Shown here: one piece after another, positions 1-64,000 of the stretch
Layout of the letters: each line of letters opens with the position of its first letter
Numbering within the stretch: the stretch's first letter is position 1
Made by a program: the position numbers and the translations under genes
Origin: a phage
Strand: one strand, 5' to 3'
Sequence record: PZ452609.1
Length of the DNA: 64,000 nucleotides
Notes under the pieces: generated by a model
Database searches by the model: none
Seen by the model: only the letters and a program-made list of their open reading frames with translations
What the model was told of the DNA's origin: nothing

Positions 1-1602
1 ATGGACTTAAATGCTGTTAAGCAGAAGCGAGTGGAAGATGTTAGGAAAGTCCTAGCTGGAGAGTTGGGGCTTTCTGATGAAGTAAAAGAAATTATCAAAT
101 CATTCGGTAAAGACCCCTCTAAATTCCTTCCAACTCAAATTCTGACTTTATTAAGATACACACCAGACCAAGTTCGCCTTATCTTTAAATTAATGACTGA
201 TAAGAACTATGTAGCCCCTCAGCCGGGTTCTCAAGAGGTCTTTTTAAACACTAATGCTGACTTGGTTCTCTATGGTGGTGCTGCTGGTGCTGGTAAGACT
301 GCTGCATTGTTAATGGACTCTTTAAGATTTATTGAAGACCCTAACTATAATGCTGTATATTTCCGTCGAAATACAACACAGTTACAAGGTGGTTTATGGC
401 CTGCTGCAAAGAAACTATTTGGTAAGTTTGGTGGGATTCCTCATGAGCAGAAGATGACTATCACATTCCCTTCTGGGGCGACTATCAAGTTTACCTACCT
501 AGAACTTGAAAAACACGCTGAAGGTCATCAGGGTATTGAATACTCAGCTATTTACTTTGACGAAGGTACACACTTCTCTGCTTCACAGATTTCATACCTA
601 CAAACCCGTCTACGTTCTGGTGCTGAAGGTGATTCATACATGAAGATTTCTATGAACCCAGACAGAGACCACTTTATTTACGATTGGGTAGAGCCATTCT
701 TAGATGAAGAAGGTTATCCAGACCCTGAAAAGTGTGGTCGTATTCGTTGGTATGTAATGAACGATGGTGTGATGGTTTCTGATTGGGAGAGAGACAAGAT
801 TCTTGAAATGTTCCCTCTTGAGATTCCTCAAACATACACCTTTATCTCTGGTACGATTGATGATAACCCAATCCTTGACTTCTTAGAGCCTAAGTACCGT
901 GGTAAGTTGGAAAACAACACCCCTGTAAACGTTGCAAGACTTCGTTTCGGTAACTGGAAGGCTCGTGCAGAAGGTTCAAACTATTGGCAAAGACAATGGT
1001 GTGAAATTGTTGATTCACTCCCAGAAGATGTATTTGATGTTAGAGCATGGGACTTAGCAGCAACTTTACCATCTGAGATTAACCCTAATCCAGACTGGAC
1101 AGCAGGTGTTAAGATGGGTAAATCTAAAAAAGACGGTTGCTATTATATCATTGATGTAGTAAGATTTAGAGATAGACCCTCTGGAGTCGAAACACAAATT
1201 AATTTGACTGCTGAAAGTGACGGTAAGCGAACTGGTATTTTTATCCCTCAAGACCCAGGCGCTGCTGGTAAATCCTACGCAACATCCCTCATCAGGAAAC
1301 TTGCCGAGAAAGGTTATCGTGCAAGAGCCAAACCAACAAATAAAGATAAAGTTACCCGCTTTGCGGGATTTTCTGCTGCTTCTGAAGCTGGACTTGTAAA
1401 AGTCTTGAGAGGTAGTTGGAATGAAGCTTACTTTCAAGAGCTTGAAGGCTTTTGTGGTGATGGTAAAACTAAAGATGACCAAGTGGATGCTACCAGTGAT
1501 GCTTTCAACAGTCTTAACGAAGTTAAATTATTCAAGCCACCATCAATGGGTGCTCACACAGATTTAGTGAGAGGAAACCCATATGAGGGGCTTAGACGTT
1601 GA
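1..1602 (+). CDS. terL: terminase large subunit (possibly 5'-truncated by window edge)
   Basis: Walker A P-loop YGGAAGAGKT near N-terminus; 533 aa; followed immediately by portal-size gene. Confidence 0.85.
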   Translation: MDLNAVKQKRVEDVRKVLAGELGLSDEVKEIIKSFGKDPSKFLPTQILTLLRYTPDQVRLIFKLMTDKNYVAPQPGSQEVFLNTNADLVLYGGAAGAGKTAALLMDSLRFIEDPNYNAVYFRRNTTQLQGGLWPAAKKLFGKFGGIPHEQKMTITFPSGATIKFTYLELEKHAEGHQGIEYSAIYFDEGTHFSASQISYLQTRLRSGAEGDSYMKISMNPDRDHFIYDWVEPFLDEEGYPDPEKCGRIRWYVMNDGVMVSDWERDKILEMFPLEIPQTYTFISGTIDDNPILDFLEPKYRGKLENNTPVNVARLRFGNWKARAEGSNYWQRQWCEIVDSLPEDVFDVRAWDLAATLPSEINPNPDWTAGVKMGKSKKDGCYYIIDVVRFRDRPSGVETQINLTAESDGKRTGIFIPQDPGAAGKSYATSLIRKLAEKGYRARAKPTNKDKVTRFAGFSAASEAGLVKVLRGSWNEAYFQELEGFCGDGKTKDDQVDATSDAFNSLNEVKLFKPPSMGAHTDLVRGNPYEGLRR

Positions 1603-1609
1603 TAGCTAG

Positions 1610-3085
1610 GTGAGAAGAATGGCAGATATTACAGAAACACAAGAAAGCTTACCACCATTTAGAATGGGTGAAGTAGGTTCTTTGGGTCTGAAGGTTAAGA
1701 ATGGAAGAATCTATGAAGAACCTCGTCAGGCACTAAGGTTCCCTGAAAGTATTAAAACTTTCCAATTAATGATGCGTGACCCTGCTGTAGCAGCATCTGT
1801 AAATATTATTAAGATGTTTGTCAGAAAAGTCAACTGGAGATTCGTACCTCCAAAGGGAAAAGAGCAAGACCCTAAAATGCTTGAAAGAGCAGACTTCTTT
1901 AATTCTTTAATGGATGACATGGAGCATGATTGGGCAGATTTTATTAATTCTGTAATGTCATTCTGCACTTATGGGTTCTGTGTTAACGAGAAAGTTTATA
2001 AGAAGCGACAGGGTAAAAAAGGAAAGTACCAGTCAAAATTTGATGATGGTCTAATTGGATGGGCTAAATTGCCAATCAGAAACCAATCAACACTTGATAA
2101 GTGGTATTTTGATGAAGACTTTAGAAAAGTTACAGGTGTTAGGCAGAATCTGAGAAATGTTTCACATATTGCTGGAGCAATTAATCTCGGAGAAAGACCA
2201 CTAACAAGAAAACTTCCACGAGCTAAATTCATGCTGTTCAAGTATGACGATGAATATGGAAATCCAGAAGGTCGTTCACCATTACTTAATGCTTATGTAC
2301 CGTGGAAGTATAAAGTTCAGATTGAAGAGTACGAAGCTGTTGGTGTTTCAAGAGACTTGGTAGGTATGCCAAAGATTGGTTTGCCACCAGATTATCTGGA
2401 TGAAAATGCAGAACCTGAAAAGAAAGCTTTCGTACAATACTGCAAAACTGTTGTTAATGATATGATTGCTAATGACAGAGCAGGTTTAATCTGGCCTAGA
2501 TATATCGACCCAGATACTAAAGAGGATATTTTCGAGTTCTCATTAGTTTCTAGACAGGGTGCTAAAGCATACGATACAGGTTCTATTATTGACAGATATT
2601 CCAAGCAGATTATGATGGCATTTATGTCAGATGTTCTTGCTATGGGTCAGTCAAAATACGGTTCATTCTCTCTTGCAGATTCTAAGACAAGCTTACTAGC
2701 GATGTCGGTAGATATTCTGCTGAAGCAAATTAAGAACGTAATTAACCGTGATTTAGTTGCACAGACTTATGCTCTTAATATGTGGGATGATGAAGAACAT
2801 GTACAAATCACATATGATGATATCGAAACTCCAGACCTTGAAGCAATTGGTTCTTATATTCAGAAGACTGTTGCAGTAGGTGCTTTGGAAGTTGACAAAG
2901 AGCTATCTAACAAGCTTAGAGAGCATATTGGTCTTCCTCCTGCTGATGAGTCTCAGCCAGTATCTGAAAAGCTTTCTCCAAATAGCCAAAGCCGCTCAGG
3001 AGATGGTTATAAGACCGCTGGAGAAGGTACTGCAAAGACACCTTCAGCGAAAGACCCAAGCACAGCAAATAAGGCAAATAAATAA
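1610..3085 (+). CDS. portal protein (putative); ATG at 1619 is a likelier start than GTG 1610
   Basis: 491 aa ORF directly downstream of terminase, upstream of protease and capsid; RBS aggtgag before ATG 1619. Confidence 0.55.
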   Translation: MRRMADITETQESLPPFRMGEVGSLGLKVKNGRIYEEPRQALRFPESIKTFQLMMRDPAVAASVNIIKMFVRKVNWRFVPPKGKEQDPKMLERADFFNSLMDDMEHDWADFINSVMSFCTYGFCVNEKVYKKRQGKKGKYQSKFDDGLIGWAKLPIRNQSTLDKWYFDEDFRKVTGVRQNLRNVSHIAGAINLGERPLTRKLPRAKFMLFKYDDEYGNPEGRSPLLNAYVPWKYKVQIEEYEAVGVSRDLVGMPKIGLPPDYLDENAEPEKKAFVQYCKTVVNDMIANDRAGLIWPRYIDPDTKEDIFEFSLVSRQGAKAYDTGSIIDRYSKQIMMAFMSDVLAMGQSKYGSFSLADSKTSLLAMSVDILLKQIKNVINRDLVAQTYALNMWDDEEHVQITYDDIETPDLEAIGSYIQKTVAVGALEVDKELSNKLREHIGLPPADESQPVSEKLSPNSQSRSGDGYKTAGEGTAKTPSAKDPSTANKANK

Positions 3086-3585
3086 TGGCTGAAGTTATCT
3101 CTATTTCAAATGCTACACGAGTGCATTCGTATAGAGGTGTTCTTATCGTTACTGACAAATTATCTGTAGAGGCTGGCTCAAGGGTCAGCCTTTCAGGTTA
3201 TGTAAGTGATGGTGGAACCTCTGACGTTTTCACTATTTGTAGGTTACTTGATGCACCAATGAGTGGAAAACCGTTTATTTTAGTGAATTGTAGTGAAATT
3301 GTTAAAATTCCATTTGACAGTTCATGCCTTTTGGGTGTAAAGTTATATAACTGCGAGAATAAACGTATCAATGTTAATAGCATTGAAGCCGCTTTCATTA
3401 CCCTCGATACTGCATTTCAATCTCCAATGACAGTTAATAAAGAAACAAACAGACTTGAATACATTTTTTCACAAAATGATTACAAAGTACTTGTCAAAGG
3501 TAAAGTATATGATATGATTGTAAATGTGGTAGATGAATCTGGTAACCATTCAACAGTCCTTAAACAAAAAGTAAGGTTTAATTAA
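3085..3585 (+). CDS. hypothetical head-module protein
   Basis: 166 aa ORF tightly packed (ATGA overlap) between portal and protease. Confidence 0.4.
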   Translation: MAEVISISNATRVHSYRGVLIVTDKLSVEAGSRVSLSGYVSDGGTSDVFTICRLLDAPMSGKPFILVNCSEIVKIPFDSSCLLGVKLYNCENKRINVNSIEAAFITLDTAFQSPMTVNKETNRLEYIFSQNDYKVLVKGKVYDMIVNVVDESGNHSTVLKQKVRFN

Positions 3586-3917
3586 TGGGAACATTAACTA
3601 TTGATGGTAAGAATAAAATCCTCGCCACGCTAACCCCAACGACTATTATTTTACACAATGTAGACCCAACGGCAGACCCTACAGCAAATAAGGTTACTCA
3701 GCCAGTGGCTATTTATTTTTCTGAACCGGATAACGGCTTAATTGCCTCAGAAGACACAGTTAATATTACTGTTCCAGCTTCTGCAACGGTCTCACACTAT
3801 AGCTTGTGGGATGCTAACGATAAATGCGTGGCAACTGGTGCTCTTAGCAAACCTCAATTCTTTGCTGAAGAAGGTATTTATGTTATCTCTTCAGTCTCTG
3901 TAGATTTAAACAAATAG
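3585..3917 (+). CDS. hypothetical head-module protein
   Basis: 110 aa ORF, start overlaps previous stop. Confidence 0.4.
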   Translation: MGTLTIDGKNKILATLTPTTIILHNVDPTADPTANKVTQPVAIYFSEPDNGLIASEDTVNITVPASATVSHYSLWDANDKCVATGALSKPQFFAEEGIYVISSVSVDLNK

Positions 3918-3928
3918 GGTGAGTAAAA

Positions 3929-5275
3929 ATGAGTTCGAATATCTTCAGACTTGCTGATAGATTATTCAACCAACCTTTACTAGCCACTGAATCATTAGCT
4001 CACTCAGCAGCAACTTATGTGAATAACAGATTGCTGGGTGATGTCCAAGCAGCAGTAAACTTTGATAAACCCAAAGGTGACGCAAGAAGTCTTTTAAAAG
4101 TAAAAGATGACATTGCTATTATCCCTATTATGGGTGGTTTAACCCATCGTATGACATTCATTGATGCAATGTGTACAGGTGGATTAAGCTCTTATGAAGG
4201 TTTGCGTAGAGGCTTTGACGAAGCTTTAGCAGATGAGTCAATTAAGACTATCGTTCTGCACATTGATTCTGGTGGTGGTGAAGCTTCAGGTTGCTTTGAA
4301 TTAGCACGTCACATTATGGCTTCAAGAGGCCAAAAGAAAATTATTGCTTATGTAGATGAGTTCGCTTGTTCCGCTGCATACGCTCTTGCATCTTCTGCTG
4401 AAGAAATTATTGCATCACCAGATGCAGATGTTGGTTCTATTGGTGTAATCATGGTTCATCAGGAATTAACTAAGGCATTTGAAAAGAATGGCGTAACAAT
4501 TAACGTCATCAAAGCTGGTGAGTTTAAAGGTATGGGTTCACCATTCCAAGCACTCTCAGAAGAAAGCAAAGAAAGACTTCAAAAGAGAATTAATGATACC
4601 TACGCAACCTTTACAGGTTTTGTAGCCGAATCTCGTAATCTCTCTGAAGAAGCTGTAAAGAATACTGAGGCGAATGTTTATTCTGCTCAGGAAGCTCTTG
4701 AACTTGGTTTAATTAACTCAATCATGTCTCAAGATGATTTCTTAAATTACTTACAAGGTTCTGAAGAGGCTCCTGTAAGTTTAAACGTTAACAATTCAGG
4801 TGAAGAAATGACTGAACAAGAAAAGCAAGAACTAGAGGCTTTGCGTCTTCAGGTTGCTCAAATGAAAGCCAAAGAACAGGAAGCTGCTTTGTCAGATTTG
4901 ACTAATAAGATTTCTGCTTCTGCTGAAGCTTTTGGATTTGATGCAAAAGAAGCTGCAACGACTATTTTAGGTGCTGGTCTTGATAACCCTCTGAGTGTTC
5001 TGTTTATGAATGCTATGGAAGGTGCTAACCAGAAACTTAATGAAACTATCGCGTCCCATGCTTCTGCAATGGAAGAAAAAGAATCAGAAATTACCAAGCT
5101 GAAAGAAACTGCTGGTGCTGTTCTTGAGCATTCTAATGCTATGGAAGAAATGGGTAATAACGGTGAAGCTGATTTGGTTGAAGAAGAAAAAGAACCAGCT
5201 AAGAATGCTTCCGAAGACACCGCTGAACAACGCAAACTGGCTCTCCAGAATGCTCTAAAATCTCTTATCAAATAA
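3929..5275 (+). CDS. prohead protease (S49/ClpP-type serine peptidase) with C-terminal coiled-coil scaffold-like tail
   Basis: IVLHIDSGGGEASG ... FACSAAYALASSAEEI ... SIGVIMVH motifs typical of SppA/S49; acidic Glu/Ala-rich coiled coil at C-terminus. Confidence 0.7.
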   Translation: MSSNIFRLADRLFNQPLLATESLAHSAATYVNNRLLGDVQAAVNFDKPKGDARSLLKVKDDIAIIPIMGGLTHRMTFIDAMCTGGLSSYEGLRRGFDEALADESIKTIVLHIDSGGGEASGCFELARHIMASRGQKKIIAYVDEFACSAAYALASSAEEIIASPDADVGSIGVIMVHQELTKAFEKNGVTINVIKAGEFKGMGSPFQALSEESKERLQKRINDTYATFTGFVAESRNLSEEAVKNTEANVYSAQEALELGLINSIMSQDDFLNYLQGSEEAPVSLNVNNSGEEMTEQEKQELEALRLQVAQMKAKEQEAALSDLTNKISASAEAFGFDAKEAATTILGAGLDNPLSVLFMNAMEGANQKLNETIASHASAMEEKESEITKLKETAGAVLEHSNAMEEMGNNGEADLVEEEKEPAKNASEDTAEQRKLALQNALKSLIK

Positions 5276-5286
5276 GGAACACAATA

Positions 5287-5664
5287 ATGGCATATCAAGG
5301 TTTTACTAAGTTAGGTAACAGAGAACCTCTGAATGATATCATTCTTTGGGAACAGATTACCCCAACAGGCCACTCTCGTAAAGAGTACACTCCAGTTGCT
5401 TCAACAGAATACCGTGTAGGTGAAGTTCTGAAAGCAGATGGTACTAAGGTACAAGCTAAAGAAGAAGCCCAAGCAGACTCTGTATGTATCGTTAATTTCT
5501 ACGCAGACCTGCAACTGTCTTATCATGGTCAGTTGAAAGTGGTAGGTATCCACCGTGATGCAGAACTGAAAGACCTGCTTACTCTTGAAGCGAACGTTGA
5601 TGCTGCTGCCGTCAAGACAGCTCTGGCTGCTAAAGGTATTGATTTCGTACCAACTGGCCTGTAA
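5287..5664 (+). CDS. small head protein (possible decoration protein)
   Basis: 125 aa ORF between protease and capsid gene. Confidence 0.35.
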   Translation: MAYQGFTKLGNREPLNDIILWEQITPTGHSRKEYTPVASTEYRVGEVLKADGTKVQAKEEAQADSVCIVNFYADLQLSYHGQLKVVGIHRDAELKDLLTLEANVDAAAVKTALAAKGIDFVPTGL

Positions 5665-5697
5665 TAACAATAATAAGACATTCTGGAGAATTTTACA

Positions 5698-6804
5698 ATG
5701 TTGACTAATTCTGAAAAAAGCAGATTTTTCCTTGCTGACCTTACTGGTGAAGTCCAGTCTATCCCAAATACTTATGGGTATATTTCCAACTTAGGTCTGT
5801 TCCGTTCAGCACCAATCACCCAAACTACTTTCCTTATGGACTTGACTGATTGGGATGTTAGCTTGCTTGATGCGGTAGACCGCGATAGCCGTAAAGCAGA
5901 GACTAGCGCACCTGAGCGTGTTCGTCAAATCAGCTTCCCAATGATGTACTTCAAAGAAGTTGAAAGCATTACTCCTGATGAGATTCAGGGTGTACGTCAG
6001 CCAGGAACTGCAAACGAACTGACTACTGAAGCTGTAGTACGTGCTAAGAAGCTGATGAAGATTCGTACCAAGTTCGATATTACTCGTGAGTTCCTGTTTA
6101 TGCAAGCTCTGAAGGGTAAAGTTGTTGATGCTCGTGGTACTCTGTATGCTGACCTGTACAAGCAGTTCGACGTTGAGAAGAAGACTGTTTACTTCGACCT
6201 TGACAACCCTAATGCTGACATTGACGCTGCTATTGAAGAACTGCGTATGCACATGGAAGACGAAGCTAAGACTGGCACTGTAATCAACGGTGAAGAAATT
6301 CACGTAGTTGTTGACCGCTTATTCTTCAGCAAACTGGTTAAACACCCTAAGATTCGTGACGCTTATCTTGCACAGCAGACTCCGCTGGCTTGGCAACAGA
6401 TTACTGGTTCTCTGAGAACTGGTGGTACTGACGGCGTTCAGGCTCACATGAACACTTTCTACTACGGTGGTGTTAAGTTTGTCCAGTACAACGGTAAGTT
6501 CAAAGACAAGCGTGGTAAGGTTCACACTCTGGTGAGCATTGATAGTGTAGCAGCAACTGTTGGTGTAGGTCATGCTTTCCCTAACGTTTCTATGCTGGGT
6601 GAAGCTAACAACATCTTCGAAGTGGCATATGGTCCATGCCCTAAGATGGGTTATGCAAATACACTTGGTCAGGAACTGTACGTATTCGAATACGAAAAAG
6701 ACCGTGACGAAGGTATTGACTTTGAAGCTCACTCTTACATGCTGCCATACTGCACACGTCCTCAGTTGCTGGTAGACGTTCGTTCTGACGCTAAACCAGA
6801 CTAA
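5698..6804 (+). CDS. major capsid protein (putative)
   Basis: 368 aa, strong RBS, position after prohead protease; size typical of HK97-fold capsid. Confidence 0.6.
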   Translation: MLTNSEKSRFFLADLTGEVQSIPNTYGYISNLGLFRSAPITQTTFLMDLTDWDVSLLDAVDRDSRKAETSAPERVRQISFPMMYFKEVESITPDEIQGVRQPGTANELTTEAVVRAKKLMKIRTKFDITREFLFMQALKGKVVDARGTLYADLYKQFDVEKKTVYFDLDNPNADIDAAIEELRMHMEDEAKTGTVINGEEIHVVVDRLFFSKLVKHPKIRDAYLAQQTPLAWQQITGSLRTGGTDGVQAHMNTFYYGGVKFVQYNGKFKDKRGKVHTLVSIDSVAATVGVGHAFPNVSMLGEANNIFEVAYGPCPKMGYANTLGQELYVFEYEKDRDEGIDFEAHSYMLPYCTRPQLLVDVRSDAKPD

Positions 6805-6825
6805 TATTCTTAAGGAGGGTTATGA

Positions 6826-7275
6826 ATGTGCTATACAGGCGACCCAGCCAATAACCCTCTTGATAGAGTAAGAATCCTCTGCACAGACACCAATAATGAT
6901 GAAATTCTTATTGAGCAGTCTGTGCTAGAGTGGTTCTATCTAGAATCTGGAAAGGATGAAAAGAAAGCAGCCATCAAAGCTCTTAAATATTTACTCTTTC
7001 AAGTAGCCAAGATGGGAGATGAGAAGGTTGGTGGTGTTTATTTACGTAACTCTTCCAGATTCAAATCTCTGAAAGCTGTTTATGACGACCTTGTTAAAAG
7101 CTCTGTTTCAGGACTACCCTATGCAGGTGGTATTAATCAGTGCGACATTGATATGCGTCGTCAAAATCCTTGCTCTGTCAAGAAATACACAGAATATGGT
7201 GATGCTGCCAGATACGAAGGCAGAGATTACTGCAACCGTGTTAATGGCGTATTTATTATCGAGCGAGATGAATAA
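6826..7275 (+). CDS. head-tail joining protein (putative)
   Basis: position between capsid and sheath genes. Confidence 0.35.
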   Translation: MCYTGDPANNPLDRVRILCTDTNNDEILIEQSVLEWFYLESGKDEKKAAIKALKYLLFQVAKMGDEKVGGVYLRNSSRFKSLKAVYDDLVKSSVSGLPYAGGINQCDIDMRRQNPCSVKKYTEYGDAARYEGRDYCNRVNGVFIIERDE

Positions 7276-7757
7276 TGGTTAAAAGGGTTATTCACCCCGC
7301 TAGAGCAAAATTAGTCGGGGCTATGAAGAACTTGCAAACGGCTAATGCTCAAGTTGGGTATTTTCAAGAACAAGGTCAACATAGCTCTGGTTTTTCTTAT
7401 CCTGCTTTAATGTATTTACAAGAAGTTATTGGGGTTCCTTCAGCTTCTGGTAAAGTATATCGTAGGTTGTTTGAAATCACTATGATGCTAAACAGACAGA
7501 CCTTGTTAGAGCAGACTAAGAAGAATCTCTATAAGCAACTTAGCAGTCTCAACACAGACCCTTCAAATACTTTAGAAGCATTTGCAAAGAATGCTCAGAA
7601 GGCAATTAAAAGGGGTTTTGGTAATTCTGCTATCCTCCCTCCTAACGCACCTTCCACAGTCAAGAAAAAAGGCTTTAACGCACCTCTTGTTGAGACAGGT
7701 GACTTAAGAGATAACCTTGCTTATAAAATTTCTACTAAGAAGGGTATTAAGAAATGA
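7275..7757 (+). CDS. head-tail joining protein (putative)
   Basis: position; overlapping start/stop. Confidence 0.35.
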   Translation: MVKRVIHPARAKLVGAMKNLQTANAQVGYFQEQGQHSSGFSYPALMYLQEVIGVPSASGKVYRRLFEITMMLNRQTLLEQTKKNLYKQLSSLNTDPSNTLEAFAKNAQKAIKRGFGNSAILPPNAPSTVKKKGFNAPLVETGDLRDNLAYKISTKKGIKK

Positions 7758-8155
7758 GACTCTTAAACAGACACAGCTTTGTAGTAAAGCGTAAAGTCTC
7801 TGAAGACGGTTATTACAATGATGATGGTGATTGGGTAGCTTCACAAGATATTGTAGAGGTTAACTGCAAAGGTAATATCCAGCCATATATCAAAGGTTCT
7901 GTAAAGAACGGTACACAGATTGCTTTACCGGAAGGTATCAGGCTTACCGATACAAGAATCCTGTATACTACATATAAACTTAGAACTTCAGATGATGTAG
8001 AGTGGAATGAGTCTGACATTGTTATGATTGATGGTCATGAGTATGAAGTATTTATGACTATGGATTGGTCACAGCAATTAGCCCATACGTCCCATTATGA
8101 ATATATCATTATTAGAAGGGATAAAATGAATGCAGTTAGAAACAGCAGAACTTGA
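7754..8155 (+). CDS. head-tail joining protein (putative)
   Basis: position; overlapping start/stop. Confidence 0.35.
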   Translation: MRLLNRHSFVVKRKVSEDGYYNDDGDWVASQDIVEVNCKGNIQPYIKGSVKNGTQIALPEGIRLTDTRILYTTYKLRTSDDVEWNESDIVMIDGHEYEVFMTMDWSQQLAHTSHYEYIIIRRDKMNAVRNSRT

Positions 8156-8729
8156 AAAAGGTCTAGTTAGAACCTTAGTGGATGTTATTGGTCACAGACT
8201 AGCTCGTGATAAAAATAATAGACCAAATGTAATTAGAGCTTACCCTTCTGATAACTCAAATGACAAAGGTTTAAAACCTGACCAGCCATTTATTACCGTA
8301 TATTGTCAAGATGCTGCAACACCTTATGGTTGGGTTCTTGATAAGTTTGTTGAGGATGATGTAGTTTGCTACAGAATTGCTTTTCAGATTCCAGTATTAA
8401 TTACGGTAAATGGTAAAGGTGCTCACAGTATTATGCTTGAGCTTAAACAACGATTAGAGATGAGTTCAGTCAGAGATTTAATTCTTGAAGAGACAGGAGC
8501 TACAGTTTTAGACACTGGAGCTATCCCGAATGACTATACCTATCTCAATACAGATTTCGAAAATTCTGCGCCTCTTGTTGTAACTCTTGTAAAAAATTCA
8601 GTCCTGAAAGATGAACGTGGGGGAATTATTGAACGTGTCATTGTTGATGGTGAATTAGTTTACGAAGAAGGACAAGAGCCACCAGAATATACTATCCATC
8701 TAGATGTAGACTCCAAAGGGGTAAAATAA
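8130..8729 (+). CDS. tail completion/neck protein (putative)
   Basis: position immediately upstream of sheath. Confidence 0.35.
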   Translation: MQLETAELEKGLVRTLVDVIGHRLARDKNNRPNVIRAYPSDNSNDKGLKPDQPFITVYCQDAATPYGWVLDKFVEDDVVCYRIAFQIPVLITVNGKGAHSIMLELKQRLEMSSVRDLILEETGATVLDTGAIPNDYTYLNTDFENSAPLVVTLVKNSVLKDERGGIIERVIVDGELVYEEGQEPPEYTIHLDVDSKGVK

Positions 8730-10082
8730 ATGTGGAATCCAATTGTTAATGTAGATATTACATTGAACACCGCAGGAACTACAAGAGAAGGTTTTGGGCT
8801 ACCACTATTTTTAGCTTCAACAGATAACTTTGAAGAAAGAGTCCGTGGTTACACTTCCTTAACTGAAGTTGCTGAAGATTTCGATGAAAACTCTGCTGCA
8901 TATAAGGCTGCTAAACAACTTTGGAGTCAGACTCCTAAAGTAACTCAGCTTTATATTGGTAGACGTGCTATGCAGTACACTGTATCAATTCCTGATGAGG
9001 TTACTGAGAGCACCGACTATTCTTTAACTGTAGCTGTGAGCGGTGGAGTTTCTCAGCCATTCCAGTACACTTCACAGTCAGAAGATACTGCTGAGAAGGT
9101 GCTACAGCAGCTTAAAACTCAGATTGAAGCAGAGCCTTCTGTAAAAGACCTTGTTACCGTCAATGTAACTGGTGCTGGTGGTTCAGCAACAATGGTAATC
9201 ACCAAAGCGGGTGACAATGACTTCGTGAAGGTTACCACTACAGCACAAACAGTGTCAATTGCAAGTACAACTGCTGACACAGCATCGACTGCTCTGGCAG
9301 CTATTGAGGCTTATTCAACTGACTGGTATTTCATTGCAGCAGAAGATAGAACTCAACAGTTTGTCTTAGCAATGGCTTCTGAGATTCAAGCTCGTAAGAA
9401 GATTTTCTTTACAGCTAACTCTGATGTAACAGCCCTACAAGGTACAGAATTAGCCAGTGCAAATGATGTTCCAGCACAGCTTGCTAAGAGTCAGTACACT
9501 CGTACCGTTTGCTTGTGGCATCACACAGCAGCAGAAGACTATCCAGAAATGGCATACATTGCTTATGGCGCTCCGTATGATGCAGGTTCAATTGCTTGGG
9601 GTAACGTACAGTTAACTGGCGTAGCTGCTTCTCTACAGCCATCTAATCAGAGACCTCTGACAAGTATTCAGAAGTCAGCTTTAGATGCACGTCACTGTAA
9701 CTTTATTGACCTTGATGGTGGTGTTCCAGTGGTTCGTAGAGGGATTACTTCTGGTGGGGAATGGATTGATATCATCCGTGGTGTTGACTGGTTAGAATCA
9801 GACCTGAAAACTTCTCTGAGAGACTTGCTAATTAACCAGAAGGGTGGTAAGATTACTTATGATGATACTGGTATTACCCGTATTCGTCAAGTCATTGAAA
9901 CCTCTCTGCAAAGAGCAGTCAACAGAAACTTCCTGTCATCTTACACAGTTAATGTTCCTAAAGCCTCTCAAGTTGCTTTGGCAGACAAGAAAGCTCGTAT
10001 CCTGAAAGACGTTACCTTCTCAGGTATCTTAGCAGGGGCTATCTTGGATGTTGACTTGAAAGGTACAGTGGCTTACGAATAA
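8730..10082 (+). CDS. tail sheath protein (putative)
   Basis: 450 aa ORF followed by ~150 aa tube-size ORF, then chaperone pair and tape measure: canonical myovirus order. Confidence 0.6.
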   Translation: MWNPIVNVDITLNTAGTTREGFGLPLFLASTDNFEERVRGYTSLTEVAEDFDENSAAYKAAKQLWSQTPKVTQLYIGRRAMQYTVSIPDEVTESTDYSLTVAVSGGVSQPFQYTSQSEDTAEKVLQQLKTQIEAEPSVKDLVTVNVTGAGGSATMVITKAGDNDFVKVTTTAQTVSIASTTADTASTALAAIEAYSTDWYFIAAEDRTQQFVLAMASEIQARKKIFFTANSDVTALQGTELASANDVPAQLAKSQYTRTVCLWHHTAAEDYPEMAYIAYGAPYDAGSIAWGNVQLTGVAASLQPSNQRPLTSIQKSALDARHCNFIDLDGGVPVVRRGITSGGEWIDIIRGVDWLESDLKTSLRDLLINQKGGKITYDDTGITRIRQVIETSLQRAVNRNFLSSYTVNVPKASQVALADKKARILKDVTFSGILAGAILDVDLKGTVAYE

Positions 10083-10097
10083 TAGAGGTAAATTGGA

Positions 10098-10544
10098 ATG
10101 GCTATGTATCAGCAATATTCCCCTAAAGACGTTGTGTGTAGCTGGAATGGTATTGCCATTGAAGGCTTTGCCCCAGACTCATTCTTACGTCTACAGAGAA
10201 CATCACCACTTGTGACACCAGTTGTAGGTGCAGGTGGTCAAGTTGCTCTGACAAGAAATGCAGACAAGACAGGTACTATTGAGATTGAGCTAATGCAGAC
10301 TTCTCTCTCTAACCAGATGCTTTCTGCAATTCAAGCTAAACAAGACAATATGGAACTTGAAGAAGATATCTCTTCTAACTTCGTAATCTACGACCCATCA
10401 GGCTCTGTTCTGGCAACTGGTATTAATGCTTGGTTGCAGGAATTACCACAGATTGAACTTGGTCGTGACCAGAACTCTAAAACTTGGATTTTTGGTTGTG
10501 AGAAGCTAGACTACACTTCTACAATTCCAGCGTCAAGTGTTTAA
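10098..10544 (+). CDS. tail tube protein (putative)
   Basis: 148 aa, follows sheath, followed by strong terminator. Confidence 0.55.
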   Translation: MAMYQQYSPKDVVCSWNGIAIEGFAPDSFLRLQRTSPLVTPVVGAGGQVALTRNADKTGTIEIELMQTSLSNQMLSAIQAKQDNMELEEDISSNFVIYDPSGSVLATGINAWLQELPQIELGRDQNSKTWIFGCEKLDYTSTIPASSV

Positions 10545-10554
10545 TAAATCCTAT

Positions 10555-10588
10555 AAGGGGGAGACTTTAAAAGGTCTTCCCCTTTTTT
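10555..10588 (+). terminator. intrinsic terminator after sheath/tube genes
   Basis: gggggagac-ttta-aaaggtcttcccc stem-loop followed by TTTTTT. Confidence 0.6.
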
Positions 10589-10617
10589 GTTTCTTTTAAA
10601 AGTATTAAGGAATCACA

Positions 10618-11016
10618 ATGAAAACAGAATCTAGAGTAATTAATGGTAAGAAAGTAAATATCGTTCTGCTTGGGGCGAGAGATGGTATTAAGATGTCTAT
10701 GAAGTTGGGTAAAATTGTTGTTCCAACCTTTGCACAGATGCTGTCAAGTCTGACTGATAAAGACAAGAAAGAAGCTCCAATGGTTCCATTTAAAGAACTT
10801 GTTGAAGCTTGTTTTGACAGAATTGAAGAAATTAACCTTGAAGAAATGGCTACATTACTATTTCAAGGGGCAACTGTCGATGACTTCCCACTTAATATTG
10901 ATACGTACTTCCAAGCAAACTACGGTGAGTTTATTGATTACTTAGCATTTGCGCTGGAGGCAAACTTCGGAAGTTTTTTCGAAGCAAGCATTTTCAAAAG
11001 CCTAACTTCTCAGTAA
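10618..11016 (+). CDS. tail assembly chaperone (G-like)
   Basis: 132 aa ORF between tube and tape measure; contains slippery heptamer T_TTT_TTC near its 3' end. Confidence 0.5.
   Translation: MKTESRVINGKKVNIVLLGARDGIKMSMKLGKIVVPTFAQMLSSLTDKDKKEAPMVPFKELVEACFDRIEEINLEEMATLLFQGATVDDFPLNIDTYFQANYGEFIDYLAFALEANFGSFFEASIFKSLTSQ
10974..10980 (+). other. putative programmed -1 ribosomal frameshift site (T TTT TTC)
   Basis: XXXYYYZ heptamer in frame with 10618 ORF; -1 frame runs stop-free into the 11019..11258 ORF. Confidence 0.5.
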
Positions 11017-11018
11017 AC

Positions 11019-11257
11019 ATGGGTAACACTCTACAGACACCACTAACTGATGCTGCTGTAGAGGCAACCTATGAAGAAGCAGACGAGATGAAATTTGTGC
11101 TTGCTATTTATGGTATGGAAGGGTGTAAAGAAACACTTGACCAACTCTTTGCTATGACATTCTCTGATTTATTATCATTGAGACAATTTCTTGAGATTCA
11201 GAGGTCGTATAAAGAGGAAATTGCTTACAACGAACTTAGAAGAGCAGGAAAAATGTA

Positions 11258-11258
<1 letters not shown>
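11019..11258 (+). CDS. tail assembly chaperone frameshift extension (GT-like) or independent small ORF
   Basis: 79 aa ORF in -1 frame relative to upstream chaperone, no intervening stop from slippery site. Confidence 0.45.
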
Positions 11259-16642
<5,384 letters not shown>

Positions 16643-16643
<1 letters not shown>

Positions 16644-18112
16644 TGGCAGGATTAACTACAACAGGATTACAAACTCTAAGATATCAGGAAATTTTTGATA
16701 ATATCAAATCAAGACTTCTTAGAGATATTTCACCAAACCTTGACGTCTCTGAAGATAGCCAATTAGGTCTCTTCCTAGCTTCAATTGCAAGGTCTTTAGC
16801 AGATACACACGAGATTCTATCAGAAATCTATGACGGCGGGACAATTGACAAGGCTGAAGGATTTAACCTTGATGATATTACAGCTTTGAATGCTGTATAC
16901 AGATATGTTGCTCAGGCAACAAGGGGTCAGGTTGAGTTCACTGGAACAACTGGTGCTACCATCTCTTCAACAACAAGATTGAGAAGTACTGCTGGAAATA
17001 TCTTTTATCCAGTTAACAATATTACCCTTACCCCATCATATTGTGTTGAAGCTGTTCTTGAAGTTAACTCTTTACGAACTGATGCAGATTATGTTATTAT
17101 TATTGATAACGTTATTTTCTCATATAAACCAACCTCATCAGACACAATTACCACACTCCTAACTAAATTAGCAGAGGCTATTAATGGTGGTATTGTAGCA
17201 AAAGCAGAAGTTATCAATGATGGAGCCGCATTAAGAGTCTATAAAGATGAGGGTGATATCATTGCAAGAACAAATCCTATGGTTGTCACTGCGACAACGT
17301 TTCTGACCTTTACAAAGATTACAACTATCTCAGATGTAGTAGCTGAAGAGGTTGGTGCTATTCCTGCTTTAGCTGGAACTCTTATTGAGATTGAGACAAC
17401 TGTTGATGGTCTTGACAGCATCTATAACAGGTATGACTTAACGACTGGTAGAAACGAAGAAACTGACACAGAACTTAGACAGAGATATTTAGAATCCTTA
17501 GCAGTTACTGGTGTAGGGACTTTGGATGCAATTGTAGCTGCTGTTAAAAGAGTTCAAGGTGTCTCAGATGCTTCAGGTGTTGAAAATGATACTGAAGAGA
17601 CAAACTCAGAAGGTCTTCCACCAAAATCTTTTAAGATTGTTGTAGTTGGTGGTCAAAATGATAATGTTGCTCAAGCAATCTGGGATACAAAACCTGCTGG
17701 TATCAGGGCTTATGGCTCAATTTTTGGTACAGCCTATGATTTAGGTGGTCTGGCACATAATATCTATTTTAGCAGACCAACACCAAAATACGCATTTGTT
17801 AAGGTGTCTTACTCATTATATGACGAAGAAAGTTTGACAATCCCTGAAGAAGATATCAGAGATAGTATTGTGCAAGGTATTAACGCCTACGGAAGAACTC
17901 TTAAGGTTGGTAATGATGTTATCCCTAACAGAATTTATGGGTACATCTATGACGTAATCAAAGGTATTGAGATTAATGAGGTGAAAGTAGCATTATCAAA
18001 CAGCCAATCAGTTCCACCTAGTGACGGACAATATACTACAGCAAGAATTACTGTTGACGGTGACCAATATACTGTTTGGGAAAGTAGCCAGTATGCCATC
18101 ACTAAGGAGTAA
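16643..18112 (+). CDS. baseplate wedge protein (gpJ-like, putative)
   Basis: 489 aa, position. Confidence 0.45.
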
Positions 18113-18114
18113 TA

Positions 18115-18698
18115 ATGTTTGAAAAGATTGATAGTGTTTATTATAAAACACTTGATGAAAGGACTGTAACACAGTTTAAAGATAAATTTATCTATACAAG
18201 TATCTTGAAAGCAATCACTGATGAGCTACAAACACTAGAGGATGTTTGCTGGCAGATGCACACAGAGAGAAATATCAGGACGTCAGTAGGTCAACAACTT
18301 GATAATATTGGCTCACTGATTAAAGTTCCTAGACCTTTAGGTGCTGATGATGAAACATACAGAGCTATGCTTTATATCCAAATCTTCCTAAGACGTTCTG
18401 ATACTACTCCAACATTCTTGCAAAAAGCAATTATGACATTGTATGGTGCAACTTTCTCTCAGATTTTTGAGCATATTACTCCTAAGACTGGTGGTATCGT
18501 TATCCGTATTAATACTAGAAAAAGCGTTCTTGATGCTGCATATACACTGTCAAAGATTTCTGCAACAACCACTGGTTCCGCTGTTATCTTAAGAGATGTT
18601 ACTTTAAATGGGACTGCTTGGACACCTGTAGAGGTTGCTGATTCATCACTTGCTATTGTTGATGATAAAGAGAACTGGTTTGTAACTGATGCTAACAG
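18115..18698 (+). CDS. baseplate/tail fibre-attachment protein, 3' end undetermined (runs into N gap)
   Basis: ORF open from 18115 into the N run; reading frame beyond the gap cannot be trusted. Confidence 0.4.
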
Positions 18699-18798
18699 NN
18701 NNNNNNNNNNNNNNNNNNNNNNNNNNNNNNNNNNNNNNNNNNNNNNNNNNNNNNNNNNNNNNNNNNNNNNNNNNNNNNNNNNNNNNNNNNNNNNNNNN
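18699..18798. other. 100-nt run of N (assembly gap or masked sequence)
   Basis: exactly 100 n characters. Confidence 0.95.
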
Positions 18799-18848
18799 CA
18801 AATTGTCAAAGGCAGAAAAGATAAATCACAACAAGAAGGAAATTCTTA

Positions 18849-19151
18849 ATGGCAGTTCTAAATTGGTCTACAAACGAAGTAGATACTGATGGTAATCAGT
18901 TAAAAGTTTTACCACCACCGGAAGTTCAAGAGACAGGTCTTTTAAAGGGTGAGCCTATGGGTAGACAGTGGTTCAACTATATTATCAACTACCTGCTGAA
19001 TAAAGTAAATGGCACTGTTGGTGAAGTTCGTTCATATGCAACTGAGCAACCAGATTTAGTGGCTAATGGCTGGAATCTCATTAAGTCTGAGACAGGGACT
19101 GCATCAACAAGTACAAGAAACCTTTACACATATGAATATGTAGGAGCTTAA
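18849..19151 (+). CDS. hypothetical tail protein
   Basis: 100 aa ORF between baseplate block and tail fibre. Confidence 0.3.
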
Positions 19152-19153
19152 TA

Positions 19154-20329
19154 ATGGCAGTAGGTGAAATTCAAATTAGTGCCTTGCCACAAGCGGCCTT
19201 ACCAGTTGATTTGAGTGATATCTTCCACCTTAAGCAAGGTGTTGAGGATAAAAGATGTACGCTTGAGCAGTTGTTAGCACCTCACGCATCTTTGAGGAAT
19301 AACCCTCATGGTGTAACTAAATCACAAGTAGGTCTTGATAATGTTATTAACTCTCTTCAATTAGTTGCAGCTAATAACTTGTCAGATATTGTAAGTGTTG
19401 CTGAGGCAAGAGCAAATCTACAAATTATGTCGTCAGAGGAAGTGAATAACTTAATTCAGCAACATATTGACGACAAAAGTAACCCACACAATACAACGAA
19501 AGCACAGGTTGGTTTAAGTAATGTTCAGAACTGGACAACATCTAATCTGTACAATGAAGATGCTGATAAGTATGCTACCGCGAAAGCAGTTAATAATTTA
19601 TACAAAGCTATCCAAGCGTCATATCCAGTAGGGACTATTCATCTATCTGTTAACTCTGCTAACCCATCCACTTACTTGCTTTGTGGAGGTACTTGGGAGT
19701 TAGTTTCTAAAGGTAGAGCACTAGTTGGTTATGATACAGATTCTAGACCTGTTGGTTCAACGTTTGGTTCTCAGACTGTAGCATTAACAAATAATAATTT
19801 ACCAGCACATACTCACTCTATCTATCTAACAGGTGGTGGTCATACACACTCTGCAAGTGTATCTATCTCTAGTTTTGATTATGGTTCAAAAAGTACATCA
19901 ACTTTTGATTACGGTACAAAAACGACTAATAGTGCTGGTGCTCACACTCACACGTTTAGTGGCACAACAAGTAATGCTGGTAACCACAACCATAGAGTCC
20001 CTATGAGGGGTAATGATAGGGGTGGCACAAACGCTATTACTGCATCTGCTGATGCTGGTGTTGGTAATGCTATGTATACTGATTTAGCTGGTGCTCACAC
20101 TCATAGCTTCTCAGGTACAACTGCATCATCTGGTGCTCATAGCCATACTGTCGCAATTGGTGCTCACAGCCACACTGTTAATATTGGTTCGCACAGTCAT
20201 ACAGGCACTGTTACTGTTTCTAGCTCTGAGCATACACACTCAGGGACATCTGGTTCTGTTGGTGGTGGTCAAGCTTTCAGTGTTGAGCAGCCATCTTTTG
20301 TAGTATATGTGTGGCAGAGAACAGCTTAA
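19154..20329 (+). CDS. tail fibre protein with tail-fibre repeats and His-box (HxH) C-terminal tip
   Basis: two NPHxxTKxQVGLxNVxN repeats; C-terminal GAHTHTFSG / GAHSHTV HxH repeats as in T-even distal fibre tips. Confidence 0.7.
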   Translation: MAVGEIQISALPQAALPVDLSDIFHLKQGVEDKRCTLEQLLAPHASLRNNPHGVTKSQVGLDNVINSLQLVAANNLSDIVSVAEARANLQIMSSEEVNNLIQQHIDDKSNPHNTTKAQVGLSNVQNWTTSNLYNEDADKYATAKAVNNLYKAIQASYPVGTIHLSVNSANPSTYLLCGGTWELVSKGRALVGYDTDSRPVGSTFGSQTVALTNNNLPAHTHSIYLTGGGHTHSASVSISSFDYGSKSTSTFDYGTKTTNSAGAHTHTFSGTTSNAGNHNHRVPMRGNDRGGTNAITASADAGVGNAMYTDLAGAHTHSFSGTTASSGAHSHTVAIGAHSHTVNIGSHSHTGTVTVSSSEHTHSGTSGSVGGGQAFSVEQPSFVVYVWQRTA

Positions 20330-20338
20330 TTTCTTTAC

Positions 20339-20361
20339 AGGGGCTTTATAGCCCCTTTTAA
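20339..20361 (+). terminator. stem-loop ggggct-ttat-agcccc followed by TTTT
   Basis: hairpin plus T-run between the two fibre genes; member of a recurring GGGGCTT..AAGCCCC element family. Confidence 0.5.
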
Positions 20362-20375
20362 GAGGAAAACTTATA

Positions 20376-22922
20376 ATGGCAGATTACAAATTGAGTCAAT
20401 TAAACTCAATCGACACAATTCGTTCAGAAGACCTATTGCACATCAGAGTTAAGAAAAGACCTGAAATGTTGGGTGACGAAGACCGTAGAATGACCTATCA
20501 AGACTTCTTAGCTTCCTTCAAACTAGAAAGGTTTGTTCAGATTGCTGGGAGTAATATGACTGGGGATTTAGGTATTGTCAAGTTACTTTACGGTGGTAAG
20601 GCAGTGTTTGACCCAACAGGTTCTTCTGAGATTACTATTGGGGATGTTTTAAAGACTTTTAAACTTAACGCAAGTGGTCTTAAACTAACTATTGCAGATG
20701 CTTCAAGGTCAGCAACTGTTTATCATACTCTGAATAAGCCAAGTCCTAATGAGCTTGGTATGAGAACTAATGAAGAGAATGACGCAAGATATGCAAGACT
20801 TGCTATCACAAACACATTCTCTGGGACTCAGAACATTCAAGGTGATGCTAACTTACTTCGCCTTAGAAACCAAAATGCAAATAATGCACAATATATTGAA
20901 GGTGTAAACCTAGATGGTTCGGCTAGATGGTGGGTTGGTATTGGTAGTAATGGCTCTGACGAAGTAAAGCTGTACAATAGCAAATACAACTCAGTCTTGA
21001 CTGTTGCAAGTAATATCTCTGTTAATAAGTCTTTAGCAATCACTGGTCAAGTTCAGCCTTCTGATTTCTCTAACTTAGATGCTAGATACTTTACTCAGAC
21101 GGCAGCTAATCAGAGATTTGCACAGTTAGCTGGCAATAATACTTTTACAGGTGCTAACACTTTCACTAACCTTGTTGCTAAGAAGAATGCTAATGCCATT
21201 ACTTTGCAGAATACTGATGCAAATACAGCACTTTACATTCTCGGTAAGAAGTCTGATGGAACAAATAAATGGTATGTTGGTACAGATTCTGACGAGACAC
21301 GTCTAAACATTTATAACTACCTTACAGGTTCACAGGTTTCACTAGGTACTACTATTGGTATCAATAAAACTGTGCAAATCACTGGACAAGTCCAACCTTC
21401 AGATTGGGCTAACATTGACTCTAGATATATTCCGGTAGCAACATTAAGTACGATTGCAAGAACTAATGCAAGGAATACTTTTAATGGTGTACAGACAGTT
21501 GTTACGGATAATGAAGGTCTGATTGTTAAAAACTCTACTCAGAATAGACCATTATATATTCGTGGTGTGGACACTACTAATGTATCAAGATGGTGGATTG
21601 GTGTTGGTGGTGCTGACACGAATGATGTTACCCTAAATAACAGTTATTCTGGAACCCAATTGGTTCTCGGGAATACAACATCATACATTAACAAAACATT
21701 GACTATTGCTGGACAAGTTCAACCTTCAGATTTCTCTAACTTAGATGCTAGATACTTTACGCAAAGTGCTAGTGATAGTAGATACCTAAGAATCAGAAGC
21801 ACTAGCTTCAATGTGGGAAACACTGATAAGTGGGCTAAAATTGCCACTGTTGTGATGCCACAATCAGCATCCACTGCTGTTATTGAGGTATTTGGTGGGT
21901 CAGGTTTTAATATTAATACACCAAACCAAGCAGGTAAATGTGAAATTGTTCTGCGAACTTCAAATAACAATCCAAAGGGCTTAAATGTTGTTGCTTGGAG
22001 AACATCAGAGAACACCATTGTCAGGGATATTGGTTATGTGAATACTTCTGGAGACACCTATGATATTTACTATCTTGCTGGTACGTATCAAAACAGCACA
22101 ACGACAAGGGTTCAGTCTTCTAGTAATGCAAGTGTACAGTTGTTTGAAGTCCCACAGACATTTGATGATGCTCCACAAGGTATTGTGAAGGGTACAATTG
22201 CAAAATACTACACAAGTTTGCAAAAACCAACCCCTTCAGATATTGGTGCATACACTAAAGCAGAGACTGACCAGAAGATTGCAGAAGCAATTAGTGACTC
22301 TACAGACCTGAATAAAATCTATCCAGTAGGTATTGTGACGTGGTTTAACAGTAATGTCAACCCAAACACAGCACTTCCTGGGTTAACTTGGACGTACCTG
22401 AATAATGGTGTTGGTAGAACTATTAGAATTGCAGCAGCAAACGGTTCAGATGTTGCTACAACTGGTGGTTCAGACTCTGTAACGTTGTCTGTTGGTAACT
22501 TACCTTCACACACGCACAGCTTCTCTGCTACTACTTCATCATTTGACTATGGTACTAAGACTTCTAGCACAACTGGTAACCACAACCACAACAGAGGTAC
22601 TATGGAGATTACTGGTTCATTTGGTTACTTCAGAAGTGACGCTAGTAGCTTCTACACAGCAAGTGGTGCATTCTACCTCGGTAGTCAGGCAGGTTCTAAA
22701 GGGTATACTGGTAACAACTTTACTAATGGTATCCCTGTCAACTTCAACGCATCAAGAAACTGGTCTGGTGTAACGAATACAACAGGTAACCACAGCCACA
22801 CTGTTGATATTGGTGCTCACAGCCACACAGTTAGCGGTAACACAGGTGGTACTGGTTCTGGTTCTGCATTTAGTGTTACTAACCAGTTCTATAAGTTAAT
22901 GGCTTGGGTAAGAACTGCTTAA
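20376..22922 (+). CDS. long tail fibre protein (receptor-binding), internal repeats and His-box tip
   Basis: 848 aa; repeated ITGQVQPSDFSNLDARYFTQ segments; C-terminal LPSHTHSFS / GAHSHTV motifs and SAFSV tail shared with the upstream fibre. Confidence 0.75.
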   Translation: MADYKLSQLNSIDTIRSEDLLHIRVKKRPEMLGDEDRRMTYQDFLASFKLERFVQIAGSNMTGDLGIVKLLYGGKAVFDPTGSSEITIGDVLKTFKLNASGLKLTIADASRSATVYHTLNKPSPNELGMRTNEENDARYARLAITNTFSGTQNIQGDANLLRLRNQNANNAQYIEGVNLDGSARWWVGIGSNGSDEVKLYNSKYNSVLTVASNISVNKSLAITGQVQPSDFSNLDARYFTQTAANQRFAQLAGNNTFTGANTFTNLVAKKNANAITLQNTDANTALYILGKKSDGTNKWYVGTDSDETRLNIYNYLTGSQVSLGTTIGINKTVQITGQVQPSDWANIDSRYIPVATLSTIARTNARNTFNGVQTVVTDNEGLIVKNSTQNRPLYIRGVDTTNVSRWWIGVGGADTNDVTLNNSYSGTQLVLGNTTSYINKTLTIAGQVQPSDFSNLDARYFTQSASDSRYLRIRSTSFNVGNTDKWAKIATVVMPQSASTAVIEVFGGSGFNINTPNQAGKCEIVLRTSNNNPKGLNVVAWRTSENTIVRDIGYVNTSGDTYDIYYLAGTYQNSTTTRVQSSSNASVQLFEVPQTFDDAPQGIVKGTIAKYYTSLQKPTPSDIGAYTKAETDQKIAEAISDSTDLNKIYPVGIVTWFNSNVNPNTALPGLTWTYLNNGVGRTIRIAAANGSDVATTGGSDSVTLSVGNLPSHTHSFSATTSSFDYGTKTSSTTGNHNHNRGTMEITGSFGYFRSDASSFYTASGAFYLGSQAGSKGYTGNNFTNGIPVNFNASRNWSGVTNTTGNHSHTVDIGAHSHTVSGNTGGTGSGSAFSVTNQFYKLMAWVRTA

Positions 22923-22929
22923 TCCCTTG

Positions 22930-22958
22930 TTGACTGATTGTTAAGATGGTGTTAATAT
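22930..22958 (+). promoter_or_regulatory. sigma70-like promoter TTGACT-N17-TAATAT flanked by 9-bp inverted repeat
   Basis: -35 ttgact 22930-35, -10 taatat 22953-58; inverted repeat aagatggtg / caccatctt (22943-51, 22975-83) brackets the -10. Confidence 0.45.
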
Positions 22959-23001
22959 TCTTTATGGGTATTCTCACCATCTTGGCTGATGAGGTGATTA
23001 A

Positions 23002-23196
23002 ATGCCTACAATCCTAGCAATTCTTCTAAAAAATCTAGGTAGCTTCTTCTGGAAACTCATTTTATCCCTTCTAAGTGAATACATGATTGAGAAAGTGTTC
23101 TTTAAGCTTGCAAGATACCTTGCGAGTAAAACAGATACACCTATTGATGATGAGTTCGTAGATAACTTAGAAAAAGCTTTTAAGGGGGAGAAATAA
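23002..23196 (+). CDS. small hydrophobic/amphipathic protein (possible holin-like or membrane protein)
   Basis: 64 aa, hydrophobic N-terminal half, RBS gaggtga. Confidence 0.35.
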   Translation: MPTILAILLKNLGSFFWKLILSLLSEYMIEKVFFKLARYLASKTDTPIDDEFVDNLEKAFKGEK

Positions 23197-23568
23197 ATGA
23201 AGTGGCTAGAGGAAGCTTTTAAAAATAATATTGGTGCAATTGTAGTTGGTATTTTTAGTGTTATTGGGATGTATACCACTATGCAAGTCTCAAGTGGTAA
23301 GCAGGAAGTGTCTGTCACAACAAAGTTACAGCAGCTAGATAATTATTCCAAAAGTAACTATTCAGCTATTCGTGATTTACAGTCTGACATGAGATTGATT
23401 CAGCTAGGGATGGAGAACCAGAAAGTTCAGTTAGAGAATGTTAAGGGTGAAAACGCAAAACTTACCAAAACCCTTGATAAATTCTCTGACAGTGTGAACA
23501 ATCTGGCTCAATCAGTATCAGCCTTGCAAGCTATTACTGAAAAGAACACAAAGAATACTGAAAAATAA
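23197..23568 (+). CDS. membrane-anchored coiled-coil protein
   Basis: single predicted TM (IGAIVVGIFSVIGMYTTMQV) followed by coiled coil; 123 aa. Confidence 0.4.
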   Translation: MKWLEEAFKNNIGAIVVGIFSVIGMYTTMQVSSGKQEVSVTTKLQQLDNYSKSNYSAIRDLQSDMRLIQLGMENQKVQLENVKGENAKLTKTLDKFSDSVNNLAQSVSALQAITEKNTKNTEK

Positions 23569-23573
23569 AATTT

Positions 23574-23603
23574 AAGGCTCCCGTAAAAAGGAGCCTTTTT
23601 TGT
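23574..23603. terminator. convergent-operon terminator (aggctcc-cgtaaaaa-ggagcct + T-run)
   Basis: perfect 7-bp stem, T-run on + strand; lies between convergent + and - gene blocks. Confidence 0.6.
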
Positions 23604-23605
23604 TT

Positions 23606-24505
23606 TTACTTACCTACTGACAGAGGTGCTTCAATCTTCCCTGCATGTTGGTAGTTGTTAATACCACCAATAAAATCACTTGCAGTAAGATGTTTCAGGT
23701 CACTCAGGGTGTTAAGCTGTACACCAATCTCAAAAGTAGGTGCATGGAACTCTTCATTGTTCATCAGTTCATAAACCTGTTTCATATGGTTCTGATAAAT
23801 CTGAGTATCTCCAAAGACACCTATCAAGTACCGTGGAGTGTATCCAGTCATCTTACAAAGAACTTCTAAGATGAAACCATAAGACGCAATATTAAACGGA
23901 AGTCCTAAAAAGGTGTCTACTGAACGTTGATACCACTGTAAGTCAACTTCACCCTCATTAGTGATATAAATCTGAAACAGAACATGACAAGGTGCTAAAG
24001 CCATTGAGTTTGCTGCAATATCTGCTGCATTCCAAGCATTAACAAGCATGTAACGGTCTGTGATATCACCCTTCATCTTCGTTACTAAGGCCTCTAGCTG
24101 GTCTACAACACAACCATTATGACCTTCAAAGTTTCTCCACTGAACCCCATAGATTCTCCCACCTGCATCTTCTAACCAATCTTGTTCAGAAGAATAATTA
24201 GAACTTAACCAGCGTTTAAAATCATCTGACCAGATAGTCCAGCGTTCCCCATCATTTTCACCCCAAGTGCGATAACGGAGTTCACCAAGTTTATTCTCAC
24301 CGTTCAGGAACCATAGAGCTTCCCCAATAACTTGCCGTGTAAACACCTGTTTAGATGTTAAAAGCGGGAAACCAGTTCGCATATCAAAACGAAACTTAGG
24401 TGGAGCAAATGCAGAGATAACATCTCCAGTTCGTGTAGTACGCAGTTCACCGACTGATAAAACATGGTTCAGGATATTTTTATAACTTGAATCTGCTTGT
24501 GACAT
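23606..24505 (-). CDS. thyA: thymidylate synthase
   Basis: active-site region APCHVLFQIY ... RSVDTFLGLPFNIASYG matches ThyA signature. Confidence 0.9.
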   Translation of the reverse strand: MSQADSSYKNILNHVLSVGELRTTRTGDVISAFAPPKFRFDMRTGFPLLTSKQVFTRQVIGEALWFLNGENKLGELRYRTWGENDGERWTIWSDDFKRWLSSNYSSEQDWLEDAGGRIYGVQWRNFEGHNGCVVDQLEALVTKMKGDITDRYMLVNAWNAADIAANSMALAPCHVLFQIYITNEGEVDLQWYQRSVDTFLGLPFNIASYGFILEVLCKMTGYTPRYLIGVFGDTQIYQNHMKQVYELMNNEEFHAPTFEIGVQLNTLSDLKHLTASDFIGGINNYQHAGKIEAPLSVGK

Positions 24506-24506
24506 A

Positions 24507-25052
24507 TCAAAAGTGTCCTTTTACTTGTGGAACATAAATCTCAAAGGTTGCTTTACCATCATCTGAGGGTCTTGACTGCACCTTTGCAAACACACGGCTA
24601 TCATACAGTTTATCGAAGAAGTTTTCAAAAGGTAAATACACAGTGGCCTCTTCAGTAACTTTATGGAAAACTGTATGGAAAACTACACCAGCATACGGCA
24701 AAGCATCGACAAGAACACCTGCACCACCAATTACAAAGACATCTTCATCAATAGAGCTATCAAGATACTTCAAAAATGCTCCAAAGGATTCTTTACTAGC
24801 CTTAGCATACATTACATCATCTTTGTCAAAGTCTATACCCAAATATGGAACAGAGTTCGTTAAGACGAGGTTTGTACGTTCTGGTAATGGTTTACTACCC
24901 AGAGTCTTAAAAGTTTCATTACCCATGACTACCAAGTTGCCTTTAGTGAGTCTCTTAAACTCTTGCATATCCTGTTTATGTCGAGGCCACGGCATACCAG
25001 TTGGAGTACCGAACTCCCCATGTTCACCACTTGCAAAGATTAATTTAATCAT
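24507..25052 (-). CDS. frd: dihydrofolate reductase
   Basis: N-terminal IKLIFASGEHGEFG..GMPW and VMGNETFKTLG..PLPER motifs typical of DHFR; adjacent to thyA. Confidence 0.8.
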   Translation of the reverse strand: MIKLIFASGEHGEFGTPTGMPWPRHKQDMQEFKRLTKGNLVVMGNETFKTLGSKPLPERTNLVLTNSVPYLGIDFDKDDVMYAKASKESFGAFLKYLDSSIDEDVFVIGGAGVLVDALPYAGVVFHTVFHKVTEEATVYLPFENFFDKLYDSRVFAKVQSRPSDDGKATFEIYVPQVKGHF

Positions 25053-25309
25053 TTTGTAAATCCTTTCTTAATGAACCAGTTGATAACATTCTTCACAGCT
25101 TTATTGCTATGGTATATTAAGTGTGGTGTAGGTTGGTATGAACCATAAGCCCAGAAAGCAATGATTTCATTACACTCTGTACACCTTGTACTCTCTTCAG
25201 CGATATGACCGTTGACTATTTCACTTACCTCGCCTTGCAAGTCTGTACACCCACAATGTGGACATCGGATAGGTGTTCCATCAGACTCATAGCAGTGTTC
25301 AATTTTCAT
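25049..25309 (-). CDS. zinc-ribbon protein
   Basis: CPHCGC ... CTEC pairs of Cys; 86 aa. Confidence 0.4.
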   Translation of the reverse strand: MKIEHCYESDGTPIRCPHCGCTDLQGEVSEIVNGHIAEESTRCTECNEIIAFWAYGSYQPTPHLIYHSNKAVKNVINWFIKKGFTK

Positions 25310-25825
25310 CTATTTAACCTCAAAAACTGGTTCAAGAACCAATATAAAGTCTACACAGTCATCTTCTTCATCCAGAATACCATCAAAGTTCTTAGGAACG
25401 AAGTCGAAGAGGCTCATCACAAAACAGTCAGAAGTAACCTTTATAGTTCCTCCCATGTTCTCTACAGTTAACACTGTACGACTTTCTTTTACCTCCCTCA
25501 GAAGATTACTCACAAAGTCATCTAAGAAGTACTTCATCAGTGACTTGAAACCTTTAGGGTAATCTGTACCAGAGTATGTTTCAATCTGAGGGACAAGCTT
25601 AACATTTATGCTAGTCTTTGTTAAGAATGCACTAGAGAACATACTGTCAGGTAGTTTACAAACAATCTTTCCAGTACCTTCATGTTCAATCTCAACAAAA
25701 CCAGCTTCATCGCCACATGTAACTATTTTAAAAGATGCTTCATTCTCATACTGTGAAGCCATAAACTTTTTAAGCATTTCTTTAAGGAAATCTGCATGAG
25801 CATCTTGTAAGTAGATATCAATCAT
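25310..25825 (-). CDS. hypothetical protein
   Basis: 171 aa ORF in tightly packed - strand operon. Confidence 0.4.
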   Translation of the reverse strand: MIDIYLQDAHADFLKEMLKKFMASQYENEASFKIVTCGDEAGFVEIEHEGTGKIVCKLPDSMFSSAFLTKTSINVKLVPQIETYSGTDYPKGFKSLMKYFLDDFVSNLLREVKESRTVLTVENMGGTIKVTSDCFVMSLFDFVPKNFDGILDEEDDCVDFILVLEPVFEVK

Positions 25826-25838
25826 AGTTAATCACCTA

Positions 25839-26198
25839 TTAAGGGAACAAACACTTAATGTCATCGTTTTTGAAAACGAAACTTGTGTAGTTGTGACCGT
25901 CAACATCCAGCCAAACAGCCTGAACATCTACACCATCAAGATTTTGGTAAAGCTCTTTGATGAAGTGGTCTTTTACAATCTGACTGCTAGTTGTTTCCAG
26001 CTTAATGTTCGAGATTGCTGAACCTACAGCCATGTAGCCCATGACACGTTTCTTCTCAGTGTGCTTAATCTTACCATCTTTGTAAGCCATAATGAGATTG
26101 GAAAGAATTTTTACACCGTAGTACTTTTCAAGGTGAGTAGGTGCACCATAAAAGCCTAATGCGAAGTTTTCAGAGTGGATAATGTTTTCACGTTTCAT
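25839..26198 (-). CDS. hypothetical protein
   Basis: 119 aa ORF. Confidence 0.4.
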   Translation of the reverse strand: MKRENIIHSENFALGFYGAPTHLEKYYGVKILSNLIMAYKDGKIKHTEKKRVMGYMAVGSAISNIKLETTSSQIVKDHFIKELYQNLDGVDVQAVWLDVDGHNYTSFVFKNDDIKCLFP

Positions 26199-26199
26199 A

Positions 26200-26499
26200 T
26201 TAATCTGCCAACCTTAAATTGAAATTAACACCAAATTTTTCACACACTTCCAACATATACTCAAGAGAGACATTCCCAGTGAGGTGGATTATGTTGGATA
26301 CACGAGCTTGAGAGATACCACAAATTTTAGCGACTTGTTCTTGAGAAAGACCTCTGGATTTAATCTCTCTCTTAAAACGATGTGCAACGAAGTCTCTCAT
26401 TTCGTCTACATCCATTGGACAAATATAACTCTCCATTTCAGCCTCTCTATCAGCCTCCCAATCATCTTGTGGAGCATAAGGGTCAAAAACCTCATTCAT
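26200..26499 (-). CDS. XRE-like helix-turn-helix DNA-binding protein
   Basis: LSQEQVAKICGISQARVSNI HTH motif at C-terminus; start at 26499 gives minimal overlap with upstream gene. Confidence 0.5.
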   Translation of the reverse strand: MNEVFDPYAPQDDWEADREAEMESYICPMDVDEMRDFVAHRFKREIKSRGLSQEQVAKICGISQARVSNIIHLTGNVSLEYMLEVCEKFGVNFNLRLAD

Positions 26500-26704
26500 C
26501 TTTCTTCTTCCGTTTACGTGAAGTATCAATTAATGAGTCTATGTTTGTAGCTCTGACCTTTTCACGTTCATCATTAAGATAATCATCAAGAGCCTTTTCA
26601 ATCTGTGAATCATCTTGACAGATGACTGTAAAGACTGTAAAGCCGTCTGTATCGTCAATTATCTTACCATAACCGCTTCTGGGATGTAACTTTTTAAGAG
26701 CCAT
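26492..26704 (-). CDS. hypothetical protein
   Basis: 70 aa ORF. Confidence 0.35.
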   Translation of the reverse strand: MALKKLHPRSGYGKIIDDTDGFTVFTVICQDDSQIEKALDDYLNDEREKVRATNIDSLIDTSRKRKKKDE

Positions 26705-26705
26705 A

Positions 26706-27089
26706 TCAAATACCTGTGCAGCTTCTGTTTTCTAAGAAATACTCAACACCATACATAGCTTTTTGCATCAAATCTTCTTTAAACTGGATACGGTGGTTGA
26801 GCATCGCCTGTACATCAATATCATCATGGTGCTTCTCTTTAATATTTGCAGATTGCAGGAAATACTCTGCAAGAACGCGATATTGATAGTCAGTCACCTT
26901 ATCAGTCATCTCTGTCAAAGACTCTTCAGAAATTGGTTTTAGTAGCTCACCATTAGCTAGAGCAACACCTTTTACAATCTGACAAGTATCCTCTGGGACA
27001 CCTGATAAGTTCACATTTGGCAGTTCTGTTGCATTGACTGGTAAATTCATTGCCATAACCATTGCAGCAGCTAATAAAATCTTTTTCAT
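26706..27089 (-). CDS. secreted/periplasmic protein with cleavable signal peptide
   Basis: N-terminus MKKILLAAAMVMAMNLPVNA-TE is a classic Sec signal peptide; 127 aa, two Cys. Confidence 0.45.
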   Translation of the reverse strand: MKKILLAAAMVMAMNLPVNATELPNVNLSGVPEDTCQIVKGVALANGELLKPISEESLTEMTDKVTDYQYRVLAEYFLQSANIKEKHHDDIDVQAMLNHRIQFKEDLMQKAMYGVEYFLENRSCTGI

Positions 27090-27134
27090 AATGACCTCAA
27101 AGTTATATTAAATTTTGTATTACATTGAGTATAA

Positions 27135-27181
27135 AAATAAGCTATAACACCTGACTTGTCAACAGATTTTATAGCTTATTT
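27135..27181 (-). terminator. 13-bp perfect inverted repeat (aaataagctataa / ttatagcttattt), terminator-like on - strand and operator-like
   Basis: stem 27135-47 / 27169-81, 21-nt loop containing ttgaca on - strand; followed on - strand by U-rich tail. Confidence 0.4.
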
Positions 27182-27205
27182 GGCAGATTTTTTATAAGGC
27201 TACTG

Positions 27206-27270
27206 CCATCCTTCCATACCAAACCCGACCTTACCTCACCTTATCTTACCTTACCCCACCCTACCAGACC
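27206..27270. repeat. tandem pentanucleotide array (NNACC)x13 on + strand, nearly G-free
   Basis: atacc aaacc cgacc ttacc tcacc ttatc ttacc ttacc ccacc ctacc agacc read directly. Confidence 0.8.
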
Positions 27271-27348
27271 TCATTAAAAGACCCTCTTCAAAGACCTTTT
27301 AAAAAGGTAAGTCTCATTTTAATGTAGCTGAGACTAACTACCCATACT

Positions 27349-27428
27349 GTACCGCACCTGACCCGACCTGACCAGACCTAACATTACCGTGCCACACCGT
27401 ACCGAACAGAACACTGCCATACCTCACA
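27349..27428. repeat. second tandem pentanucleotide array (NNACC)x16
   Basis: gtacc gcacc tgacc cgacc tgacc agacc ... acacc gtacc ... atacc; each array followed by a hairpin with conserved loop ACCCTCTT. Confidence 0.75.
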
Positions 27429-27495
27429 TCACTTAAAAACCCTCTTAGAAGACTCTTAAGTGATGCTGGTGAGTACCCGTTGGTTTATGCTGCTC

Positions 27496-27523
27496 AGTAT
27501 ACTCACCAAATTTTCTATGTCAA
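27496..27523 (-). promoter_or_regulatory. near-consensus sigma70 promoter TTGACA-N16-TATACT on - strand
   Basis: - strand reads ttgaca tagaaaatttggtgag tatact; fires leftward into repeat region. Confidence 0.5.
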
Positions 27524-27530
27524 CAACTTT

Positions 27531-27677
27531 TTATATAAAAGTCCTGATAGCTATATGTGTTACAAAACAGAATATTGTGAACAAAACACCCATTGCAAAA
27601 GATGTGTCCAAAAGCTTACTTGCAATGTATGACAATACAAAGACAACCAGTATAAACAGAATGACTGTACTGAACAT
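27531..27677 (-). CDS. small hydrophobic peptide (48 aa, not in ORF track)
   Basis: MFSTVILFILVVFVLSYIASKLL... begins 3 nt after ligase stop; two hydrophobic stretches. Confidence 0.25.
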   Translation of the reverse strand: MFSTVILFILVVFVLSYIASKLLDTSFAMGVLFTIFCFVTHIAIRTFI

Positions 27678-27680
27678 AGT

Positions 27681-28781
27681 TTACTCATAATCCCTAATAA
27701 CTAGCCCTACAGGAAACTGTAAAGAACCCTTACGAGTCATCTTCTGGAACTGAACCGTTAAAGGTTTCCCGATAAACTCATCAGGATGCTCAGCAAGGTA
27801 CTGTTTCTTCTCATGAGTAGTCTTCCATGAGACATCTACAAAGACGTTAGGAAGAGTCTCTACAACGAACTTACCATGACCACGTTTATCAGTCTTTACA
27901 CCAGTCACTTTAAACTCTTCAGTGTGCATCTTCTTGTGCTTAATCAAGAAGTATGAACGGTGACAACACTCATAGAAGGAGTCTTCAGAGATTGAACGGT
28001 ACATTGCACCTTCAAACTTAACTTCAACCCACTTATCATGAGCTTCATCAAATTCTTCCCAAGAGTTTACACGACGAGACTTAACAGGGACAACTTTACA
28101 GCCATCTCCCAAGTCATTCAATGGTGAAGTCTCAATAATATCCCTACGTTCAGGCCACGTCTTAGTGCTATCACAGATGTCATACCAGTAAAACTTAAGA
28201 AGATGTCTGTCTGGGTTGTCTTCATTTTTAATCATGGAGACAATATCTTCTAAGTCCCACCCATGAGCATAAACCTCCCCGTCAAACTCATCAACGTCTG
28301 CATGGAGTCTTAACATAGTCATAATGTCAGGTGTTAGCTCAGTAGGTATTTTATAAACAGTATTCTCACGAGAATAAGCCGTGAAACTAACTGAATCATC
28401 ACCTCTTGAAATTCTACAACGGACACCATCAAGTTTTGGTTGAGCATCAGCAGGGAACTTCAGATACTTTGCATGGCTAACCTTTGCAGCATCATGAGCA
28501 AGCTGTACACCTACCTTCTCAGTATTCTGTGCAGACTCTTTTGTGTAAGCGTAACCTTTACGGTCTACTTGTTTCTTATACTTAGCAGAAACTTCAAAGA
28601 GAGCTTGCTGTTCAGCGTTACGCTCATTCTTTTTACCGATGTTCTTAGGCTCTGCTGTGTACTCTTCAAACATCATCTTGCCATTTTCTTTACCATAGGT
28701 TGTGATAACTTTGTCACCTACAGCAACACATGACCAGACGTTGAAGGAACCATCTTTATTTTGTTTGTACAGAATTGTCAT
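27681..28781 (-). CDS. lig: ATP-dependent DNA ligase
   Basis: motif I KLDGVRC (KxDGxR adenylation site); ~366 aa like T7-type ligases; start 28781 has RBS gaggt. Confidence 0.8.
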   Translation of the reverse strand: MTILYKQNKDGSFNVWSCVAVGDKVITTYGKENGKMMFEEYTAEPKNIGKKNERNAEQQALFEVSAKYKKQVDRKGYAYTKESAQNTEKVGVQLAHDAAKVSHAKYLKFPADAQPKLDGVRCRISRGDDSVSFTAYSRENTVYKIPTELTPDIMTMLRLHADVDEFDGEVYAHGWDLEDIVSMIKNEDNPDRHLLKFYWYDICDSTKTWPERRDIIETSPLNDLGDGCKVVPVKSRRVNSWEEFDEAHDKWVEVKFEGAMYRSISEDSFYECCHRSYFLIKHKKMHTEEFKVTGVKTDKRGHGKFVVETLPNVFVDVSWKTTHEKKQYLAEHPDEFIGKPLTVQFQKMTRKGSLQFPVGLVIRDYE

Positions 28782-28986
28782 TTTTAACCTCTGAGTGATA
28801 CCAAGTGTCACAAGCATTACATGCGTAAAGCTCTAAGTCATTTTTATCTGGTTTATGGAAACAGTTTGACCCACAACGACACCGGAATAACTTACCATCA
28901 ACACGAAGAATGAATGTTTCAAGCTCACCCTCTTCTGTAAGGACGGCGTTATTATATTTGTTATCTTTATCCATTTGTACTCTCAC
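28756..28986 (-). CDS. zinc-finger protein
   Basis: CRCGSNC ... CNAC Cys pairs; 76 aa. Confidence 0.4.
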   Translation of the reverse strand: MRVQMDKDNKYNNAVLTEEGELETFILRVDGKLFRCRCGSNCFHKPDKNDLELYACNACDTWYHSEVKNDNSVQTK

Positions 28987-29130
28987 CTGTGTCAGATTTC
29001 ATATAAGACCTGTCGCTAAACCTTTTAATGAAATGTACAACGCATTTCGGTGTATCTTTTGCATCTTTGATGTGCAACCTTTCGAAACTGCGCACTGTGA
29101 AGGTTGCATCTGTCATTGTTTGCTTAGGTT

Positions 29131-29337
29131 TCATTTTCTCTTACCACCAATCTCTACGTCGATAACTTGAACATCACCAGCAACATCAAACTTATGAATG
29201 ATGCTCTCAACAGTATAAGTCCAACCATCAATGCGAACCAACTCACCTTCTCGTGGGACGATTGGATTACGTTGAGCTATGGTTGTAGTGGAGTGAACAA
29301 CATCATAACGATAGGTATAGTTTACTAATACTTCCAT
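29131..29337 (-). CDS. hypothetical protein (start chosen at 29337)
   Basis: RBS gaggt before ATG 29337; avoids long overlap with lipoprotein gene. Confidence 0.3.
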   Translation of the reverse strand: MEVLVNYTYRYDVVHSTTTIAQRNPIVPREGELVRIDGWTYTVESIIHKFDVAGDVQVIDVEIGGKRK

Positions 29338-29347
29338 CGTGAAAACC

Positions 29348-29605
29348 TCACTCAATAACCGTAGTATGTGATTGACCATTTTTGCCATAGCTATAAGATG
29401 TTGTTGTTTGAGAGTTTGGGCATCTGACAACAACAATATCTCTGCTTATAGCATCACCATTGAGTTTGTAGATTTTGCAGTCTTGCATCTCTGGAGGGAG
29501 GCTGTAAGAAGCATCTTTGTTTTCATAAGATGGGTTGCAGCCAGCCAGAAAAATTACTCCAAGTGCAACCATTGCTTTCACACAACTCTTAACCTTATTG
29601 TTCAC
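29348..29605 (-). CDS. lipoprotein (signal peptidase II substrate)
   Basis: MNNKVKSCVKAMVALGVIFLAGC: positively charged n-region, hydrophobic core, lipobox L-A-G-C; GTG start with RBS gagagg. Confidence 0.55.
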   Translation of the reverse strand: MNNKVKSCVKAMVALGVIFLAGCNPSYENKDASYSLPPEMQDCKIYKLNGDAISRDIVVVRCPNSQTTTSYSYGKNGQSHTTVIE

Positions 29606-29741
29606 GATAGTCTACCTCTCTGTATGTTTTTAAATAGTGAGTGATGAGTTCTGGTAAGTCACTACGTTTAACGTTTGAACGAAGAAGTGTCCAGTCAAAA
29701 CCTTTACCAACCCTTCCCCAGAGACTGTACATTTTCTTCAT
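29595..29741 (-). CDS. small basic protein (48 aa, not in ORF track)
   Basis: ATG overlaps upstream stop as ATGA; RBS ggag 6 nt upstream. Confidence 0.3.
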   Translation of the reverse strand: MKKMYSLWGRVGKGFDWTLLRSNVKRSDLPELITHYLKTYREVDYREQ

Positions 29742-29971
29742 AGCAACTCCAGAATATCAATACGTTCGCCTTTGAGTACTCCAGTACGGTCTTTTGCAAT
29801 CTTACCGTCAACGATAAGGATGTGTGTAGACCTTAAAGCGTCGTTGTTAAAGGTTTTTACGAACTTGCTAGGCATGACTACAATGGACATCTCCTGAATT
29901 AACTCTGGAGTGTAGCAGTTATCATGAAGTTGCTGAATAACGTCTGCAAGTGTCATTTTTGATGTCTCCAA
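29738..29971 (-). CDS. hypothetical protein
   Basis: 77 aa ORF. Confidence 0.35.
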   Translation of the reverse strand: METSKMTLADVIQQLHDNCYTPELIQEMSIVVMPSKFVKTFNNDALRSTHILIVDGKIAKDRTGVLKGERIDILELL

Positions 29972-30162
29972 TATTCAATATCTACAAGTTCTTGTGCAAT
30001 GCTTTTAAGGTTACTTTTAAGGAAAACTTTCTCACCACCAGACAGGGAAGTGTTATCAATGAGTCTACTCATTCTCTCAAACAACTTCTGCTTACGGTTC
30101 TTGATAGTTTCCTTTGAAGCACCTTTCATCATCGCTGCGTGGGTTCTTCCACGATGGCTCAT
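29953..30162 (-). CDS. hypothetical basic protein
   Basis: 69 aa ORF. Confidence 0.35.
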   Translation of the reverse strand: MSHRGRTHAAMMKGASKETIKNRKQKLFERMSRLIDNTSLSGGEKVFLKSNLKSIAQELVDIEYWRHQK

Positions 30163-30223
30163 AAGCCCTCCTATATAAGATATAGTATAAGGTACTCTTC
30201 CATGAGAACCTTGTCAATACTAA

Positions 30224-32933
30224 TTAGTGAACCTCAAGCCAGCTTTTACCAACCTTACCAGTACCTGTAACAAGTGTTTCTTTCTTAAGACCTAAGTTTT
30301 TAGAAGCTTGTCCATAATACCAGTCAGTAACTGCTTTCACTTCTGCCGTCATACTTTCTGGACATTCCCAACTTGTTTCATCGTGATATGCGCAGAGCAA
30401 ACGAGCACCAATAGCTGGTTGACGACCATTCAATTTCATCAAACCTTCGTCAATCATACGACGACAAGCAAGGTTGATTGCCTCATTTTGAATCTGAGCC
30501 TCTGAACCCATCAAAAGGTAGTTCAACAGTTTGTGTGGAGATTTACACCACAACCAAGCTCCAGCAACCTTTACGAAGCCCCCTTTAGAGATTGCAGCGG
30601 TCTTACCAAACACCTCTTCAAGTGCCTTCTTAGTTGCTTTGTAGTCAGCTTCCAAGTTATCTAATAGTTTCTTAATCTTTGGCAAACGCACAAAGTAAGT
30701 CTGTTTAGTTAATGCACCTTCCTGAGTAGTGGCTGCCTTAATAGTTTTAGCAAACTTTTCATCACCTGCACCGAACAGTAGTGCATAGATACCATTCTTA
30801 GCTTTCTTACGACCTTTGCTAATCTCATGAAGAAGATTCTCATCCTGAGTAGCTCGACAAGTCAAGATATCCTGCTCATCATTCAAGCTAAAGTAAATAC
30901 TGTTCAGTGTATGTGCATCAGTCCCTGAATAGACAACGTACAGGTCATTCTCAGAGTCATAGCGAAGGTACTTATCAATTTCTGGGTTTAGGTACTCATC
31001 AAAATGTTTGCAGTAATAGCGTCCATCTTCTTGACGAATAAACTCAATCTCTTCTTTACCTTGCGTTACCGCTTTGGTGAAGTCTTTGTCACCCATAAAG
31101 TTACAAAGGAGAACTAGCTGGGCTGAGTTCATGTCTACAGAGACAACATTAGTACCTTCTTCACAAATCCACACTGCCCTCATTGGTTCCCCATAGACAG
31201 CCGCACCAGACGGTACGTTTACAATACCATATTGTGTCATACGTCCAGTTGAAGTACCAAATACCATTGCACCAGCACTAAGGCGACCATCTGGACGAAT
31301 CTGGTTCAGCCAACCTTTCTCGTCATCCTTTGAGTTCTCAATAGTTCTGCGTCTGTGCATCAAAGTGTAGTACTTAGCAATCTTCTGTCCAAGCTCACCT
31401 TCAATCGTATCATAAGATGATTCAGTAAGTTTTGGTGAAGTACGGATTAAGCAAGGCTCAAGCAAATCTGTGTATTTCTTCACAGACCAGTTATGCTCAA
31501 TGTACTGTACACCTTCATGCTCAACATAGCTCAAACCACACCGCTCAACCATTTCCTGCCACTTAGGATGCTTTGTAATCATCTTTTTATTGTCTTTGAA
31601 ACGACAAACTTTGACAGGGCGACCATCTGAGTCTTTCTTGTAGTTCCAGTCATCTGGAATCCAACCAACTGATTTCAAGTAGTCTTTAACAACTGCTACC
31701 TGAGTCATACGAGAAACTTCAAACTCAATTGGTGTATATGGTGCATCAATCAAACCTGTGTAGCGACTCGACTCAAGCTCAAAGTGGTTAACAACGTGGC
31801 TATTATAGTACTTCACAGTTTTGACTGTTTTTACTGGCTTCCAGTCTTTGCATTTCTTACCAATCTTTGCGTTCAACTCATTGCAAATTGCACGAGCATC
31901 CTTCATTGCTACAAAGCCTTCCTTGTACTCTTCACCAGTTACAGAGTTGGTTGGTGTATAGCAATTTCTCTTTTCAATGTTAAAAATCTTTGTAGTTGGC
32001 TTACCAAATGGCTTGATTTCGTATGTCTGCATCTCACCGTTACGTACCTGTTGACGATACTTTGTTTTAGGGTACTTGGTAATTCTCTTCAGTCCATCTG
32101 CATGACCGAATGTTTCAACATACTCATTCCAAGCTTTTGCAAACTCTTCTCCAGTGACTTTACCTTTGGTCTTAATAGTTGGAGGTAGATGTGGTTCAAC
32201 CTCTGAAGCAAGTTCATTAGTCAATTTGTCAAGCTCCTTTACATGGAACTCCATAAGCTCTTTATCAGCTTTCCAACCATTGATAGCCTGTTGGCTCATC
32301 CAGAAAGATGTCTCTTTAGCTCGCATGTAAGTTTCATAAGTGTCTATACCACACTTCTTAAGCTTGAGATACTCGTTATCAAGTGCCCGTTTAGTTTTGG
32401 CGTTAATACGGATATCTTCTACAACACGAGTGAAGATTTCTGCATTCCACACACCCCAATGCTCAATCTCTGGTTTACGAACACCAACACGAGCACCCCA
32501 TGCAGCCAAACCATGAGCACCTTTATAACCCTTTGGAGTTGGTCTATCCATCCACTGAACACGAGACTGGATAAGAGAGTCCTGAAAGAAATTACTCCAC
32601 GGCTTACATTTTGGATTATCAAAGTTCCATAAATCCGGTGCAATGTGATTGAAAACCCACCAGTCATAACCGAGACCATTATGGATACAAAGTCGTTTTG
32701 CCTTCAACGCAAACTCAATACCTTCACGTAATCCACCCTTGATGTACTTAGTGTACTTGTGACCGAGAATAGGCTCATCAGTAAAGACCCATACTGGTGG
32801 TTCTTCGTCGTCAGATTTGTAGTCTGCAAAAGCCATTACGTGAACTTTAGTGAACTCAAGGAGTAAACCATCAGTTTCTGTATCACCAACCAAATGTAAG
32901 TTTTTAAAATCTACGTTTTCCATTTTTACTCCC
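30224..32933 (-). CDS. DNA polymerase, family A, with 3'-5' exonuclease domain
   Basis: Exo I motif DTETDGL near N-terminus; C-terminal CAYHDE (motif C HDE); start 32933 has RBS gagggag. Confidence 0.85.
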
Positions 32934-32983
32934 TCTAAAATCATTAACCCCATACATTACTGCAAAAAATTATAAAAAGCAAG

Positions 32984-33013
32984 TTGACAATGTACTTGAC
33001 AAGGTGTTAATCT
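32984..33013 (+). promoter_or_regulatory. putative promoter TTGACA-N18-TAATCT in divergent regulatory region
   Basis: A-rich UP-like tract upstream; lies between divergently oriented - and + gene blocks. Confidence 0.3.
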
Positions 33014-33118
33014 TTGCGAAGTGGGTTTTTACTTAAAAGGTTACTTAACAGTTTAACTATACAGATACTTTAAAACTCTTAAAAGATTATTTAATAGCTT
33101 TTAAAAAGCTTTAAAGTA

Positions 33119-33137
33119 TAACGTATAGAATACGTTA
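33119..33137. promoter_or_regulatory. perfect palindrome TAACGTAT-AGA-ATACGTTA (candidate operator)
   Basis: 8-bp arms, 3-bp spacer, ~45 bp upstream of ATG 33181; flanked by three TTACTTAA(A/C)AG repeats. Confidence 0.4.
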
Positions 33138-33180
33138 AGATAAAAGATTAAAACTTAATAGTTACTTAAAAGAGGCTTAC

Positions 33181-33603
33181 ATGCAGAAAATGTTTGTTCA
33201 CCCAGACATAGCTGACTTTGTTAGAGCTTTGCAGAAGTTGGAAGAACTTGACATTGCTGCTCAACGGGAATATGCTCACCATCACAGGAGAATGGTTGAT
33301 ATACAACATGAAATAGAGTTATCAGAAGACTATGAAGATGACTTAAAATGCTCTGTGTTCGAGCATATGAAAGACGTTGCTATAGCTAGACGTAAAGCTA
33401 AAGATACAGTTGCTTTACTAGATTCTCTTAAAAAGAGGTTGCAAAGTGGTACAGACCTGTGTAATCTAGCATCACTGATTAACGATGTTGAAACTTCTTG
33501 GGACAGGCATTACTATCCACGTTCTGAAAAGACACTTGACTTTTCTTCATCTGAAAACTTAAAATGCTCTAGAAAGAAACTTAACCAACTGAGAGAGAAA
33601 TAA
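33181..33603 (+). CDS. hypothetical protein
   Basis: 140 aa ORF, first gene of rightward block. Confidence 0.4.
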   Translation: MQKMFVHPDIADFVRALQKLEELDIAAQREYAHHHRRMVDIQHEIELSEDYEDDLKCSVFEHMKDVAIARRKAKDTVALLDSLKKRLQSGTDLCNLASLINDVETSWDRHYYPRSEKTLDFSSSENLKCSRKKLNQLREK

Positions 33604-33604
33604 T

Positions 33605-34405
33605 ATGAATACTACTGTAGACCAAATGCTTAAAGAAAAAGGTATTGATGAAGCATTTTTAATCAATGCTGTAGAAAGCATGGCTATGATTCTTCGTGGA
33701 AATAACTATACAGAACAGTTTATGCCAAAAAGCTATAACTTGCCTGAAGATAAAACTGATAACGGTGCTTTTGCAGAGCAGGTTAATATGATGTTGTCAG
33801 ATACTACACTTGCCCTTGCATCTATTGCAGTCGGTGTTGATGCGCTTGCAGAGTTCATTTTTTATGAAATGCAAAAGAATGACTATATCAGGATGTCAGA
33901 TGAAGAAAAGGAACTATTGCTGACTAAGGATACTGATTTCCTTATTGACACACTAATCTCATCAACAAGTGCTGTTATGGCAGTTCTTGAGAAGCGCATG
34001 GAAGAGAAACTTTCACGATATGAAAAACTTGATTGGGGCGTAGAAGAGTTAAGCCCACGAATCAAAGAAATTATCCAGCAAACTAAAGAGTCTTTGGAAG
34101 AAGCTGTTGAAAATGACTCTGTAGCTAATATAGAACCTCTTCAGGTGAAAGTTGCACTGATGATTCCAGCTATCTCTACGATGATGAATATCGTTGCACT
34201 AATCCAACTTTCACAGATGATGGGTGTAAGTATTGAGTTCATTGAAGAGATGACTGGTGGCGTTAGTATGCAAGCAATCAATGATGTTTTGGTGAACATC
34301 GGTGCTTCAATCATTGAAGAGAAACTACGCATTAACTTCGGTGATGATTTTGTGAAGCAAATCTCAGCTATGGCTGAAAAAGAGTCTGCTGAGCAACTGC
34401 ACTAA
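33605..34405 (+). CDS. hypothetical acidic protein
   Basis: 266 aa ORF. Confidence 0.4.
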   Translation: MNTTVDQMLKEKGIDEAFLINAVESMAMILRGNNYTEQFMPKSYNLPEDKTDNGAFAEQVNMMLSDTTLALASIAVGVDALAEFIFYEMQKNDYIRMSDEEKELLLTKDTDFLIDTLISSTSAVMAVLEKRMEEKLSRYEKLDWGVEELSPRIKEIIQQTKESLEEAVENDSVANIEPLQVKVALMIPAISTMMNIVALIQLSQMMGVSIEFIEEMTGGVSMQAINDVLVNIGASIIEEKLRINFGDDFVKQISAMAEKESAEQLH

Positions 34406-34422
34406 GTCTTTATAAATCTTAC

Positions 34423-34448
34423 AAGCCTCCTTAGTTGGGGGCTTTTTA
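34423..34448 (+). terminator. intrinsic terminator
   Basis: agccucc-uuaguu-gggggcu stem (one G-U) + TTTTT. Confidence 0.5.
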
Positions 34449-34466
34449 GTAATTAAGGGAGATAAA

Positions 34467-35210
34467 ATGAGTAATATTATCGCATTTACTGGAAAGGCAC
34501 GTTCTGGAAAAGACACCTCATGTTCTATTGTGAAGAACATCTTAGAGGATGAGTACGGCTACAATGTTGCTGTAATGGCCTTTGCAGACAACCTTAAACT
34601 GTCTGCATCAAAGATATTTGACCTGACTTGGAATGACCTGTATGGTGAAACTAAAGAGACTCCACAAGTATTTGACTTATCATATCCTGAACTGATGTTT
34701 AAAGTTACGGAAGCTATGGAGTTCACCTTCAGAGATGAACGTTACCATATGGACTTCAAGCTTATGTCAGAGTTAACCGGACGATTAATCATGGAGCTTA
34801 AGAAGGTTGCTAAACCTACCCTATTAACACGTCTGGGATTTAGTAAAAAGTATAAATTCTCATCAAGACAAATTCAACAGATTTGGGGTACTGAAGTTGT
34901 CCGTAAAGTAATGGGCGACAAGTTCTGGTCTAAAGACCTTGAAAAAAGAATGGTTAGATTCCATGAAATGTGCTCACTTAGAAATCAATATGGTTTTGTC
35001 TTAATCAGTGATTTAAGATTTGACTCTGAAGCTGAATGGCTGAGTAGATTTGCACACCAAACTATTGAAGTAAAAAGAGACAATGTGGACAAGGTTTCAT
35101 CACATGTTTCAGAAAATGGGATTTCTACAAAATATGAGCGTGACATTATTCATAATAATGGTACTCTTGCAGACCTTGAGAACAAGCTAAGAGCCATCAT
35201 TAAAGTTTAA
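34467..35210 (+). CDS. deoxynucleoside monophosphate kinase (T4 gene 1-like)
   Basis: N-terminal IIAFTGKARSGKDT P-loop and C-terminal IHNNGTLADLENKLR resemble T4 dNMP kinase. Confidence 0.7.
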   Translation: MSNIIAFTGKARSGKDTSCSIVKNILEDEYGYNVAVMAFADNLKLSASKIFDLTWNDLYGETKETPQVFDLSYPELMFKVTEAMEFTFRDERYHMDFKLMSELTGRLIMELKKVAKPTLLTRLGFSKKYKFSSRQIQQIWGTEVVRKVMGDKFWSKDLEKRMVRFHEMCSLRNQYGFVLISDLRFDSEAEWLSRFAHQTIEVKRDNVDKVSSHVSENGISTKYERDIIHNNGTLADLENKLRAIIKV

Positions 35211-35218
35211 AAGAGATA

Positions 35219-35419
35219 ATGAAGATGAGAGTAAAAGACAATTTTAAAGTTATTGACCACCGTTTAGTGGAACTCTCATCTCTTTCCAATGAGGTAATGA
35301 TTGAACGTCTTAAGAGAGTTGAATCACGAAGGAAAGAGATTGCAGATGAAATTCATGAACTGGACAAGATTGAAAATGGATTGAAGGCAGAACTACAACG
35401 AAGAGGTGCTAATGTCTAA
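35219..35419 (+). CDS. hypothetical coiled-coil protein
   Basis: 66 aa. Confidence 0.3.
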   Translation: MKMRVKDNFKVIDHRLVELSSLSNEVMIERLKRVESRRKEIADEIHELDKIENGLKAELQRRGANV

Positions 35420-37397
35420 AGGTCGTAAATTGAAAGAGGCTGGTCAGTTTGTTGGTCATTGCGCATGTCCACGTTGTGGTTCATCAGATGCTGGTTCAAT
35501 CTATCATCATGACGATGATTCTTATTCAATGACTTGCTTTAGTTGTAACAAAGGTTTCCCAGAGTGGGATTTTGATAAAGGACAAATCGTGAGCACTTAT
35601 TCTACTGGTTCAGACAATAAAAACCGTACTTTCCGTGGAATGGATTTAGACGATGTAAAAGAAAACCTAGAAGCAATGGACTTGAAAGATAGGAAGATTC
35701 CTGCAAAAGTCCTTGAACGCTTAGGTATCAAGGTTGACATTGACAGTGACGGTGAAATTGATGCGCACTTCTATCCAACTTACAAACGTAATGAAGATGG
35801 TAAGCTAGAACATGTTGGCTACCGTGTTCGTCACCGTTACCCAGAAGACCATCCAAAAGAGCACCTACGTGGTAAGCTAAAAGACTTTTCAGGTGGTGTT
35901 GGAGACATTAAAGGTGAACTGGCAATGTTCGGTTCATGGATTGCTCCAGAAGGTGGTAACCGTCTATTCATCTGGGAAGGTGAGATGGAATGTGCGACAG
36001 CAATCTATATGACCTCTCTTGCGATTAAAGACAAGTCTCGTCGTAAGAATTACTGTCATGTATCTGTTCCGTCAGGTGCAAACATTAAGTCTATCAAAGA
36101 TAACTATCAGTACATCACATCATTTGATGAAATTTACTTGTGCTTTGATAACGATGAAGCAGGTGCTAAAGCTACCAAAGAGGCTGCTGGTATCTTACCT
36201 ATTGAGAAGGTTCGTTTATTCCAGTATCCAGAGGGTGTAAAAGACCTTAACGAATGGTGGACAAAGTTCTATAAAGAGAAAGACACAGTTCTGGAAGGAT
36301 TTAAGCAGCGTATCTACAACGCACCTCGTTACTGTCCTGCTGGTATCAAGAACTTTGCAGATGGTTTTGAGGCAATGAAGAATCGTGGTCAGATTCCATT
36401 GATTCCTTTCCCAGAATCTTTCGGGGATTTGAACAGACTGACTTACGGTGGTTATGGTTTGGGTGAGATTACAACTATTGCAGCACCATCTTCAGTAGGT
36501 AAGTCAGCTTACACTCGTGAGATGATTTATTCAGCTTGGAAAGAAACTGATTACAATATCGGTGTAATTCCGGTTGAAGATACCTATGAAGAGTTGATGG
36601 AGATGCTCTGTGCAATCCACCTGAGCAAGCAGATTTCTGAGATTCCTTATGACGAACGTGATTGGGATGAATTGAAGGAGGCACACGCAGAACTGTCTAA
36701 AGGTCGTCGTATCCACATCGTTGACCATCAAGGGGCAATTGACCAAGATAACTTGCTGGAATTTGTTGATTATCTGGTTAACAGTTTAGACTGCAAGATT
36801 ATTATTCTTGACCCTATTACGTTGGCTCTGTCACGTTCAGATACGGATGAAGAGGAAGTTTTATCTGAGCTATTGCGTCGTTGCAAACGCTACCAGTATG
36901 CACAAGTGAACGTCTGTCACGTTCGTAAGAGTGCAGGTGGTCAGAAGGCTAACTCTGAAGGTGGGGATATCTCTGAAGAGGATATTAAAGGCTCTGGTGC
37001 GTATTTCCAGATTTCTATGAACAACATTCTGTTAATGCGTAACAAGGTTGACCCAGACCCTGTTAAGAAAAACTTGACAAAAATCAAGCTAACTAAATGT
37101 CGTCGTCATGGTAAGTCAACGGGTATTGCTGGTCATACTTGGTACAATCCAGATACAGGACGCCTCATCAAAGCATCTGGTTGCGGAGTTGACATTGATG
37201 GTGCAGCAGAAAATATTCGCCAACAGTTTGGTATTGGTGAAGCTGAAGACCATTATGATGACTCTTTGCCTCATTATGAGGATGAAGTGTTTGACCGTGA
37301 GACTGGTGAAGTCTATACTGAAGAGCAGCGTCAAAGCTCAACGATTCCACCTGTATTAAGTGAGGATGCAGATGACTGCCCATTCGAAACTGAGTGA
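35412..37397 (+). CDS. DNA primase-helicase (T7 gp4-like)
   Basis: N-terminal Zn ribbon CPRCGSSD...CFSC, TOPRIM LCFDNDEAG, helicase Walker A APSSVGKSAYT. Confidence 0.85.
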   Translation: MSKGRKLKEAGQFVGHCACPRCGSSDAGSIYHHDDDSYSMTCFSCNKGFPEWDFDKGQIVSTYSTGSDNKNRTFRGMDLDDVKENLEAMDLKDRKIPAKVLERLGIKVDIDSDGEIDAHFYPTYKRNEDGKLEHVGYRVRHRYPEDHPKEHLRGKLKDFSGGVGDIKGELAMFGSWIAPEGGNRLFIWEGEMECATAIYMTSLAIKDKSRRKNYCHVSVPSGANIKSIKDNYQYITSFDEIYLCFDNDEAGAKATKEAAGILPIEKVRLFQYPEGVKDLNEWWTKFYKEKDTVLEGFKQRIYNAPRYCPAGIKNFADGFEAMKNRGQIPLIPFPESFGDLNRLTYGGYGLGEITTIAAPSSVGKSAYTREMIYSAWKETDYNIGVIPVEDTYEELMEMLCAIHLSKQISEIPYDERDWDELKEAHAELSKGRRIHIVDHQGAIDQDNLLEFVDYLVNSLDCKIIILDPITLALSRSDTDEEEVLSELLRRCKRYQYAQVNVCHVRKSAGGQKANSEGGDISEEDIKGSGAYFQISMNNILLMRNKVDPDPVKKNLTKIKLTKCRRHGKSTGIAGHTWYNPDTGRLIKASGCGVDIDGAAENIRQQFGIGEAEDHYDDSLPHYEDEVFDRETGEVYTEEQRQSSTIPPVLSEDADDCPFETE

Positions 37398-37467
37398 TAG
37401 TTATAAAAGAGAGGGGTTCACACCCTTCTTTGAAGAAAAAAGTTTAAATAAATTTCAGGAAGAGTGT

Positions 37468-37496
37468 TTGACAAAGGTTGATAGGTTCTATAGAAT
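37468..37496 (+). promoter_or_regulatory. sigma70-like promoter TTGACA-N17-TAGAAT
   Basis: -35 37468-73, -10 37491-96; ATG 37504 lies ~8 nt downstream (possible leaderless small ORF). Confidence 0.45.
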
Positions 37497-37649
37497 GCTC
37501 TACATGAAATGTGATGGAGGTGTTGAGGTAGAAGAAAAGTTCCACCACAGTATTATCACAGTCACTATTACTATACCTCAGCATAATATTGGTTGGCTGT
37601 TTATAATGAAAGAAAATGTGTTTGAATATCAAGTATATCGGAGAATATC

Positions 37650-37799
37650 ATGAAACACTCTAAAGCATTTGAAAAAGTTTTTGGGGATTCCTTAAAAGCC
37701 ACTGCTGGAAAACCAGCAAAGTACTATGAAGAGAAGCGTGTAAGAACTGGAAAAACTGCACGTAAAGCAGCTTCTAAAGATAAGCACAACTTCCAGTAA
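37650..37799 (+). CDS. small basic protein (49 aa, not in ORF track)
   Basis: MKHSKAFEKVFGDSLKATAGKPAKYYEEKRVRTGKTARKAASKDKHNFQ; RBS ggag; start overlaps upstream stop as ATGA. Confidence 0.3.
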   Translation: MKHSKAFEKVFGDSLKATAGKPAKYYEEKRVRTGKTARKAASKDKHNFQ

Positions 37800-37806
37800 T
37801 TAATCT

Positions 37807-37835
37807 TTGACAATAGAGTATCAACAAATTAGAAT
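37807..37835 (+). promoter_or_regulatory. sigma70-like promoter TTGACA-N17-TAGAAT upstream of SSB gene
   Basis: -35 37807-12, -10 37830-35. Confidence 0.5.
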
Positions 37836-37871
37836 TGGTACTCTTCATAAATTGAGATAGAGGTTTAAATA

Positions 37872-38729
37872 ATGTCTAAAGTTGTTAAAATGAAAGCTCC
37901 GGTAGAGAAGTACAACGGTACTGAACGTCAAACTCTGCGTTACCTGCTGAAAGATGTATGGTTTTATTACCTGAATACTTCACCACGTCCGGGAAAAGGT
38001 AAGTCTATTGATAAGAAATTCCCAGGCAAAGACTGTAACTACAGCGTTTCAATTCTGGCAGAAGATGGTAACAAGCTGTTTAAAGAGTTTACTAAGTCTA
38101 AGAAAAACCCAGAAGGTTGGGATAAAGTTACTACTGAAGCAGTTGATGCAGATGACTTCGAAGAGAAGTTTGGTTGCAAACCACCATTTGAAGCAGACAC
38201 TTACTACATCTTGAAAGTAAGTCGTGCAGCAGCTTATAAAGATGGTGCTGTATGGACAGCTAAACAGTCATTCCCTGTAATGCTGATTGAAGAAGTAAAT
38301 GGTAAGCGTGTAGCTGTTAAGCAGCCGATGAAGAAAATCAAAGCTCAAGCATCTGACAAACATGAAGATGATAAGAACTATGATGTAATTCATCCAGATA
38401 TTGCAGTTGGTAACGGTTCTTTTGGTAGCGTGATTCTTTCTACTCACTTCTACACTTTTGAGAACAATGTTCTGACAAAACCTATTCAGGAACAGTTTAT
38501 CATTGATACTCTTGTACCTTACACTGGTGGTAACGGTGCTAACGGTGAACCTGAACTGGATGAAGACGAACTGGCTATGCTTGGTCTTGATGGTGTCGAA
38601 GATAACGGTGAAATCACTGAAGAAGACGCAACAGACCATAAATCTTCGAATGATTCTGATGATGGCGATGACGAAGATTTGCCAGACCCAGATGACGAAG
38701 AAGATGAAGACTTCGATACAGAAGACTAA
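37872..38729 (+). CDS. single-stranded DNA-binding protein (putative) with acidic C-terminal tail
   Basis: 285 aa, C-terminus DSDDGDDEDLPDPDDEEDEDFDTED typical of phage SSB tails; own promoter and terminator. Confidence 0.5.
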   Translation: MSKVVKMKAPVEKYNGTERQTLRYLLKDVWFYYLNTSPRPGKGKSIDKKFPGKDCNYSVSILAEDGNKLFKEFTKSKKNPEGWDKVTTEAVDADDFEEKFGCKPPFEADTYYILKVSRAAAYKDGAVWTAKQSFPVMLIEEVNGKRVAVKQPMKKIKAQASDKHEDDKNYDVIHPDIAVGNGSFGSVILSTHFYTFENNVLTKPIQEQFIIDTLVPYTGGNGANGEPELDEDELAMLGLDGVEDNGEITEEDATDHKSSNDSDDGDDEDLPDPDDEEDEDFDTED

Positions 38730-38746
38730 TCTCTAAAAGTTACTTT

Positions 38747-38775
38747 AAAGCCCTGTACTTAGTATGGGGCTTTTT
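38747..38775 (+). terminator. intrinsic terminator-like hairpin
   Basis: aaagccc-N13-gggcttt then TT. Confidence 0.4.
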
Positions 38776-38791
38776 CATATGGAGAGCCATA

Positions 38792-39832
38792 ATGGAGAAG
38801 TACACATTAACAAAGCTTCCCGATTCAGTTACACATGTCTTTATTGACTCTGACAGTATTGCCTATAAAGGTGCTTGTGTAGTTGAGAAAGCAAAGTATA
38901 AATACGTTAATAAACTCACAGCAGAAGAGTCTGAACCATTTGATAATGCGAAAGATGCTGCAAGATGGTTAGCAGACCAGAGAATCCTTGTGGAAGAGCT
39001 TGGCCTGACATTTGAGGAAGATGAATGGGAAAGACAAACTTGGAAAGAAGCTAAGAGTGAAAAAGAAGCTATCATGGCTACTCAACAGGTGCTTCAGGAA
39101 TGGCTTAAGATTGTTGGTAAAGAAAGAACTTGGGTAGGTTATTTAACAGAGAAGGGTGTGCATAAACATAAAGACATTAAAGGTCTTGAGCACCAATATC
39201 AAGGTAATCGTAAAGATGCTGTCACACCAACACACTTAGTCGCTTGTCGTGAATACCTTTTATCCAGACCAGAGTTCAAGCTCTTAAAGGGGGGCTTCGA
39301 AGCCGATTCAATCGTAATTGCTAAAGCTGAAAAGATGGGTAAGAAGGCTGCTCTTATGAGTATTGACAAAGACCTTCGACAAGCTGAAGGAACTTATTGT
39401 ATTGATATGACTTATGAAAAATCACCACTAATCTTTATTGCTGATAATAATGTTGGTGATATCTGGGATTGTCCTATCAAATCAAAACCAAAAGCTGCAA
39501 AAACAGTTGGTGTAGGTTTTAAATTCTTGTGCTATCAGGCTGTTGCTGGAGATAATGCAGACAACTACTTCGGACTTAAAGGTGCTGGTAAAGTGGCTGT
39601 GATGAATGCTTTAGATGGTAAAGAGACCTACAAAGAGTGTCTTGATGCTATCTATGAACTCTATGCTAAAAAAGACTCTTACACCTATGTATCATGGGAT
39701 GGACAGACAGTTACAAAGACACCGTTAGAGCTAATGGAACAGCATTTCTGGATAGCTTATCAAGAAAGAAATCCAAAAGATAATTTCTCTTTTAAGAAAT
39801 ATAATTGGGAGCCGTGTATGAATGAAGATTAA
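38792..39832 (+). CDS. 5'-3' exonuclease / flap endonuclease (FEN/RNase H-like, putative)
   Basis: N-terminal VFIDSDSIAYKGA resembles the hh-D-G/S-x-x-h-A-Y-R motif of 5' nuclease domains. Confidence 0.45.
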   Translation: MEKYTLTKLPDSVTHVFIDSDSIAYKGACVVEKAKYKYVNKLTAEESEPFDNAKDAARWLADQRILVEELGLTFEEDEWERQTWKEAKSEKEAIMATQQVLQEWLKIVGKERTWVGYLTEKGVHKHKDIKGLEHQYQGNRKDAVTPTHLVACREYLLSRPEFKLLKGGFEADSIVIAKAEKMGKKAALMSIDKDLRQAEGTYCIDMTYEKSPLIFIADNNVGDIWDCPIKSKPKAAKTVGVGFKFLCYQAVAGDNADNYFGLKGAGKVAVMNALDGKETYKECLDAIYELYAKKDSYTYVSWDGQTVTKTPLELMEQHFWIAYQERNPKDNFSFKKYNWEPCMNED

Positions 39833-40319
39833 AGGATTTGGCAATTGCCCCACCTATGGTCATTGGGTGTCTTTATGTGGGGAAGTTGACCCCACTAAAC
39901 ATTTTGGTTTTGTCTATTTAGTACACTGTAAGAAAACCGGACAATATTATATCGGAAAGAAACAGCTTAATAGTGTGACTAAAAGAAAAGTTGCTGGCAA
40001 GACTCGGAAGAAGGTAGTCACTAAGGAGAGTGATTGGATGACTTATGAAACTTCTTCTGAGTATATTAAAAAAGATATTGAGAGCTTTGGAAAAGAATTT
40101 TTTGACTTTTACATTATTCAGACCTACTACACAAAAGGTGGCCTAGTCTATGGTGAAGCAAATCTTCAACATAAATTCGATGTAATGACAAAAAGGATTG
40201 ACTCTAAGCTCAGACTCTTCTACAATGCCAATATTGCAGCAATTAAGTTTATTACTAAAGAAACTTATGAAGATGCTGAAAAAAGAATCCATAAGGTAAT
40301 GAAAGCAAACTGTGCTTGA
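39822..40319 (+). CDS. GIY-YIG domain endonuclease-like protein
   Basis: FGFVYLVHCKKTGQYYIGKK matches GIY-(x10)-YIG spacing. Confidence 0.4.
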   Translation: MKIKGFGNCPTYGHWVSLCGEVDPTKHFGFVYLVHCKKTGQYYIGKKQLNSVTKRKVAGKTRKKVVTKESDWMTYETSSEYIKKDIESFGKEFFDFYIIQTYYTKGGLVYGEANLQHKFDVMTKRIDSKLRLFYNANIAAIKFITKETYEDAEKRIHKVMKANCA

Positions 40320-40325
40320 TAACTA

Positions 40326-40589
40326 TTGAGAGAGAATAAAATGTTTAATAAAAGCAAAGCTGTGAGTCATGTAGCAAAAGTTGACAGTAAGATTGAAGAA
40401 CTTGAGCGCATTCTTGCAAATGCTAGAGAGTCGATAATTAAAGAAGTTGAAGCTGTTGAATCTCAAATGCAGCACCTAATGCTTAAACGCCAAGAGCTAC
40501 GTGAACATCTGGAATATATTGAAACACGAGAGCTAAAGGTTAACAGATATTTTAAGGAGTCCAAATGTTTAACTCAAGAGAATCAGTAA
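40326..40589 (+). CDS. hypothetical coiled-coil protein
   Basis: 87 aa. Confidence 0.3.
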   Translation: MRENKMFNKSKAVSHVAKVDSKIEELERILANARESIIKEVEAVESQMQHLMLKRQELREHLEYIETRELKVNRYFKESKCLTQENQ

Positions 40590-41320
40590 AAAACTGGAAT
40601 CTTCGTTGCGGAAAAACTCAAAAACAACCATACAGTAATGAGTATTGGGAGTCTTTGAAATCTCAATCTCTGTGTATGCTTGAAGAAGCAAAAGAGCTTG
40701 TAAAAGCGATTGAAGAGAAAGACCCCATTGAGACACTGGATGCTCAGGCAGATTTGCAATATGTTCTTGACGGTTTGATTTACCTGTCACAACATGACCA
40801 TAACGGTGCTATGAAAGCTGTTTGCCATAATAATGACCTGAAATACACAGACGATTATGAAGAAGCTTTAAAACGTCTTGCAGATATTGAGAAGCGTACT
40901 GGTCAAGATTGTATTGTCAGAATGTCAGTAGTTGATGGTAAAGAGTGGTACGCAATTGTTCGTGTAGCCGATGGGAAGATTATGAAGCAATCGAATCTCC
41001 CAAAAGTACAGCTTGGTGAATACATTGTAGAACTTGAAAGCCAAGAACTTTTTGTGGTAGTATCTGAGACATGCGTTATCTGCAAAGGTATTGTAGGTAG
41101 CTTAAAGGATTTGGGTGTAGATGGTTTTGTAGAAGTTAATCCAATTACCTCTAAAGCAGATAAAGATTTCTGTAAAGAGAACGGACTATGGATTGCAGAT
41201 ATTGTCTACTATGATGGTGAGCAGTTCCATGTAACCTCATACCCGAAACTGAATTATGATGCTAATAACCTGAAGTGCTGGTTAAAAGGGGTTGGTTATA
41301 ATGGATTCACAGAACATTAA
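40565..41320 (+). CDS. MazG-like nucleotide pyrophosphohydrolase domain protein (putative)
   Basis: EEAKELVKAIEE...DAQADLQYVLDGLIYL resembles the EExxE...ExxD pattern of all-alpha NTP pyrophosphatases. Confidence 0.4.
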   Translation: MFNSRESVKNWNLRCGKTQKQPYSNEYWESLKSQSLCMLEEAKELVKAIEEKDPIETLDAQADLQYVLDGLIYLSQHDHNGAMKAVCHNNDLKYTDDYEEALKRLADIEKRTGQDCIVRMSVVDGKEWYAIVRVADGKIMKQSNLPKVQLGEYIVELESQELFVVVSETCVICKGIVGSLKDLGVDGFVEVNPITSKADKDFCKENGLWIADIVYYDGEQFHVTSYPKLNYDANNLKCWLKGVGYNGFTEH

Positions 41321-41624
41321 TAAAGAAGGTGTGGCTCAGAAGAGCCACTTCTCAAACTACAATATTTCTATGACGGTGTTTATGAATGACCCGTTACTAG
41401 AAAAATATGGTGAGACTCCAGATACACTTCTGGACAATGAACAAGTTTTAAAAGCAGTCCTGTACAAATACGGGATTGATATTGAGAAAGAATATTCTTT
41501 TGAAATCTGCCAACACAGGAATACTTTTGGTAAAGTTGTAATGGCTCCACTATTCATGGGTGTAGAAAGAACTGACTATGGTTGGTTATATCTAAAAAGA
41601 AACTTGGAGAAATACCGTGTCTAA
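41292..41624 (+). CDS. hypothetical protein
   Basis: 110 aa. Confidence 0.35.
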   Translation: MVIMDSQNINKEGVAQKSHFSNYNISMTVFMNDPLLEKYGETPDTLLDNEQVLKAVLYKYGIDIEKEYSFEICQHRNTFGKVVMAPLFMGVERTDYGWLYLKRNLEKYRV

Positions 41625-41952
41625 AGCAAAAAAGCTATCTTATGATGACATTATCTCAGGTGCTAAATTAGGTGTTGATAGTATCGGACAAGATGTTAAG
41701 CACGGTGACACAGTTATGTACTGTGACGACCGAAGAGGCAGAAGCGCAATCTTGTTTGGAAGAATTGTTTGCAAAATGCGAGGCAATTACGTTGTTGCAG
41801 ACATGGATGTGAATGTCACACAAAAACTTGAAACAATTATGGATGATAGTACACCATCATGGTTCCTGAATTGTATGCACACCTCTTCAGTCACAAAGGT
41901 AAGTGATAAGTTTTACGATATGTGGCAGAATGAGCAAATTTTCAAGATTTAA
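41617..41952 (+). CDS. hypothetical protein
   Basis: 111 aa. Confidence 0.35.
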   Translation: MSKAKKLSYDDIISGAKLGVDSIGQDVKHGDTVMYCDDRRGRSAILFGRIVCKMRGNYVVADMDVNVTQKLETIMDDSTPSWFLNCMHTSSVTKVSDKFYDMWQNEQIFKI

Positions 41953-41958
41953 ACTAGG

Positions 41959-41980
41959 GAGCCTCTTCGGAGGCTCTTTT
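41959..41980 (+). terminator. intrinsic terminator (gagcctc-UUCG-gaggctc + TTTT)
   Basis: perfect stem with UUCG tetraloop and T-run. Confidence 0.65.
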
Positions 41981-41998
41981 CATCTGTAGGATTTAAAA

Positions 41999-44233
41999 AT
42001 GATTAAGACAATTAAAAAATCAAACGGCACAGTAGTAAGCTTTGACCCAGAAAGACTGAATAAGTGGGCATCATGGGCAGACAAGCGTGGAATTATCTGG
42101 TCAGAAGTCACTATGGAAGCTATGAAACGTGTCTATGAAGGTTGCACCACAAAAGAGATGCACCAAGCCATGATTGATGTTTGTGTTGATAAACAAACTC
42201 AAGAGTACTCAGATATGGCTGGACGGCTACTTCTGGGTATTATCTACAAAGAAGCCTTTGGAGGCTTTACTAAGGTTCCTACGCTGATTACCTTCGTTAA
42301 AAATATGGAGAGAGCAGGACTTTGGGAGAAGATGGATTATTCACAGGAAGAGCTTGAATATCTGCAAGGTTACATCGTACACTCAAAAGATATCTCTTAC
42401 GGCTATGCAGTATTGAAACAGTTCAGAGACAAGTATGGTATCCGTGATATTAAAACTGGAAGACTTTTTGAGTCACCACAATTTATGTTTATGGGCATGG
42501 CTATGAAAGCCTTTGAGAAGCAACCAAAGCACCGTAGACTACAAGATGTTATCAAGCTGTACACTTACCTATCTGACCTGAAGATTAACGCTCCTACGCC
42601 TTATTTAAACGGTTTAAGAGCAACTAAATCAGGCTATGCGTCATGCTGTTTGATTAAGGCAAATGATACTGCTGAATCACTTGGTATTGCTGCAAAGGTT
42701 GCTTATGATATGACTACAAAGCAAGCTGGTATTGGTATGCTGATGGAGACTCGCACTATTGGTGATGGTATCCGTCAAAATACGATTGAGCACATGGGTA
42801 AGCTACCTTATTACAAGCTTGTACGTTCATCTGTAGAGGCAAACAAACAGAAGAGTCGTGGTGGTTCAGCTAATAACTTCTACACTGCTCTAGACCCGCA
42901 GATTGAAGATTTACTGCGTTTGAAGCACCCTACAACGGTTCCTTCTAAACGTATTAATGAGATGGACTACTCATTCGGTACAAACGATTATTTCTGGCAG
43001 TGTGTTCAGTATGATACAGATTGGTTGCTATTCTCTTACAAAGATGCACCAAAACTCTATGACATGTTCTACACAGCATCTGCTGATGAGTTTGCTATGG
43101 CAGTTGGTCATGCAGTACATTCAGGTGTTAAACACAGACGAGTCAAGGCTCGTGAAATTGCTAAGCTGTTTATTCAACAGCGTTATGCTACAGGTCGTGT
43201 GTATCCATTCTTCACTAACAATGCAAACACACATACACCATTTAAAGAACCATTGAAGATGTCAAATCTTTGTATGGAAATTGTATTGCCAGTGTATGGT
43301 TTTGAGAAAGAGACAGACCTTTACAGAGACGATGCTGTGAAAGAGGATGGTGAGGTAGCTCTTTGCTTCCTAGCTAGTTTGGTTGCAGGGAGAATTTCAG
43401 AAGATGAATACGCTGACGTTGCTTATTATGCTCTTGCAATGGTTGACTCCGTTATTGACCTTATGGATTATCCGTATCCGTCGATGCGTAACCATGTTCA
43501 GAAGCGTCGTTCTGTTGGGATTGGCCTTACAAATGTGGCTCATTACCTTGCGAAGAACTACGTGAACTATTCTTCAAGAGCAGGTAAGACGAAGCTTCAT
43601 GAGCTTGCTGAAATGCACTCTTACTACTTACACGAAGCTTCTTTGAGACTTGCTAAAGAACGTGGTGTACCTGAGTATATGAAGTTCACTAAGTATCCTG
43701 AAGGGTGGGTTCCTCCAAAGACAGCTAACAAGAAGATTGATGAAAAGCATGATGCGAAACTACGATATGATTGGGATGACTTAGCACAACGTATCAAAGA
43801 GAATGGTGGAATCCGAAACTCTGTATTAGAAGCTTACATGCCTAATGAGAGTTCTTCACTAGCAACTAATACGACAAATGGCTTGTACCCAATTCGTGAC
43901 TTTATTTTAACTAAAAAGTCTGCAACTGGTAACGTACTGTTTATTGTTCCAGATTATGAAGAGTTGAAGTATGTCTATGAAATTGCTTGGGATATTGACA
44001 CCTTTGATATGATTGATTGTTATGCAATTGTTCAAAAGTTCACTGGTCAAGCTATCTCTTCAGACTTCTATGTTGACTATGCAAAGTCTAAGAAGGTATC
44101 ATTGGCTCAAGCTCTGAAGTACATGATTTATGCCAACTCGGTAGGTATGAAAACCATGTACTACCTTAACAGTCGCATTGGTGTAGGTAAATCTGCACTG
44201 CAAGATGCTTATTGCGAGGGCTGCGGTGTTTAG
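41999..44233 (+). CDS. nrdA: ribonucleotide reductase class Ia large subunit
   Basis: 744 aa; N-terminal ATP-cone-like region; followed by nrdB and glutaredoxin-like gene. Confidence 0.85.
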   Translation: MIKTIKKSNGTVVSFDPERLNKWASWADKRGIIWSEVTMEAMKRVYEGCTTKEMHQAMIDVCVDKQTQEYSDMAGRLLLGIIYKEAFGGFTKVPTLITFVKNMERAGLWEKMDYSQEELEYLQGYIVHSKDISYGYAVLKQFRDKYGIRDIKTGRLFESPQFMFMGMAMKAFEKQPKHRRLQDVIKLYTYLSDLKINAPTPYLNGLRATKSGYASCCLIKANDTAESLGIAAKVAYDMTTKQAGIGMLMETRTIGDGIRQNTIEHMGKLPYYKLVRSSVEANKQKSRGGSANNFYTALDPQIEDLLRLKHPTTVPSKRINEMDYSFGTNDYFWQCVQYDTDWLLFSYKDAPKLYDMFYTASADEFAMAVGHAVHSGVKHRRVKAREIAKLFIQQRYATGRVYPFFTNNANTHTPFKEPLKMSNLCMEIVLPVYGFEKETDLYRDDAVKEDGEVALCFLASLVAGRISEDEYADVAYYALAMVDSVIDLMDYPYPSMRNHVQKRRSVGIGLTNVAHYLAKNYVNYSSRAGKTKLHELAEMHSYYLHEASLRLAKERGVPEYMKFTKYPEGWVPPKTANKKIDEKHDAKLRYDWDDLAQRIKENGGIRNSVLEAYMPNESSSLATNTTNGLYPIRDFILTKKSATGNVLFIVPDYEELKYVYEIAWDIDTFDMIDCYAIVQKFTGQAISSDFYVDYAKSKKVSLAQALKYMIYANSVGMKTMYYLNSRIGVGKSALQDAYCEGCGV

Positions 44234-44287
44234 TTTTAACAACTATGAGGGTCGTAAAAGACCCTCTAAAAATAACTTTGGAGAGAG

Positions 44288-44546
44288 TATGAAGGACTTA
44301 ATAGCAAATCATGAGTGGCCAATTTATCTGCTCTACAAACCTCGGAAAACGTTGTACTATGTAAGTAGCACAGATATGATGATAAAACAAAATGATGACT
44401 CATGGGTTGATGGTGTGTCATACATCTCTACAGCAGATGGTAAAATCTATGCAAGACCATATGAAATGTTCAATGAAGAAAATTGGGAAGTTCTAGACCG
44501 AAAACAAGCCTTAGAAATGATAAAGAAAGGAGAAATCACACTATGA
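44288..44546 (+). CDS. hypothetical protein between nrdA and nrdB
   Basis: RBS ggagagag before ATG 44288; stop overlaps nrdB start as ATGA. Confidence 0.35.
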
Positions 44547-45616
44547 TTAACCAACACCCAATCTTTTTAGGTGGTGAGAGAAAGACATTTGACTCACTTA
44601 ATAAGCACTACCCAAAAATCTTTGAGCTATATAAACAACAAAAAGCGCAAGACTGGTCAGAAGATGAGTTTCCTTTTGAACAATCACGTCTTGATTTTGA
44701 GAGTGTGCCAGCATCAATGTCAGGTGTAATGCTTGAGATTCTTAAGTGGCAGTGGGAAGCAGATACCCAAGTTGCTAAGAGCTTGGCATTCGCCTTTGCA
44801 CCATTCATCTCTGATGACATCTATGCAACTGCAATTATGAAGCAGTCTGAGATTGAAAACCTACATGCTCTTACTTACTCAGAGATTGTAAGGCAATGTA
44901 TTAAAAACCCTGAAACAATCTTAGATGAGATTAACCAGAATGTTGCTGTACAAGACCGATTAAAAACTGTGAATCGTGTTCTTGAAGAATTACTGGATGA
45001 AGGTATAAACTATCGCCTGAGTTATGTCCGTGATTCACTTCTTGACAAAGACCCTTTACACTTCCATAAAGTGATTCTGAAAGGGCTGTTTGCAGTGACT
45101 GCACTTGAAGGTATATCTTTTATGGCATCCTTTGCATGTACTTTTGCACTTGATGCTCAAGATAAATTTCAGGGTATTGCTCAAGCTGTCCAGAAAATTA
45201 TGCTTGACGAAATCCTTCACACTAAAATTGATATTGAAGTTTTAAAAGAAACTTTAAGAGATGATGAGTGGCAGAAAGCTTTTCAACAAATTCTTCCAGA
45301 GATTAAAGTAATCTTAGATGAAGTAGTTGAAAGTGAAGAGAAATGGTCGTATTATATCTTCTCTGAAGGACGTGCTGTAGTTGGGTTAAATACAAAACTT
45401 CTTCATGAGTGGGTTTACTATAATGCTGCCCCACTGTATGATATGTTTGGTATTCCCAGAGATTTTGTAGCTCCTAAAGAACCACCTTTGAAGTATATGA
45501 TTAAGAAGATGGAAATTGATAAAGAGCAGAATGCTAATCAGGAGCAACAGAACGGTGCGTACCTGTTGAATACTGTTGTAGATGATTTGAATAGTGGATT
45601 TTTAGAGGTTCCTTAA
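44543..45616 (+). CDS. nrdB: ribonucleotide reductase class Ia small subunit
   Basis: 357 aa from ATG 44543 with RBS aaaggag; position after nrdA. Confidence 0.8.
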   Translation: MINQHPIFLGGERKTFDSLNKHYPKIFELYKQQKAQDWSEDEFPFEQSRLDFESVPASMSGVMLEILKWQWEADTQVAKSLAFAFAPFISDDIYATAIMKQSEIENLHALTYSEIVRQCIKNPETILDEINQNVAVQDRLKTVNRVLEELLDEGINYRLSYVRDSLLDKDPLHFHKVILKGLFAVTALEGISFMASFACTFALDAQDKFQGIAQAVQKIMLDEILHTKIDIEVLKETLRDDEWQKAFQQILPEIKVILDEVVESEEKWSYYIFSEGRAVVGLNTKLLHEWVYYNAAPLYDMFGIPRDFVAPKEPPLKYMIKKMEIDKEQNANQEQQNGAYLLNTVVDDLNSGFLEVP

Positions 45617-45858
45617 TGACTTATGTGATTTACTCCAAAACTGGATGCCCTCAGTGTGAGACTGCAAAGAATTTTGCAAAAACTCGTGGTATTGACCATG
45701 TTGTGAGAATGTTAGGGCAGGATTATGAACTGTCAGACCTGATGGATATTGCACAGATGCCAGTTCGTCAGATGCCATTCATCATGAAAACTGATGGACA
45801 AAACCTAAAGCCTGTTGGGACGCTACAGAATTTTATGGCAGAGGTGAATAATGCTTAA
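45616..45858 (+). CDS. nrdH: glutaredoxin-like protein (NrdH-type)
   Basis: SKTGCPQCETAK CxxC redox motif near N-terminus; 80 aa; adjacent to nrdB. Confidence 0.6.
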   Translation: MTYVIYSKTGCPQCETAKNFAKTRGIDHVVRMLGQDYELSDLMDIAQMPVRQMPFIMKTDGQNLKPVGTLQNFMAEVNNA

Positions 45859-46057
45859 ACGCATTTGGGAAGGTTTGGTTGTTGATGCACCAGCTATTGT
45901 GATTGGTATGCTGATTGTTAACCTATTTACTGATTTTGAACAAGGTTCATTGTTTGGGGCCATGTTACTATGGGTTATCTTTGAAATATTAGAGATACAG
46001 TTAGGCATCACTGAAAAACTTAGAAAACTCGTTTCTAAGTTTTCTAAAAAGATTTAA
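45851..46057 (+). CDS. small membrane protein (two predicted TM segments)
   Basis: 68 aa, hydrophobic stretches AIVIGMLIVNLF and LFGAMLLWVIF, charged C-terminus. Confidence 0.35.
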   Translation: MLKRIWEGLVVDAPAIVIGMLIVNLFTDFEQGSLFGAMLLWVIFEILEIQLGITEKLRKLVSKFSKKI

Positions 46058-46064
46058 AATGAAA

Positions 46065-46086
46065 GGGTCTCTTCGGAGACCTTTTT
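46065..46086 (+). terminator. intrinsic terminator (gggtctc-UUCG-gagacc + TTTTT)
   Basis: stem with UUCG tetraloop and T-run. Confidence 0.65.
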
Positions 46087-46105
46087 AGCATGTAAAGGGG
46101 CAATA

Positions 46106-48250
46106 ATGAACAAAGTACAGATTATTAAAAAGAACGGCTCACTTGAAGAACCCGATATCAAAAAAGTTTTAGCAGCAGTAGCTAAGTCAGCTAACAGGGT
46201 TGGATATAAAGAACTTCCACCAGATGTTACCCAAGCTCTTGAGTCAGCATTTATGAGGATTTTGGTAAAGTCCACTAAGCAGAATAATTTGCTTATCTCG
46301 GTAAATGATATTCACAGTATTGTTGAAGGTGCTTTGGCAGAGGTCAATCACGAGATTTATGAGTCTTACTCAACATACAGAAATTACCGTAAAGAGGTTG
46401 CTCAAAATTGGGACGAACTCTACCAGAAGACTAAAGATACACTCTTCTTAGGTGACCGTGAAAATGCTAACTTTGACAGCAGTTTAATTTCTACGAAAGG
46501 TTCAATTATCCGTGGTTACCTGACTAAAGAAATCTTTAAACAGTATCATCTAACACCAGAGGAACTTGAAGCCATTGAGAAAGGCTTTATCTATATCCAC
46601 GATTTGAGAGACCTGATTTTTGGTGGTATTAACTGTTGCCTGTTTGACATTGGTAAAGTACTAAAAGGTGGCTTTGAAATGTCCGGCATTGAGTACTGTG
46701 AACCTAAATCTGTACTGTCAGCGTTGCAGGTTATTGGTGACGTAGTACTTTCAGCAACTGCACAGCAATTTGGTGGTTTTACTTTAGCAGAGATTGATAA
46801 GGTACTTGTACCGTATGCTAAGAAGTCTCTACGCTATCATGCTGAGAAAGCATCATCTTATGGTATTCCTAAAGAGCATTACCACAATTATGTAATGGAG
46901 CAGTTACAAATTGAACTGACTCAAGGTTTTCAGTCACTTGAGATGAAACTAAATACCGTACCTTGTAGCCGTGGTGATTTTGCATTCACAACTTTAACAT
47001 TTGGTTTACTTGACTCAGATATGTCTAATGAGGATAATCGACTACAATACATGATTGCAAGTACTCTCCTAGATGTTCGTATGAATGGACAAGGCAAGAG
47101 TAAAAAACCTGTTGTATTCCCTAAACTGGTTTATATTTATGACCAGAAGAGACATGATGAGAATATCTGTCAAGGTCACCTGTACAGTAAAGCTATTGAG
47201 TGTTGCTCTAAAGCAATGTACCCAGATTTCTTAAGTGTGTCTGGTCATGGTGCTGTAGCAGAGGCTTTTGAGCGTTCTGGTAAGGTAATTTCACCGATGG
47301 GTTGCAGAGCCTTCTTATCTCCATATTTTAATGAGGATGGGGAAGAGTTTTACGTTGGTCGTGCTAACATTGGTGCTGTATCTTTGAACTTGCCAATGAT
47401 TTACCAGTACTCTAAAGAGAATGGTTTAGATTTCTGGAAAGAGCTTGATAAGTACCTAGAGATGATTCGCAACTTCCACAAGAAACGCTACGAAATGATT
47501 GCTAATATGCCAGCAAGTTCTAACCCTCTTGCGTTCACACAAGGTGGTCTGTACAAAGGAACTAAGAAACCTACTGACAAGGTTGGTTGGGATATTGTGA
47601 AGTCCTTCACAGCTTCTTTTGGTGTTACTGCGCTTGATGAGTTGTCTGTTCTTGCTGAAGGTAAACGACTTCATGAAGTTGGAAGCTATAGTTTTGCATA
47701 TGATGTTCTGGCATACATTAACATGAAAACCGAAGAGTTTAAAAATGAAGATGGCTTCTTATATGCCGTCTATGGTACTCCAGCAGAATCACTATGTGGG
47801 ACTCAGCTAAAACAGTTCAGAGATATGTTTGGGGTTATCAAAGGTGTTTCCGATAAGGAATACTTTACAAACAGTTTCCATATGAATGTTGCAGCAGACA
47901 TCTCACCATTTGAGAAGCAGGACTTAGAAGAGCCATTCTTCCATATCTGTAGAGGCGGTAGAATCCAGTATGTAAGAGTAGCTAACCCAGAAAACTTATC
48001 AGCACTTAAGAGCTGTATTACAAGAGGGATGTTGAAAGGTTTCTATCAGGGACTTAACTTTGACTTAGCAATCTGTGAACATTGTGGTAACAGGCCAAAG
48101 GCTGATGTTGAAGAATGTGAAGTTTGTCACTCACATGATATCTCTGTGATTAACAGGGTGTGTGGGTATCTTGGATGGACTAAGATTAAAGGTGAATCCC
48201 GAATGAACGATGCAAAAATCGCTGAGATTCGTGACAGAGTTTCTATGTAA
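46106..48250 (+). CDS. nrdD: anaerobic ribonucleotide reductase (class III)
   Basis: C-terminal Zn ribbon CEHC...CEVC followed by glycyl-radical motif RVCGYLG. Confidence 0.85.
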   Translation: MNKVQIIKKNGSLEEPDIKKVLAAVAKSANRVGYKELPPDVTQALESAFMRILVKSTKQNNLLISVNDIHSIVEGALAEVNHEIYESYSTYRNYRKEVAQNWDELYQKTKDTLFLGDRENANFDSSLISTKGSIIRGYLTKEIFKQYHLTPEELEAIEKGFIYIHDLRDLIFGGINCCLFDIGKVLKGGFEMSGIEYCEPKSVLSALQVIGDVVLSATAQQFGGFTLAEIDKVLVPYAKKSLRYHAEKASSYGIPKEHYHNYVMEQLQIELTQGFQSLEMKLNTVPCSRGDFAFTTLTFGLLDSDMSNEDNRLQYMIASTLLDVRMNGQGKSKKPVVFPKLVYIYDQKRHDENICQGHLYSKAIECCSKAMYPDFLSVSGHGAVAEAFERSGKVISPMGCRAFLSPYFNEDGEEFYVGRANIGAVSLNLPMIYQYSKENGLDFWKELDKYLEMIRNFHKKRYEMIANMPASSNPLAFTQGGLYKGTKKPTDKVGWDIVKSFTASFGVTALDELSVLAEGKRLHEVGSYSFAYDVLAYINMKTEEFKNEDGFLYAVYGTPAESLCGTQLKQFRDMFGVIKGVSDKEYFTNSFHMNVAADISPFEKQDLEEPFFHICRGGRIQYVRVANPENLSALKSCITRGMLKGFYQGLNFDLAICEHCGNRPKADVEECEVCHSHDISVINRVCGYLGWTKIKGESRMNDAKIAEIRDRVSM

Positions 48251-48404
48251 AACTTGACATGGTGGTGTGAGTCTTGATAGGCTTACATCACCTTTTTTAT
48301 TGGATGTTAGATATGGCAGAGAGTATTATTGGGTTGTTCATAGGTTCTGTCTTACTAGGGTTCTTTTTAGGACTCTCTTATTGTGAATTAAGAGGCAAGT
48401 TAAA

Positions 48405-48605
48405 ATGTTTAAAATATCAAAAGCGTTGATATACATTCTCCACATTCTAATCTTCTTCTTTGGGGTTAGTGTTATGGTATGGGGTTTTTCAGACCCACAA
48501 TGGAGTTTCGCATATCAGGGTCAGATGGATTTATGGTCATGCTTCAAACCATTTTTAGGGTTAGTCATAGCATTCAGTGCATTGCCAACTAAGGTGAAAT
48601 TATGA
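48405..48605 (+). CDS. small membrane protein
   Basis: 66 aa with two hydrophobic segments. Confidence 0.3.
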   Translation: MFKISKALIYILHILIFFFGVSVMVWGFSDPQWSFAYQGQMDLWSCFKPFLGLVIAFSALPTKVKL

Positions 48606-48997
48606 TTAAGTTGAACAAAAAACAGTTAGAGTGGATTAAAGATTATGCCTCAGAGTGTGGCTCTTGCGAAAAGAATCACGTAAGATATTCAACATTCCAT
48701 ACGACCTTCACATTGTACATCAGCGACAACGTTCTAAGTGATTCCGTAGAAGATGGCGTAGCGTTACCTAATGAATTGCTTGACAAATTAGCTGTAGTCT
48801 CTGGAACTTGGTCTGAAGAAGACGGTCATGAATTATCTAACGATGTTGTCTTCTACACTCTTGAAAACATTATGAATCCAGAGTACATTATACTAATGAC
48901 TTGTGCACAAGATTGTGTGCCATTACAAAACTTCATTAAAGAACACTGCGAAGAATTTATTACTAAACAGGTTCCTTGTCAGGTGGTGTTTGAATGA
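48602..48997 (+). CDS. hypothetical protein
   Basis: 131 aa. Confidence 0.35.
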   Translation: MIKLNKKQLEWIKDYASECGSCEKNHVRYSTFHTTFTLYISDNVLSDSVEDGVALPNELLDKLAVVSGTWSEEDGHELSNDVVFYTLENIMNPEYIILMTCAQDCVPLQNFIKEHCEEFITKQVPCQVVFE

Positions 48998-49293
48998 GTA
49001 AAACAATTCGAAGAAAAGGTTTAAAGAACGTTCATGGACTCTATGAGTGGAGAAATGAGGTACGTAACAGAGAAAATGCTTCAGATGTCTACTTCCATTC
49101 TGATATGATGTCCAGAAAAGGTGGCTCTTACGACTTCACAAGCCAGCCTTGTAGAGAGATTAAGAAGGCCACTAAACGTCTTACAAGAACACAAATAAGG
49201 CAGCTTTCTAAGACATCCTTCTTAGATGAAGATTTTGATATTGATAGCAAGTCTCCAAAGAAAGCCGCTAAGAACACTTATATGTATTGGTGA
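48994..49293 (+). CDS. hypothetical protein
   Basis: 99 aa. Confidence 0.35.
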   Translation: MSKTIRRKGLKNVHGLYEWRNEVRNRENASDVYFHSDMMSRKGGSYDFTSQPCREIKKATKRLTRTQIRQLSKTSFLDEDFDIDSKSPKKAAKNTYMYW

Positions 49294-49302
49294 GGTAACT
49301 AG

Positions 49303-49788
49303 ATGAATTACATGGAGATTCGACCATTTGACACAGCTAATGGTGAAGGGGTTCGTGTAAGCCTCTTCGTAGCTGGTTGTAAGCATCACTGTGAAGGTTG
49401 CTTTAATAAGGAATCTTGGAAGTTTAATGCTGGTAAAGAGTTCACTTATGCAAACCTTTATGGCATCATTAAGTTAATGGATGATAATGCCATCAGTGGG
49501 CTGTCAATACTTGGTGGAGAACCTCTAGATGATAGAAATATTCAAGAGGTTACCAACATATGCAAACGTATTAAAACCGTTTACCCAGAAAAATCTATCT
49601 GGCTCTGGACAGGTTTTCAGTTACATGAAAAAATTCACCTTGATGTGATGAAATATGTTGACGTGGTGATTGATGGTAAGTATGATTCATCTAAACCAAC
49701 AGTTAAACCGTATCGTGGTTCAGATAACCAAAACCTCTGGAGAAAAGAGTACGGATGGCAAGGTGATTGTCAGTGGAGAGCAGAGTAA
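49303..49788 (+). CDS. nrdG: anaerobic ribonucleotide reductase activating protein (radical SAM)
   Basis: CKHHCEGC (CxxxCxxC) radical-SAM cluster motif; 161 aa; near nrdD. Confidence 0.75.
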   Translation: MNYMEIRPFDTANGEGVRVSLFVAGCKHHCEGCFNKESWKFNAGKEFTYANLYGIIKLMDDNAISGLSILGGEPLDDRNIQEVTNICKRIKTVYPEKSIWLWTGFQLHEKIHLDVMKYVDVVIDGKYDSSKPTVKPYRGSDNQNLWRKEYGWQGDCQWRAE

Positions 49789-49912
49789 ATCTCGTTATAA
49801 AGTAGGTTATCGGTAAAAGCCACTTTACAATGTTCTACAGAACAAACTTAACCGTTGGTATCACTGAAGAAGAACTTAAAACATTTTGTGAAAAGATTGA
49901 GAGAGATATGAA

Positions 49913-50176
49913 ATGGGACTCTGGAATAGTTTTAAATCAAAAGTGAAAGCAGCACTAGCTTCATTAGGTATGCTCACTGGTGTTGATGTGACTCATCTTA
50001 TGCAGAACTTCAAGATGGATGAGAAACTGGCTAATGAGATTATGAAAAGCATCTATGTAGGCCGTGGCAAAGGTGGTAAGAAGCAAGCCCATCGTCCGAC
50101 TGGTGCAGCAGCAATTAAACGCGCAGCTAAGAAAGCTCGTAACCGTAACCGTAAACGTAATAAGAAGGCTAAATAA
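49913..50176 (+). CDS. small protein with highly basic C-terminal tail
   Basis: C-terminus KRAAKKARNRNRKRNKKAK. Confidence 0.35.
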   Translation: MGLWNSFKSKVKAALASLGMLTGVDVTHLMQNFKMDEKLANEIMKSIYVGRGKGGKKQAHRPTGAAAIKRAAKKARNRNRKRNKKAK

Positions 50177-50178
50177 TC

Positions 50179-50499
50179 ATGAGCAAAGTTTATAACACTC
50201 GTAAATTACAGATTTTCTTACTGTGCCAGTTTATGGCTAGAGAACATAACTCCTACTATTGTGGTACAGGATTCATTAGTGATAATGATGGCTCATATCT
50301 CCCATTCAAAGAGGCTGTAAAACTCTTCAATGAAGAGAAAAGCTCTGAGAAAGATATTGAAAAGGTTAAATTAACCTATAGTAAGAAAGATAAGAAGATT
50401 ATCTGCCTAGATAACTTTGTGAAAGTTACCAAAGAAACTAAAGAGTTAATGGAAGAAAGTGAAATTCCATTCACAAGAATCTTGAAAGTAGCTCAGTAA
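50179..50499 (+). CDS. hypothetical protein
   Basis: 106 aa. Confidence 0.35.
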   Translation: MSKVYNTRKLQIFLLCQFMAREHNSYYCGTGFISDNDGSYLPFKEAVKLFNEEKSSEKDIEKVKLTYSKKDKKIICLDNFVKVTKETKELMEESEIPFTRILKVAQ

Positions 50500-50550
50500 A
50501 CAGATACTATAAGGGGACTGTAAAGGTTCCCTTTTTATTTTGGAGGTAAA

Positions 50551-51066
50551 ATGTATCTGTCAAACCTGAAACGTTCGGTTGCAATGTCAGTTCTAAGACT
50601 CAGCTTTGATGAGCGTCAAGAGTTTATAGACTCCCACAAATATGACCCTTCAAATTCTAATCACATGGTTCTTTGGAATCGTGGTAACTTACGTGAAAGA
50701 GCACTTGTCCGTTATTACCCACACTACACAATAGATAACCTGTATGAATGGTGTGTTGTGAAGAACACCATTGCAACACTGAACAATCTTTGCAGGTATA
50801 CGGGTAAGCAAATATTTACATTAGGTCATCACAAACCTGTTACAAAAGGTGGTGAACATCACTGTGCAAACTGGTTTATCCAAACTAAAGCTGATAACCA
50901 GAAGCAAGGAGATAGCCTCCTAAGTATCCCTAAGATGACCTATGAAGAGCAAGAGAAATATATCAAAAATAATATGCCAGATGTGCTTGACAACAACTAT
51001 ACAGATTTGGCAATATCTCTCCTGTTGAAGTTCGAGACAGTTTATAGGGCAACTTATAATGACTAA
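50551..51066 (+). CDS. HNH endonuclease-like protein
   Basis: GHHKPVTKGGEHHCANWFIQTKADNQKQ resembles HNH/His-Me finger core. Confidence 0.4.
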   Translation: MYLSNLKRSVAMSVLRLSFDERQEFIDSHKYDPSNSNHMVLWNRGNLRERALVRYYPHYTIDNLYEWCVVKNTIATLNNLCRYTGKQIFTLGHHKPVTKGGEHHCANWFIQTKADNQKQGDSLLSIPKMTYEEQEKYIKNNMPDVLDNNYTDLAISLLLKFETVYRATYND

Positions 51067-51337
51067 AGAAAAGTGGGAGATTTTACCATTAGTCAGTGAA
51101 GGAGGTAATGGTTGTGAAATGTACATGATACGTGGTCATGTTCCAGAGCCAATTGCACTTGAGATGGTAAACAACTTTACAGATGGTTCTTACAAAGACT
51201 TAGGCGAACCAACTGTCAAGCAACAATGGGTTAAACCTGTACCAGACAGCACAGGTAACTGTAGTGTACTTTATCACGTTGTAGACCCTGCAAAATGCAA
51301 ATCTGCAATGGCAGTAACAAACGTAACTTTTGATTGA
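51059..51337 (+). CDS. hypothetical protein
   Basis: 92 aa. Confidence 0.35.
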   Translation: MTKEKWEILPLVSEGGNGCEMYMIRGHVPEPIALEMVNNFTDGSYKDLGEPTVKQQWVKPVPDSTGNCSVLYHVVDPAKCKSAMAVTNVTFD

Positions 51338-52230
51338 GAGAGAAAACTATGAAAACATCTATCCGTGTTACAGTTCATTCACCAACTAAAGGGACTCATG
51401 AAGAAGAGTTTAACATCGTCCAATTCCCTTCTGGTGAGATTGGTGGACACTTTTCGCCAGAGTTTGTTGATTTTACTGCTTATGCAGCATCATCCATCAA
51501 CAATGTGATTATGATTGTAAAAGGTTATGACAAGGACACATTGTTTGCTGTGGCACTTGCTAAAGAAGCAATTGATGATTTAATTCCTCATGATTATGCT
51601 TTAAAGACTGTCATCTTTTACTACTTACCAAATGCACGATATGACCGTCACATGTTTAAAGGTGACGCAGCAGCTTTAAAGGTTTTTGCTAAACAGATTA
51701 ATGCAATGGGATTTGGCGCAGTCTGTGCAGTTGACCCTCACAGCTATGTACCAGATAACCTGTTTAACTGCTTCCAGAGTATTCCTCAAAAGGAGATTGC
51801 AGTCCACTATGCAAATGACCCACTGGTTGATTACTTAGTAGCCCCAGATGCAGGTGCTGCTAAGAAGGTTGCAGAGACCGCTAAAGAGGTGGATAAACCA
51901 TATATCACAATGTCTAAGGTGCGTAACCTTAAGACTGGTGAAATTACTGGTATGCGAATCCTTGATGATGTTGATTTGACAGATAAAACCGTCATGATTC
52001 TGGATGATATCTGTGATGGTGGTCGAACCTTCATAGAAGCAGCTAAGCATCTCCGTGAAGCAGGTACAAAACGTGTGGAACTCTATGTAACACATGGTAT
52101 CTTCTCTAAAGATGTTGAAAACCTTCTTGACAATGGTATTGACCATATCTACACTACAAACTCTTTAGGGGAAGCTAAAGACCGTGGCTTAACACATTAT
52201 GGTCAAGTTACTGTAGCAAACCTTGATTGA
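51334..52230 (+). CDS. ribose-phosphate pyrophosphokinase-like enzyme (PRPP synthetase family; possible ADP-ribose pyrophosphokinase)
   Basis: PRTase-type binding motif VMILDDICDGGRTF; 298 aa; immediately upstream of Nampt-like gene. Confidence 0.7.
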   Translation: MREKTMKTSIRVTVHSPTKGTHEEEFNIVQFPSGEIGGHFSPEFVDFTAYAASSINNVIMIVKGYDKDTLFAVALAKEAIDDLIPHDYALKTVIFYYLPNARYDRHMFKGDAAALKVFAKQINAMGFGAVCAVDPHSYVPDNLFNCFQSIPQKEIAVHYANDPLVDYLVAPDAGAAKKVAETAKEVDKPYITMSKVRNLKTGEITGMRILDDVDLTDKTVMILDDICDGGRTFIEAAKHLREAGTKRVELYVTHGIFSKDVENLLDNGIDHIYTTNSLGEAKDRGLTHYGQVTVANLD

Positions 52231-52239
52231 AACTTTATA

Positions 52240-52260
52240 GGGGCTTAAAAGCCCCATTTT
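52240..52260 (+). terminator. stem-loop ggggc-ttaaaa-gcccc + ATTTT between the two NAD-module genes
   Basis: hairpin and T-run; member of recurring GGGGCTT..AAGCCCC family. Confidence 0.4.
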
Positions 52261-52275
52261 GAGAGAGATTAAAAG

Positions 52276-54057
52276 ATGACTAAATCACTTTATGCAGTAC
52301 CAGCAGGTTTAAATGCAGATGCTTACAAATCTGGTCATGTTTACCAGTATCCTAGTGCAACAGAATACTTGATGTTCAACCTGACACCACGTAGTGATAA
52401 ATGGTTTAACAGCCCTTTAGCAATTGACGGTGTAGTGGCTTTTGGTATTCAACGTTTTGTTAAAGATTACTTGATAGACCACTGGAATGCCACTTTCTTT
52501 GAACGTGATAAAAAAGAAGCCATTGATGAAATCTTAGAAGTCATGAATGGTGTTCTGGGTAAAGATGCTATCGGTCGAGAGCATTGGGAAGCACTTCACG
52601 ACTTAGGTTATCTACCAGTTGAAGTATACGCTGTAGAAGAAGGCACAGTTGTTCCAATGCGTGTCCCGATGATTGTCTTTCAGAACACTGTTTCAGGTTT
52701 TCATTGGGTAGCAGGTTATCTGGAAGATGCTTTCTCTGCTGAAATTTGGAAGGCTTGCACCATTGCAACTATTGCATTGCATTACAAACGCATCTGTAAG
52801 AAGTGGGCTGACCTTACTTGTGACAATGACTTACATTTACCTTATCAGTGCCATGATTTTGCTATGCGTGGTATGTCCGGCTTTACTGATGACGCATTTA
52901 ACGCTGTAGGTCACTTAACCAGCTTTAAAGGGACTGATAGCTTCCCTGCTGTATACACGGCTAAACGAATCTATGGACAGTCCTACCCAATCTCTGATAT
53001 TGGTAGCTCTGTACCAGCCACTGAGCACTCTGTAATGTGTGCAAACATTGCTTGGGAAGGTGGTAATGAGTTGATTGAAGAAGAAAGACGCTTTAAAGGT
53101 GAGTTACAAACCTTCCGTCGTTTCTTAACAGAAACTTACCCAACAGGTATTGCAAGTATTGTTTCAGATACTTATAACTTCTGGAGAACTGTGTCAGAAA
53201 TCTTACCAGCACTTCGTAAAGAAATTATGGAACGTGATGGCAAACTGGTAATTCGCCCTGACTCTGGAGACCCTGTACATATTGTCACAGGTTATAAAGC
53301 AATCCACTTAGAATGTGCTAAGAAGGCTTATTACGAGCACCTAAGCAAGCTGGAAGTCAGTGACACAATGTTGAATGCTGTTCTTAACATGAAGCTTGAA
53401 AACATCAACTATGGTATTGCTGGATGGCTACTGTCAGAAGGCTACGAAATGGTTGTTGACAGAGAAGACTTTGAAGTTGCTGATACAGTGATGTTGAAGA
53501 ACGCTTATATGGTTGGTTCTGCAAACGTTGTAACACGCCCTGTAGCAGAGATTGATGGAGCTATTAAGACCTTGTATAACATCTTTGGAGGAACTATCAA
53601 CTCTAAAGGTTTTAAGGTACTGGATGAGCACATTGGACTTATCTATGGCGACTCTATCACGTTGGAACGTGCAAACGAAATCCTGAAGCGTCTGTATGAA
53701 ATGGGGTTTGCAAGCTCTAACGTGGTGTTTGGTGTAGGCTCTTACACTTACCAGTACATGACTCGTGACACCTTTGCATTTGCTGTCAAAGCAACTCTTG
53801 CAAGCATTGGTGGCAAAGAGATTATGCTTGCAAAAGACCCTAAAACAGATAGTGGTGTTAAGAAATCTGCCTTTGGTGGTGTAGCACCTATGTGGGATGG
53901 TGAGAATTTGAAAGCTGTAGATGGCTATGGATTCCAGAGCTTTGCAGATGCACTTGAACATCCAGCTTGTGCTTTACGTTTAGTCTTTAGCGACTCTGAG
54001 CAGTACGGTTACACAACTCTTGGTGATATTCGAAATAATATTGACAAGCAGCTTTAA
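52276..54057 (+). CDS. nadV: nicotinamide phosphoribosyltransferase-like enzyme (Nampt/NadV family)
   Basis: 593 aa; family assignment by overall similarity of pattern (e.g. VSDTYNFW) and by pairing with Prs-like gene. Confidence 0.6.
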   Translation: MTKSLYAVPAGLNADAYKSGHVYQYPSATEYLMFNLTPRSDKWFNSPLAIDGVVAFGIQRFVKDYLIDHWNATFFERDKKEAIDEILEVMNGVLGKDAIGREHWEALHDLGYLPVEVYAVEEGTVVPMRVPMIVFQNTVSGFHWVAGYLEDAFSAEIWKACTIATIALHYKRICKKWADLTCDNDLHLPYQCHDFAMRGMSGFTDDAFNAVGHLTSFKGTDSFPAVYTAKRIYGQSYPISDIGSSVPATEHSVMCANIAWEGGNELIEEERRFKGELQTFRRFLTETYPTGIASIVSDTYNFWRTVSEILPALRKEIMERDGKLVIRPDSGDPVHIVTGYKAIHLECAKKAYYEHLSKLEVSDTMLNAVLNMKLENINYGIAGWLLSEGYEMVVDREDFEVADTVMLKNAYMVGSANVVTRPVAEIDGAIKTLYNIFGGTINSKGFKVLDEHIGLIYGDSITLERANEILKRLYEMGFASSNVVFGVGSYTYQYMTRDTFAFAVKATLASIGGKEIMLAKDPKTDSGVKKSAFGGVAPMWDGENLKAVDGYGFQSFADALEHPACALRLVFSDSEQYGYTTLGDIRNNIDKQL

Positions 54058-54069
54058 AAGTATATGATA

Positions 54070-54094
54070 AGAGGCTCCTACGGGAGCCTTTTTA
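54070..54094 (+). terminator. intrinsic terminator (aggctcc-UACG-ggagcct + TTTT)
   Basis: perfect stem and T-run. Confidence 0.65.
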
Positions 54095-54110
54095 ATTTCT
54101 GGAGAATGCT

Positions 54111-54455
54111 ATGGACAACCTTTCCATATGGTTTAACAATAAACCTGTACAACCGAAATACTTACAAGTTGCCTATACAGACATCCTTAAAGTTCTCGGT
54201 AAAGAAAAGTTTGAAAAGTTTTGTGAAGGTATCTACAATCACCACTGCCAATTTGCTACAAAAGAAGGTATGTTTGTCATAGAACAGTTCTTTGGCAGAG
54301 ACCCAGATGACTACGAAGAGATTAGCTTTGTAATGAAATACATGATAGAGTATATTGAAAATCGTGGATTCGAAGTTAATCCTGAATTTTATGAACATGA
54401 GGGTGTACCTTTAGCAAAAGGTTTCGATGGCATACTCATTAACTGGACTTGGTGA
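54111..54455 (+). CDS. hypothetical protein
   Basis: 114 aa. Confidence 0.35.
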   Translation: MDNLSIWFNNKPVQPKYLQVAYTDILKVLGKEKFEKFCEGIYNHHCQFATKEGMFVIEQFFGRDPDDYEEISFVMKYMIEYIENRGFEVNPEFYEHEGVPLAKGFDGILINWTW

Positions 54456-54796
54456 AAACTATGAAAATCAAAGAGATGAACATCAACATTATCTTAGAAG
54501 AACGTTGGGAGAACATTAAGAAACCTGAAGATGGTAAAAAGTTCCTTAACAAAATTTTAGTAGCAGCTAAAGAAGAACTGACTGGCAAGATTGCAGCAGC
54601 AATCACAATAAAAGTTTGTGTAAAAGGTCTTCCAGACCATCACCAATTTGCACTTGACGAGTTTAAAAAAAGCTTCTACAATCCAAACAAACAGATGCTT
54701 GAAAGTAACTTTGCAGTATCTACAAGTATCGTCCATGACAGAAGCTTTATCCTTTACAAAAACATGAGGGGTGAGTCATGCAAGCATATTGGGTAG
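54449..54796 (+). CDS. hypothetical protein
   Basis: 115 aa. Confidence 0.35.
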   Translation: MVKTMKIKEMNINIILEERWENIKKPEDGKKFLNKILVAAKEELTGKIAAAITIKVCVKGLPDHHQFALDEFKKSFYNPNKQMLESNFAVSTSIVHDRSFILYKNMRGESCKHIG

Positions 54797-54954
54797 AAAT
54801 TTTACTGTCACTTGGTAGTGTAGCAGTCCTTGTTTATCTTCTTTGTAAGTACTTTGCAGAACACAAGAAGTGTGACTACTGTAACGGAGAAGGGTATACA
54901 AGAGCAGGTTGTTGCCCTATGTGTGGTGGTTCTGGTAAAATGTTTAATAAGTAA
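54778..54954 (+). CDS. small membrane-anchored zinc-finger protein (58 aa, not in ORF track)
   Basis: N-terminal hydrophobic helix, C-terminal CDYCNGEG...CPMCGGSG (two CxxCxGxG-like units); RBS gaggggtgag. Confidence 0.3.
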   Translation: MQAYWVEILLSLGSVAVLVYLLCKYFAEHKKCDYCNGEGYTRAGCCPMCGGSGKMFNK

Positions 54955-54982
54955 TTTAACAGTAAACTAAGAGGAAAGTATT

Positions 54983-57349
54983 ATGCGCATGGTAAATGAC
55001 CACGCAGAAGTGATTAAGAGTTCAACTTCTTTAGAGACGTCTCAAGCACAGATTACAATGACACCTGAGATGTTCAGCCTTTTGAGTTCTGGTGTATATA
55101 CCTTTAAAGAAAGGGCAGTGATTCGTGAACTGTCATGTAACGCAGTAGATGCTCAGAAAGAAGCTGGAAAAGAGAACATTCCGTTCCATGTGCATTTACC
55201 TACTCGTTTTGAGCCTTACTTTGAAGTTCGTGATTTTGGAACTGGATTGACTCATGATAAAGTTATGAGTTTGTACCTAAACTACGGGGCTTCTACGAAG
55301 AATGACTCTAATGACTACATTGGTGCAATGGGTATCGGCTCAAAATCCCCATTTGCAATTGCTCAGTCATTCACAGTATCTAGCTATGTTGATGGTGTTG
55401 TTAATAAGTACTCTGTTTATCTTGAGAATGGTATCCCTCAAGTAACTAAGCTGACCACTAACCCAACAAAAGAACCTAATGGTTTAGCTGTACGTGTGGC
55501 AGTTGCTGACCACCGTATCTCAAAGTTCTTTGAAGAAGCTGGAAATGTGTACTCATACTTCACTGTAAAACCAGAAAGTAATATTGAGTACGACGATGTA
55601 TTAGCAGATATGAACGTCATTGCCCGTGAAGAAGGTGTTTATGATGCCATGATTCATAAGCAAAGCTGGCGTTCTAGTGGTAACAGGACAGAGTTTAATG
55701 TGGTGATGGGTAATATTGCCTATCCAGTGAACATGGAAGCATTACTTGGTGATGATTTCTTCAAAGTCTTGCCAGAGTTTTTCCGTAGGAGCGTAGACCT
55801 TGTAAACATCTACATGCCTATTGGTTCAGTTGCTATAGCAGCTTCTCGTGAAGCATTGCAGATGAATGATACGACAAAAAATGTTATCATCGAGGCTACC
55901 AAAAAGATAACTGAAGCAATTACAAAGGATGTTATCAAGAAAGTTAATAGCCAACCTACACTCATGGATGCTGCACAGGCTTATGCAGAGCTACGTTTGA
56001 ACTCACGAGAGATGTTTAATGCTGTGTGTCCAAAGCTAGAGTGGGGAGGCATTAAGCTTGATTCTCTGGAAGAAGAATTGTTAAACATTCGTCGTGGAAT
56101 TATCTACGCAGAAGACGGCTCAGTCATTTATGAACGTGACGGTAAAGGCAATATTAAGGTTGATAGGAACGGGAACAATATCCCTAAAGTAGATTATCTT
56201 TATGACCCAGTTGCTTATGTCAAGTTCAACTCTTTAGAGAGTAAGATTCGTGCAACAGCACTTTCCTACACTCAAGAGGCAAGCATGTTCAATATCTTTG
56301 GTGCAATGCGTAAAAGCCAAATTGAACAGTTTTTGTTCGTGATTAATGACCGTCGCAATAAAAACGGTACTGAGAAGACTGTAGGACGCAATCAAATTTT
56401 GCGTGGTGCATGTCGAGACTACGCCAGTGAGTCAAATCTGTTTCACAGATACAATGGTATTGTCTTTGTATTCTCGACTGAAAAAGAGTTAGATGATTTA
56501 ATCAATCTACACAAACTTGATAAAAGCTTGTTAAAGATTGTGAAGATGTCTGATAAGGAACACCACTATCAGCGTAAAGAAGCTGTAAGGGGTGTTGTAA
56601 AACTCTGGAAAGCTGTTCCAGCAGAAACTAAAGCTTCATACAAAGAGGTGTCAGAAGACTTAGACACAATTGAAGAGCCTCAGCTTTATATTAAGGCAGT
56701 AGGTGACACAGTTGATGGTAGATGTTTTTGCTCATCTCCAGAGGATGTAGCTAAGTCAGTTGCTAATGTTACAGGCAAGACAGTCTATGTTTTCCGAAAA
56801 GCAAATTGGAAAAAGATACCAGAAGACTGGATTGAAGTAGATGAGAAGCTCTTGAACGACAGCTTAACTGATGTTCATTGGATTAACCATAACAGGTATA
56901 TGACACGCATCTACATGGATGGTGTCCTCGACCTTACAAGCAGTTGGATTATTGCCAGAAACTTTACGTTCAATAACAGGAAGATTTCTCGCGGGTATTG
57001 TTATTCAAGGGATACTATTAAGACAATCTTCTTAGAAGGGAATGAAGATGCTGTTGAGGCAATGTTCGGTAAGATTCAGTATGTGGCTGCACCGTTTGCA
57101 TACACTTACACTATCAGTGTTCTTCAGGATTTGAAGTCATGCCTTGATAATGACACAAAACTGTACAAAAAGATTAAAAAAGCAGGTGACCGCATGGTTA
57201 TCAAGCTGACAAACTATCTTTCAAAAAGAAAACAAGAAAACTTCTTGCTTTCACACTTAGATTGGAATAAAGTATCACCTATCGAAGTGAGTAAGTTTTT
57301 AGGCTTTAATGTGAAATGTGTTCCAGAAGGTACAACAATTTACGATTAA
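54983..57349 (+). CDS. rIIA: rIIA-like protein with N-terminal GHKL-type ATPase domain
   Basis: GHKL N-box IRELSCNAVDA, G1 DFGTGLT, G2 GAMGIGSKSPF; 788 aa, followed by rIIB-size gene. Confidence 0.45.
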   Translation: MRMVNDHAEVIKSSTSLETSQAQITMTPEMFSLLSSGVYTFKERAVIRELSCNAVDAQKEAGKENIPFHVHLPTRFEPYFEVRDFGTGLTHDKVMSLYLNYGASTKNDSNDYIGAMGIGSKSPFAIAQSFTVSSYVDGVVNKYSVYLENGIPQVTKLTTNPTKEPNGLAVRVAVADHRISKFFEEAGNVYSYFTVKPESNIEYDDVLADMNVIAREEGVYDAMIHKQSWRSSGNRTEFNVVMGNIAYPVNMEALLGDDFFKVLPEFFRRSVDLVNIYMPIGSVAIAASREALQMNDTTKNVIIEATKKITEAITKDVIKKVNSQPTLMDAAQAYAELRLNSREMFNAVCPKLEWGGIKLDSLEEELLNIRRGIIYAEDGSVIYERDGKGNIKVDRNGNNIPKVDYLYDPVAYVKFNSLESKIRATALSYTQEASMFNIFGAMRKSQIEQFLFVINDRRNKNGTEKTVGRNQILRGACRDYASESNLFHRYNGIVFVFSTEKELDDLINLHKLDKSLLKIVKMSDKEHHYQRKEAVRGVVKLWKAVPAETKASYKEVSEDLDTIEEPQLYIKAVGDTVDGRCFCSSPEDVAKSVANVTGKTVYVFRKANWKKIPEDWIEVDEKLLNDSLTDVHWINHNRYMTRIYMDGVLDLTSSWIIARNFTFNNRKISRGYCYSRDTIKTIFLEGNEDAVEAMFGKIQYVAAPFAYTYTISVLQDLKSCLDNDTKLYKKIKKAGDRMVIKLTNYLSKRKQENFLLSHLDWNKVSPIEVSKFLGFNVKCVPEGTTIYD

Positions 57350-57354
57350 AGTGT

Positions 57355-57384
57355 TTGACAAGGGGCTTTGAAGCCCCTTAGAAT
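57355..57384 (+). promoter_or_regulatory. promoter TTGACA-N18-TAGAAT with hairpin in spacer
   Basis: -35 57355-60, spacer is aggggct-ttga-agcccct palindrome, -10 tagaat 57379-84. Confidence 0.45.
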
Positions 57385-57428
57385 AGCCTCACAAATTGAT
57401 TGATTAACTAACAAGAGAGAGTAATAAG

Positions 57429-58538
57429 ATGACTACTAAAACTAAAGCACAGATTGACGCAGAAATTTACAAACTGGTTAAAGAAGGTAAGCTGACTAAA
57501 ACAGCTATTGCACAGAAGTTCAATACTTCAACCCGTTCAGTTGGTCGTGCTGTAGAGCGTCATGAAGCAACCTTAAAAGGCAAGAAGAAGGCAACTTCTA
57601 CACCAGCTACGAAGACTTTGAAACAATTTGCTAAGACTTTTAAAAAGAAAGCTGGCAAACCAGTTGAAAAGGTCGTTAAAGACACTGTACAGAAAGCTCC
57701 AGTAAATAAACTGCACGAAGCTATGCAGAAAGATGACAAGATTGAGTACATGATTACTGGTGATTCTGTAATTATGACTTATGGTTCAGAATCTGAAATT
57801 GTTGAGTCTACTCATCCGAACTATCAAGAGATTGTAGTTCATGTTGTGAAAGGTCAGTTCAAGAAAGCATTTGAACTGATGAACATTCGTAAGTCTATCG
57901 AAAACTTCACTCAGGGTGCTATCACAATCAAAGGCGACAAGCTATTCTACGGTGCTGTTGAGATGCGTTCTACTCTGGTTGACCGTATTCTTCACATGAT
58001 GAAAACTGGCGATAAAGGTTTTGAACGACTTGTAATGTTCTTCGAAAAACTGATGGAAAACCCATCTAAAGATTCTGTAGAACAACTTTGGGGATTTGTA
58101 TCTCACCTTGATGTTGAAATTGATGAAGAAGGCTACATCATTGGTTGGAAGAAAGTCTCTACTCGTGAAGGCAAGCTGGTTGACTCTCACACCTACAAAG
58201 TGCCTAATGATTTGGGTAACATTGTAGAAATGCCACGTTGGATGGTTGATAATAACCGTAACGTAACTTGCTCTCAAGGTCTTCATGTTGGTGCTTGGGA
58301 TTATGTTCGTTGCTTCTCAGGTGATACAATCCTGAAGGTTCGCGTACATCCACGAGATGTTGTATCTGTTCCAACTGATTACAATGATATGAAGATGCGT
58401 TCCTCTCGTTATGAAGTTGCAGCAATCGTTGATAATCAACGTAAAGTGCTGGAAGCATGGGACGGTAAGACTGAAGCTTTGCATGTCATCGTTGGCACTG
58501 CTGGTGAACTCATCTCTCAACGTAAACGTGAAATCTAA
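57429..58538 (+). CDS. rIIB-like protein (putative), N-terminal HTH-like region and basic linker
   Basis: 369 aa directly downstream of rIIA-like gene; assignment by synteny only. Confidence 0.35.
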   Translation: MTTKTKAQIDAEIYKLVKEGKLTKTAIAQKFNTSTRSVGRAVERHEATLKGKKKATSTPATKTLKQFAKTFKKKAGKPVEKVVKDTVQKAPVNKLHEAMQKDDKIEYMITGDSVIMTYGSESEIVESTHPNYQEIVVHVVKGQFKKAFELMNIRKSIENFTQGAITIKGDKLFYGAVEMRSTLVDRILHMMKTGDKGFERLVMFFEKLMENPSKDSVEQLWGFVSHLDVEIDEEGYIIGWKKVSTREGKLVDSHTYKVPNDLGNIVEMPRWMVDNNRNVTCSQGLHVGAWDYVRCFSGDTILKVRVHPRDVVSVPTDYNDMKMRSSRYEVAAIVDNQRKVLEAWDGKTEALHVIVGTAGELISQRKREI

Positions 58539-58544
58539 TAAGTA

Positions 58545-58568
58545 ATTTCTTAAAAGGCTGCTTCGGCG
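58545..58568 (+). terminator. intrinsic terminator (aggcugc-UUCG-gcggccu + T-run)
   Basis: stem with one G-U pair, UUCG loop, TTTTTT. Confidence 0.6.
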
Positions 58569-58579
58569 GCCTTTTTTAT

Positions 58580-58607
58580 TTGTATTTTGTGCAGAGTGCT
58601 GTATAAT
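58580..58607 (+). promoter_or_regulatory. putative promoter TTGTAT-N16-TATAAT
   Basis: perfect -10 tataat 58602-07. Confidence 0.35.
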
Positions 58608-58638
58608 TGATGTCACGATAAACTAAACAGGAGAACCA

Positions 58639-59187
58639 ATGAAGAAATTGATTCTAGGTTTGTGCTTAATGTTTACAGCACACTTATCTTATGCAGTTGA
58701 CTGCCCAGAACTATCAATTAGCCAAAAAGTGAACATGTTAAAAGCTTACCAGTATGGTGAGAATAACATGGGTAAAGGTTGGGGTATCACTCTAGCAGCT
58801 ATAGCCTTACAAGAGTCAGAGTTAGGTCTGAAGGTAGAAAATAAAAAGACCCATGACTATGGTATCTTCCAGAATCACTTGAAGACTGTTGTAAAGCGTA
58901 ACAAAATTAGTCCTAATGTTGCTAAAAAGAAACTCTTAAAAGATTTTGACTATGCCGCAAAAGAAACACATAAAGAGCTTGAGTTTTGGACGAAGGTGCA
59001 TGGTCACCCAAAGTCAAAGAAGACTTTACAAAAAGTTTTAGCATCATATAATGCTGGGTATTCGTACAGAATCCCTAAAGCTAAGAAATATTCTCAAGAT
59101 GTCTATAACAACATGAAAGTTATTGCTCAATGTGAATTTGCAACAAACATTTCTAAGGTAAACCATGAAAAAATTAAAAAAGTCTGA
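58639..59187 (+). CDS. secreted lytic transglycosylase-like protein (putative endolysin)
   Basis: signal peptide MKKLILGLCLMFTAHLSYA; SLT-like core AIALQESELG...DYGIFQ. Confidence 0.5.
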   Translation: MKKLILGLCLMFTAHLSYAVDCPELSISQKVNMLKAYQYGENNMGKGWGITLAAIALQESELGLKVENKKTHDYGIFQNHLKTVVKRNKISPNVAKKKLLKDFDYAAKETHKELEFWTKVHGHPKSKKTLQKVLASYNAGYSYRIPKAKKYSQDVYNNMKVIAQCEFATNISKVNHEKIKKV

Positions 59188-59860
59188 TGAAGTCCTGTGC
59201 CACGCTTATGACTTACATCCTCATGAGTTAGGTCTTGATTCCTGTGTATGGACTCCAGAACAGTGTAGGGATTTTGAAGACACTGCAAGAGAAGTTGTAT
59301 GTTCACTGGAAGAGTTCCACACATCAGAACCAATTGTGAACGTTGTGGACAAAGAGACTGGACAAACTATAGGTGTAAGGCGCGATAGTTTAGTCATAGT
59401 CAATAAAGACCTTGTAGAAAAAGGTAACCTCATCTTAGCAGATATTGATGGTGTTCTTACAAATTTTAATCACGAAGATTGCTCAACGGAATTGACTGAT
59501 GGTTCATTCTCACAGTACACTAATCTTCTTGATTCTGTAAGAGCAAAGCCAACATATGTTTTCAACATTATTGATGCAATTGCAAATCATGCAGCAGTTG
59601 GACTCTTGACAGCAAGAGGTGAATCTCAGAGAATACCTACTGAGATGTTTTTAAGGCACAATATAGAGCATGATTACTTGCTTTTTATGCGTGGTTTTGG
59701 AACTAACTCTATAAGTGCAGAAAGTTTGAAAGTGAGGATGATTCAGTCTTGCATTCTTCCTTACTTTAATATAGTATGCTTTATAGAAGATACAGAGAAT
59801 AATGTTCAGAAGGTAAACAGAATCCTTCCACACATTAAAACTATGTTAGTTAAACATTGA
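59165..59860 (+). CDS. HAD-superfamily phosphatase-like protein
   Basis: motif I ADIDGVLT, motif II LLTARG, later FIEDTENN. Confidence 0.45.
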   Translation: MKKLKKSDEVLCHAYDLHPHELGLDSCVWTPEQCRDFEDTAREVVCSLEEFHTSEPIVNVVDKETGQTIGVRRDSLVIVNKDLVEKGNLILADIDGVLTNFNHEDCSTELTDGSFSQYTNLLDSVRAKPTYVFNIIDAIANHAAVGLLTARGESQRIPTEMFLRHNIEHDYLLFMRGFGTNSISAESLKVRMIQSCILPYFNIVCFIEDTENNVQKVNRILPHIKTMLVKH

Positions 59861-60336
59861 GAGAAGAACTTATGAACAATATTATTACGGTAGCACTGGA
59901 CGATACGGCAAACAAATCTGAAGTAGTTCGTAAAATGATTCAAGGTAACTTTGAAGGTAAAATTTTCCGTGCTGTTAATGTAAAAGCTGATGGTAGCATT
60001 CGTGAATATCGTGCATTGTTGAACGTTAAGAAGCACGTAAAAGGTGTTGGTTCAACGACTGCACACAAAGAAAACCTGATGACTATCTATGATATGGGTA
60101 AGGCTTCAGAGTTAGGTGCTGAAGGTATCGTTAAAGAAGGTGCTCCGTATCGCTCTTTCAATCTGGAAACTACTCTTATGCTTTCCTTTACAAGTGGTTC
60201 CAAAACAATCACTTATCTCTTTACTGATGCTGCAACGGTATCTGCTATTAAGGATAGCACTGTCAAAGCTGGCGTAGTTGCTGCTGCAAAAGCTTCTTCG
60301 ATGGCTGCAAATATCCTTGCTAAAGTCCTCGGTTAA
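59857..60336 (+). CDS. hypothetical protein
   Basis: 159 aa. Confidence 0.35.
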   Translation: MREELMNNIITVALDDTANKSEVVRKMIQGNFEGKIFRAVNVKADGSIREYRALLNVKKHVKGVGSTTAHKENLMTIYDMGKASELGAEGIVKEGAPYRSFNLETTLMLSFTSGSKTITYLFTDAATVSAIKDSTVKAGVVAAAKASSMAANILAKVLG

Positions 60337-60347
60337 GGTTAAGATAC

Positions 60348-60370
60348 AGGCTCCTTCGGGAGCCTTTTTC
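60348..60370 (+). terminator. intrinsic terminator (aggctcc-UUCG-ggagcct + TTTT)
   Basis: perfect stem, UUCG loop, T-run. Confidence 0.65.
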
Positions 60371-60388
60371 ATTTCAGGAGATTGTTAA

Positions 60389-60736
60389 ATGACATTTAAA
60401 GAGTTCTGTCAAGCTACTTTCATAATTGTTTTCTTAGTTGGGGCAGGTGTCTGGGGAGGATACTCTTACAGAGACTACCAAGTTGCTGAAACTGAGCTAA
60501 ACAACCAGAAGCTAATAAGTGTTGCTAAAGATGCTTATCAGGAAGGATTAGCTACACTGAGCACCAATTACAAAAATGATTTGAAAGACGTGCTTGCTAA
60601 GAATAAGCACACAAAAGAGGTACTGACATATGAAAAGACTAAGCCAGAGTTTTATAATGTTTGTGTTACTGATAACTATGTCAGGGTGTTCAACGAACAA
60701 AGTGAGCAATACATTCAAAAACTCCCAAGTAAGTGA
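60389..60736 (+). CDS. i-spanin-like protein (Rz-like, putative)
   Basis: N-terminal TM anchor FIIVFLVGAGVWGG then helical periplasmic domain; 3' end overlaps a lipoprotein ORF in another frame. Confidence 0.4.
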   Translation: MTFKEFCQATFIIVFLVGAGVWGGYSYRDYQVAETELNNQKLISVAKDAYQEGLATLSTNYKNDLKDVLAKNKHTKEVLTYEKTKPEFYNVCVTDNYVRVFNEQSEQYIQKLPSK

Positions 60737-60896
60737 AAGTGATAAGTACACTCAGGAAGATGTAAGATATGCTGTCAAAGGTAACACTGGTGCAGACTTA
60801 TCAGAAGCCCTTGAGTTTTATCGTGACGGGTACTATCAGTGTACTATGAAAGCTAACAACTTGATTGATATGATTTTATTAGGGAATAAGCAGTAA
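60630..60896 (+). CDS. o-spanin-like lipoprotein (Rz1-like, putative), embedded/overlapping
   Basis: MKRLSQSFIMFVLLITMSGC lipobox-like signal; begins inside the preceding gene in +1 frame. Confidence 0.35.
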   Translation: MKRLSQSFIMFVLLITMSGCSTNKVSNTFKNSQVSESDKYTQEDVRYAVKGNTGADLSEALEFYRDGYYQCTMKANNLIDMILLGNKQ

Positions 60897-61168
60897 TGAC
60901 ACAAAGTAATGATGAAACTTTCTACACAGAAGGTTACTTACTTCTACCGAGACCGAAAGATACTTACATGAGGATTGATTTCTTACCTACGATTATGGAT
61001 AATGTAATGTGTCACATCTTTATGCAAGGTATCACAGCACAGCTTAAGCATGTTGGTAAAGAGTGCAAAATAAAGGTTGACACTCATCCAGAAATCAAAG
61101 AGAATCACTACACATGGTTCCTACCAGACTCTAAAGAAATCTTAGCAGTTCTTAAAACGAGGAAATGA
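60896..61168 (+). CDS. hypothetical protein
   Basis: 90 aa. Confidence 0.3.
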   Translation: MTQSNDETFYTEGYLLLPRPKDTYMRIDFLPTIMDNVMCHIFMQGITAQLKHVGKECKIKVDTHPEIKENHYTWFLPDSKEILAVLKTRK

Positions 61169-61479
61169 TTATGCAATTCCAGCCAACAAATCGTGGATTT
61201 TCTTATGCAGAATTTAAAGATGCTAAAGGGGAAATTTGTACTTTACAAGAGAGTTCATCATACGAACCATGTATCTGGTTAGGTGCTAAAGAGGTCTCTG
61301 TTCAGTACCTAGATAATGGCTGGAAAACACTTGATATCCCAGCATTAGTTGGTAAAGATTTTATAGGTAATCAAAGAATGAAGCTCAATCAAGAACAGGT
61401 AAAAGAGTTGTTGCCGTACCTTCAATACTTTGCTGAAAATGGTGAATTACCAACAGAGGAACTTACAAATGCAGATTAA
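61165..61479 (+). CDS. hypothetical protein
   Basis: 104 aa. Confidence 0.3.
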   Translation: MIMQFQPTNRGFSYAEFKDAKGEICTLQESSSYEPCIWLGAKEVSVQYLDNGWKTLDIPALVGKDFIGNQRMKLNQEQVKELLPYLQYFAENGELPTEELTNAD

Positions 61480-61795
61480 TGGAAGAGACTTTGTAGCCGT
61501 TTACTACGAGAAAGGTAAAGAAGTTGGCGTAGCGCAAGTATCTTATGGCAATGGTGGGTGGCTATATGGAACAATCGCAGTAGTTGGAACGAGAAGTGAT
61601 ACAAAAACTTTTAAAGATTGTGTTGACCTTCTTGAAGAATCCATTCAGAATCATTGGTGTCTGATATGGATGACTGACAACGAAGTGATAGAACGCTTCA
61701 AAAAGATTGATATCAACATTGATAGTATTGAGCATGTTGATTTATATGAGCTAACTGAGAAGGTAAACTATGAGAGTAATTCTAGCCAGAGATAA
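61469..61795 (+). CDS. hypothetical protein
   Basis: start ATG 61469 with RBS gagga. Confidence 0.3.
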   Translation: MQINGRDFVAVYYEKGKEVGVAQVSYGNGGWLYGTIAVVGTRSDTKTFKDCVDLLEESIQNHWCLIWMTDNEVIERFKKIDINIDSIEHVDLYELTEKVNYESNSSQR

Positions 61796-61997
61796 AAAGA
61801 CACGGAAACTCATCCGGTCAGCAGTATTCATTGGAAGAAATGAAGTCATCCCGTTTACAGCAAACGATGTGATAGCCTACAGGAAAAACTTAGTGTTTAG
61901 TGATTGCTTGCGTGGCTTCATCTCCCAACCGTTGGAAGATTTTAAAAGCCGTTGTGGTAAAGGTATCATCATTCAAGAGGCAATTATCAATGGCTGA
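61770..61997 (+). CDS. hypothetical protein
   Basis: 75 aa. Confidence 0.3.
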   Translation: MRVILARDKKTRKLIRSAVFIGRNEVIPFTANDVIAYRKNLVFSDCLRGFISQPLEDFKSRCGKGIIIQEAIING

Positions 61998-62190
61998 CTT
62001 CTGCAAAGACTGTTCTATCGAAATGTTCGGACGTGATACAGGTGACTTAAAAGGTCTTATCACTGAAGATGACTTTAAAGCTGGTTATGCAATGCCAGTA
62101 ATCTGTGAAGGTTGTGGGTGCATCTGGGTAGACCACGAAGGACAACGTGTAAAACCTTCAGAAGACAAAGAATCTTGGGAGAGATGTTAA
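61990..62190 (+). CDS. small zinc-binding protein
   Basis: CKDC ... CEGCGC Cys clusters; RBS agagg. Confidence 0.3.
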   Translation: MADFCKDCSIEMFGRDTGDLKGLITEDDFKAGYAMPVICEGCGCIWVDHEGQRVKPSEDKESWERC

Positions 62191-62976
62191 ATGGGTATTG
62201 TAAAAATAATTAATGGTGATATCTTTGCCGCATTTGATAAAGGTAAGTTTGACATCATCGGTCACGGTTGCAACTGTATGAATTTAATGGGTGCAGGTAT
62301 CGCTGACAAGATTTCTAAACTTTACCCAAAAGCATATGAGACCGATACAGAAGTTTATCTGTATGCAGGTGGTATAGGACACAAACCCTGTGAAAATTTA
62401 CTGGGTAATTTCTCTGTAGCACGTTTAAAACAAGGTCGTATAGCTAACCTTTACACTCAGCTTAAGACTGGTAAAGATGCCCGATACAGTGCTTTAGAGT
62501 CATCTTTGAAACAGCTTAACAGATACTGTGAAGTTAATCAGTTGAAGAAGGTTGGTTTACCTATGATTGGTGCAGGTATCGGTGGACTTGACCCTCAAGC
62601 CGTCACAGTTATCATTAATCAGGTGATGAAGAGTGTAGATGTTTATCTGTATGTCTACGAAGGAGAGATGTACCACAAGTTACGCTCAGGTTGGAATAAC
62701 TACTGTGAACCAGAATACTTTGCAGGTGTAGTAACGTTCAAAGATGATACAGTTACCCTCTTCAGACGAAGAAAAGGTAAGATACATCAAAGTAACCCTC
62801 CGGTTGAGAAGATGTCTCTAAGTAACGCTCTAGTTACCCACCTGTCGAAGAGCAATCACAGGATAGCCGTAACATTTGGCAGTGATGCAGATACATATAT
62901 TTATGCAAGAACTGATGAGGATATCGAGACGGTCTTCTCTTCACCAGAAGTTACCTTCTTAGACGCAAAGAACTAA
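62191..62976 (+). CDS. macro domain-like protein (ADP-ribose binding/processing, putative)
   Basis: N-terminal INGDIFAAF..FDIIGHGCNCMNLMGAGIADKI and later GLPMIGAGIGG resemble macro-domain Gly-rich motifs. Confidence 0.4.
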   Translation: MGIVKIINGDIFAAFDKGKFDIIGHGCNCMNLMGAGIADKISKLYPKAYETDTEVYLYAGGIGHKPCENLLGNFSVARLKQGRIANLYTQLKTGKDARYSALESSLKQLNRYCEVNQLKKVGLPMIGAGIGGLDPQAVTVIINQVMKSVDVYLYVYEGEMYHKLRSGWNNYCEPEYFAGVVTFKDDTVTLFRRRKGKIHQSNPPVEKMSLSNALVTHLSKSNHRIAVTFGSDADTYIYARTDEDIETVFSSPEVTFLDAKN

Positions 62977-63045
62977 GAAACTCTGTATAATATTCACAAT
63001 AGACTAAGCCTTCTTTATCTGGTAAATTTTTCAGGTAAGGAGGGC

Positions 63046-63230
63046 TTTTTCATTTCAGGATTGTGCAGGTAGAGTTCTGTAGAGAAATCTGTAGAGAGAA
63101 TTTTGAACTCCAAAGAGAAAATTCATTTTCAAACTGTGCAGGTAATCTCCAAAGAGCTTTTTCATTTTCAAAACGTGCAGACCCCGCTCAGGTCGGGCAA
63201 GAAAAATCATTTTAGAATCGTGCAGGTAGG
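63046..63230. repeat. four direct repeats of a ~22-nt motif TTCATTT(T)CAnAnnGTGCAGGTA
   Basis: copies at about 63049, 63122, 63162, 63207 with unequal spacing (73, 40, 45 nt). Confidence 0.7.
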
Positions 63231-63404
63231 TTTTTATAGAGAGCCAGACCAACCCCTCTCCCCCTCTTACTCCACCTCTCCCCAAAAGTCAAGAGAAAAA
63301 TTTGTAGCGGGTTGAAAAATAATTCTTGATTTGTGTTCTGTTTTGTGGTAGTCGTGCGCGCCCGTTCATTTCCCAACCTTACAAAAAATATTTAATAAAA
63401 ACCG

Positions 63405-63433
63405 TTGACACGCCAAACAAGTTTACGTACTAT
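63405..63433 (+). promoter_or_regulatory. near-consensus sigma70 promoter TTGACA-N17-TACTAT with A/T-rich UP-like tract
   Basis: -35 63405-10, -10 63428-33, upstream acaaaaaatatttaataaaaa. Confidence 0.55.
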
Positions 63434-63482
63434 TTGCATCAGACGGGCAAGCAAGCCCACTTCCTAAACTGGAGAATCGAAA

Positions 63483-63689
63483 ATGCTTTATAGTCGTGAA
63501 TTGATGGTTACAACTAACGTTAACACAAAGGTAAAACGTTTTTACATGCAAGTATGTGGCGCATGGTCTAGAATATCAGAGGCTGACTATTGCAACTATG
63601 TAGAAACAGCTATAAACTCTAATTGCTACCTTACAAGAAATACAAGAAAGTACATAAGACAGACAGCAGTTTATTACTACGATGCCTAA
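63483..63689 (+). CDS. hypothetical protein
   Basis: 68 aa, RBS ggaga. Confidence 0.35.
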   Translation: MLYSRELMVTTNVNTKVKRFYMQVCGAWSRISEADYCNYVETAINSNCYLTRNTRKYIRQTAVYYYDA

Positions 63690-63780
63690 TAAAGTACTTT
63701 ACAAGGGGCTTAAAAGCTGATATCTTAAGCCCCAGATAAAGAGCTTTACCAAATCAACCCTTAAACTAGGAGATTCAAAA

Positions 63781-64000
63781 ATGGCATATCGTGCACCTAA
63801 ATTCATCAACAAAGACAACTTTCGCAACGCACTGGAGAAGTCACTTGATGAGAATTTTAAAGGTAACGTTATTGTTGTTCACTCGTTTAATTTTAAGTAT
63901 GATATCAATGGGAATAAAATTAACCATTACACGGCGACAATGCTAGATGGTACTCTTTCAAGTGAAAAAGCCATTTTACATGCACTTGCTGGACGTGGTA
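63781..64000 (+). CDS. hypothetical protein, 3'-partial at window edge
   Basis: ATG 63781 with RBS aggag, open to end of window. Confidence 0.35.
   Translation, partial: MAYRAPKFINKDNFRNALEKSLDENFKGNVIVVHSFNFKYDINGNKINHYTATMLDGTLSSEKAILHALAGRG

Follow-up and report, generated by a model that had tools for sequence, protein, structure and literature searches.

What role might a small lipoprotein play in a virulent phage when its gene lies between the genes for DNA polymerase and ligase? The question is raised by an 85-aa open reading frame (ORF) on the minus strand of a 64,000-nucleotide stretch of phage DNA (the window, which here means the whole stretch analysed), for which a first-pass annotation had suggested superinfection exclusion or masking of the phage's own receptor, by analogy with the lipoprotein Llp of phage T5.

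The lipoprotein gene and its signal peptide

The ORF was present precisely where the first-pass annotation had placed it (Table 1), and its product is 98.8% identical to Felix O1 ORF91 (Felix01p170), the genome being that of a Felixounavirus, a Felix O1-like phage. It is almost certainly a genuine Felixounavirus gene, the counterpart of Felix O1 ORF91, encoding a small lipoprotein of the DUF4884 / PHROG 902 family. Comparison of the mature region with that of typing phage 1 gave a dN/dS of 0.05 (17 synonymous and 5 non-synonymous differences), which indicates purifying selection on the gene. A search of the window with the family HMM returned this ORF only (E = 2.5e-29), so that the window has a single copy of the gene.

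The exact start codon is ambiguous. The 85-aa precursor begins MNNKVKSCVKAMVALGVIFLAGC and continues with NPSYENK, and translation from the alternative in-frame GTG would give a shorter precursor with an identical lipobox; 78-aa orthologues start at an ATG located one codon before this alternative GTG. A lipoprotein signal is predicted from every candidate start.

Table 1. Features of the lipoprotein locus, with positions in the window
Feature	Position	Strand	Description
Lipoprotein precursor CDS	29348..29605	minus	85 aa, GTG start at 29605; from the ORF list
Stop codon TGA of the lipoprotein CDS	29348-29350	minus	
Shine-Dalgarno sequence GAGG	29615..29618	minus	9 nt 5′ of GTG 29605; read off the sequence
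Alternative in-frame GTG (codon 9)	29579..29581	minus	Gives a 77-aa precursor, MKAMVALGVIFLAGC
Signal peptide, residues 1-22	29540..29605	minus	n-region with K4, K6 and K10; hydrophobic core AMVALGVIFLAG
Lipobox L20-A21-G22-C23	29537..29548	minus	C23 invariant in alignments of 9, 37 and 150 sequences
Polar tether, residues 24-34 (NPSYENKDASY)	29504..29536	minus	Sequence poorly conserved in the alignments
Conserved core domain, residues 35-85	29351..29503	minus	Invariant columns; predicted small beta-sheet
Upstream 48-aa ORF (Felix O1 ORF92)	29595..29741	minus	phrog_2381, E = 1.3e-21; without transmembrane segment

The lipoprotein signal described in the first-pass annotation was upheld, as the N-terminus combines a basic n-region and a hydrophobic core with a lipobox of the form [LVI][ASTVI][GAS]C (LAG-C; sequence MNNKVKSCVKAMVALGVIFLAG followed by C). 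The mature protein is predicted to begin with C23, modified by lipid, and to continue with Asn at position +2 and Pro at position +3. When all ORFs with all their possible starts on both strands of the window were searched by regular expression, three lipobox candidates were found, namely the 85-aa ORF, the o-spanin and a 64-aa ORF at 1726-1920. A signal peptide and lipobox were seen in 192 of 192 collected homologues; the regular expression scored 183 of these, and the remaining nine have the variants FGC, YGC or MGC. With Asn rather than Asp at +2, the lipoprotein is predicted by the '+2 rule' to be sorted to the outer membrane. The +2 residue varies among family members (of 183 sequences, 36 have Asp and 42 have Glu), so that outer-membrane anchoring is not a constant property, and some homologues from phages of enteric bacteria have mature proteins starting C-D-A/G/P, which may be retained in the inner membrane.

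The mature domain and its family

Across the family, a median of 20 residues separates the lipid-modified Cys from the first Cys of the core, and the core itself carries the motif S-L-P-x-E-M-x-D-C43-K-I-Y ... V-V-R-C62-P-N-S-x-T-T-T-x-Y-x-Y-G-K. Like C23, C43 and C62 were invariant in the three alignments, and P63 was nearly so. The protein has the complete family signature, which consists of the lipid Cys, a tether of ~20 residues, D-C-x-x-Y, a spacing of 16-18 residues, R-C-P-N-S-x-T and G-K; the corresponding residues (C23, C43, C62, P63, G74 and K75) are invariant or nearly so in the family. The mature part has an even number of cysteines in 182 of 185 family members, as expected if these form disulfides in an oxidising compartment, and a C43-C62 disulfide is presumed because both residues are invariant and flank a predicted beta-hairpin. 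The AlphaFold2 models are only moderately confident: the pLDDT is 62 for the precursor and 70 for the mature protein, in which the predicted strands span mature residues 4-7, 22-27, 35-39, 45-51 and 54-60. A search of the PDB with the predicted small beta-domain gave no fold match, and in sequence and profile searches of the PDB the matches were confined to the signal peptide.

The 85-aa protein matches phrog_902 (E = 2.9e-18), as do all 37 aligned members. Precomputed annotations assign PF16225 (DUF4884) to the 96%-identical cluster P0001 and to nearly all homologues, some at E ≤ 1e-5, unlike a local hmmscan against Pfam-A, in which the target and eight homologues gave no DUF4884 match even at E ≤ 10. 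Counted as representatives of 50%-identity clusters, the family has 1,283 members at E ≤ 1e-3 and 720 at E ≤ 1e-10. DUF4884 / PHROG 902 is a very large, uncharacterised phage family; a literature search found no paper on its function, the mentions just listing the family name. Members are spread over phages of unrelated lineages and different hosts: T5-like Vibrio phages, an Erwinia jumbo phage, E. coli phage phAPEC6, Certrevirus, Acinetobacter phages of the genera Saclayvirus and Obolenskvirus, T4-like phages of Pseudomonas, Aeromonas and Acinetobacter, a Yersinia phage and the Vequintavirinae. The Felix-type members differ from some others in having no C-terminal (V/I)DGxEY extension or repeats, and are otherwise undistinguished.

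Damaged copies of the gene were seen in some field isolates, with C62Y and an N-terminal fusion in P0006, a frameshift in P0012 and P63Q in ASO1B; propagation apparently does not require the gene. Scanning of GTDB genomes with the pattern VVRCPNS[SQT]T identified one chromosomal locus, in Hylemonella gracilis. From the ORF translations, this copy lies in an apparent mobile island, beside a truncated ComM-type gene. The two plasmid matches are partial, both in Acinetobacter replicons of ~113 kb. Matches to NCBIfam were weak (E = 0.016-0.2) and fell in assorted lipoprotein families, such as LptM, TrbK, EexN and MliC; these were rejected as homology, since they were judged to reflect the common signal peptide.

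Gene neighbourhood and timing of expression

The lipoprotein gene is part of an unbroken string of minus-strand genes that runs from the DNA polymerase gene (30224-32953) to the ligase gene (27681-28817). The 48-aa ORF immediately upstream, which the first-pass annotation had described as overlapping the lipoprotein gene, is real, as shown by its PHROG match (Table 1), and its stop overlaps the GTG start by 11 nt. This arrangement of ORF92 and lipoprotein gene is kept in Felixounaviruses and is absent from other phages that carry DUF4884. The placement in a leftward operon with polymerase and ligase was accurate as to gene position, and 'early' is inferred only: in an RT-PCR series on Felix O1, transcripts of flanking ORFs 90 and 93 reached their peak at 25 min, that of ORF95 did so at 5 min, and none of them peaked at 60 min (PMC3185647). 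ORF91 was outside the RT-PCR set, and early or middle expression would be expected for it by analogy with its neighbours. A scan for promoters and terminators gave matches at background level.

At all loci inspected, DUF4884 genes are grouped with other small genes of the early or accessory kind, close to functions in replication or host takeover, and never stand beside genes for tail fibres or receptor-binding proteins. In typing phage 1, the lipoprotein gene is ~8 kb from the tail-fibre genes, which belong to another transcription unit. All-against-all clustering of 34 loci for conserved partner genes found only the lipoprotein itself in common across lineages. Inspection of neighbours for transmembrane segments showed that unrelated small membrane proteins adjoin the DUF4884 gene in some loci, and in Acinetobacter phage SHI a superinfection-immunity gene of the T4 Imm type (PF14373, E = 5e-14) is located ~220 nt downstream of it. 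This adjacency was seen in a single lineage, and a search of the 64 kb window for Imm-like genes gave none.

Candidate roles in the host envelope

Identity with the o-spanin, which the first-pass annotation had thought unlikely given the distance from the lysis genes, was rejected. The phage has its own o-spanin in an overlapping i-/o-spanin pair of the Rz/Rz1 type at 60389-60896 (60389-60736 and 60630-60896, the latter being the o-spanin), the i-spanin of which matches phrog_1152 (E = 9e-42), and both genes of the pair are annotated as i-/o-spanin in relatives; the remark on distance thus holds for the spanins, which are 31 kb away, and no gene adjoining the target encodes a transmembrane i-spanin partner. 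It is extremely improbable that the lipoprotein serves at lysis as another o-spanin, or as an accessory to the spanins, in disrupting the outer membrane. As a small phage lipoprotein with predicted outer-membrane sorting it resembles o-spanins of the lambda Rz1 type, a few family members weakly match PHROG Rz-like spanin families, and the spanin genes of T4 are likewise apart from its remaining lysis genes. Against this, the pair at 60389-60896 is already complete, the neighbouring 48-aa and 67-aa ORFs have no hydrophobic segment and offer no type-II membrane partner, and the mature part, unlike the proline-rich and largely unstructured domain of o-spanins, has 4 Pro in 62 residues and a predicted fold of five strands. 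The corresponding transcription unit of Felix O1 peaks at 5-25 min and not late.

The specific analogy to Llp was not supported. By this account, of the Llp/Cor/Rtp45 type, the lipoprotein would bind, from the periplasm, the outer-membrane structure through which the phage itself adsorbs or delivers its DNA, and would put it out of use for further Felix O1-like particles and for progeny after lysis. We regard this as distinctly unlikely. The resemblance to T5 Llp is that of a small lipoprotein of a virulent phage, with outer-membrane sorting predicted from Asn at +2, a periplasmic position (predicted for the target) and expression before the late genes, if the co-expression with early and middle genes suggested by the flanking Felix O1 ORFs applies; Llp itself is periplasmic, and its synthesis precedes that of the late genes (PMC9586334). 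The target of Llp is FhuA specifically. Disulfide cysteines are also a feature of Rtp45 (PMC12685063), and the PHROG 'Cor superinfection exclusion protein' weakly matches 9 of 37 family members. The gene for Llp, however, is 'adjacent and downstream to pb5', which in T5 encodes the receptor-binding protein (PMC9586334), T1 cor directly follows tail genes, and rtp45 adjoins rtp44 and a J-like tail gene in phage Rtp, whereas the target gene lies between polymerase and ligase, unlinked to receptor-binding genes and not near those for tail fibres. The mature domain is also unlike those of all three proteins. A profile search of PDB sequences aligned T5 Llp (8a60_B) with residues 1-18 only (E = 1.1), and phmmer with the single target sequence gave no match among PDB sequences. 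Cor (T1, phi80 and N15; phrog_1119) is likewise a small lipoprotein with cysteines in its mature part and has weak PHROG cross-matches to the family, the best of these (1.2e-6) being to one distant family member, with none to the target. Comparison with T1 Cor, with an alignment of the Cor family and with Rtp45 led to rejection of this lead, as the signal peptide alone aligned: hhalign gave 19-20 columns against T1 Cor and an 11-sequence Cor profile, all in the signal peptide and lipobox, and 17 signal-peptide columns against Rtp45 (probability 25%). The Cor motifs (C-x-A-x-Y-E-S-G-G ... A-G-Y-P-F-S-F ... H-D-C) differ from those of DUF4884, and Cor homologues have neither a PF16225 match nor a DUF4884 annotation. 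The distribution of the family also argues against receptor masking, as its conserved core is common to Vibrio, Acinetobacter, Pseudomonas, Erwinia and E. coli phages with unrelated tails and receptors, whereas receptor blockers are expected to diverge with the receptor; Rtp45-type proteins do diverge with the receptor-binding protein, with 35% identity between Rtp and Oekolampad (PMC12685063). Lastly, the receptor of Felix O1 is LPS (PMC3185647).

Two further accounts dispense with exclusion. Neutralisation of a host defence that exposes its sensor or effector in the periplasm or membranes would fit an accessory-region gene found in many virulent phages, and the H. gracilis copy in its apparent mobile island, but no PADLOC model matched the lipoprotein, no link to any known defence was found and an exported lipoprotein would be an unusual format for an anti-defence protein; we consider this very unlikely. 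Somewhat less so, though still rather unlikely, is host takeover or envelope conditioning, in which the domain would inhibit or redirect a conserved periplasmic machine (candidates being peptidoglycan hydrolases, lytic transglycosylases, components of Lpt, Bam or Lol, or an envelope-stress sensor), so that the infected cell stays intact and productive until holin-triggered lysis, or the timing of lysis is tuned. The distribution of the family, which is independent of receptor type, the predicted periplasmic position of the protein and the location of its gene among host-takeover genes in many phages are all consistent with conditioning, and the existence of isolates with a damaged copy hints at an accessory contribution to fitness. 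We know of no precedent, however, for a phage lipoprotein in such a role, searches showed no similarity of the target to known lysozyme or transglycosylase inhibitors (the matches to MliC and LptM-like NCBIfam models are weak, E = 0.07-0.2, and of the signal-peptide type) and its domain has no structural match in the PDB.

The reading that we prefer, and hold tentatively, is that the lipoprotein, tethered by its lipid and locked by a disulfide, binds a conserved component of the envelope from within the periplasm and confers receptor-independent exclusion or protects the envelope. The gene would be transcribed with the replication genes from early to middle infection, and its precursor, as far as can be read from the sequence, would be exported by Sec, lipidated by Lgt on Cys23 and cleaved by signal peptidase II. 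The 11-residue polar tether would then hold the ~50-residue beta-domain, locked by the putative Cys43-Cys62 disulfide, in the periplasm, where its conserved face (D-C-K-x-Y, V-V-R-C-P-N-S-x-T-T-T and G-K) may bind a periplasm-exposed component that is conserved among Gram-negative hosts and is other than the phage's own receptor. The lipoprotein would act alone, without a dedicated phage partner, and the envelope, altered as a result, would withstand secondary insults, either the entry of DNA from superinfecting phages or damage that precedes programmed lysis.

Superinfection exclusion in this broader, receptor-independent sense is a possible role and our leading guess, and the pointers to it are circumstantial. 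The lipoprotein has no characterised homologue. By analogy, Llp, Cor and Rtp45, which are the non-spanin lipoproteins characterised so far in virulent coliphages, are all exclusion factors (PMC9586334, PMC12685063). Rtp45, which binds LptDE, illustrates that proteins of this kind can act on a machine that is both conserved and essential. The DUF4884 core, unlike Rtp45-type proteins, is conserved across phage families. A second circumstantial pointer is the Imm-type gene near the DUF4884 gene of phage SHI. T4 Imm (PF14373) and Sp (spackle) are envelope proteins, made early, that prevent entry once a phage has adsorbed. They provide the functional model for our preferred reading, as a case of receptor-independent exclusion by a virulent myophage, but have no sequence relationship to the target and, to our knowledge, are not lipoproteins.

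A wider and more speculative proposal, which we put forward as a lesser possibility, is that DUF4884 represents an unrecognised class of periplasmic effector, a mini-domain tethered by lipid and locked by a disulfide. Virulent phages of many unrelated kinds would use it early in infection of Gram-negative hosts, all against a single conserved machine of the envelope (for example one that exports LPS, outer-membrane proteins or lipoproteins, or that remodels peptidoglycan), with receptor-independent exclusion or envelope takeover as the outcome. At present, the analysis provides a well-founded annotation (a lipoprotein of the DUF4884 family that is neither a spanin nor a protein of the Llp, Cor or Rtp45 type) and a testable lead as to its mechanism. 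Felix O1-type phages are used in Salmonella typing and are candidates for biocontrol, and a factor that excludes other phages or modifies the envelope could affect their behaviour when several phages are combined in a cocktail or when the multiplicity of infection is high. DUF4884 is among the larger uncharacterised groups of small phage proteins, spanning T4-like, T5-like, jumbo, Felix-like and Acinetobacter phages, and its invariant lipid anchor and presumed disulfide make it experimentally tractable. Llp, Cor and Rtp45 are receptor-specific and their genes adjoin those for tail or receptor-binding proteins; a receptor-independent effector in the periplasm would be a different strategy and might lead to an envelope target that is conserved. 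If the proposal is correct, finding the target of DUF4884 would expose a vulnerability conserved in Gram-negative envelopes.

A predicted DUF4884 lipoprotein in a Felix O1-like phage

A 6-kb query around the lipoprotein ORF matched 263 phage records, nearly all Felixounavirus at 90-96% identity, and the source of the window is a Felix O1-like myophage. The product corresponds to Felix O1 ORF91 (Felix01p170; 98.8% protein identity). The first-pass annotation had described a lipoprotein signal and an overlapping upstream 48-aa ORF, and both were confirmed: the N-terminus (MNNKVKSCVKAMVALGVIFLAG followed by CNPSYENK) has a basic n-region, a 12-residue hydrophobic core, the lipobox L-A-G-C and Asn at +2, and the 48-aa ORF matches a PHROG and overlaps the start of the lipoprotein gene. 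Many orthologues are 78 aa long and start at an ATG one codon ahead of the alternative in-frame GTG; a lipoprotein signal peptide is predicted from each candidate start. Residues below are numbered in the precursor from GTG 29605.

Features of the lipoprotein region, the spanin region and related loci (window coordinates unless a locus is named)
Feature	Location	Strand	Basis
Lipoprotein ORF, 85 codons, GTG start	29348-29605	-	ORF list
Shine-Dalgarno GAGG	9 nt 5' of GTG 29605	-	from sequence
Alternative in-frame GTG start	29581	-
48-aa ORF 5' of the lipoprotein ORF; 11-nt overlap with the GTG-29605 start	29595-29741	-	phrog_2381, E 1.3e-21
HNH endonuclease site	30163-30223 (gene absent); retrieved loci L001 (phage ASO1B) 7482-7994 and L053 3288-3791
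ORF of 182 aa	58639-59187	+	phrog_600 (function unknown), E 1e-57
i-spanin, 115 aa, N-terminal transmembrane segment	60389-60736	+	phrog_1152 'Rz-like spanin', E 9e-42
o-spanin lipoprotein, 88 aa, lipobox MSG-C; start within the i-spanin gene	60630-60896	+
ORF of 64 aa	1726-1920	-	loose regex only (…LGSC…)
Imm-type gene, Acinetobacter phage SHI	L006 3452-3661		PF14373, E 5e-14
Chromosomal DUF4884 copy, Hylemonella gracilis	L010, NZ_AEGR01000062.1, 6004-6282

The protein matches PHROG 902 (function unknown; E 2.9e-18), and precomputed Pfam annotation assigns essentially all homologues to PF16225 (DUF4884) at E<=1e-5; contrary to this annotation, hmmscan of the protein and eight homologues against Pfam-A gave no PF16225 match even at E<=10. 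By tblastn, 592 phage records matched, with identity under 60% in 394; about 300 Vibrio phages are included, as are Acinetobacter, Erwinia, Klebsiella and Pseudomonas phages. Eight distant copies were retrieved, namely those of a T5-like Vibrio phage, the Erwinia jumbo phage pEa_SNUABM_44, the E. coli jumbo phage phAPEC6, a Certrevirus, two other Vequintavirinae or Acinetobacter phages, an Obolenskvirus and a T4-like Pseudomonas phage, and all eight have a signal peptide and lipobox. When 1.84 billion cluster representatives were searched with the family profile, 1,283 matched at E<=1e-3, 720 of these even at E<=1e-10, with lengths almost always of 75-110 aa, and a lipobox was found in 192 of the 192 family sequences collected.

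Whether 9, 37 or 150 sequences are aligned, C43, C62 and the lipid Cys are invariant and P37, P63, G74 and K75 near-invariant. The family signature runs from the lipid Cys over about 20 residues to D-C-K-x-Y and, after a further 16-18 residues, to V-V-R-C-P-N-S-x-T-T-T-x-Y-x-x-G-K. The mature part has an even number of Cys in 182 of 185 members (two in 168, four in 14), the pattern expected of periplasmic disulfide-bonded proteins. AlphaFold2 gave a pLDDT of 62 for the precursor and 70 for the mature protein with the 150-sequence alignment, the latter modelled as a small sheet (strands at mature residues 4-7, 22-27, 35-39, 45-51 and 54-60); the invariant Cys pair lies just ahead of the second strand and just past the third, a geometry from which we infer a disulfide closing a hairpin. 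C-terminal extensions, absent from Felix-type proteins, occur in some homologues (P0082, P0127, P0167, P0029, P0051 and P0137) and are of two types, a repeated (V/I)-(D/N)-G-(V/E)-(T/E)-Y-x-K motif and a conserved L-x-K-L-(T/S)-x-(E/D)-E-(R/I)-(K/E)-A-L-G tail. Some homologues in phages of enteric bacteria start C-D-x and may be retained in the inner membrane, which suggests a periplasmic site of action, reachable via a tether from either membrane.

Compared with typing phage 1, a relative, the mature region in the window shows 17 synonymous and 5 non-synonymous differences (dN/dS 0.05), and purifying selection is strong. Damaged alleles occur in some Felixounavirus isolates or metagenomic copies: P63Q in phage ASO1B (L001 6616-6873), C62Y plus a fusion to the N-terminus of the upstream 48-aa ORF in P0006, and a frameshift past residue ~44 in P0012. 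Given these alleles, the gene seems accessory and dispensable for propagation. The firm result is the annotation, in which the predicted features are those of an exported, lipid-anchored, disulfide-bonded mini-protein of DUF4884 / PHROG 902.

Expression, loci and carriers

As originally proposed, the gene lies in a leftward string with DNA polymerase and ligase; the ORF list gives the uninterrupted minus-strand order DNA polymerase, four small ORFs, the lipoprotein gene, three small ORFs, DNA ligase. An HNH homing endonuclease gene stands between the polymerase and the small ORFs in Felix O1 and ASO1B and is absent from the window, a presence/absence polymorphism of a mobile endonuclease. Felix O1 genes 96 to 80 are treated as a single leftward transcription unit beginning at the polymerase, and RT-PCR signals peaked at 5 min for ORF95 and at 25 min for ORFs 87-90, 93 and 96, with none peaking at 60 min (PMC3185647). 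From these neighbouring ORFs, 'early to middle' expression with the replication genes is a reasonable inference. Scanning the region for promoter and terminator consensus sequences gave no signal over background.

At every locus examined the DUF4884 gene is one of a cluster of small ORFs of early or accessory type, near functions such as ligase, primase, helicase, origin-binding protein, rIIA/rIIB, sigma or anti-sigma factors, and dam, denV-type, macro, Tpt1 and NUDIX domains. All-against-all clustering of all ORFs within 3 kb at 34 loci from independent lineages showed the lipoprotein as the sole cluster common to lineages, the others being limited to close relatives; the family HMM found no second copy in the window. 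Small, mutually unrelated membrane proteins adjoin several loci. Among the neighbours of family members, a functional association was found in one case alone, the unannotated record of Acinetobacter phage SHI: ~220 nt downstream of its DUF4884 gene lies a gene for a T4 Imm-type superinfection-immunity protein whose score exceeds the Pfam cut-off; no Imm-like gene was found in the window.

Contigs carrying DUF4884 are phage-sized (20 to 352 kb). Among 185,579 species-representative genomes scanned with a sequence pattern, a single chromosomal copy turned up, in Hylemonella gracilis ATCC 19624. By reading of translations, its neighbours resemble a truncated ComM-type gene, an XRE-type regulator, a large coiled-coil ATPase-like ORF and a secreted endonuclease/exonuclease/phosphatase-like protein, and the locus looks like a mobile or defence island. 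One cluster (P0048, P0213-P0216; plasmid matches H119 and H120) derives from Acinetobacter baumannii contigs of ~111-115 kb, among them replicons of ~112 kb labelled plasmid. The contigs may be phage-plasmids; if so, DUF4884 would not be strictly restricted to virulent phages.

Comparison with spanins and exclusion lipoproteins

A lipobox scan of the whole window gave three candidates: the DUF4884 protein, the 64-aa ORF and the 88-aa o-spanin. The phage is already equipped with an overlapping spanin pair, as indicated by the PHROG match of the 115-aa protein and the i-spanin/o-spanin labels on both genes in many relatives (one or both are left hypothetical in many relatives). The earlier view that the DUF4884 protein is not the o-spanin therefore holds: besides this separate pair, no membrane segment was found in the neighbouring ORFs, and the mature part of the protein is predicted to fold and is not rich in proline. 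A spanin role would be extremely surprising. About 1.2 kb upstream of the spanins, the 182-aa ORF has an apparent cleavable signal peptide (MKKLILGLCLMFTAHLSYA ahead of VD) and, by eye, a transglycosylase-like QESELG motif, and could encode a secreted peptidoglycan-active protein.

In a profile search of all PDB sequences, the match to T5 Llp (chain 8a60_B) was limited to residues 1-18, the signal peptide. Weak matches to the PHROG 'Cor superinfection exclusion protein' in 9 of 37 family members (none for the window protein) led to a direct comparison, in which the family profile was aligned by hhalign with T1 Cor and with an 11-sequence Cor profile; 19-20 columns aligned, covering signal peptide and lipobox only, and a Cor relationship was rejected on this ground. 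The conserved motifs of Cor are different from those of DUF4884. Rtp45, an LptDE-binding exclusion lipoprotein (PMC12685063), likewise aligned over only 17 columns of signal peptide and lipobox. T5 llp adjoins a receptor-binding gene (PMC9586334) and cor and rtp45 directly follow tail genes, whereas no tail-fibre or receptor-binding gene lies beside the DUF4884 gene at the loci examined; in typing phage 1 the tail-fibre genes are ~8 kb from it and belong to a separate transcription unit.

Possible functions and significance

The first-pass annotation had proposed the protein as a candidate superinfection exclusion or receptor-masking factor, citing T5 Llp, which blocks its phage's own receptor; for Felix O1 the receptor is LPS (PMC3185647). 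Masking of the phage's own receptor now appears distinctly unlikely, since one core domain is shared by phages whose tails and hosts are unrelated, and at the loci examined the gene shows no linkage to receptor-binding genes and has no partner gene. The same observations favour a conserved envelope target: the domain would act on a conserved envelope component in the periplasm, and the outcome, whether secondary entry is excluded or the envelope protected, would be receptor-independent. To our knowledge, the characterised non-spanin lipoproteins of virulent coliphages are all exclusion factors, and on this background, with the single Imm adjacency, we advance receptor-independent exclusion or protection tentatively, as a possible function. 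Conditioning of the envelope without exclusion is unlikely, and an anti-defence role very improbable.

GenBank has listed the gene product as hypothetical ever since Felix O1 was sequenced, a Pfam DUF number exists for the family, and the label 'lipoprotein' is already attached to several members; of the papers found, two mention DUF4884, both as a name in tables only (one for a T1-like phage, the other for a Bacteroides thetaiotaomicron protein). New here are the family-level picture (size, invariant anchor, invariant presumed disulfide and autonomy from neighbouring genes), comparisons that explicitly exclude it from the Llp, Cor, Rtp45 and spanin groups, and the argument against receptor-specific masking. 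The protein is a good experimental lead, not a surprising object.

Follow-up and report, generated by a model that had tools for sequence, protein, structure and literature searches.

A conserved box array and candidate operator beside the replication genes of a Felix O1-like phage

Gene content and conservation of the locus

We analysed a non-coding region in a 64-kb stretch of phage DNA, which we refer to as the window. The closest matches to the 1.1 kb around this region are E. coli O157 typing phages 15 and 1 (99.5–99.7%). Phage wV8 matches at 98.1%, and 301 phage records matched in all. Sequence similarity assigns the window to Felixounavirus, and so to the Felix O1-like phages (Ounavirinae). 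Felix O1 is a phage classically used to type Salmonella, and phages related to it have found wide use in biocontrol. Note that the whole wV8 genome (88.5 kb, assembled from four pieces) was used for genome-wide comparisons.

In wV8, the gene order is a leftward DNA polymerase gene, the intergenic region, and a rightward block. The block begins with genes for a 140-aa hypothetical protein, a 266-aa ‘minor tail protein’, a dNMP kinase, a small ORF, and a primase/helicase. More replication and nucleotide genes follow. PHROG and Pfam scans agree with the wV8 gene assignments, and also identify an HTH_3 (XRE-type) regulator, at 26200–26529, in the leftward block. This gene context agrees with the original prediction of a leftward DNA polymerase operon and a rightward replication operon, the latter holding genes for the dNMP kinase and primase/helicase. 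Homologues of the 140-aa and 266-aa proteins are subfamily relatives only, and no domains were recognised in either (for the 140-aa protein, no Pfam hit). The 140-aa protein (33181–33603) is predicted to form a helical hairpin (pLDDT 73). Searching PDB folds with this model returned generic coiled-coil matches only, and a function is not assignable.

The most probable start codon of the polymerase gene is the ATG at 32923, which has the ribosome binding site (RBS) GAGGGAG. The same ATG start is annotated in phages Mushroom, SUSP1, and Mordin. Hence, the intergenic region runs from 32924 to 33180. An AT-rich region of about 230 bp had been described. The AT-richness is real, with a GC content of 25–27% against about 39% overall, while the length becomes 257 bp with the ATG at 32923. 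This region also contains the lowest-GC 150 bp of the entire wV8 genome (20.7% GC against 38.9% overall). Consensus scans for IHF, DnaA, Fis, and CRP sites, and for GATC, found none in the region. Complete absence of GATC, also seen here, has been reported before in this genus (PMC5477317, PMC4690856).

The non-coding core (32984–33180) is 82–85% identical between Felixounavirus, Suspvirus, and Mooglevirus. For the first 500 nt of the polymerase gene, identity between the same genera is 84–86%. The adjacent gene, encoding the 140-aa protein, is well below the non-coding core at 66–77%. We take a non-coding stretch conserved to this extent, and with no synonymous freedom, to be densely functional. 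Coordinates of individual features are in Table 1.

Table 1. Features of the intergenic region, with positions in the window
Feature	Position	Strand	Description
Intergenic control region	32924–33180	.	257 bp if the polymerase ATG is at 32923; from polymerase (-) to 140-aa gene (+, ATG 33181)
P_L, candidate leftward sigma-70 promoter (polymerase operon)	32954–32982	-	TTGCTT 32982->32977, N17, TAATGT 32959->32954
P_R, predicted sigma-70 promoter	32984–33013	+	-35 TTGACA 32984–32989, N18, extended -10 TGtTAATCT 33005–33013
Discriminator and initial transcribed block, TTGCGAAGTGGGTT	33014–33027	+	nearly invariant in three genera
Box 1, CTTAAAAG	33032–33039	+	within first TTACTTAAAAG; varies between genera only at position 6
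Box 2, CTTAACAG	33044–33051	+	12 bp after box 1; only positions 4 and 6 vary (CTTTACAG, CTTTATAG)
Box 3, CTATACAG	33057–33064	+	follows box 2 by 13 bp; of the general form CTNNNNAG; AACTATACAG invariant in alignments
Box 4, CTTAAAAG	33078–33085	+	invariant in all genera
Box 5, degenerate TTTAATAG	33090–33097	+	12 bp after box 4; invariant; within 23-nt direct repeat D2
Inverted repeat AGCTTTT-A-AAAAGCT	33096–33110	.	7+1+7; mostly invariant
Box 6, CTTTAAAG	33109–33116	.	self-complementary; invariant
Dyad TAACGTAT-AGA-ATACGTTA, candidate operator or hairpin	33119–33137	.	8+3+8; half-site centres 11 bp apart
TAGAAT, -10-like, candidate second promoter P2	33126–33131	+	dyad centre; poor -35
Box 7, CTTAATAG	33154–33161	+	one of the six CTTWANAG copies
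Box 8, CTTAAAAG at 33165–33172	33165–33175	+	overlaps Shine-Dalgarno AAGAGG 33170–33175 of the gene at 33181

Promoters, dyad, and box array

Sigma-70 promoters were located by position weight matrix (PWM) scans of seven loci. Consensus matches and conservation both place a back-to-back pair, P_L and P_R, at the polymerase end of the region. In all seven loci, P_R is the top-scoring promoter of the region (12.9–15.0), polymerase-proximal, and rightward. The score of 12.9 in the window is the 25th highest of any position in the 64 kb. Within its spacer is a second TTGACA (32996–33001), and the predicted start of transcription is at about 33019–33021. P_R is unchanged in 14 aligned genomes, and the top hit occupies the corresponding position in SUSP1, Mordin, MM7, Arno162, and L039. 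In every lineage, a rightward promoter of the form TTGACA-N17/18-(TGn)TAnnnT stands back to back with a leftward one. The PWM score for P_L is weak (6.1 in the window, 6.1–7.4 overall). Its hexamers are conserved across genera, and the spacer between them is constant in length and variable in sequence. Leftward promoters at the same place are clear in Erwinia phage MM7, Pectobacterium phage Arno162, and the IMG/VR sequence L039 (9.5–11.6). We infer that P_L is the promoter for the polymerase operon.

The block that follows P_R has a counterpart elsewhere in wV8, where TTCGAGGGGGTT, resembling TTGCGAAGTGGGTT, follows a paralogous promoter at 12517. A second rightward promoter, P2, is a candidate at the centre of the dyad described below. 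In the window this reads TTAAAA-N19-TAGAAT and scores 6.0. Arno162 keeps GTATAGAATA, there with a good -35 element (TTAACA-N18-TAGAAT, score 10.6). TAGAAT is also the -10 element of three top-scoring predicted wV8 promoters.

The original prediction was of a divergent regulatory region at 33030–33180. This was not borne out as stated; the back-to-back promoter pair, at 32954–33013, is left of the interval. Instead, the flagged interval begins about 10 bp past the predicted rightward start and covers the 160 bp up to the RBS. Hence, all flagged elements are downstream of P_R, in one orientation. Such an arrangement suits control of the rightward operon, and not obviously of both operons. In the Felix O1 paper by Whichard (2010), divergent promoters were assumed in this intergenic region and none was found (PMC3185647). 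That work detected early transcription of genes 96–99, with a maximum at 25 min, and left the passage of transcription through numerous terminators, and temporal control, unexplained (PMC3185647). Beyond this study (PMC3185647), we found no published transcriptomes, promoter maps, or transcription start sites for these phages.

The dyad had been described as a perfect 19-bp palindrome, roughly 45 bp before the first gene on the + strand. It is present, and 44 bp from the ATG at 33181. Strictly, it is not a perfect 19-mer, because the central AGA is not self-complementary; it is an 8+3+8 inverted repeat. In an 88-kb relative, perfect arms of at least 8 bp occur at about 10 loci, and approximately one is expected per 10 kb. 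Hence, a lone 8-bp dyad is not improbable and the significance of this one rests on conservation. Across 14 genomes, 93.8% of cells in the stem are paired. In two of the pairs, both members are substituted (A:T<->T:A and C:G<->T:A). None of 500 shuffles matched this covariation and no slid register did as well. Counting against an operator, a hairpin, in RNA or DNA, would account for these compensatory changes equally well. Neither the window nor the wV8 genome contains the dyad a second time. It is confined to the Felix/Susp/Moogle clade; Erwinia phages are without it and Arno162 has only the centre, GTATAGAATA, with no symmetry.

A near-palindrome had also been noted. This is present and, rather than being ‘near’, AGCTTTT-A-AAAAGCT is a perfect 7+1+7 inverted repeat. 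We considered its symmetry as a selected trait and rejected this, since variants break pairing instead of compensating.

The flagged interval was also said to contain an 11-mer, TTACTTAA(A/C)AG, in triplicate. Exactly three copies exist and all are in this region: TTACTTAAAAG at 33029–33039 and 33162–33172, and TTACTTAACAG at 33041–33051. For the 64 kb, 0.28 exact copies are expected, and three were reached in none of 100 shuffles. Alignment with Suspvirus and Mooglevirus showed that the ‘TTA’ prefix is confined to Felixounavirus, while CTTnAnAG is kept. The alignments point to CTTnAnAG, with the general form CTNNNNAG, as the conserved core of the repeat, in 7–8 copies of the same orientation. 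CTTWANAG occurs at 33032, 33044, 33078, 33109, 33154, and 33165. These are six copies on the + strand of 33020–33180, compared to 0.18 from local dinucleotide shuffles (0 of 5000 reach six). Only one copy is on the - strand, and every non-palindromic copy points rightward. The boxes are paired, mostly 12–13 bp apart. No other cluster of CTTWWNAG in the window is as dense, and the same applies to CTTWANAG on the + strand throughout the wV8 genome. AT-richness does not explain this cluster.

At the place of box 8, an RBS is annotated in phage Mushroom. Box 6, read as AGCTTTA, ends 12 bp upstream of TAGAAT. Erwinia and Pectobacterium phages, and a distant IMG/VR relative, have their own arrays of this type, in tandem and at the same place. 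One such array reads CTTTACAGGATT CTTTTAGAGATTC CTTTAAAGGATAT CTTTTAAAGATCAT CTTTAATAG. Sequence variation in the leader is position-specific. Among eight representative genomes, changes affect 3 of 42 fixed motif positions, 6 of 14 degenerate positions, and 28 of 78 positions in the rest of the leader. Fisher tests gave p = 0.005 for fixed against degenerate positions, and p = 0.0004 for fixed positions against the rest of the leader. The alignments support purifying selection on the repeats and dyad.

The combination of a double-TTGACA promoter, and a box pair with 11–12-bp spacing, is also present at two other wV8 promoters (23802 and 12517). The promoter at 23802, GTTGACAAAGTACTTGACAAGGTG, is in the other divergent intergenic region, wV8 23703–23951. 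This is followed by ACTTAAAAGGTT..., more boxes, and palindromes of its own. The paralogous promoter-plus-box modules favour a role linked to transcription.

Genome-wide excess of the box sequence

Boxes are not limited to intergenic DNA. The window contains 187 copies of CTTNANAG, compared to 62 ± 8.5 expected. Within genes, this word is at 3.4 and 3.5 times the codon-permutation null, sense and antisense alike. When 4096 gapped patterns were ranked, CTTNGNAG was first, CTTNANAG second, and CTGNANAG third. The general form CT-N4-AG, which is self-complementary, has an observed/expected ratio of 2.05. This applies at N4 only, with no three-base periodicity. The N4 peak is absent for the other dinucleotide pairs tested, and the other 15 self-complementary 2+4+2 words in wV8 have no such peak.

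We also used a synonymous-codon shuffle null, in which each protein sequence is held fixed. In wV8, CTNNNNAG was observed 726 times and the null mean was 359 (2.02x, z 21). Equivalent values were 539 and 254 for the window (2.12x, z 21.8), and 317 and 191 for Erwinia phage MM7 (1.66x, z 10.9). For T7, they were 139 and 167 (0.83x, z -2.6), for T5 they were 178 and 166 (1.07x, z 1.1), and for 49 kb of E. coli K-12 they were 97 and 101 (0.96x, z -0.5). We conclude that the excess of CTNNNNAG holds for Ounavirinae and not for T7, T5, or E. coli. Enrichment of this kind, at synonymous sites and genome-wide, is unusual. Codon usage, amino-acid order, and codon-junction dinucleotides were rejected as causes by the codon-permutation and synonymous-shuffle nulls. 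The spacing profile, in which N4 peaks and N1, N7, and N10 do not, also led us to reject these causes.

In wV8, CTNNNNAG is enriched in all three reading frames. Distances between copies peak at 11–12, 21–24, and 32–33 bp (38 and 40 pairs against 9 expected), and these peaks persist within genes. Between genera, 31% of coding CTNNNNAG sites are kept in place, compared to 36% for control words. Hence, coding positions are not elevated in conservation and the genome-wide excess is one of density, not of fixed sites. Boxes of the intergenic array, unlike the coding sites, keep their positions. Arrays of CTTAACA(A/G) and similar boxes reach their greatest size outside the window, on both strands of an ORF-free 1.6 kb (wV8 13936–15560). 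Strand-symmetric enrichment, with a maximum in an ORF-free region past annotated terminators, suggests a reader of DNA rather than RNA.

We tentatively propose, as something possible rather than probable, that a DNA code extends over the whole genome and that, of its local arrays, the triplicated motif is the one conserved most strongly. Under this proposal, synonymous selection would maintain CTNNNNAG at about twice the expected level, with 11–12-bp phasing, for a factor that reads the chromosome roughly once per 100 bp. Candidates for such a factor are a phage chromatin-like coating protein, an enzyme making a 4-bp stagger, and a modification system. Tightly conserved arrays of highest affinity would then mark control regions for replication and early transcription. 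If the enrichment reflects a DNA-reading factor, this would be an unusual case of a single short word, CTNNNNAG, shaping an entire phage chromosome. Arrays of short CCTAAAG-type repeats, next to the terminal repeats of T7, were reportedly described by Dunn and Studier in 1983. Like those repeats, the boxes are short AT-rich words ending in AAAG, in tandem and non-coding, in a phage with a T7-like replisome. The word and location differ.

Interpretation of the intergenic region

Our preferred reading, to which we would give an even chance, is that the control region for the replication module has its regulatory half on the downstream side, in the flagged interval. There, a box array and operator would act on the rightward operon. 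The original prediction of a switch for both operons survives as a conserved non-coding control region. It does not survive with respect to divergent promoters inside the interval, and the 11-mer proved to be genus-specific. In the proposed mechanism, host RNA polymerase would start from the back-to-back sigma-70 promoters, with P_L serving the polymerase operon and P_R the rightward operon. Between P_R and the first rightward gene, 160 bp would serve as a putative platform for sequence-specific protein binding. We infer that a DNA-binding factor occupies the CTTnAnAG (CTNNNNAG) boxes, which would be its most strongly conserved sites. A dimeric regulator may bind the dyad, where the half-sites are about one helical turn apart (11 bp) and the symmetry is kept in evolution, as expected of an operator for a dimeric helix-turn-helix protein. 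The phage's own XRE-type helix-turn-helix protein (26200–26529) is one candidate. Together, factor and regulator could modulate expression of the rightward operon. They might block transcripts that come from P_R, or activate the dyad promoter, whose -35 element is poor. Such modulation would fit the published 25-min peak for these genes.

Candidate binding proteins were checked by way of the 140-aa protein fold and the XRE recognition helix, and neither identified a protein that would bind the array or dyad. The recognition helix, SQ(A/S)RVSNI, shows no co-variation with operator variants; the same helix is found where operators differ. Counting against control of the operon, the dyad occurs once in the wV8 genome and is missing in distant lineages, and both P_L and the dyad promoter score poorly. 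Furthermore, since CTNNNNAG is enriched genome-wide, part of the box density could be a general property of the DNA, and not due to a local regulator.

Two known regulatory arrangements are useful comparisons. Like lambda OR (PR/PRM), and switches of the Cro/CI type, the region has two divergent host-type promoters, here with -35 elements 1 bp apart. There is also a 19-bp dyad over a -10-like hexamer and a phage-encoded XRE/Cro-type helix-turn-helix protein. Unlike lambda OR, this is a virulent phage. Furthermore, there is one operator, rather than a tripartite one, and it is about 110 bp downstream of the main promoter instead of over it. The second comparison is with middle promoters of T4. 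These lack a -35 element and have a MotA box, (a/t)(a/t)(a/t)TGCTTtA, that precedes the -10 element, TAnnnT, by about 12 bp. Similarly, AAAAGCTTTA ends 12 bp before the TAGAAT at 33126–33131, with no -35 element, and expression peaks in the middle period. Unlike the T4 box, GCTT is preceded here by A and not T. Hence, AGCTTTA-N12-TAGAAT has one mismatch to TGCTTTA, and only 2 of 7 boxes checked have TAnnnT at a MotA-like distance. T4-like modifiers of RNA polymerase, including homologues of MotA and AsiA, were not apparent to Whichard (2010) (PMC3185647).

As a promoter-operator region, perhaps with an origin, the kind of element proposed is ordinary. We found no description of the promoter class, the CTTnAnAG/CTNNNNAG box, or the dyad in the literature searched. 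The analysis adds explicit coordinates for conserved promoters, and defines a motif for regulation, one candidate operator, and a pair of paralogous modules.

An origin of the T7/T4 type is compatible with this regulatory reading, and we think it unlikely. Transcription from P_R would enter easily melted DNA, and prime or open it for the T7-like primase-helicase and family-A polymerase. Phased boxes would organise the initiation complex. The primary origin of T7 consists of the phi1.1A/B promoters and an AT-rich stretch. Similarly, oriF and oriG of T4 each consist of a middle promoter and a downstream unwinding element. Like these origins, the locus has a strong conserved promoter, P_R, directly followed by the most AT-rich 150 bp, and least stable duplex, of the 88-kb wV8 genome. 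It is also located between the polymerase and primase/helicase operons. Unlike them, the promoter is of the host sigma-70 class, and the AT-rich part is conserved in sequence, beyond composition, and has ordered repeats. An unwinding element needs AT-richness only, yet here the exact sequence is conserved. The 7–8 direct repeats, roughly in helical phase, favour an origin and are reminiscent of iteron arrays, in plasmid and lambdoid origins. These are also AT-rich, in one orientation, spaced by about one turn, and beside replication genes. However, iterons are 17–22 bp, whereas the boxes are 8 bp with 11–13-bp spacing, and across the genome this word is present at about 10 copies per kb. Neither domain scans nor the 140-aa protein fold identified an initiator-like protein or gene alongside. 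Similarly, DnaA, IHF, and Fis boxes, and GATC, are absent from the region. The promoter-plus-box module occurs three times in the wV8 genome, and the densest box arrays are elsewhere, in the ORF-free 1.6 kb at wV8 13.9–15.6 kb. Cumulative GC skew falls at approximately 15.6–24 and 55.7–66 kb, rises elsewhere, and has maxima at approximately 15.6 and 55.7 kb. The slope changes at all four strand switches; GC skew tracks transcription and is uninformative as an origin marker. The search area for the unmapped replication origin of Ounavirinae is narrowed by this analysis.

An RNA-level leader is distinctly unlikely. In this case, the dyad hairpin, and AU-rich repeats, would act on translation, stability, processing, or terminator read-through in the manner of nut/boxA. 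The boxes are oriented as the rightward transcript (6 + against 1 -), downstream of the predicted start, and the final box overlaps the ribosome binding site. Compensatory changes in the dyad are typical of a helix. However, the hairpin is weak, having 8 bp with 2 G-C pairs, or 7 bp with 1 G-C pair in Sf17 and Mordin. Folding of the leader is not significantly better than for shuffled sequences (z = -1.7, 9/200), and the AGCTTTT/AAAAGCT repeat is without compensation. No Rfam family was identified; matches were at chance level only (E >= 1.4) and far under gathering scores. The word is equally enriched in sense and antisense (3.4x and 3.5x), and densest in an ORF-free region. We take CTCTTAAAAG to resemble boxA, and the spacer, of lambda nutR. 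This likeness was rejected because the CTC is not conserved (CCCTTAAAAG, GTCTTAAAAG). Passage through terminators, left unexplained by Whichard (2010), would fit an RNA-level role (PMC3185647). On balance, an element acting only as an RNA leader is less likely.

Finally, although one 8-bp dyad is expected per approximately 10 kb, and AT-rich DNA is repeat-prone, it is exceedingly improbable that the repeats and palindrome of an AT-rich spacer arose by accident or slippage, and we consider a chance origin excluded by these sequence comparisons: conservation equals that of the polymerase gene across three genera, variation is position-specific, the dyad shows compensation, and local shuffles never reach the box count.

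Predicted promoters and palindromes of the control region and its wV8 counterparts

The candidate rightward promoter of the control region belongs to a class with two -35-like hexamers, hereafter 'double TTGACA' promoters. There are three members, one in the window and two in the related Felixounavirus genome wV8. All have the layout TTGACA-N6-TTGACA, then 4-6 nt, then TAnnnT, and share a conserved initial transcribed block. A pair of CTTnAnAG boxes, with 11-12-bp spacing, follows 20-45 nt downstream. Note that the second TTGACA falls within the promoter spacer and is invariant. Hence, the sequences suggest a putative regulator site between the -35 and -10 elements.

Between the two hexamers of the candidate leftward promoter, in its spacer, stands a perfect TATAAT, restricted to Felixounavirus. 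No usable -35 element accompanies it; the distances to the TTGTCA copies are 10 and 22 nt. This might be a genus-specific additional promoter for the polymerase gene.

A second divergent intergenic region of wV8 contains a paralogous leader with two palindromes, both upstream of the first gene of that leader. While the arrangement parallels that of the dyad in the window (an 8+3+8 inverted repeat at 33119-33137), the sequences are unrelated.

Features identified in the window and in piece L040 of the wV8 genome
Feature	Location	Strand	Position or context
'Double TTGACA' promoter	window 32984-33013		
'Double TTGACA' promoter	wV8 L040 23802-23830		
'Double TTGACA' promoter	wV8 L040 12517-12545		
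Perfect TATAAT	window 32969-32974	-	inside spacer of candidate leftward promoter
Palindrome AGATATC-N6-GATATCT	wV8 L040 23884-23903		second divergent intergenic region
Palindrome TCTTAAAAG-C-CTTTTAAGA	wV8 L040 23912-23930		second divergent intergenic region
ORF-free stretch, 1.6 kb	wV8 L040 13936-15560		outside window; between convergent transcription units
266-aa protein gene	window 33605-34405	+	directly behind control region, in replication module

A self-complementary word in excess

Across the whole window, we counted 187 CTTNANAG and 628 CTNNNNAG sites. The self-complementary CTNNNNAG is in roughly 2-fold excess genome-wide (window, wV8 genome and Erwinia phage MM7), judged against nulls preserving codon usage and every protein sequence. 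The excess extends into genes, in all three frames, and the sites show phasing, with spacings of 11-12, 21-24 and 32-33 bp. Felixounavirus and Kolesnikvirus show the signal; T7, T5 and E. coli K-12, also tested, do not. Coding sites have no positional conservation across genera.

The densest arrays of CTTAACA(A/G), CTAACAAG and other CTNNNNAG boxes in the wV8 genome lie in its ORF-free stretch, where no ORF of at least 30 aa was found. Here, boxes occur on both strands, often spaced by 10-12 bp. The ends of the genome, a packaging site or an origin might be located in this stretch, as might a non-coding RNA.

The 266-aa protein

PHROG 4251 and many records give this protein the label 'minor tail protein'. 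It lacks any Pfam domain, and its relatives are confined to the subfamily. The label looks doubtful. Separately, within the structural-gene block, window positions 18699-18798 are 100 N (masked or unsequenced).

Depleted words

GATC is absent from the 64-kb window, the 88.5-kb wV8 genome and the 44 kb of Erwinia phage MM7 (L074 1-44000). Its absence is already published for phages Alf5 and VpaE1 (PMC5477317, PMC4690856). The intergenic region of L039, a distant relative, does carry GATC. Counts of CTAG and TCGA are approximately 0.3 of expected.

Follow-up and report, generated by a model that had tools for sequence, protein, structure and literature searches.

Two small annotated genes behind the primase/helicase of a Felixounavirus, and a possible promoter within the first

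Does a near-consensus sigma-70 promoter drive a pair of unannotated small genes, the first of them possibly leaderless, between positions 37468 and 37799 of this phage DNA? A first-pass annotation of the window (the whole stretch analysed, 64 kb) had read the locus in this way, and the elements that it named are all present in the sequence: TTGACA (37468–37473), a 17-nt spacer and TAGAAT (37491–37496); an ATG at 37504, 7 bases (GCTCTAC) past the −10 hexamer, in a frame that stays open to a TGA at 37651–37653; an ATGA at 37650–37653 that links this frame to an open reading frame (ORF) of 49 aa at 37650–37799; and, for this second ORF, a ribosome-binding site (RBS) of its own, GGAGA at 37640–37644, 5 nt ahead of its ATG at 37650. 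The second ORF is also highly basic, as had been said (pI 10.2, net charge about +9). The first, put at 50 aa, measures 49 codons plus a stop. We found an ordinary locus, a pair of hypothetical genes that had been catalogued before and are called A and B below. Very probably, two annotated small genes that follow the primase/helicase account for it as a whole, together with a possible promoter embedded in gene A.

A search with 1.5 kb of sequence surrounding the locus matched 259 related records. This region shares 99.4% identity with Escherichia coli O157 typing phage 1 and 93–98% with over 200 further Felixounavirus genomes, among them wV8, VpaE1, Felix O1 relatives and UAB_Phi87; judged by this identity, the window is a Felixounavirus. 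The local gene order runs from a dNMP kinase through a small ORF, the DNA primase/helicase, two small ORFs and a gene of 285 aa to a terminator and an exonuclease. The stretch would then be the tail end of the Felixounavirus replication-gene string, in which two small annotated genes come after the primase/helicase. The genes that flank the pair are:

35406..37397, plus strand: DNA primase/helicase, from the ORF list and so annotated in wV8 and typing phage 1
37872..38729, plus strand: gene of 285 aa with an extremely acidic C-terminal tail, from the ORF list; phrog_3877

The primase/helicase has T7 gp4-like homologues (PMC3185647), and dN/dS at its 3′ end is 0.02–0.04. In every member of the Ounavirinae examined, the 285-aa gene comes next downstream; it has a dN/dS of 0.02–0.11, and its protein gave no significant match in Pfam, PDB sequences, NCBIfam or PADLOC. 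The terminator 3′ of this gene is annotated in wV8 and corresponds to t104 in the Felix O1 terminator list (PMC3185647).

Where does the first small gene begin? The frame that contains ATG 37504 is open upstream to an ATG at 37372, which gives 93 aa, and gives 97 aa when counted from a GTG at 37360 (37360–37653 in the ORF list). ATG 37504 is therefore an internal codon, number 45, of a longer ORF:

37362..37366, plus strand: GAGGA, Shine-Dalgarno sequence of gene A, 5 nt before ATG 37372
37372..37653, plus strand: gene A, 93 aa, neutral (pI 6.9), a CDS in relatives with a PHROG match and a frame conserved across lineages
37504..37506, plus strand: internal ATG, Met45 of gene A, the proposed leaderless start, read from the sequence

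What had been taken for a free-standing gene is really the C-terminal half of a longer one, which has 93 aa and is conserved. Gene A would start from its own Shine-Dalgarno sequence inside the primase/helicase gene, whose final 26 nt it overlaps in a different frame. GAGGA is conserved in all aligned genera (as GAAGA in phiSUSP1), and an RBS is annotated at the matching position in Michonne. Homologues of gene A are annotated at 92–97 aa in wV8, typing phage 1, Michonne, Sf14 and HP1 (Mooglevirus), phiSUSP1 (Suspvirus) and Wc4-1 (a Pectobacterium phage); the annotated CDSs start 26–29 nt before the primase/helicase stop and end at the start of the small basic ORF. In Wc4-1 the gene has 97 aa, occupies the equivalent position and overlaps the primase gene in the same way. 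All 93 residues of gene A align with positions 1–92 of the 92 in the phrog_4982 profile (E = 1.6e-50), of which the 49-aa version from ATG 37504 covers only positions 45–92.

By name, gene A is wV8 gp109 (WV8_gp110, YP_002922892; 96% amino-acid identity) and FDI04_gp053 of typing phage 1, and gene B is wV8 gp110 (WV8_gp111, YP_002922893) and FDI04_gp054; the pair corresponds to Felix01p246 (gene A) and Felix01p245 (gene B), as cited in the UAB_Phi87 table (PMC4837284). The label "unannotated" has to be dropped, as both ORFs are CDSs in each of the seven phages listed above and both belong to PHROG families, but in the relatives all are labelled "hypothetical protein". Nor is ATG 37504 conserved as the start of an independent gene: codon 45 encodes Met in 66 of 67 Felixounavirus protein clusters and Asn in all 16 clusters of other genera, Mooglevirus and Suspvirus among them (AAC in Michonne, Sf14, HP1 and phiSUSP1), and Wc4-1 has no ATG counterpart at this position.

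Is gene A a coding sequence at all? Positions 37398–37649 could in principle be non-coding, an intergenic regulatory region made of a hairpin, a promoter and a 5′ UTR ahead of gene B, in which case the long ORF would be an annotation artefact. The dN/dS of gene A is high for a gene (0.30–0.56), several natural variants carry stops or frameshifts, and a hairpin is found just past the primase stop (−13 kcal/mol; −16.3 kcal/mol with z = −3.75 in Michonne), all of which would suit a region of this kind. However, the frame is open at 92–97 codons in five Ounavirinae lineages at dS >1, and between relatives that share 66–72% nucleotide identity it stays intact, with indels solely in multiples of three. 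The Shine-Dalgarno sequence and ATG at 37362–37374 are conserved, dN/dS is still clearly below 1, and the protein has 15 invariant residues and a confident single-domain model. On the RNA side, the putative 150-nt UTR folds no better than shuffled sequences (z = +0.22) and the hairpin pairs are broken without compensation in Felixounavirus variants. We regard a non-coding origin of this region as extremely improbable.

Three further candidates in the region were discarded. The hairpin past the primase stop was rejected as a site of termination or processing, since it lacks a U-tract and its pairs are lost without compensation in Felixounavirus variants, as just described. An Rfam scan of 37200–38000 returned only a sub-threshold S15-leader match (17.5 bits against a gathering score of 39.5), which was taken as chance. 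A minus-strand gene was considered as well: on that strand a stretch of 64–67 codons is open in three genera, though not in Wc4-1, and the substitutions follow the pattern expected of the plus frame.

The evolution of the locus was followed in an alignment of 28 distinct 2.5-kb loci, 21 from Felixounavirus and 7 from other genera, and invariant residues were sought in 82 full-length homologues and in a 39-sequence alignment. The invariant residues of gene A fall in both halves of the protein: M1, L7, G15, P18, F28, E31, C32, L33, F39 and L43 in the first, and F77, F84, E85, Y86 and R90 in the second. AlphaFold2, run on the 39-sequence alignment, predicted a single compact domain (pLDDT 79, pTM 0.70) in which a long helix (residues 25–46) packs on a four-stranded sheet (residues 52–90). 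The helix is encoded by the very stretch that had been read as promoter and leader, and the supposed 50-aa ORF amounts to the sheet half only. A Foldseek search of the model against the PDB gave no match better than E = 0.1, and against BFVD it recovered only orthologues and the phage Wc4 homologue (E = 1e-3). HMM scans of Pfam, NCBIfam and PADLOC gave no match for gene A or gene B.

Although gene A is coding, the constraint on it is relaxed, and variation is spread very unevenly along it. Conservation is higher in the N-terminal part, and the C-terminal beta-sheet half is hypervariable: within Felixounavirus, 52% of the codons in 37504–37649 show non-synonymous variation. At 90% identity, the database holds about 65 distinct clusters of gene A against 7 of gene B. 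Gene A is also interrupted in 3 of the 21 Felixounavirus loci, by a 1-nt deletion in an A-run (L022), a TAG at codon 52 (L023) and a TAA at codon 81 (L030), and the database contains further truncated variants (P0099–P0103). Some of these truncations may be assembly errors; taken together, the interrupted loci and the truncated variants suggest that gene A is dispensable. Gene A may act as a dispensable, fast-evolving accessory, whose variable sheet probably faces a variable partner.

The second gene behaves very differently from this. Its features are:

37640..37644, plus strand: GGAGA, Shine-Dalgarno sequence of gene B, 5 nt before ATG 37650 and inside the end of gene A
37650..37653, plus strand: ATGA, overlap of the gene A stop and the gene B start, an arrangement of the translational-coupling type, seen in the sequence
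37650..37799, plus strand: gene B, 49 aa, pI 10.2, net charge +9, with a PHROG match and under purifying selection

Gene B matches phrog_4424 over its full length (E = 7.4e-36, residues 1–49 on profile positions 1–49 of 49). Across genera its amino-acid identity is 80–84%, and both its ATG and the ATCGGAG at its Shine-Dalgarno sequence are invariant in all aligned genera. dN/dS values of 0.04, 0.13 and 0.10 were obtained, and variable sites fall at codon positions 1, 2 and 3 in the numbers 1/0/6 within Felixounavirus and 6/6/20 in the other genera. With such low dN/dS and variation biased to third positions, gene B is a well-constrained protein gene; it is a real gene under strong purifying selection. 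The idea that the basic ORF serves in host takeover or anti-defence fits it poorly, because it evolves slowly and is among the most conserved genes here (dN/dS 0.04–0.13), the fast-evolving partner being the neutral 93-aa protein. We found no functional evidence for either small protein.

How are the two genes joined? The 4-nt overlap is also annotated in wV8, typing phage 1, Michonne, phiSUSP1, Sf14 and HP1, which represent three genera; in Wc4-1 a 2-nt gap separates genes A and B instead. Because gene B combines the ATGA overlap with its own GGAGA, gene B can be translated by ribosomes that have just ended gene A and reinitiate, or by newly loaded ones. The stop-start layout fits a translationally coupled pair, and the coupling itself is putative. 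Wc4-1 keeps the whole arrangement, in the order primase/helicase, 97-aa gene, 46-aa gene, promoter and 281-aa gene. In a distant metagenomic contig, gene B overlaps an upstream ORF of 97 aa by 8 nt and precedes an ORF of 272 aa. This 97-aa ORF was rejected as a gene A homologue at 17–18% identity, and the 272-aa gene is not detectably homologous to the 285-aa gene.

Homologues of gene B were found only in Ounavirinae-like phages, by word-indexed searches and a profile search; the word-indexed searches for gene A likewise gave nothing but proteins of such phages. An exhaustive HMMER profile search against 1.84 billion representatives returned only two short orthologues and two repetitive spurious matches. 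AlphaFold2 gave three short helices at low confidence (pLDDT 69, pTM 0.31). We infer an accessory role in the replication module for the conserved gene B. Its product would most likely bind nucleic acid or the very acidic C-terminal tails of its two neighbours, the primase/helicase and the 285-aa protein; these tails carry charges of about −17 over the last ~55 residues and about −26 over 53 residues, respectively.

What transcribes the pair? At the least, genes A and B would be transcribed by read-through from the primase/helicase transcription unit. As for the promoter proposed to drive them, a near-consensus sigma-70 motif does stand upstream of gene B; it lies inside the coding sequence of gene A, though, and not ahead of the pair. 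If it acts as a secondary promoter, it would add transcripts for gene B and the downstream genes. The same motif recurs once, between gene B and the 285-aa gene:

37468..37496, plus strand: TTGACA-N17-TAGAAT, candidate internal promoter, an 11/12 sigma-70 match over gene A codons 33–42
37807..37835, plus strand: second TTGACA-N17-TAGAAT, intergenic and conserved, likely the promoter of the 285-aa gene

These are the two exact occurrences of TTGACA-N17-TAGAAT in the 64 kb. With at most one mismatch to it, 4 matches were found against 0.86 expected, and sites matching at least 11/12 numbered 7 against 2.1 expected under a first-order Markov null. Four of these seven sites are intergenic and ahead of genes, that at 37807 included; the three others, at 37468, 2589 and 59025, are intragenic, which is about the chance number, and therefore the motif alone is no proof of a promoter. 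At 37807, the TTGACA is invariant in 28 of 28 aligned sequences, and at the matching intergenic place Wc4-1 has TTGACA-N17-TAACAT with an extended −10 TG.

The predicted promoter "P102" of the Felix O1 paper is a different site, at 37291–37319 of the window and inside the primase gene, and the RT-PCR series of that paper left out these two ORFs (PMC3185647). The UAB_Phi87 promoter table does not contain the internal site, and a literature search found no study of transcription start sites and no RNA-seq study of Ounavirinae or Felix O1-type phages.

Is the internal motif then a promoter, or a by-product of the protein that it encodes? In the latter case, an AT-rich genome that has to encode conserved residues (ECLT...F.RM) would spell the motif without promoter function, and genes A and B would be expressed from upstream promoters only. 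The conservation of the motif can be read in both directions. Each of the 28 aligned sequences, drawn from three genera and one further clade, retains TTGAC as well as the T, A and T of the −10. The −35 encodes an invariant E-C-L-T and overlaps the invariant C32-L33-T34, so selection on the protein explains part of its conservation, and the T at position 6 of the −10 is forced, being the obligatory second base of Met/Val. However, two choices are left free by the protein: (i) TTG makes up only 16% of the Leu codons in this phage, yet the TTG of the motif is kept in every lineage; and (ii) codon 40 supplies the first T of the −10 as its third base, and this T persists although the encoded residue may be Y, G, C or A. 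When synonymous codons were randomised, a motif this good had P = 0.012 in Felixounavirus and only P = 0.08–0.12 in each other clade, and the clades are not independent.

Synonymous variation within Felixounavirus bears on the same question. Codons 19–43, 25 in a row that cover the motif and an A/T-rich stretch ahead of it, show no synonymous variation in the 21 sequences; it reappears from codon 44 on, at the predicted start site. Accordingly low is dS over 37399–37503 (0.05), compared with 0.25–0.26 on either side. The boundary at 37503/37504 is sharp across the database too: the 60-mer 37444–37503 occurs in 215 records, always at 90% identity or more, and the next 60-mer is recognisable in only 94. 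Both the run, which ends at the predicted start, and the sharp boundary speak against a motif devoid of function. Against this, synonymous variation is also low in gene B and in the first 13 codons of the 285-aa gene, so that the trough may be regional. Two to three sites this good are moreover expected by chance, as the other intragenic ones at 2589 and 59025 illustrate, and Wc4-1 lacks the internal motif at the aligned position and has kept only the intergenic promoter. On balance, we treat the internal motif as a candidate promoter whose function in vivo has slightly less than an even chance; a motif that merely follows from the coding sequence is likewise a serious possibility, just short of evenly balanced.

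If the promoter fires, where would its transcript begin? Escherichia coli RNA polymerase prefers to start at a pyrimidine-purine step 7–8 nt past the −10. C37503/A37504 is such a step, and therefore the transcript, if made, would begin with AUG. The leaderless start that had been suggested can accordingly be recast for Felixounavirus: an internal sigma-70 promoter would fire at A37504 and yield a leaderless mRNA for a 49-aa isoform, followed by gene B, besides the 93-aa product. Several observations point this way. The motif matches 11/12 with the optimal 17-nt spacer, and the preferred start position coincides with the A of the ATG. Between Mooglevirus/Suspvirus and Felixounavirus, three differences go in the same direction (TTGACT to TTGACA, TAAAGT to TAGAAT, and AAC to ATG at codon 45). 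Met45 is retained in nearly all Felixounavirus clusters while codon 44 is hypervariable, and the L022 frameshift destroys the N-terminal half but leaves the frame of ATG 37504 intact. The ATG is missing, however, from the other genera and from Wc4-1. In the structural model, the 49-aa fragment is deprived of the helix that covers the sheet, so it probably would not fold alone. Both nonsense mutations, in L023 and L030, fall beyond 37504 and so spare the short form no more than the long one. We consider this scenario unlikely, and a leaderless 49-aa isoform in this genus, as predicted from sequence, is equally doubtful. Its fullest version is somewhat more doubtful again: in Felixounavirus, the embedded promoter would have been sharpened to near-consensus with an in-frame ATG at its start site, so that 93-aa and leaderless 49-aa products are both made, gene B is boosted and the hypervariable half evolves against a host target. 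If true, the hypervariable half of gene A would be an independently expressed module.

As it stands, the locus matters little: it holds two catalogued hypothetical genes of a well-sampled phage genus. What the analysis adds is that the short ORF call is corrected to a 93-aa gene, and that gene B is recognised as part of the Ounavirinae replication module, under strong constraint and confined to this lineage, which makes it a reasonable target for knockout or pull-down. Gene A emerges as an accessory that evolves fast, is apparently dispensable and has a hypervariable half with sharp bounds, and the locus offers a testable candidate for a promoter written inside a coding sequence. If both the promoter and the leaderless isoform were real, a virulent phage would combine dual coding (protein and promoter) with the generation of an isoform, which would still be a variation on known themes.

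How does the locus compare with known systems? Gene A is the same gene as the Felix01p246/wV8 gp109 family, with the same position and the same 26-nt primase/helicase overlap, and differs from it only by alleles in the hypervariable C-terminal half. Gene B is likewise the same gene as Felix01p245/wV8 gp110, with 100% amino-acid identity to wV8 and the same ATGA overlap and RBS; the Mooglevirus and Suspvirus versions have 45 aa and lack the last four residues. Intragenic secondary sigma-70 promoters are a known class in compact phage operons. The candidate resembles them in its near-consensus −35 and −10, its 17-nt spacer and its place in an upstream gene, from which it could transcribe the next one; unlike the class, it has been kept by only some lineages of the subfamily. 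Also known are leaderless mRNAs whose first base is the A of the AUG, for example that of lambda cI from PRM. The geometry here is compatible, as the AUG begins 8 nt past the −10 hexamer; unlike in cI, it is genus-specific and falls within the reading frame of a longer gene, and the predicted product is a partial domain.

For gene B, the nearest likeness is to replisomes of the T7 type, in which proteins such as the gp4 helicase-primase and the gp2.5 SSB carry acidic C-terminal tails. The 285-aa protein differs from the T7 proteins in having no detectable sequence similarity to solved structures or Pfam families, and we know of no T7 counterpart of the 49-aa protein. The likeness lies in the fact that the primase/helicase and the 285-aa protein both end in strongly acidic tails and that gene B is encoded between them; by this analogy, we conjecture that the basic product of gene B interacts with the acidic tails of its neighbours.

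The putative promoter proposed by the first-pass annotation, TTGACA-N17-TAGAAT at 37468-37496 inside gene A (93 aa, phrog_4982), has a second exact copy, which lies between genes. This copy and the other features considered here are:

37291-37319, TTGACC-N17-TATACT, inside the primase/helicase gene
37408-37431, hairpin directly 3' of the primase/helicase stop, within gene A codons 13-20
37807-37835, second exact TTGACA-N17-TAGAAT, intergenic, 36 nt upstream of the gene for a 285-aa protein
37872-38729, this 285-aa conserved protein, phrog_3877, a family of unknown function
within 54041-54100, TTGACA-N16-TATGAT, straddling the end of a 593-aa ORF
57355-57384, TTGACA-N18-TAGAAT, intergenic, upstream of a 369-aa ORF

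The TTGACA of the intergenic copy is unchanged in all 28 aligned Ounavirinae loci, and its counterpart in Pectobacterium phage Wc4-1 reads TTGACA-N17-TAACAT with an extended-10 TG (3134-3162 of that locus). Judged by sequence, the predicted promoter at 37807 is much better supported than the gene A-internal one at 37468. Elsewhere in the window, the spacer of the 57355 motif is filled by a perfect 6-bp hairpin (GGGGCT-TTGA-AGCCCC). The 54041-54100 motif is directly followed by a terminator-like hairpin, GGCTCCTACGGGAGCC, and a T-run, and thus promoter-like motif and terminator stand back to back. The site in the primase/helicase gene matches "P102", a promoter predicted in the publication on the Felix O1 genome (PMC3185647); that study leaves the stronger motif at 37468 unmentioned.

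Is the hairpin after the primase/helicase stop a functional element? Its folding energy is -13 kcal/mol (z=-2.1), and that of its equivalent in Michonne, a phage of another Ounavirinae genus, is -16.3 kcal/mol (z=-3.75). Because it lacks a U-tract and Felixounavirus variants disrupt its pairs without compensation, the hairpin probably results incidentally from the codons that specify E-G-F-x-P-F.

Within gene A, diversity steps up abruptly at 37504: the 60-mer upstream of this position is found in 215 phage records, each at 90% identity or more, and the 60-mer downstream in only 94. Since this boundary is sharp and Felixounavirus alleles form a few haplotype classes (e.g., ...YMKCDGGVEVEEKFHHSIITVTITIP... 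versus ...LMKCDGEVEVKEDFHQSMITVIIALP...), the comparison suggests that 37504-37649 is a recombining hypervariable cassette. Gene A is also frameshifted or stopped in natural variants (IMG/VR Felixounavirus loci L022, L023 and L030; database proteins P0099-P0103), the lesions being a 1-nt deletion in an A-run (~37421-37426), a TAG at codon 52 and a TAA at codon 81. Unless errors of assembly account for these lesions, gene A is dispensable.

Gene B (49 aa, phrog_4424) has a 46-aa homologue (72% identity) in a distant phage (Logan contig SRR26282644_116395, 2215-2641), flanked on one side by an unrelated ORF of 97 aa that overlaps it by 8 nt and on the other by one of 272 aa, likewise unrelated, with exonuclease-like, DNA ligase and Dam genes around it. 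This context indicates that small basic gene B stays with replication genes even where its adjacent genes are swapped.

Searches of Pfam, PDB sequences, NCBIfam and PADLOC returned no significant match for the 285-aa protein. Its C-terminal ~53 residues carry a net charge of ~-26 and end in ...DEEDEDFDTED, an acidic tail that recalls those of T7-type single-strand-binding and helicase proteins.

Follow-up and report, generated by a model that had tools for sequence, protein, structure and literature searches.

Which protein is encoded at 40565-41320 of this phage DNA, and what may it do for the phage? The window, i.e. the whole stretch of 64,000 nucleotides that was analysed (record PZ452609.1), contains here a gene which an earlier, sequence-only reading had interpreted as a MazG-like pyrophosphohydrolase with a fused C-terminal part of unknown function. 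It had been suggested that this part could shift the specificity of the enzyme, for example towards nucleotide signals used as second messengers in host immunity. The proposed reading frame turned out to be exact in position, strand and length. It starts with ATG, is preceded by a ribosome-binding site, and ends with TAA at 41318-41320.

40565-41320, plus strand: whole reading frame, 251 amino acids, NTP pyrophosphohydrolase with glutaredoxin-like domain (locus names FDI04_gp059, Felix01p205 and SUSP1 agp058)
40554-40559, plus strand: Shine-Dalgarno sequence AAGGAG, 5 nt 5' of the ATG (sequence reading)

The phage belongs to Felixounavirus and shows 100% identity with Escherichia typing phage 1, in whose annotation the gene bears the label 'MazG-like pyrophosphatase' (phrog_2144). 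The match to phrog_2144, which bears the same name, extends along the whole protein (E=4e-101). By tblastn at E<=1e-3, 303 phage records were matched, and at least 80% of the protein is covered in 302 of 305 matching phage records. The gene product is a predicted two-module enzyme conserved in Felix O1-type (Ounavirinae) myophages. The full-length AF2 model has a pTM of 0.43. Conservation was counted over 35 cluster representatives of the fusion family. The elements of the first module and of the linker are the following.

40565-41020, plus strand: complete pyrophosphatase module, residues 1-152, which stands alone in other phages (alignments of stand-alone homologues, BFVD, phrog_671)
40637-40840, plus strand: helical MazG/HisE core, residues 25-92, with predicted helices 25-50, 54-74 and 79-91 (Pfam PRA-PH, HisE 1yvw, AF2)
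40682-40696, plus strand: first metal-binding motif E40-E41-A-K-E44, of the form EExxE (conservation)
40730-40753, plus strand: second acidic motif E56-T-L-D59-A-Q-A-D63 (conservation)
40820-40843, plus strand: V86-C87-x-N89-N90-D91-x-K93 at the end of the last core helix, 79-91 (conservation)
40856-40999, plus strand: residues 98-145, with an extra helix (98-112), a beta-hairpin (116-123/126-133) and a basic loop with R133, K138 and K141 (AF2, conservation)
41000-41038, plus strand: inter-domain linker, residues 146-158, with invariant P146 (AF2 pLDDT, ends of stand-alone homologues)

Judged from its sequence, the N-terminus was correctly described as an all-alpha NTP pyrophosphatase with an acidic helix pattern; it belongs to the MazG/HisE superfamily and its metal ligands appear intact. 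Residues 26-78 match Pfam PRA-PH (PF01503) with 26.3 bits, above the gathering cut-off of 21.3 (E=1e-5), and the family profile matches HisE from Bacillus cereus (PDB 1yvw, E=0.0047) with the acidic motifs in register. All 35 representatives have E40, E41, E44 and D63, and 34 of them have D59. The three glutamates are also invariant among the stand-alone homologues, as are D59 and D63 in alignment A8, which includes these homologues. Likewise, N89, N90 and K93 occur throughout, in the 35 representatives as well as in the stand-alone homologues, and the segment V86-K93 is a probable phosphate or substrate contact. Helices are predicted by AF2 at 4-14, 25-50, 54-74 and 79-91, with low confidence for the N-terminal core (pLDDT 49-69). 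C87 was considered as a covarying catalytic cysteine and dropped; one fusion member has Ser at this position, and the stand-alone homologues differ from each other there.

Many GenBank records carry the name 'phosphoribosyl-ATP pyrophosphohydrolase', which would make the protein a true HisE of histidine biosynthesis. In Pfam and PDB, the sequence does match PRA-PH/HisE best, and the phage has a Prs-like enzyme. However, the match is limited to the generic metal-binding helices (26-78 of 251 residues), and family members match Pfam MazG equally well, with orthologues passing its cut-off (27.5 versus 22). Neither his genes nor HisI are annotated in the phage, and the Prs-like gene belongs, as Adps component, to the NARP1 anti-defence operon in the same genome and does not encode a PRPP synthetase for histidine synthesis. 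A role as HisE is thus extremely unlikely.

That an additional domain is fused to the C-terminus was borne out, but the border had been misplaced: instead of ~110 plus ~140 residues, the catalytic module comprises ~152 and the fused extension ~95 residues (~159-245), because the stand-alone homologues stop at ~152. In the alignment, these homologues of 148-175 residues (E 1e-40 to 1e-20) cover residues 1-~152, where they end. BFVD matches of 159-174 residues span the first ~156 columns, phrog_671 matches residues 6-156 (E=4e-16) and phrog_37824 ('MazG-like') residues 81-151. According to the alignments, the helix and beta-hairpin of residues ~98-150 are part of the pyrophosphatase module and present in the stand-alone homologues. 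This part (98-145) is predicted with pLDDT 85-91; K138 and K141 occur in all 35 representatives and R133 in 34. For linker residues 150-158, pLDDT falls below 50. A giant-virus protein with the annotation thymidine kinase (471 residues) gave a fold match somewhere along the model, over ~159 alignment columns, and counts in favour of a role in nucleotide metabolism.

The second module contains two features.

41039-41299, plus strand: divergent glutaredoxin-like thioredoxin-fold domain, residues 159-245, b1-a1-b2-a2-b3-b4-a3 (AF2, Foldseek, hhalign, orthologue Pfam match)
41072-41083, plus strand: CxxC motif C170-V-I-C173 (TGC GTT ATC TGC) at the N-terminus of helix a1 (sequence reading, conservation)

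As modelled, the extension formerly regarded as unknown has a thioredoxin fold of a divergent, glutaredoxin-like type, and its CxxC is invariant. Because direct searches of Pfam, NCBIfam and PDB with the C-terminal domain (phmmer/hmmsearch) gave nothing significant, the fold was established via structure prediction and an orthologue that passes the Pfam threshold. Sub-threshold PDB matches were thioredoxin-like only (6il7/5h29, E~1.3; 2fgx, E=1), and the C-terminal part of the window protein itself stays below every Pfam redoxin threshold. Orthologue P0022 reaches 23.5 bits with Pfam Glutaredoxin (cut-off 22.9); P0034 (19.2) and P0040 (13.5) are both below. In the full-length AF2 model the domain has a pLDDT of 83-93, and when modelled alone it reaches a mean pLDDT of 84.7 and a pTM of 0.76. 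Foldseek comparison of the predicted structure with the PDB returned thioredoxin-fold proteins for all of the best 50 matches (best E=6.4e-4, TM up to 0.69), and viral Grx/Trx fold matches reached a TMt of up to 0.81. Using hhalign, the domain aligns to a Grx/NrdH alignment (E=1.2e-4) with its CxxC in register with Grx CPYC, and it is collinear with the phage's own Grx.

None of the 35 representatives lacks either cysteine of the CxxC motif, although the inner residue pair occurs in 14 variants, of which CVIC, CIIC and CAIC are the commonest; an inner proline is usually missing. Helix a1 begins at residue 171 in the AF2 model, and the motif takes the canonical redox-active position. Conservation of the domain, with a mean pairwise identity of 0.49, comes close to that of the catalytic module (0.54). 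A cis-Pro before b3 was not found: the position is occupied by Ala, Gly or Ser in 35/35 representatives, the cis-proline of Grx aligns to a gap in the global hhalign alignment, and only one representative has a proline anywhere in the pre-b3 loop (position 210). The glutathione-binding motifs of Grx (GG/TVP) are absent as well. Since both cis-Pro and these motifs are missing, classical oxidoreductase activity is not assured.

The same absences, together with CxxC forms mostly lacking the inner proline, speak for another kind of role, in which two protomers bind Zn or Fe-S with their CxxC pairs, or CxxC does so together with C203, or in which the domain is purely structural or serves oligomerisation. 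In glutaredoxins, a CxxC without inner proline favours Fe-S binding. Oligomeric MazG-type enzymes would bring two CxxC pairs close together, and in a related protein of 224 residues (P0042) the C-terminal extension aligns to the redoxin region but contains no cysteines. Against this, the CxxC lies exactly where redox-active motifs are found, and only its two cysteines are invariant, C203 being Ala in 4/35 representatives. We consider a role of this kind improbable.

The combination of pyrophosphatase and redoxin-like domain is limited to Ounavirinae-type phages. When 1.84 billion representatives were searched exhaustively with an HMM, the C-terminal profile detected no stand-alone or otherwise fused copies; the domain occurred only at the C-terminus of fusion proteins with 244-251 residues. 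Four further matches of the profile, to long repeat proteins (P0024-P0027), were regarded as spurious. In the literature searched, no description of such a fusion was found.

The surroundings of the gene were analysed for hints to its function.

41301-41624, plus strand: EP1, host RNA polymerase inhibitor, overlapping the 3' end of the fusion gene by 20 nt (PDB 9W3D chain G, E=6e-59)
41999-44233, plus strand: nrdA
44543-45616, plus strand: nrdB
45616-45858, plus strand: stand-alone canonical glutaredoxin, 80 amino acids, CPQC, directly after nrdB
46106-48250, plus strand: nrdD
49303-49788, plus strand: nrdG

The fusion gene is always located within a replication/ribonucleotide reductase (RNR) gene block of fixed order: exonuclease, GIY-YIG endonuclease, fusion, two small open reading frames, then NrdA or NrdD. 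The neighbouring RNRs belong to class Ia and class III. According to annotation and the Felix O1 genome paper, the phage genome carries thyA, dfrA, nrdAB and nrdDG. A dUTPase was found neither in the annotation, by tblastn nor in that paper; tblastn was run for a trimeric dUTPase, with E. coli Dut as query. Stand-alone modules adjoin genes for NT5C, ThyX, NrdA/B, Grx/Trx and exonuclease. A Rosetta-stone test showed no split-off redoxin gene directly adjacent to the stand-alone modules, but ordinary Grx/Trx genes share RNR clusters with them, a suggestive, unspecific result.

With nrdA two small open reading frames downstream of the fusion in most members, the Grx-like CxxC domain might donate hydrogen to phage NrdAB in the manner of NrdH or glutaredoxin, its fusion to a dNTP-pool enzyme serving to co-localise the two. 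A Grx-NrdB fusion serves as RNR reductant in Facklamia ignava (PMC6187632). In Erwinia-type orthologues, the motif CTQC resembles the CVQC of NrdH. NrdH redoxins are characterized by C-[VM]-Q-C and a WSGFRP-type motif and occur with class Ib nrdEF. The identity with NrdH was rejected: the motif is CVIC (CTQC in one cluster only) and nothing like WSGFRP is seen in the alignment. The absence of cis-Pro argues in the same direction. Further, a canonical Grx of 80 residues is already encoded right after nrdB, and two fusion-bearing lineages have NrdD only, lack NrdAB and still retain the fusion with its CxxC, which weakens any RNR-specific role. That the domain is the reductant of the phage RNR is therefore improbable.

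The direct downstream neighbour encodes a host RNA polymerase inhibitor, and so the operon comprises more than metabolic genes. This adjacency bears on a reading in which the enzyme degrades (p)ppGpp, thus joining EP1 in reprogramming host transcription and blocking abortive infection that depends on the stringent response. The ppGpp site 1 is at the beta'/omega interface of the polymerase, a point in favour of such an alarmone hydrolase. EP1 binds the beta' N-terminal helix and the omega C-terminus (preprint 10.64898/2025.12.17.695035). An EP1-like gene is also found 3' of the homologue in contigs L002, L003 and L009, and in L009 it follows a stand-alone pyrophosphatase module. Moreover, Atd1 is a precedent for hydrolysis of ppGpp by a phage MazG-like enzyme (bioRxiv 10.1101/2022.06.09.495361). 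On the other hand, PMC6850273 describes a cyanophage MazG without hydrolytic activity on magic-spot nucleotides. The adjacency of EP1 may merely be inherited gene order; other stand-alone homologues are without an EP1 neighbour and adjoin ThyX, NT5C and RNR genes. Degradation of alarmones would also leave the CxxC domain without a role, and we consider it quite unlikely.

Knock-down of the SUSP1 orthologue agp058 (81% identical) was scored 'Not Fit' with a fitness of 0.62 (p=0.42), nrdA being scored 'Fit', in the supplement of PMC11879866. This lack of a fitness effect in SUSP1 suggests that the gene is accessory rather than essential.

Dispensability on a laboratory host is usual for counter-defence genes, and thus touches the proposal that the fused domain retargets the enzyme to immune signals (cyclic oligonucleotides, cADPR-type molecules, dITP) and shields the phage from signalling defences. 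The presence of the NARP1 operon in the genome fits such a function, as do mutations which the orthologue of Felixounavirus P10 gained in co-evolution with hosts. The phage MazG-like protein Atd1 protects against TIR-STING toxicity; its substrate, however, is ppGpp and not cGG (both bioRxiv 10.1101/2022.06.09.495361). For the fusion protein, neither PADLOC nor known anti-defence families gave a match, and the Atd1 phage PcCB7V is not among the 303 records bearing the family. The locus is a conserved replication/RNR core block and not a variable anti-defence island. The added domain has a redoxin fold, not a fold that binds nucleotide signals, and what a thioredoxin fold with CxxC suggests is thiol chemistry. 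The retargeting to immune second messengers proposed by the sequence-only reading has thus become very unlikely.

We favour the interpretation, with a probability of roughly 0.55, that the protein is an accessory pyrophosphatase of the (d)NTP pool with a thiol-dependent regulatory or docking domain. In this enzyme, E40, E41, E44, D59 and D63 of the four-helix core would bind Mg2+, and the helix and hairpin would supply conserved basic residues (K93, R133, K138 and K141) that presumably contact the triphosphate. As in other members of the superfamily, the first module may act as a dimer or tetramer and would cleave (d)NTP to (d)NMP and PPi. Candidate substrates are dUTP, dCTP or non-canonical dNTPs, which would be removed, and dNMPs such as dUMP might be returned for the phage ThyA. 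The protein shows no similarity to T4 gp56 and no match to the Pfam dimeric dUTPases, and so the idea of dUTP or dCTP as substrate rests on genomic context. The second module, presumably joined by a flexible linker, might provide a redox switch on the enzyme or a docking site for a thiol-dependent partner such as RNR.

A more specific form of this interpretation is tentative and in itself unlikely, namely a redox-coupled pyrophosphatase in which a thiol switch starts pool sanitation under oxidative stress or in which the domain tethers the enzyme to the C-terminal thiols of RNR. If true, either variant would be a novelty within the MazG/HisE superfamily and Ounavirinae-specific, and the tether would amount to a minimal phage complex for dNTP synthesis.

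About 300 sequenced Felix O1-like phages carry the gene; some of them are therapeutic or typing phages, with E. coli, Salmonella, Shigella, Citrobacter and Erwinia as hosts. Their records label it 'MazG-like', 'HisE' or hypothetical, and none mentions the redoxin-type domain, which makes up a third of the protein. Recognition of this domain speaks against a transfer of the (p)ppGpp or anti-defence reading from other MazG-like proteins. Should the thiol domain regulate or localise the pyrophosphatase, it would be a new phage link between quality control of the nucleotide pool and redox or dNTP synthesis. The impact is likely to be modest, since each domain is of a familiar kind and the phage can do without the gene under laboratory conditions.

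Compared with known systems, the N-terminal module shares with the MazG/HisE superfamily (PF01503, PF03819) the helical core with EExxE and ExxD/D motifs. It is ~50 residues longer due to the helix and the beta-hairpin with invariant K138/K141, and differs by its redoxin-like fusion. E. coli MazG has a tandem pair of MazG domains, whereas the phage protein has a single one. In comparison with HisE, the phage protein (251 residues) has two extra elements and no his-operon context. The stand-alone phage pyrophosphohydrolases (relatives in phrog_671 and phrog_37824; metagenomic P0041-P0070; BFVD A0A516L8P2, A0A218MM90) share the extended module, and N12, Q34, E40, E41, E44, D59, D63, N89, N90, K93, K138 and K141 are invariant in fusion and stand-alone modules. 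They occur in similar context (RNR, ThyX, NT5C, exonuclease) but end at the linker and lack the thioredoxin-like domain.

Atd1 of Pectobacterium phage PcCB7V is likewise a phage-encoded enzyme of the MazG superfamily and shows that such enzymes can be counter-defence factors. It is set apart from the present family indirectly, by the absence of PcCB7V among the 303 tblastn records. The dCTPase/dUTPase gp56 of T4 is a dNMP-supplying pyrophosphatase that works alongside RNR and thymidylate synthesis, and by analogy the same role is proposed for the phage fusion. Homology with gp56 was rejected (hhalign probability 0.3%; no phrog_173 match), and gp56 is 'Fit' in T4, in contrast to the 'Not Fit' orthologue in SUSP1.

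The C-terminal domain has the ~85-residue thioredoxin fold with CxxC at helix a1 in common with the Glutaredoxin/NrdH/DUF836 proteins (PF00462, PF05768; PDB 1ttz, 2fgx; phage Grx). It differs from glutaredoxins and NrdH in lacking cis-Pro, GG/TVP and WSGFRP and in never standing alone. The NrdB of Facklamia ignava with its N-terminal Grx (PMC6187632) provides a precedent for a redoxin fused to an enzyme of deoxynucleotide synthesis. There, a canonical Grx is attached to RNR itself, whereas the phage has attached a degenerate Grx-like domain to a pyrophosphatase.

Residues encoded at 40565..41320 are assigned, with a probability of about nine in ten for the domain assignments, to a MazG/HisE-type NTP pyrophosphatase followed by a degenerate glutaredoxin-like CxxC domain. 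The window is a Felixounavirus: its region 40000-42000 shows 100% identity with Escherichia (O157) typing phage 1 (NC_041979/KP869100) and 96–97% identity with some 200 Felix O1-like phages. The flagged ORF was exact in coordinates, strand, stop codon and ribosome-binding site:

40565..41320, + strand, fusion-protein ORF, 251 aa, TAA stop, AAGGAG ribosome-binding site 5 nt before the start

Both neighbouring ORFs overlap it, the upstream one by 25 nt and the downstream one by 20 nt, so it is part of a tightly packed operon. RefSeq labels it FDI04_gp059 ‘MazG-like pyrophosphatase’; its labels in GenBank are ‘phosphoribosyl-ATP pyrophosphohydrolase’, ‘MazG-like’ or hypothetical.

The acidic helix pattern noticed in the sequence-only reading is real (E40-E41-x-x-E44 and E56-x-x-D59-x-x-x-D63). 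It is not a chance pattern, because the protein matches Pfam PRA-PH (26.3 bits, gathering cut-off 21.3) and, over its full length, phrog_2144 (E=4e-101), a profile of diverse family members matches Bacillus cereus HisE (1yvw, E=0.0047) with the motifs aligned, several orthologues also pass the Pfam MazG cut-off, and E40, E41, E44, D63, N89, N90, K93, K138 and K141 are invariant in 35/35 cluster representatives of the family. That the enzyme acts as a genuine HisE is very unlikely.

That reading was partly supported: the pyrophosphatase and a fused extra domain stand, whereas the boundary needs correction and the immune specificity is unsupported. The module is longer than the estimated ~110 aa. 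phrog_671 covers residues 6–156 and phrog_37824 residues 81–151; dozens of stand-alone proteins of 148–175 aa, found by profile search, cover 92–99% of residues 1–156, their alignments ending exactly at the ‘PKVDL’ linker; and viral pyrophosphohydrolases of 159–174 aa in BFVD align across ~156 columns. AlphaFold2 predicts core helices 25–50, 54–74 and 79–91 with low confidence (pLDDT 49–69), which would fit an obligate oligomer, and beyond them a confident helix 98–112 and beta-hairpin 116–133 (pLDDT 85–91). Two stand-alone relatives of 213–217 aa (P0052 and P0055) carry two insertions in the module, one of ~30 aa following the first motif helix and one of 15–25 aa around the hairpin, so the helix-hairpin region tolerates elaboration.

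The C-terminal extension, previously of unknown kind, is predicted to form a glutaredoxin-like thioredoxin fold at residues ~159–245. The modelled order is b(161–165)-a(171–182)-b(188–191)-a(197–205)-b(212–216)-b(221–225)-a(233–242) with pLDDT 83–93, a topology of the glutaredoxin type, in which C170-V-I-C173 caps helix a1. Modelled by itself, the domain reached a mean pLDDT of 84.7 and a pTM of 0.76. With both models, all of the top 50 Foldseek PDB matches were thioredoxin-fold proteins (best E=6.4e-4, TM-scores 0.5–0.69), spanning thioredoxins, DsbD-gamma, Trx-like proteins, calsequestrin/PDI domains and the DUF836 protein 1ttz; in BFVD, viral glutaredoxins and thioredoxins were matched as well (TMt up to 0.81). 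As sole query, the fusion protein matched thioredoxin-like proteins only below threshold, yet with the CxxC in register. Profile-profile comparison gave E=1.2e-4 against a Grx/NrdH alignment made of the phage's own Grx and four further sequences, and global alignment with the phage Grx is collinear along all 80 aa. The Erwinia-phage-type orthologue P0022 passes the Pfam Glutaredoxin cut-off (23.5 bits, cut-off 22.9); other family members match Glrx-like/DUF836 and Thioredoxin_2 weakly.

C170 and C173 occur in 35/35 representatives, the inner pair varying in 14 combinations. With a mean pairwise identity of 0.49 versus 0.54, the domain is nearly as conserved as the catalytic module, so purifying selection acts on it. 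It nevertheless departs from canonical redoxins. No cis-proline precedes b3: the representatives have Ala, Gly or Ser there, and in the alignment to the phage Grx the Grx proline falls in a gap. Nor does the family alignment show anything that corresponds to the GSH-binding motifs of Grx or to the motifs of NrdH. Given the missing cis-proline, a non-redox role, metal-binding or structural, is possible. In P0042, a module relative of 224 aa on a 4.3-kb metagenomic contig, a ~70-aa C-terminal extension without cysteines (…YILVRNKEVVIPEEL…) aligns to the thioredoxin-like region. This may be the same add-on in a form without cysteines, in which case a structural or docking role would be favoured.

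An exhaustive HMM search of 1.84 billion representative proteins with the C-terminal profile found only six clusters of 244–251-aa proteins, the domain always C-terminal; the remaining matches were repeat proteins and were rejected. The fusion occurs, nearly always full-length, in 303–305 records of the phage collection, and the carriers examined are 81–98-kb Ounavirinae-type genomes (Felixounavirus, SUSP-like, Moogle-like, and Erwinia and Pectobacterium relatives). Gene order is identical in every member examined: primase/helicase, exonuclease, SegE-type GIY-YIG endonuclease, small coiled-coil ORF, fusion, two ~105-aa ORFs, NrdA or NrdD; only the small coiled-coil ORF is missing from one locus (L013). 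Given this restricted distribution and uniform order, the fusion appears to be a clade-specific invention atop a more widespread phage pyrophosphatase module. One upstream gene carries another label:

39822-40319, + strand, SegE-type GIY-YIG ORF, annotated ‘NAD synthetase’ via phrog_447, matching Pfam SegE_GIY-YIG (PF19835, E=9e-28)

By this match it is a GIY-YIG homing-endonuclease-like protein. A GIY-YIG gene lies upstream of the fusion in all four members with Pfam/PHROG-annotated neighbours (SUSP1, L011–L013), and the gene at this position in Erwinia phage Coenus is also labelled ‘NAD synthetase’. Such a fixed location is unusual for a mobile endonuclease.

The source phage encodes NrdAB, NrdDG, ThyA, DHFR and, directly after nrdB, a canonical 80-aa Grx (CPQC). 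Its annotation has neither a dUTPase nor a dCMP deaminase nor a gp56-type dCTPase, and the Felix O1 genome paper lists none of these; tblastn of the genome with E. coli Dut found no dUTPase (best E=0.62), and hhalign to T4 gp56 gave a probability of 0.3%. Stand-alone module relatives neighbour NT5C, ThyX, NrdA/NrdB and Grx/Trx genes. On two unrelated metagenomic phage contigs, L006 (7165-9372) and L008 (8001-11053), such homologues lie one to a few genes from an NT5C-family 5′-nucleotidase, ThyX, NrdA/NrdB and Grx/Trx, in what looks like a recurring deoxynucleotide-metabolism cassette. In BFVD, part of the fusion model also matches in fold, over ~159 alignment columns, a 471-aa giant-virus protein annotated as thymidine kinase (Mimivirus LCMiAC01). 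These links suggest a place in deoxynucleotide metabolism, where the enzyme, its substrate being inferred, would supply dNMPs or clean the pool; our confidence in this nucleotide-pool role is moderate. Two lineages keeping the fusion with its CxxC have NrdD only, which, together with the separate phage Grx, argues against the C-terminal domain being simply a ribonucleotide reductase reductant. Confidence in any role assigned to this domain is low.

The proposal that the extension redirects the enzyme to second messengers of host immunity found no positive support: PADLOC and anti-defence families gave no matches, the fold of the extension is that of thiol-redox proteins, and Atd1 acts on ppGpp (bioRxiv 10.1101/2022.06.09.495361), its phage PcCB7V being absent among the 303 records matching the family. 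Anti-defence genes do lie elsewhere in the window:

51349-52230, + strand, ‘ribose-phosphate pyrophosphokinase’ gene
52276-54057, + strand, ‘nicotinamide phosphoribosyl transferase’ gene

They correspond to the NARP1 operon (Adps and Namat), characterised in the close relative Felixounavirus Bas63, an operon that regenerates NAD+ out of ADPR and nicotinamide; the RefSeq names thus give a misleading idea of function.

A (p)ppGpp-directed role in host take-over is slightly plausible, owing to an unexpected neighbour:

41301-41624, + strand, EP1 ORF, 107 aa, phrog_4007, annotated hypothetical, ~90% identical to PDB 9W3D chain G, overlapping the fusion 3′ end

EP1 inhibits host RNA polymerase, binding the beta′ N-terminal helix and omega C-terminus of the E. 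coli enzyme (KD 34 nM) and displacing sigma70 region 4 (preprint 10.64898/2025.12.17.695035, Dec-2025). All Ounavirinae checked have its gene as a conserved neighbour of the pyrophosphatase gene; contig L009, too, has an EP1-like gene, there behind a stand-alone pyrophosphatase. Other stand-alone homologues, however, have no EP1 neighbour, and a characterised cyanophage MazG shows no cleavage of magic-spot nucleotides (PMC6850273). PDB 9W3E chain G (‘Phage protein’, 124 aa), presumably the Pseudomonas-phage inhibitor PP1 of the EP1 preprint, is homologous to EP1 (phmmer E=5e-5, residues 45–96). That preprint describes three proteins binding distinct RNA polymerase sites; the shared core may have gone unremarked.

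In SUSP1 CRISPRi-ART data (PMC11879866 supplement), the orthologue agp058, 81% identical to the fusion protein, was ‘Not Fit’ (fitness 0.62, KS p=0.42), so the gene is accessory on the laboratory host; NrdA (agp061) and the exonuclease were ‘Fit’. When Felixounavirus P10 was co-evolved with its hosts, mutations arose in its MazG-like gene whether or not oxidative stress was applied. Enzymes of this kind are already known in phages; the fusion to a CxxC domain is previously unremarked.
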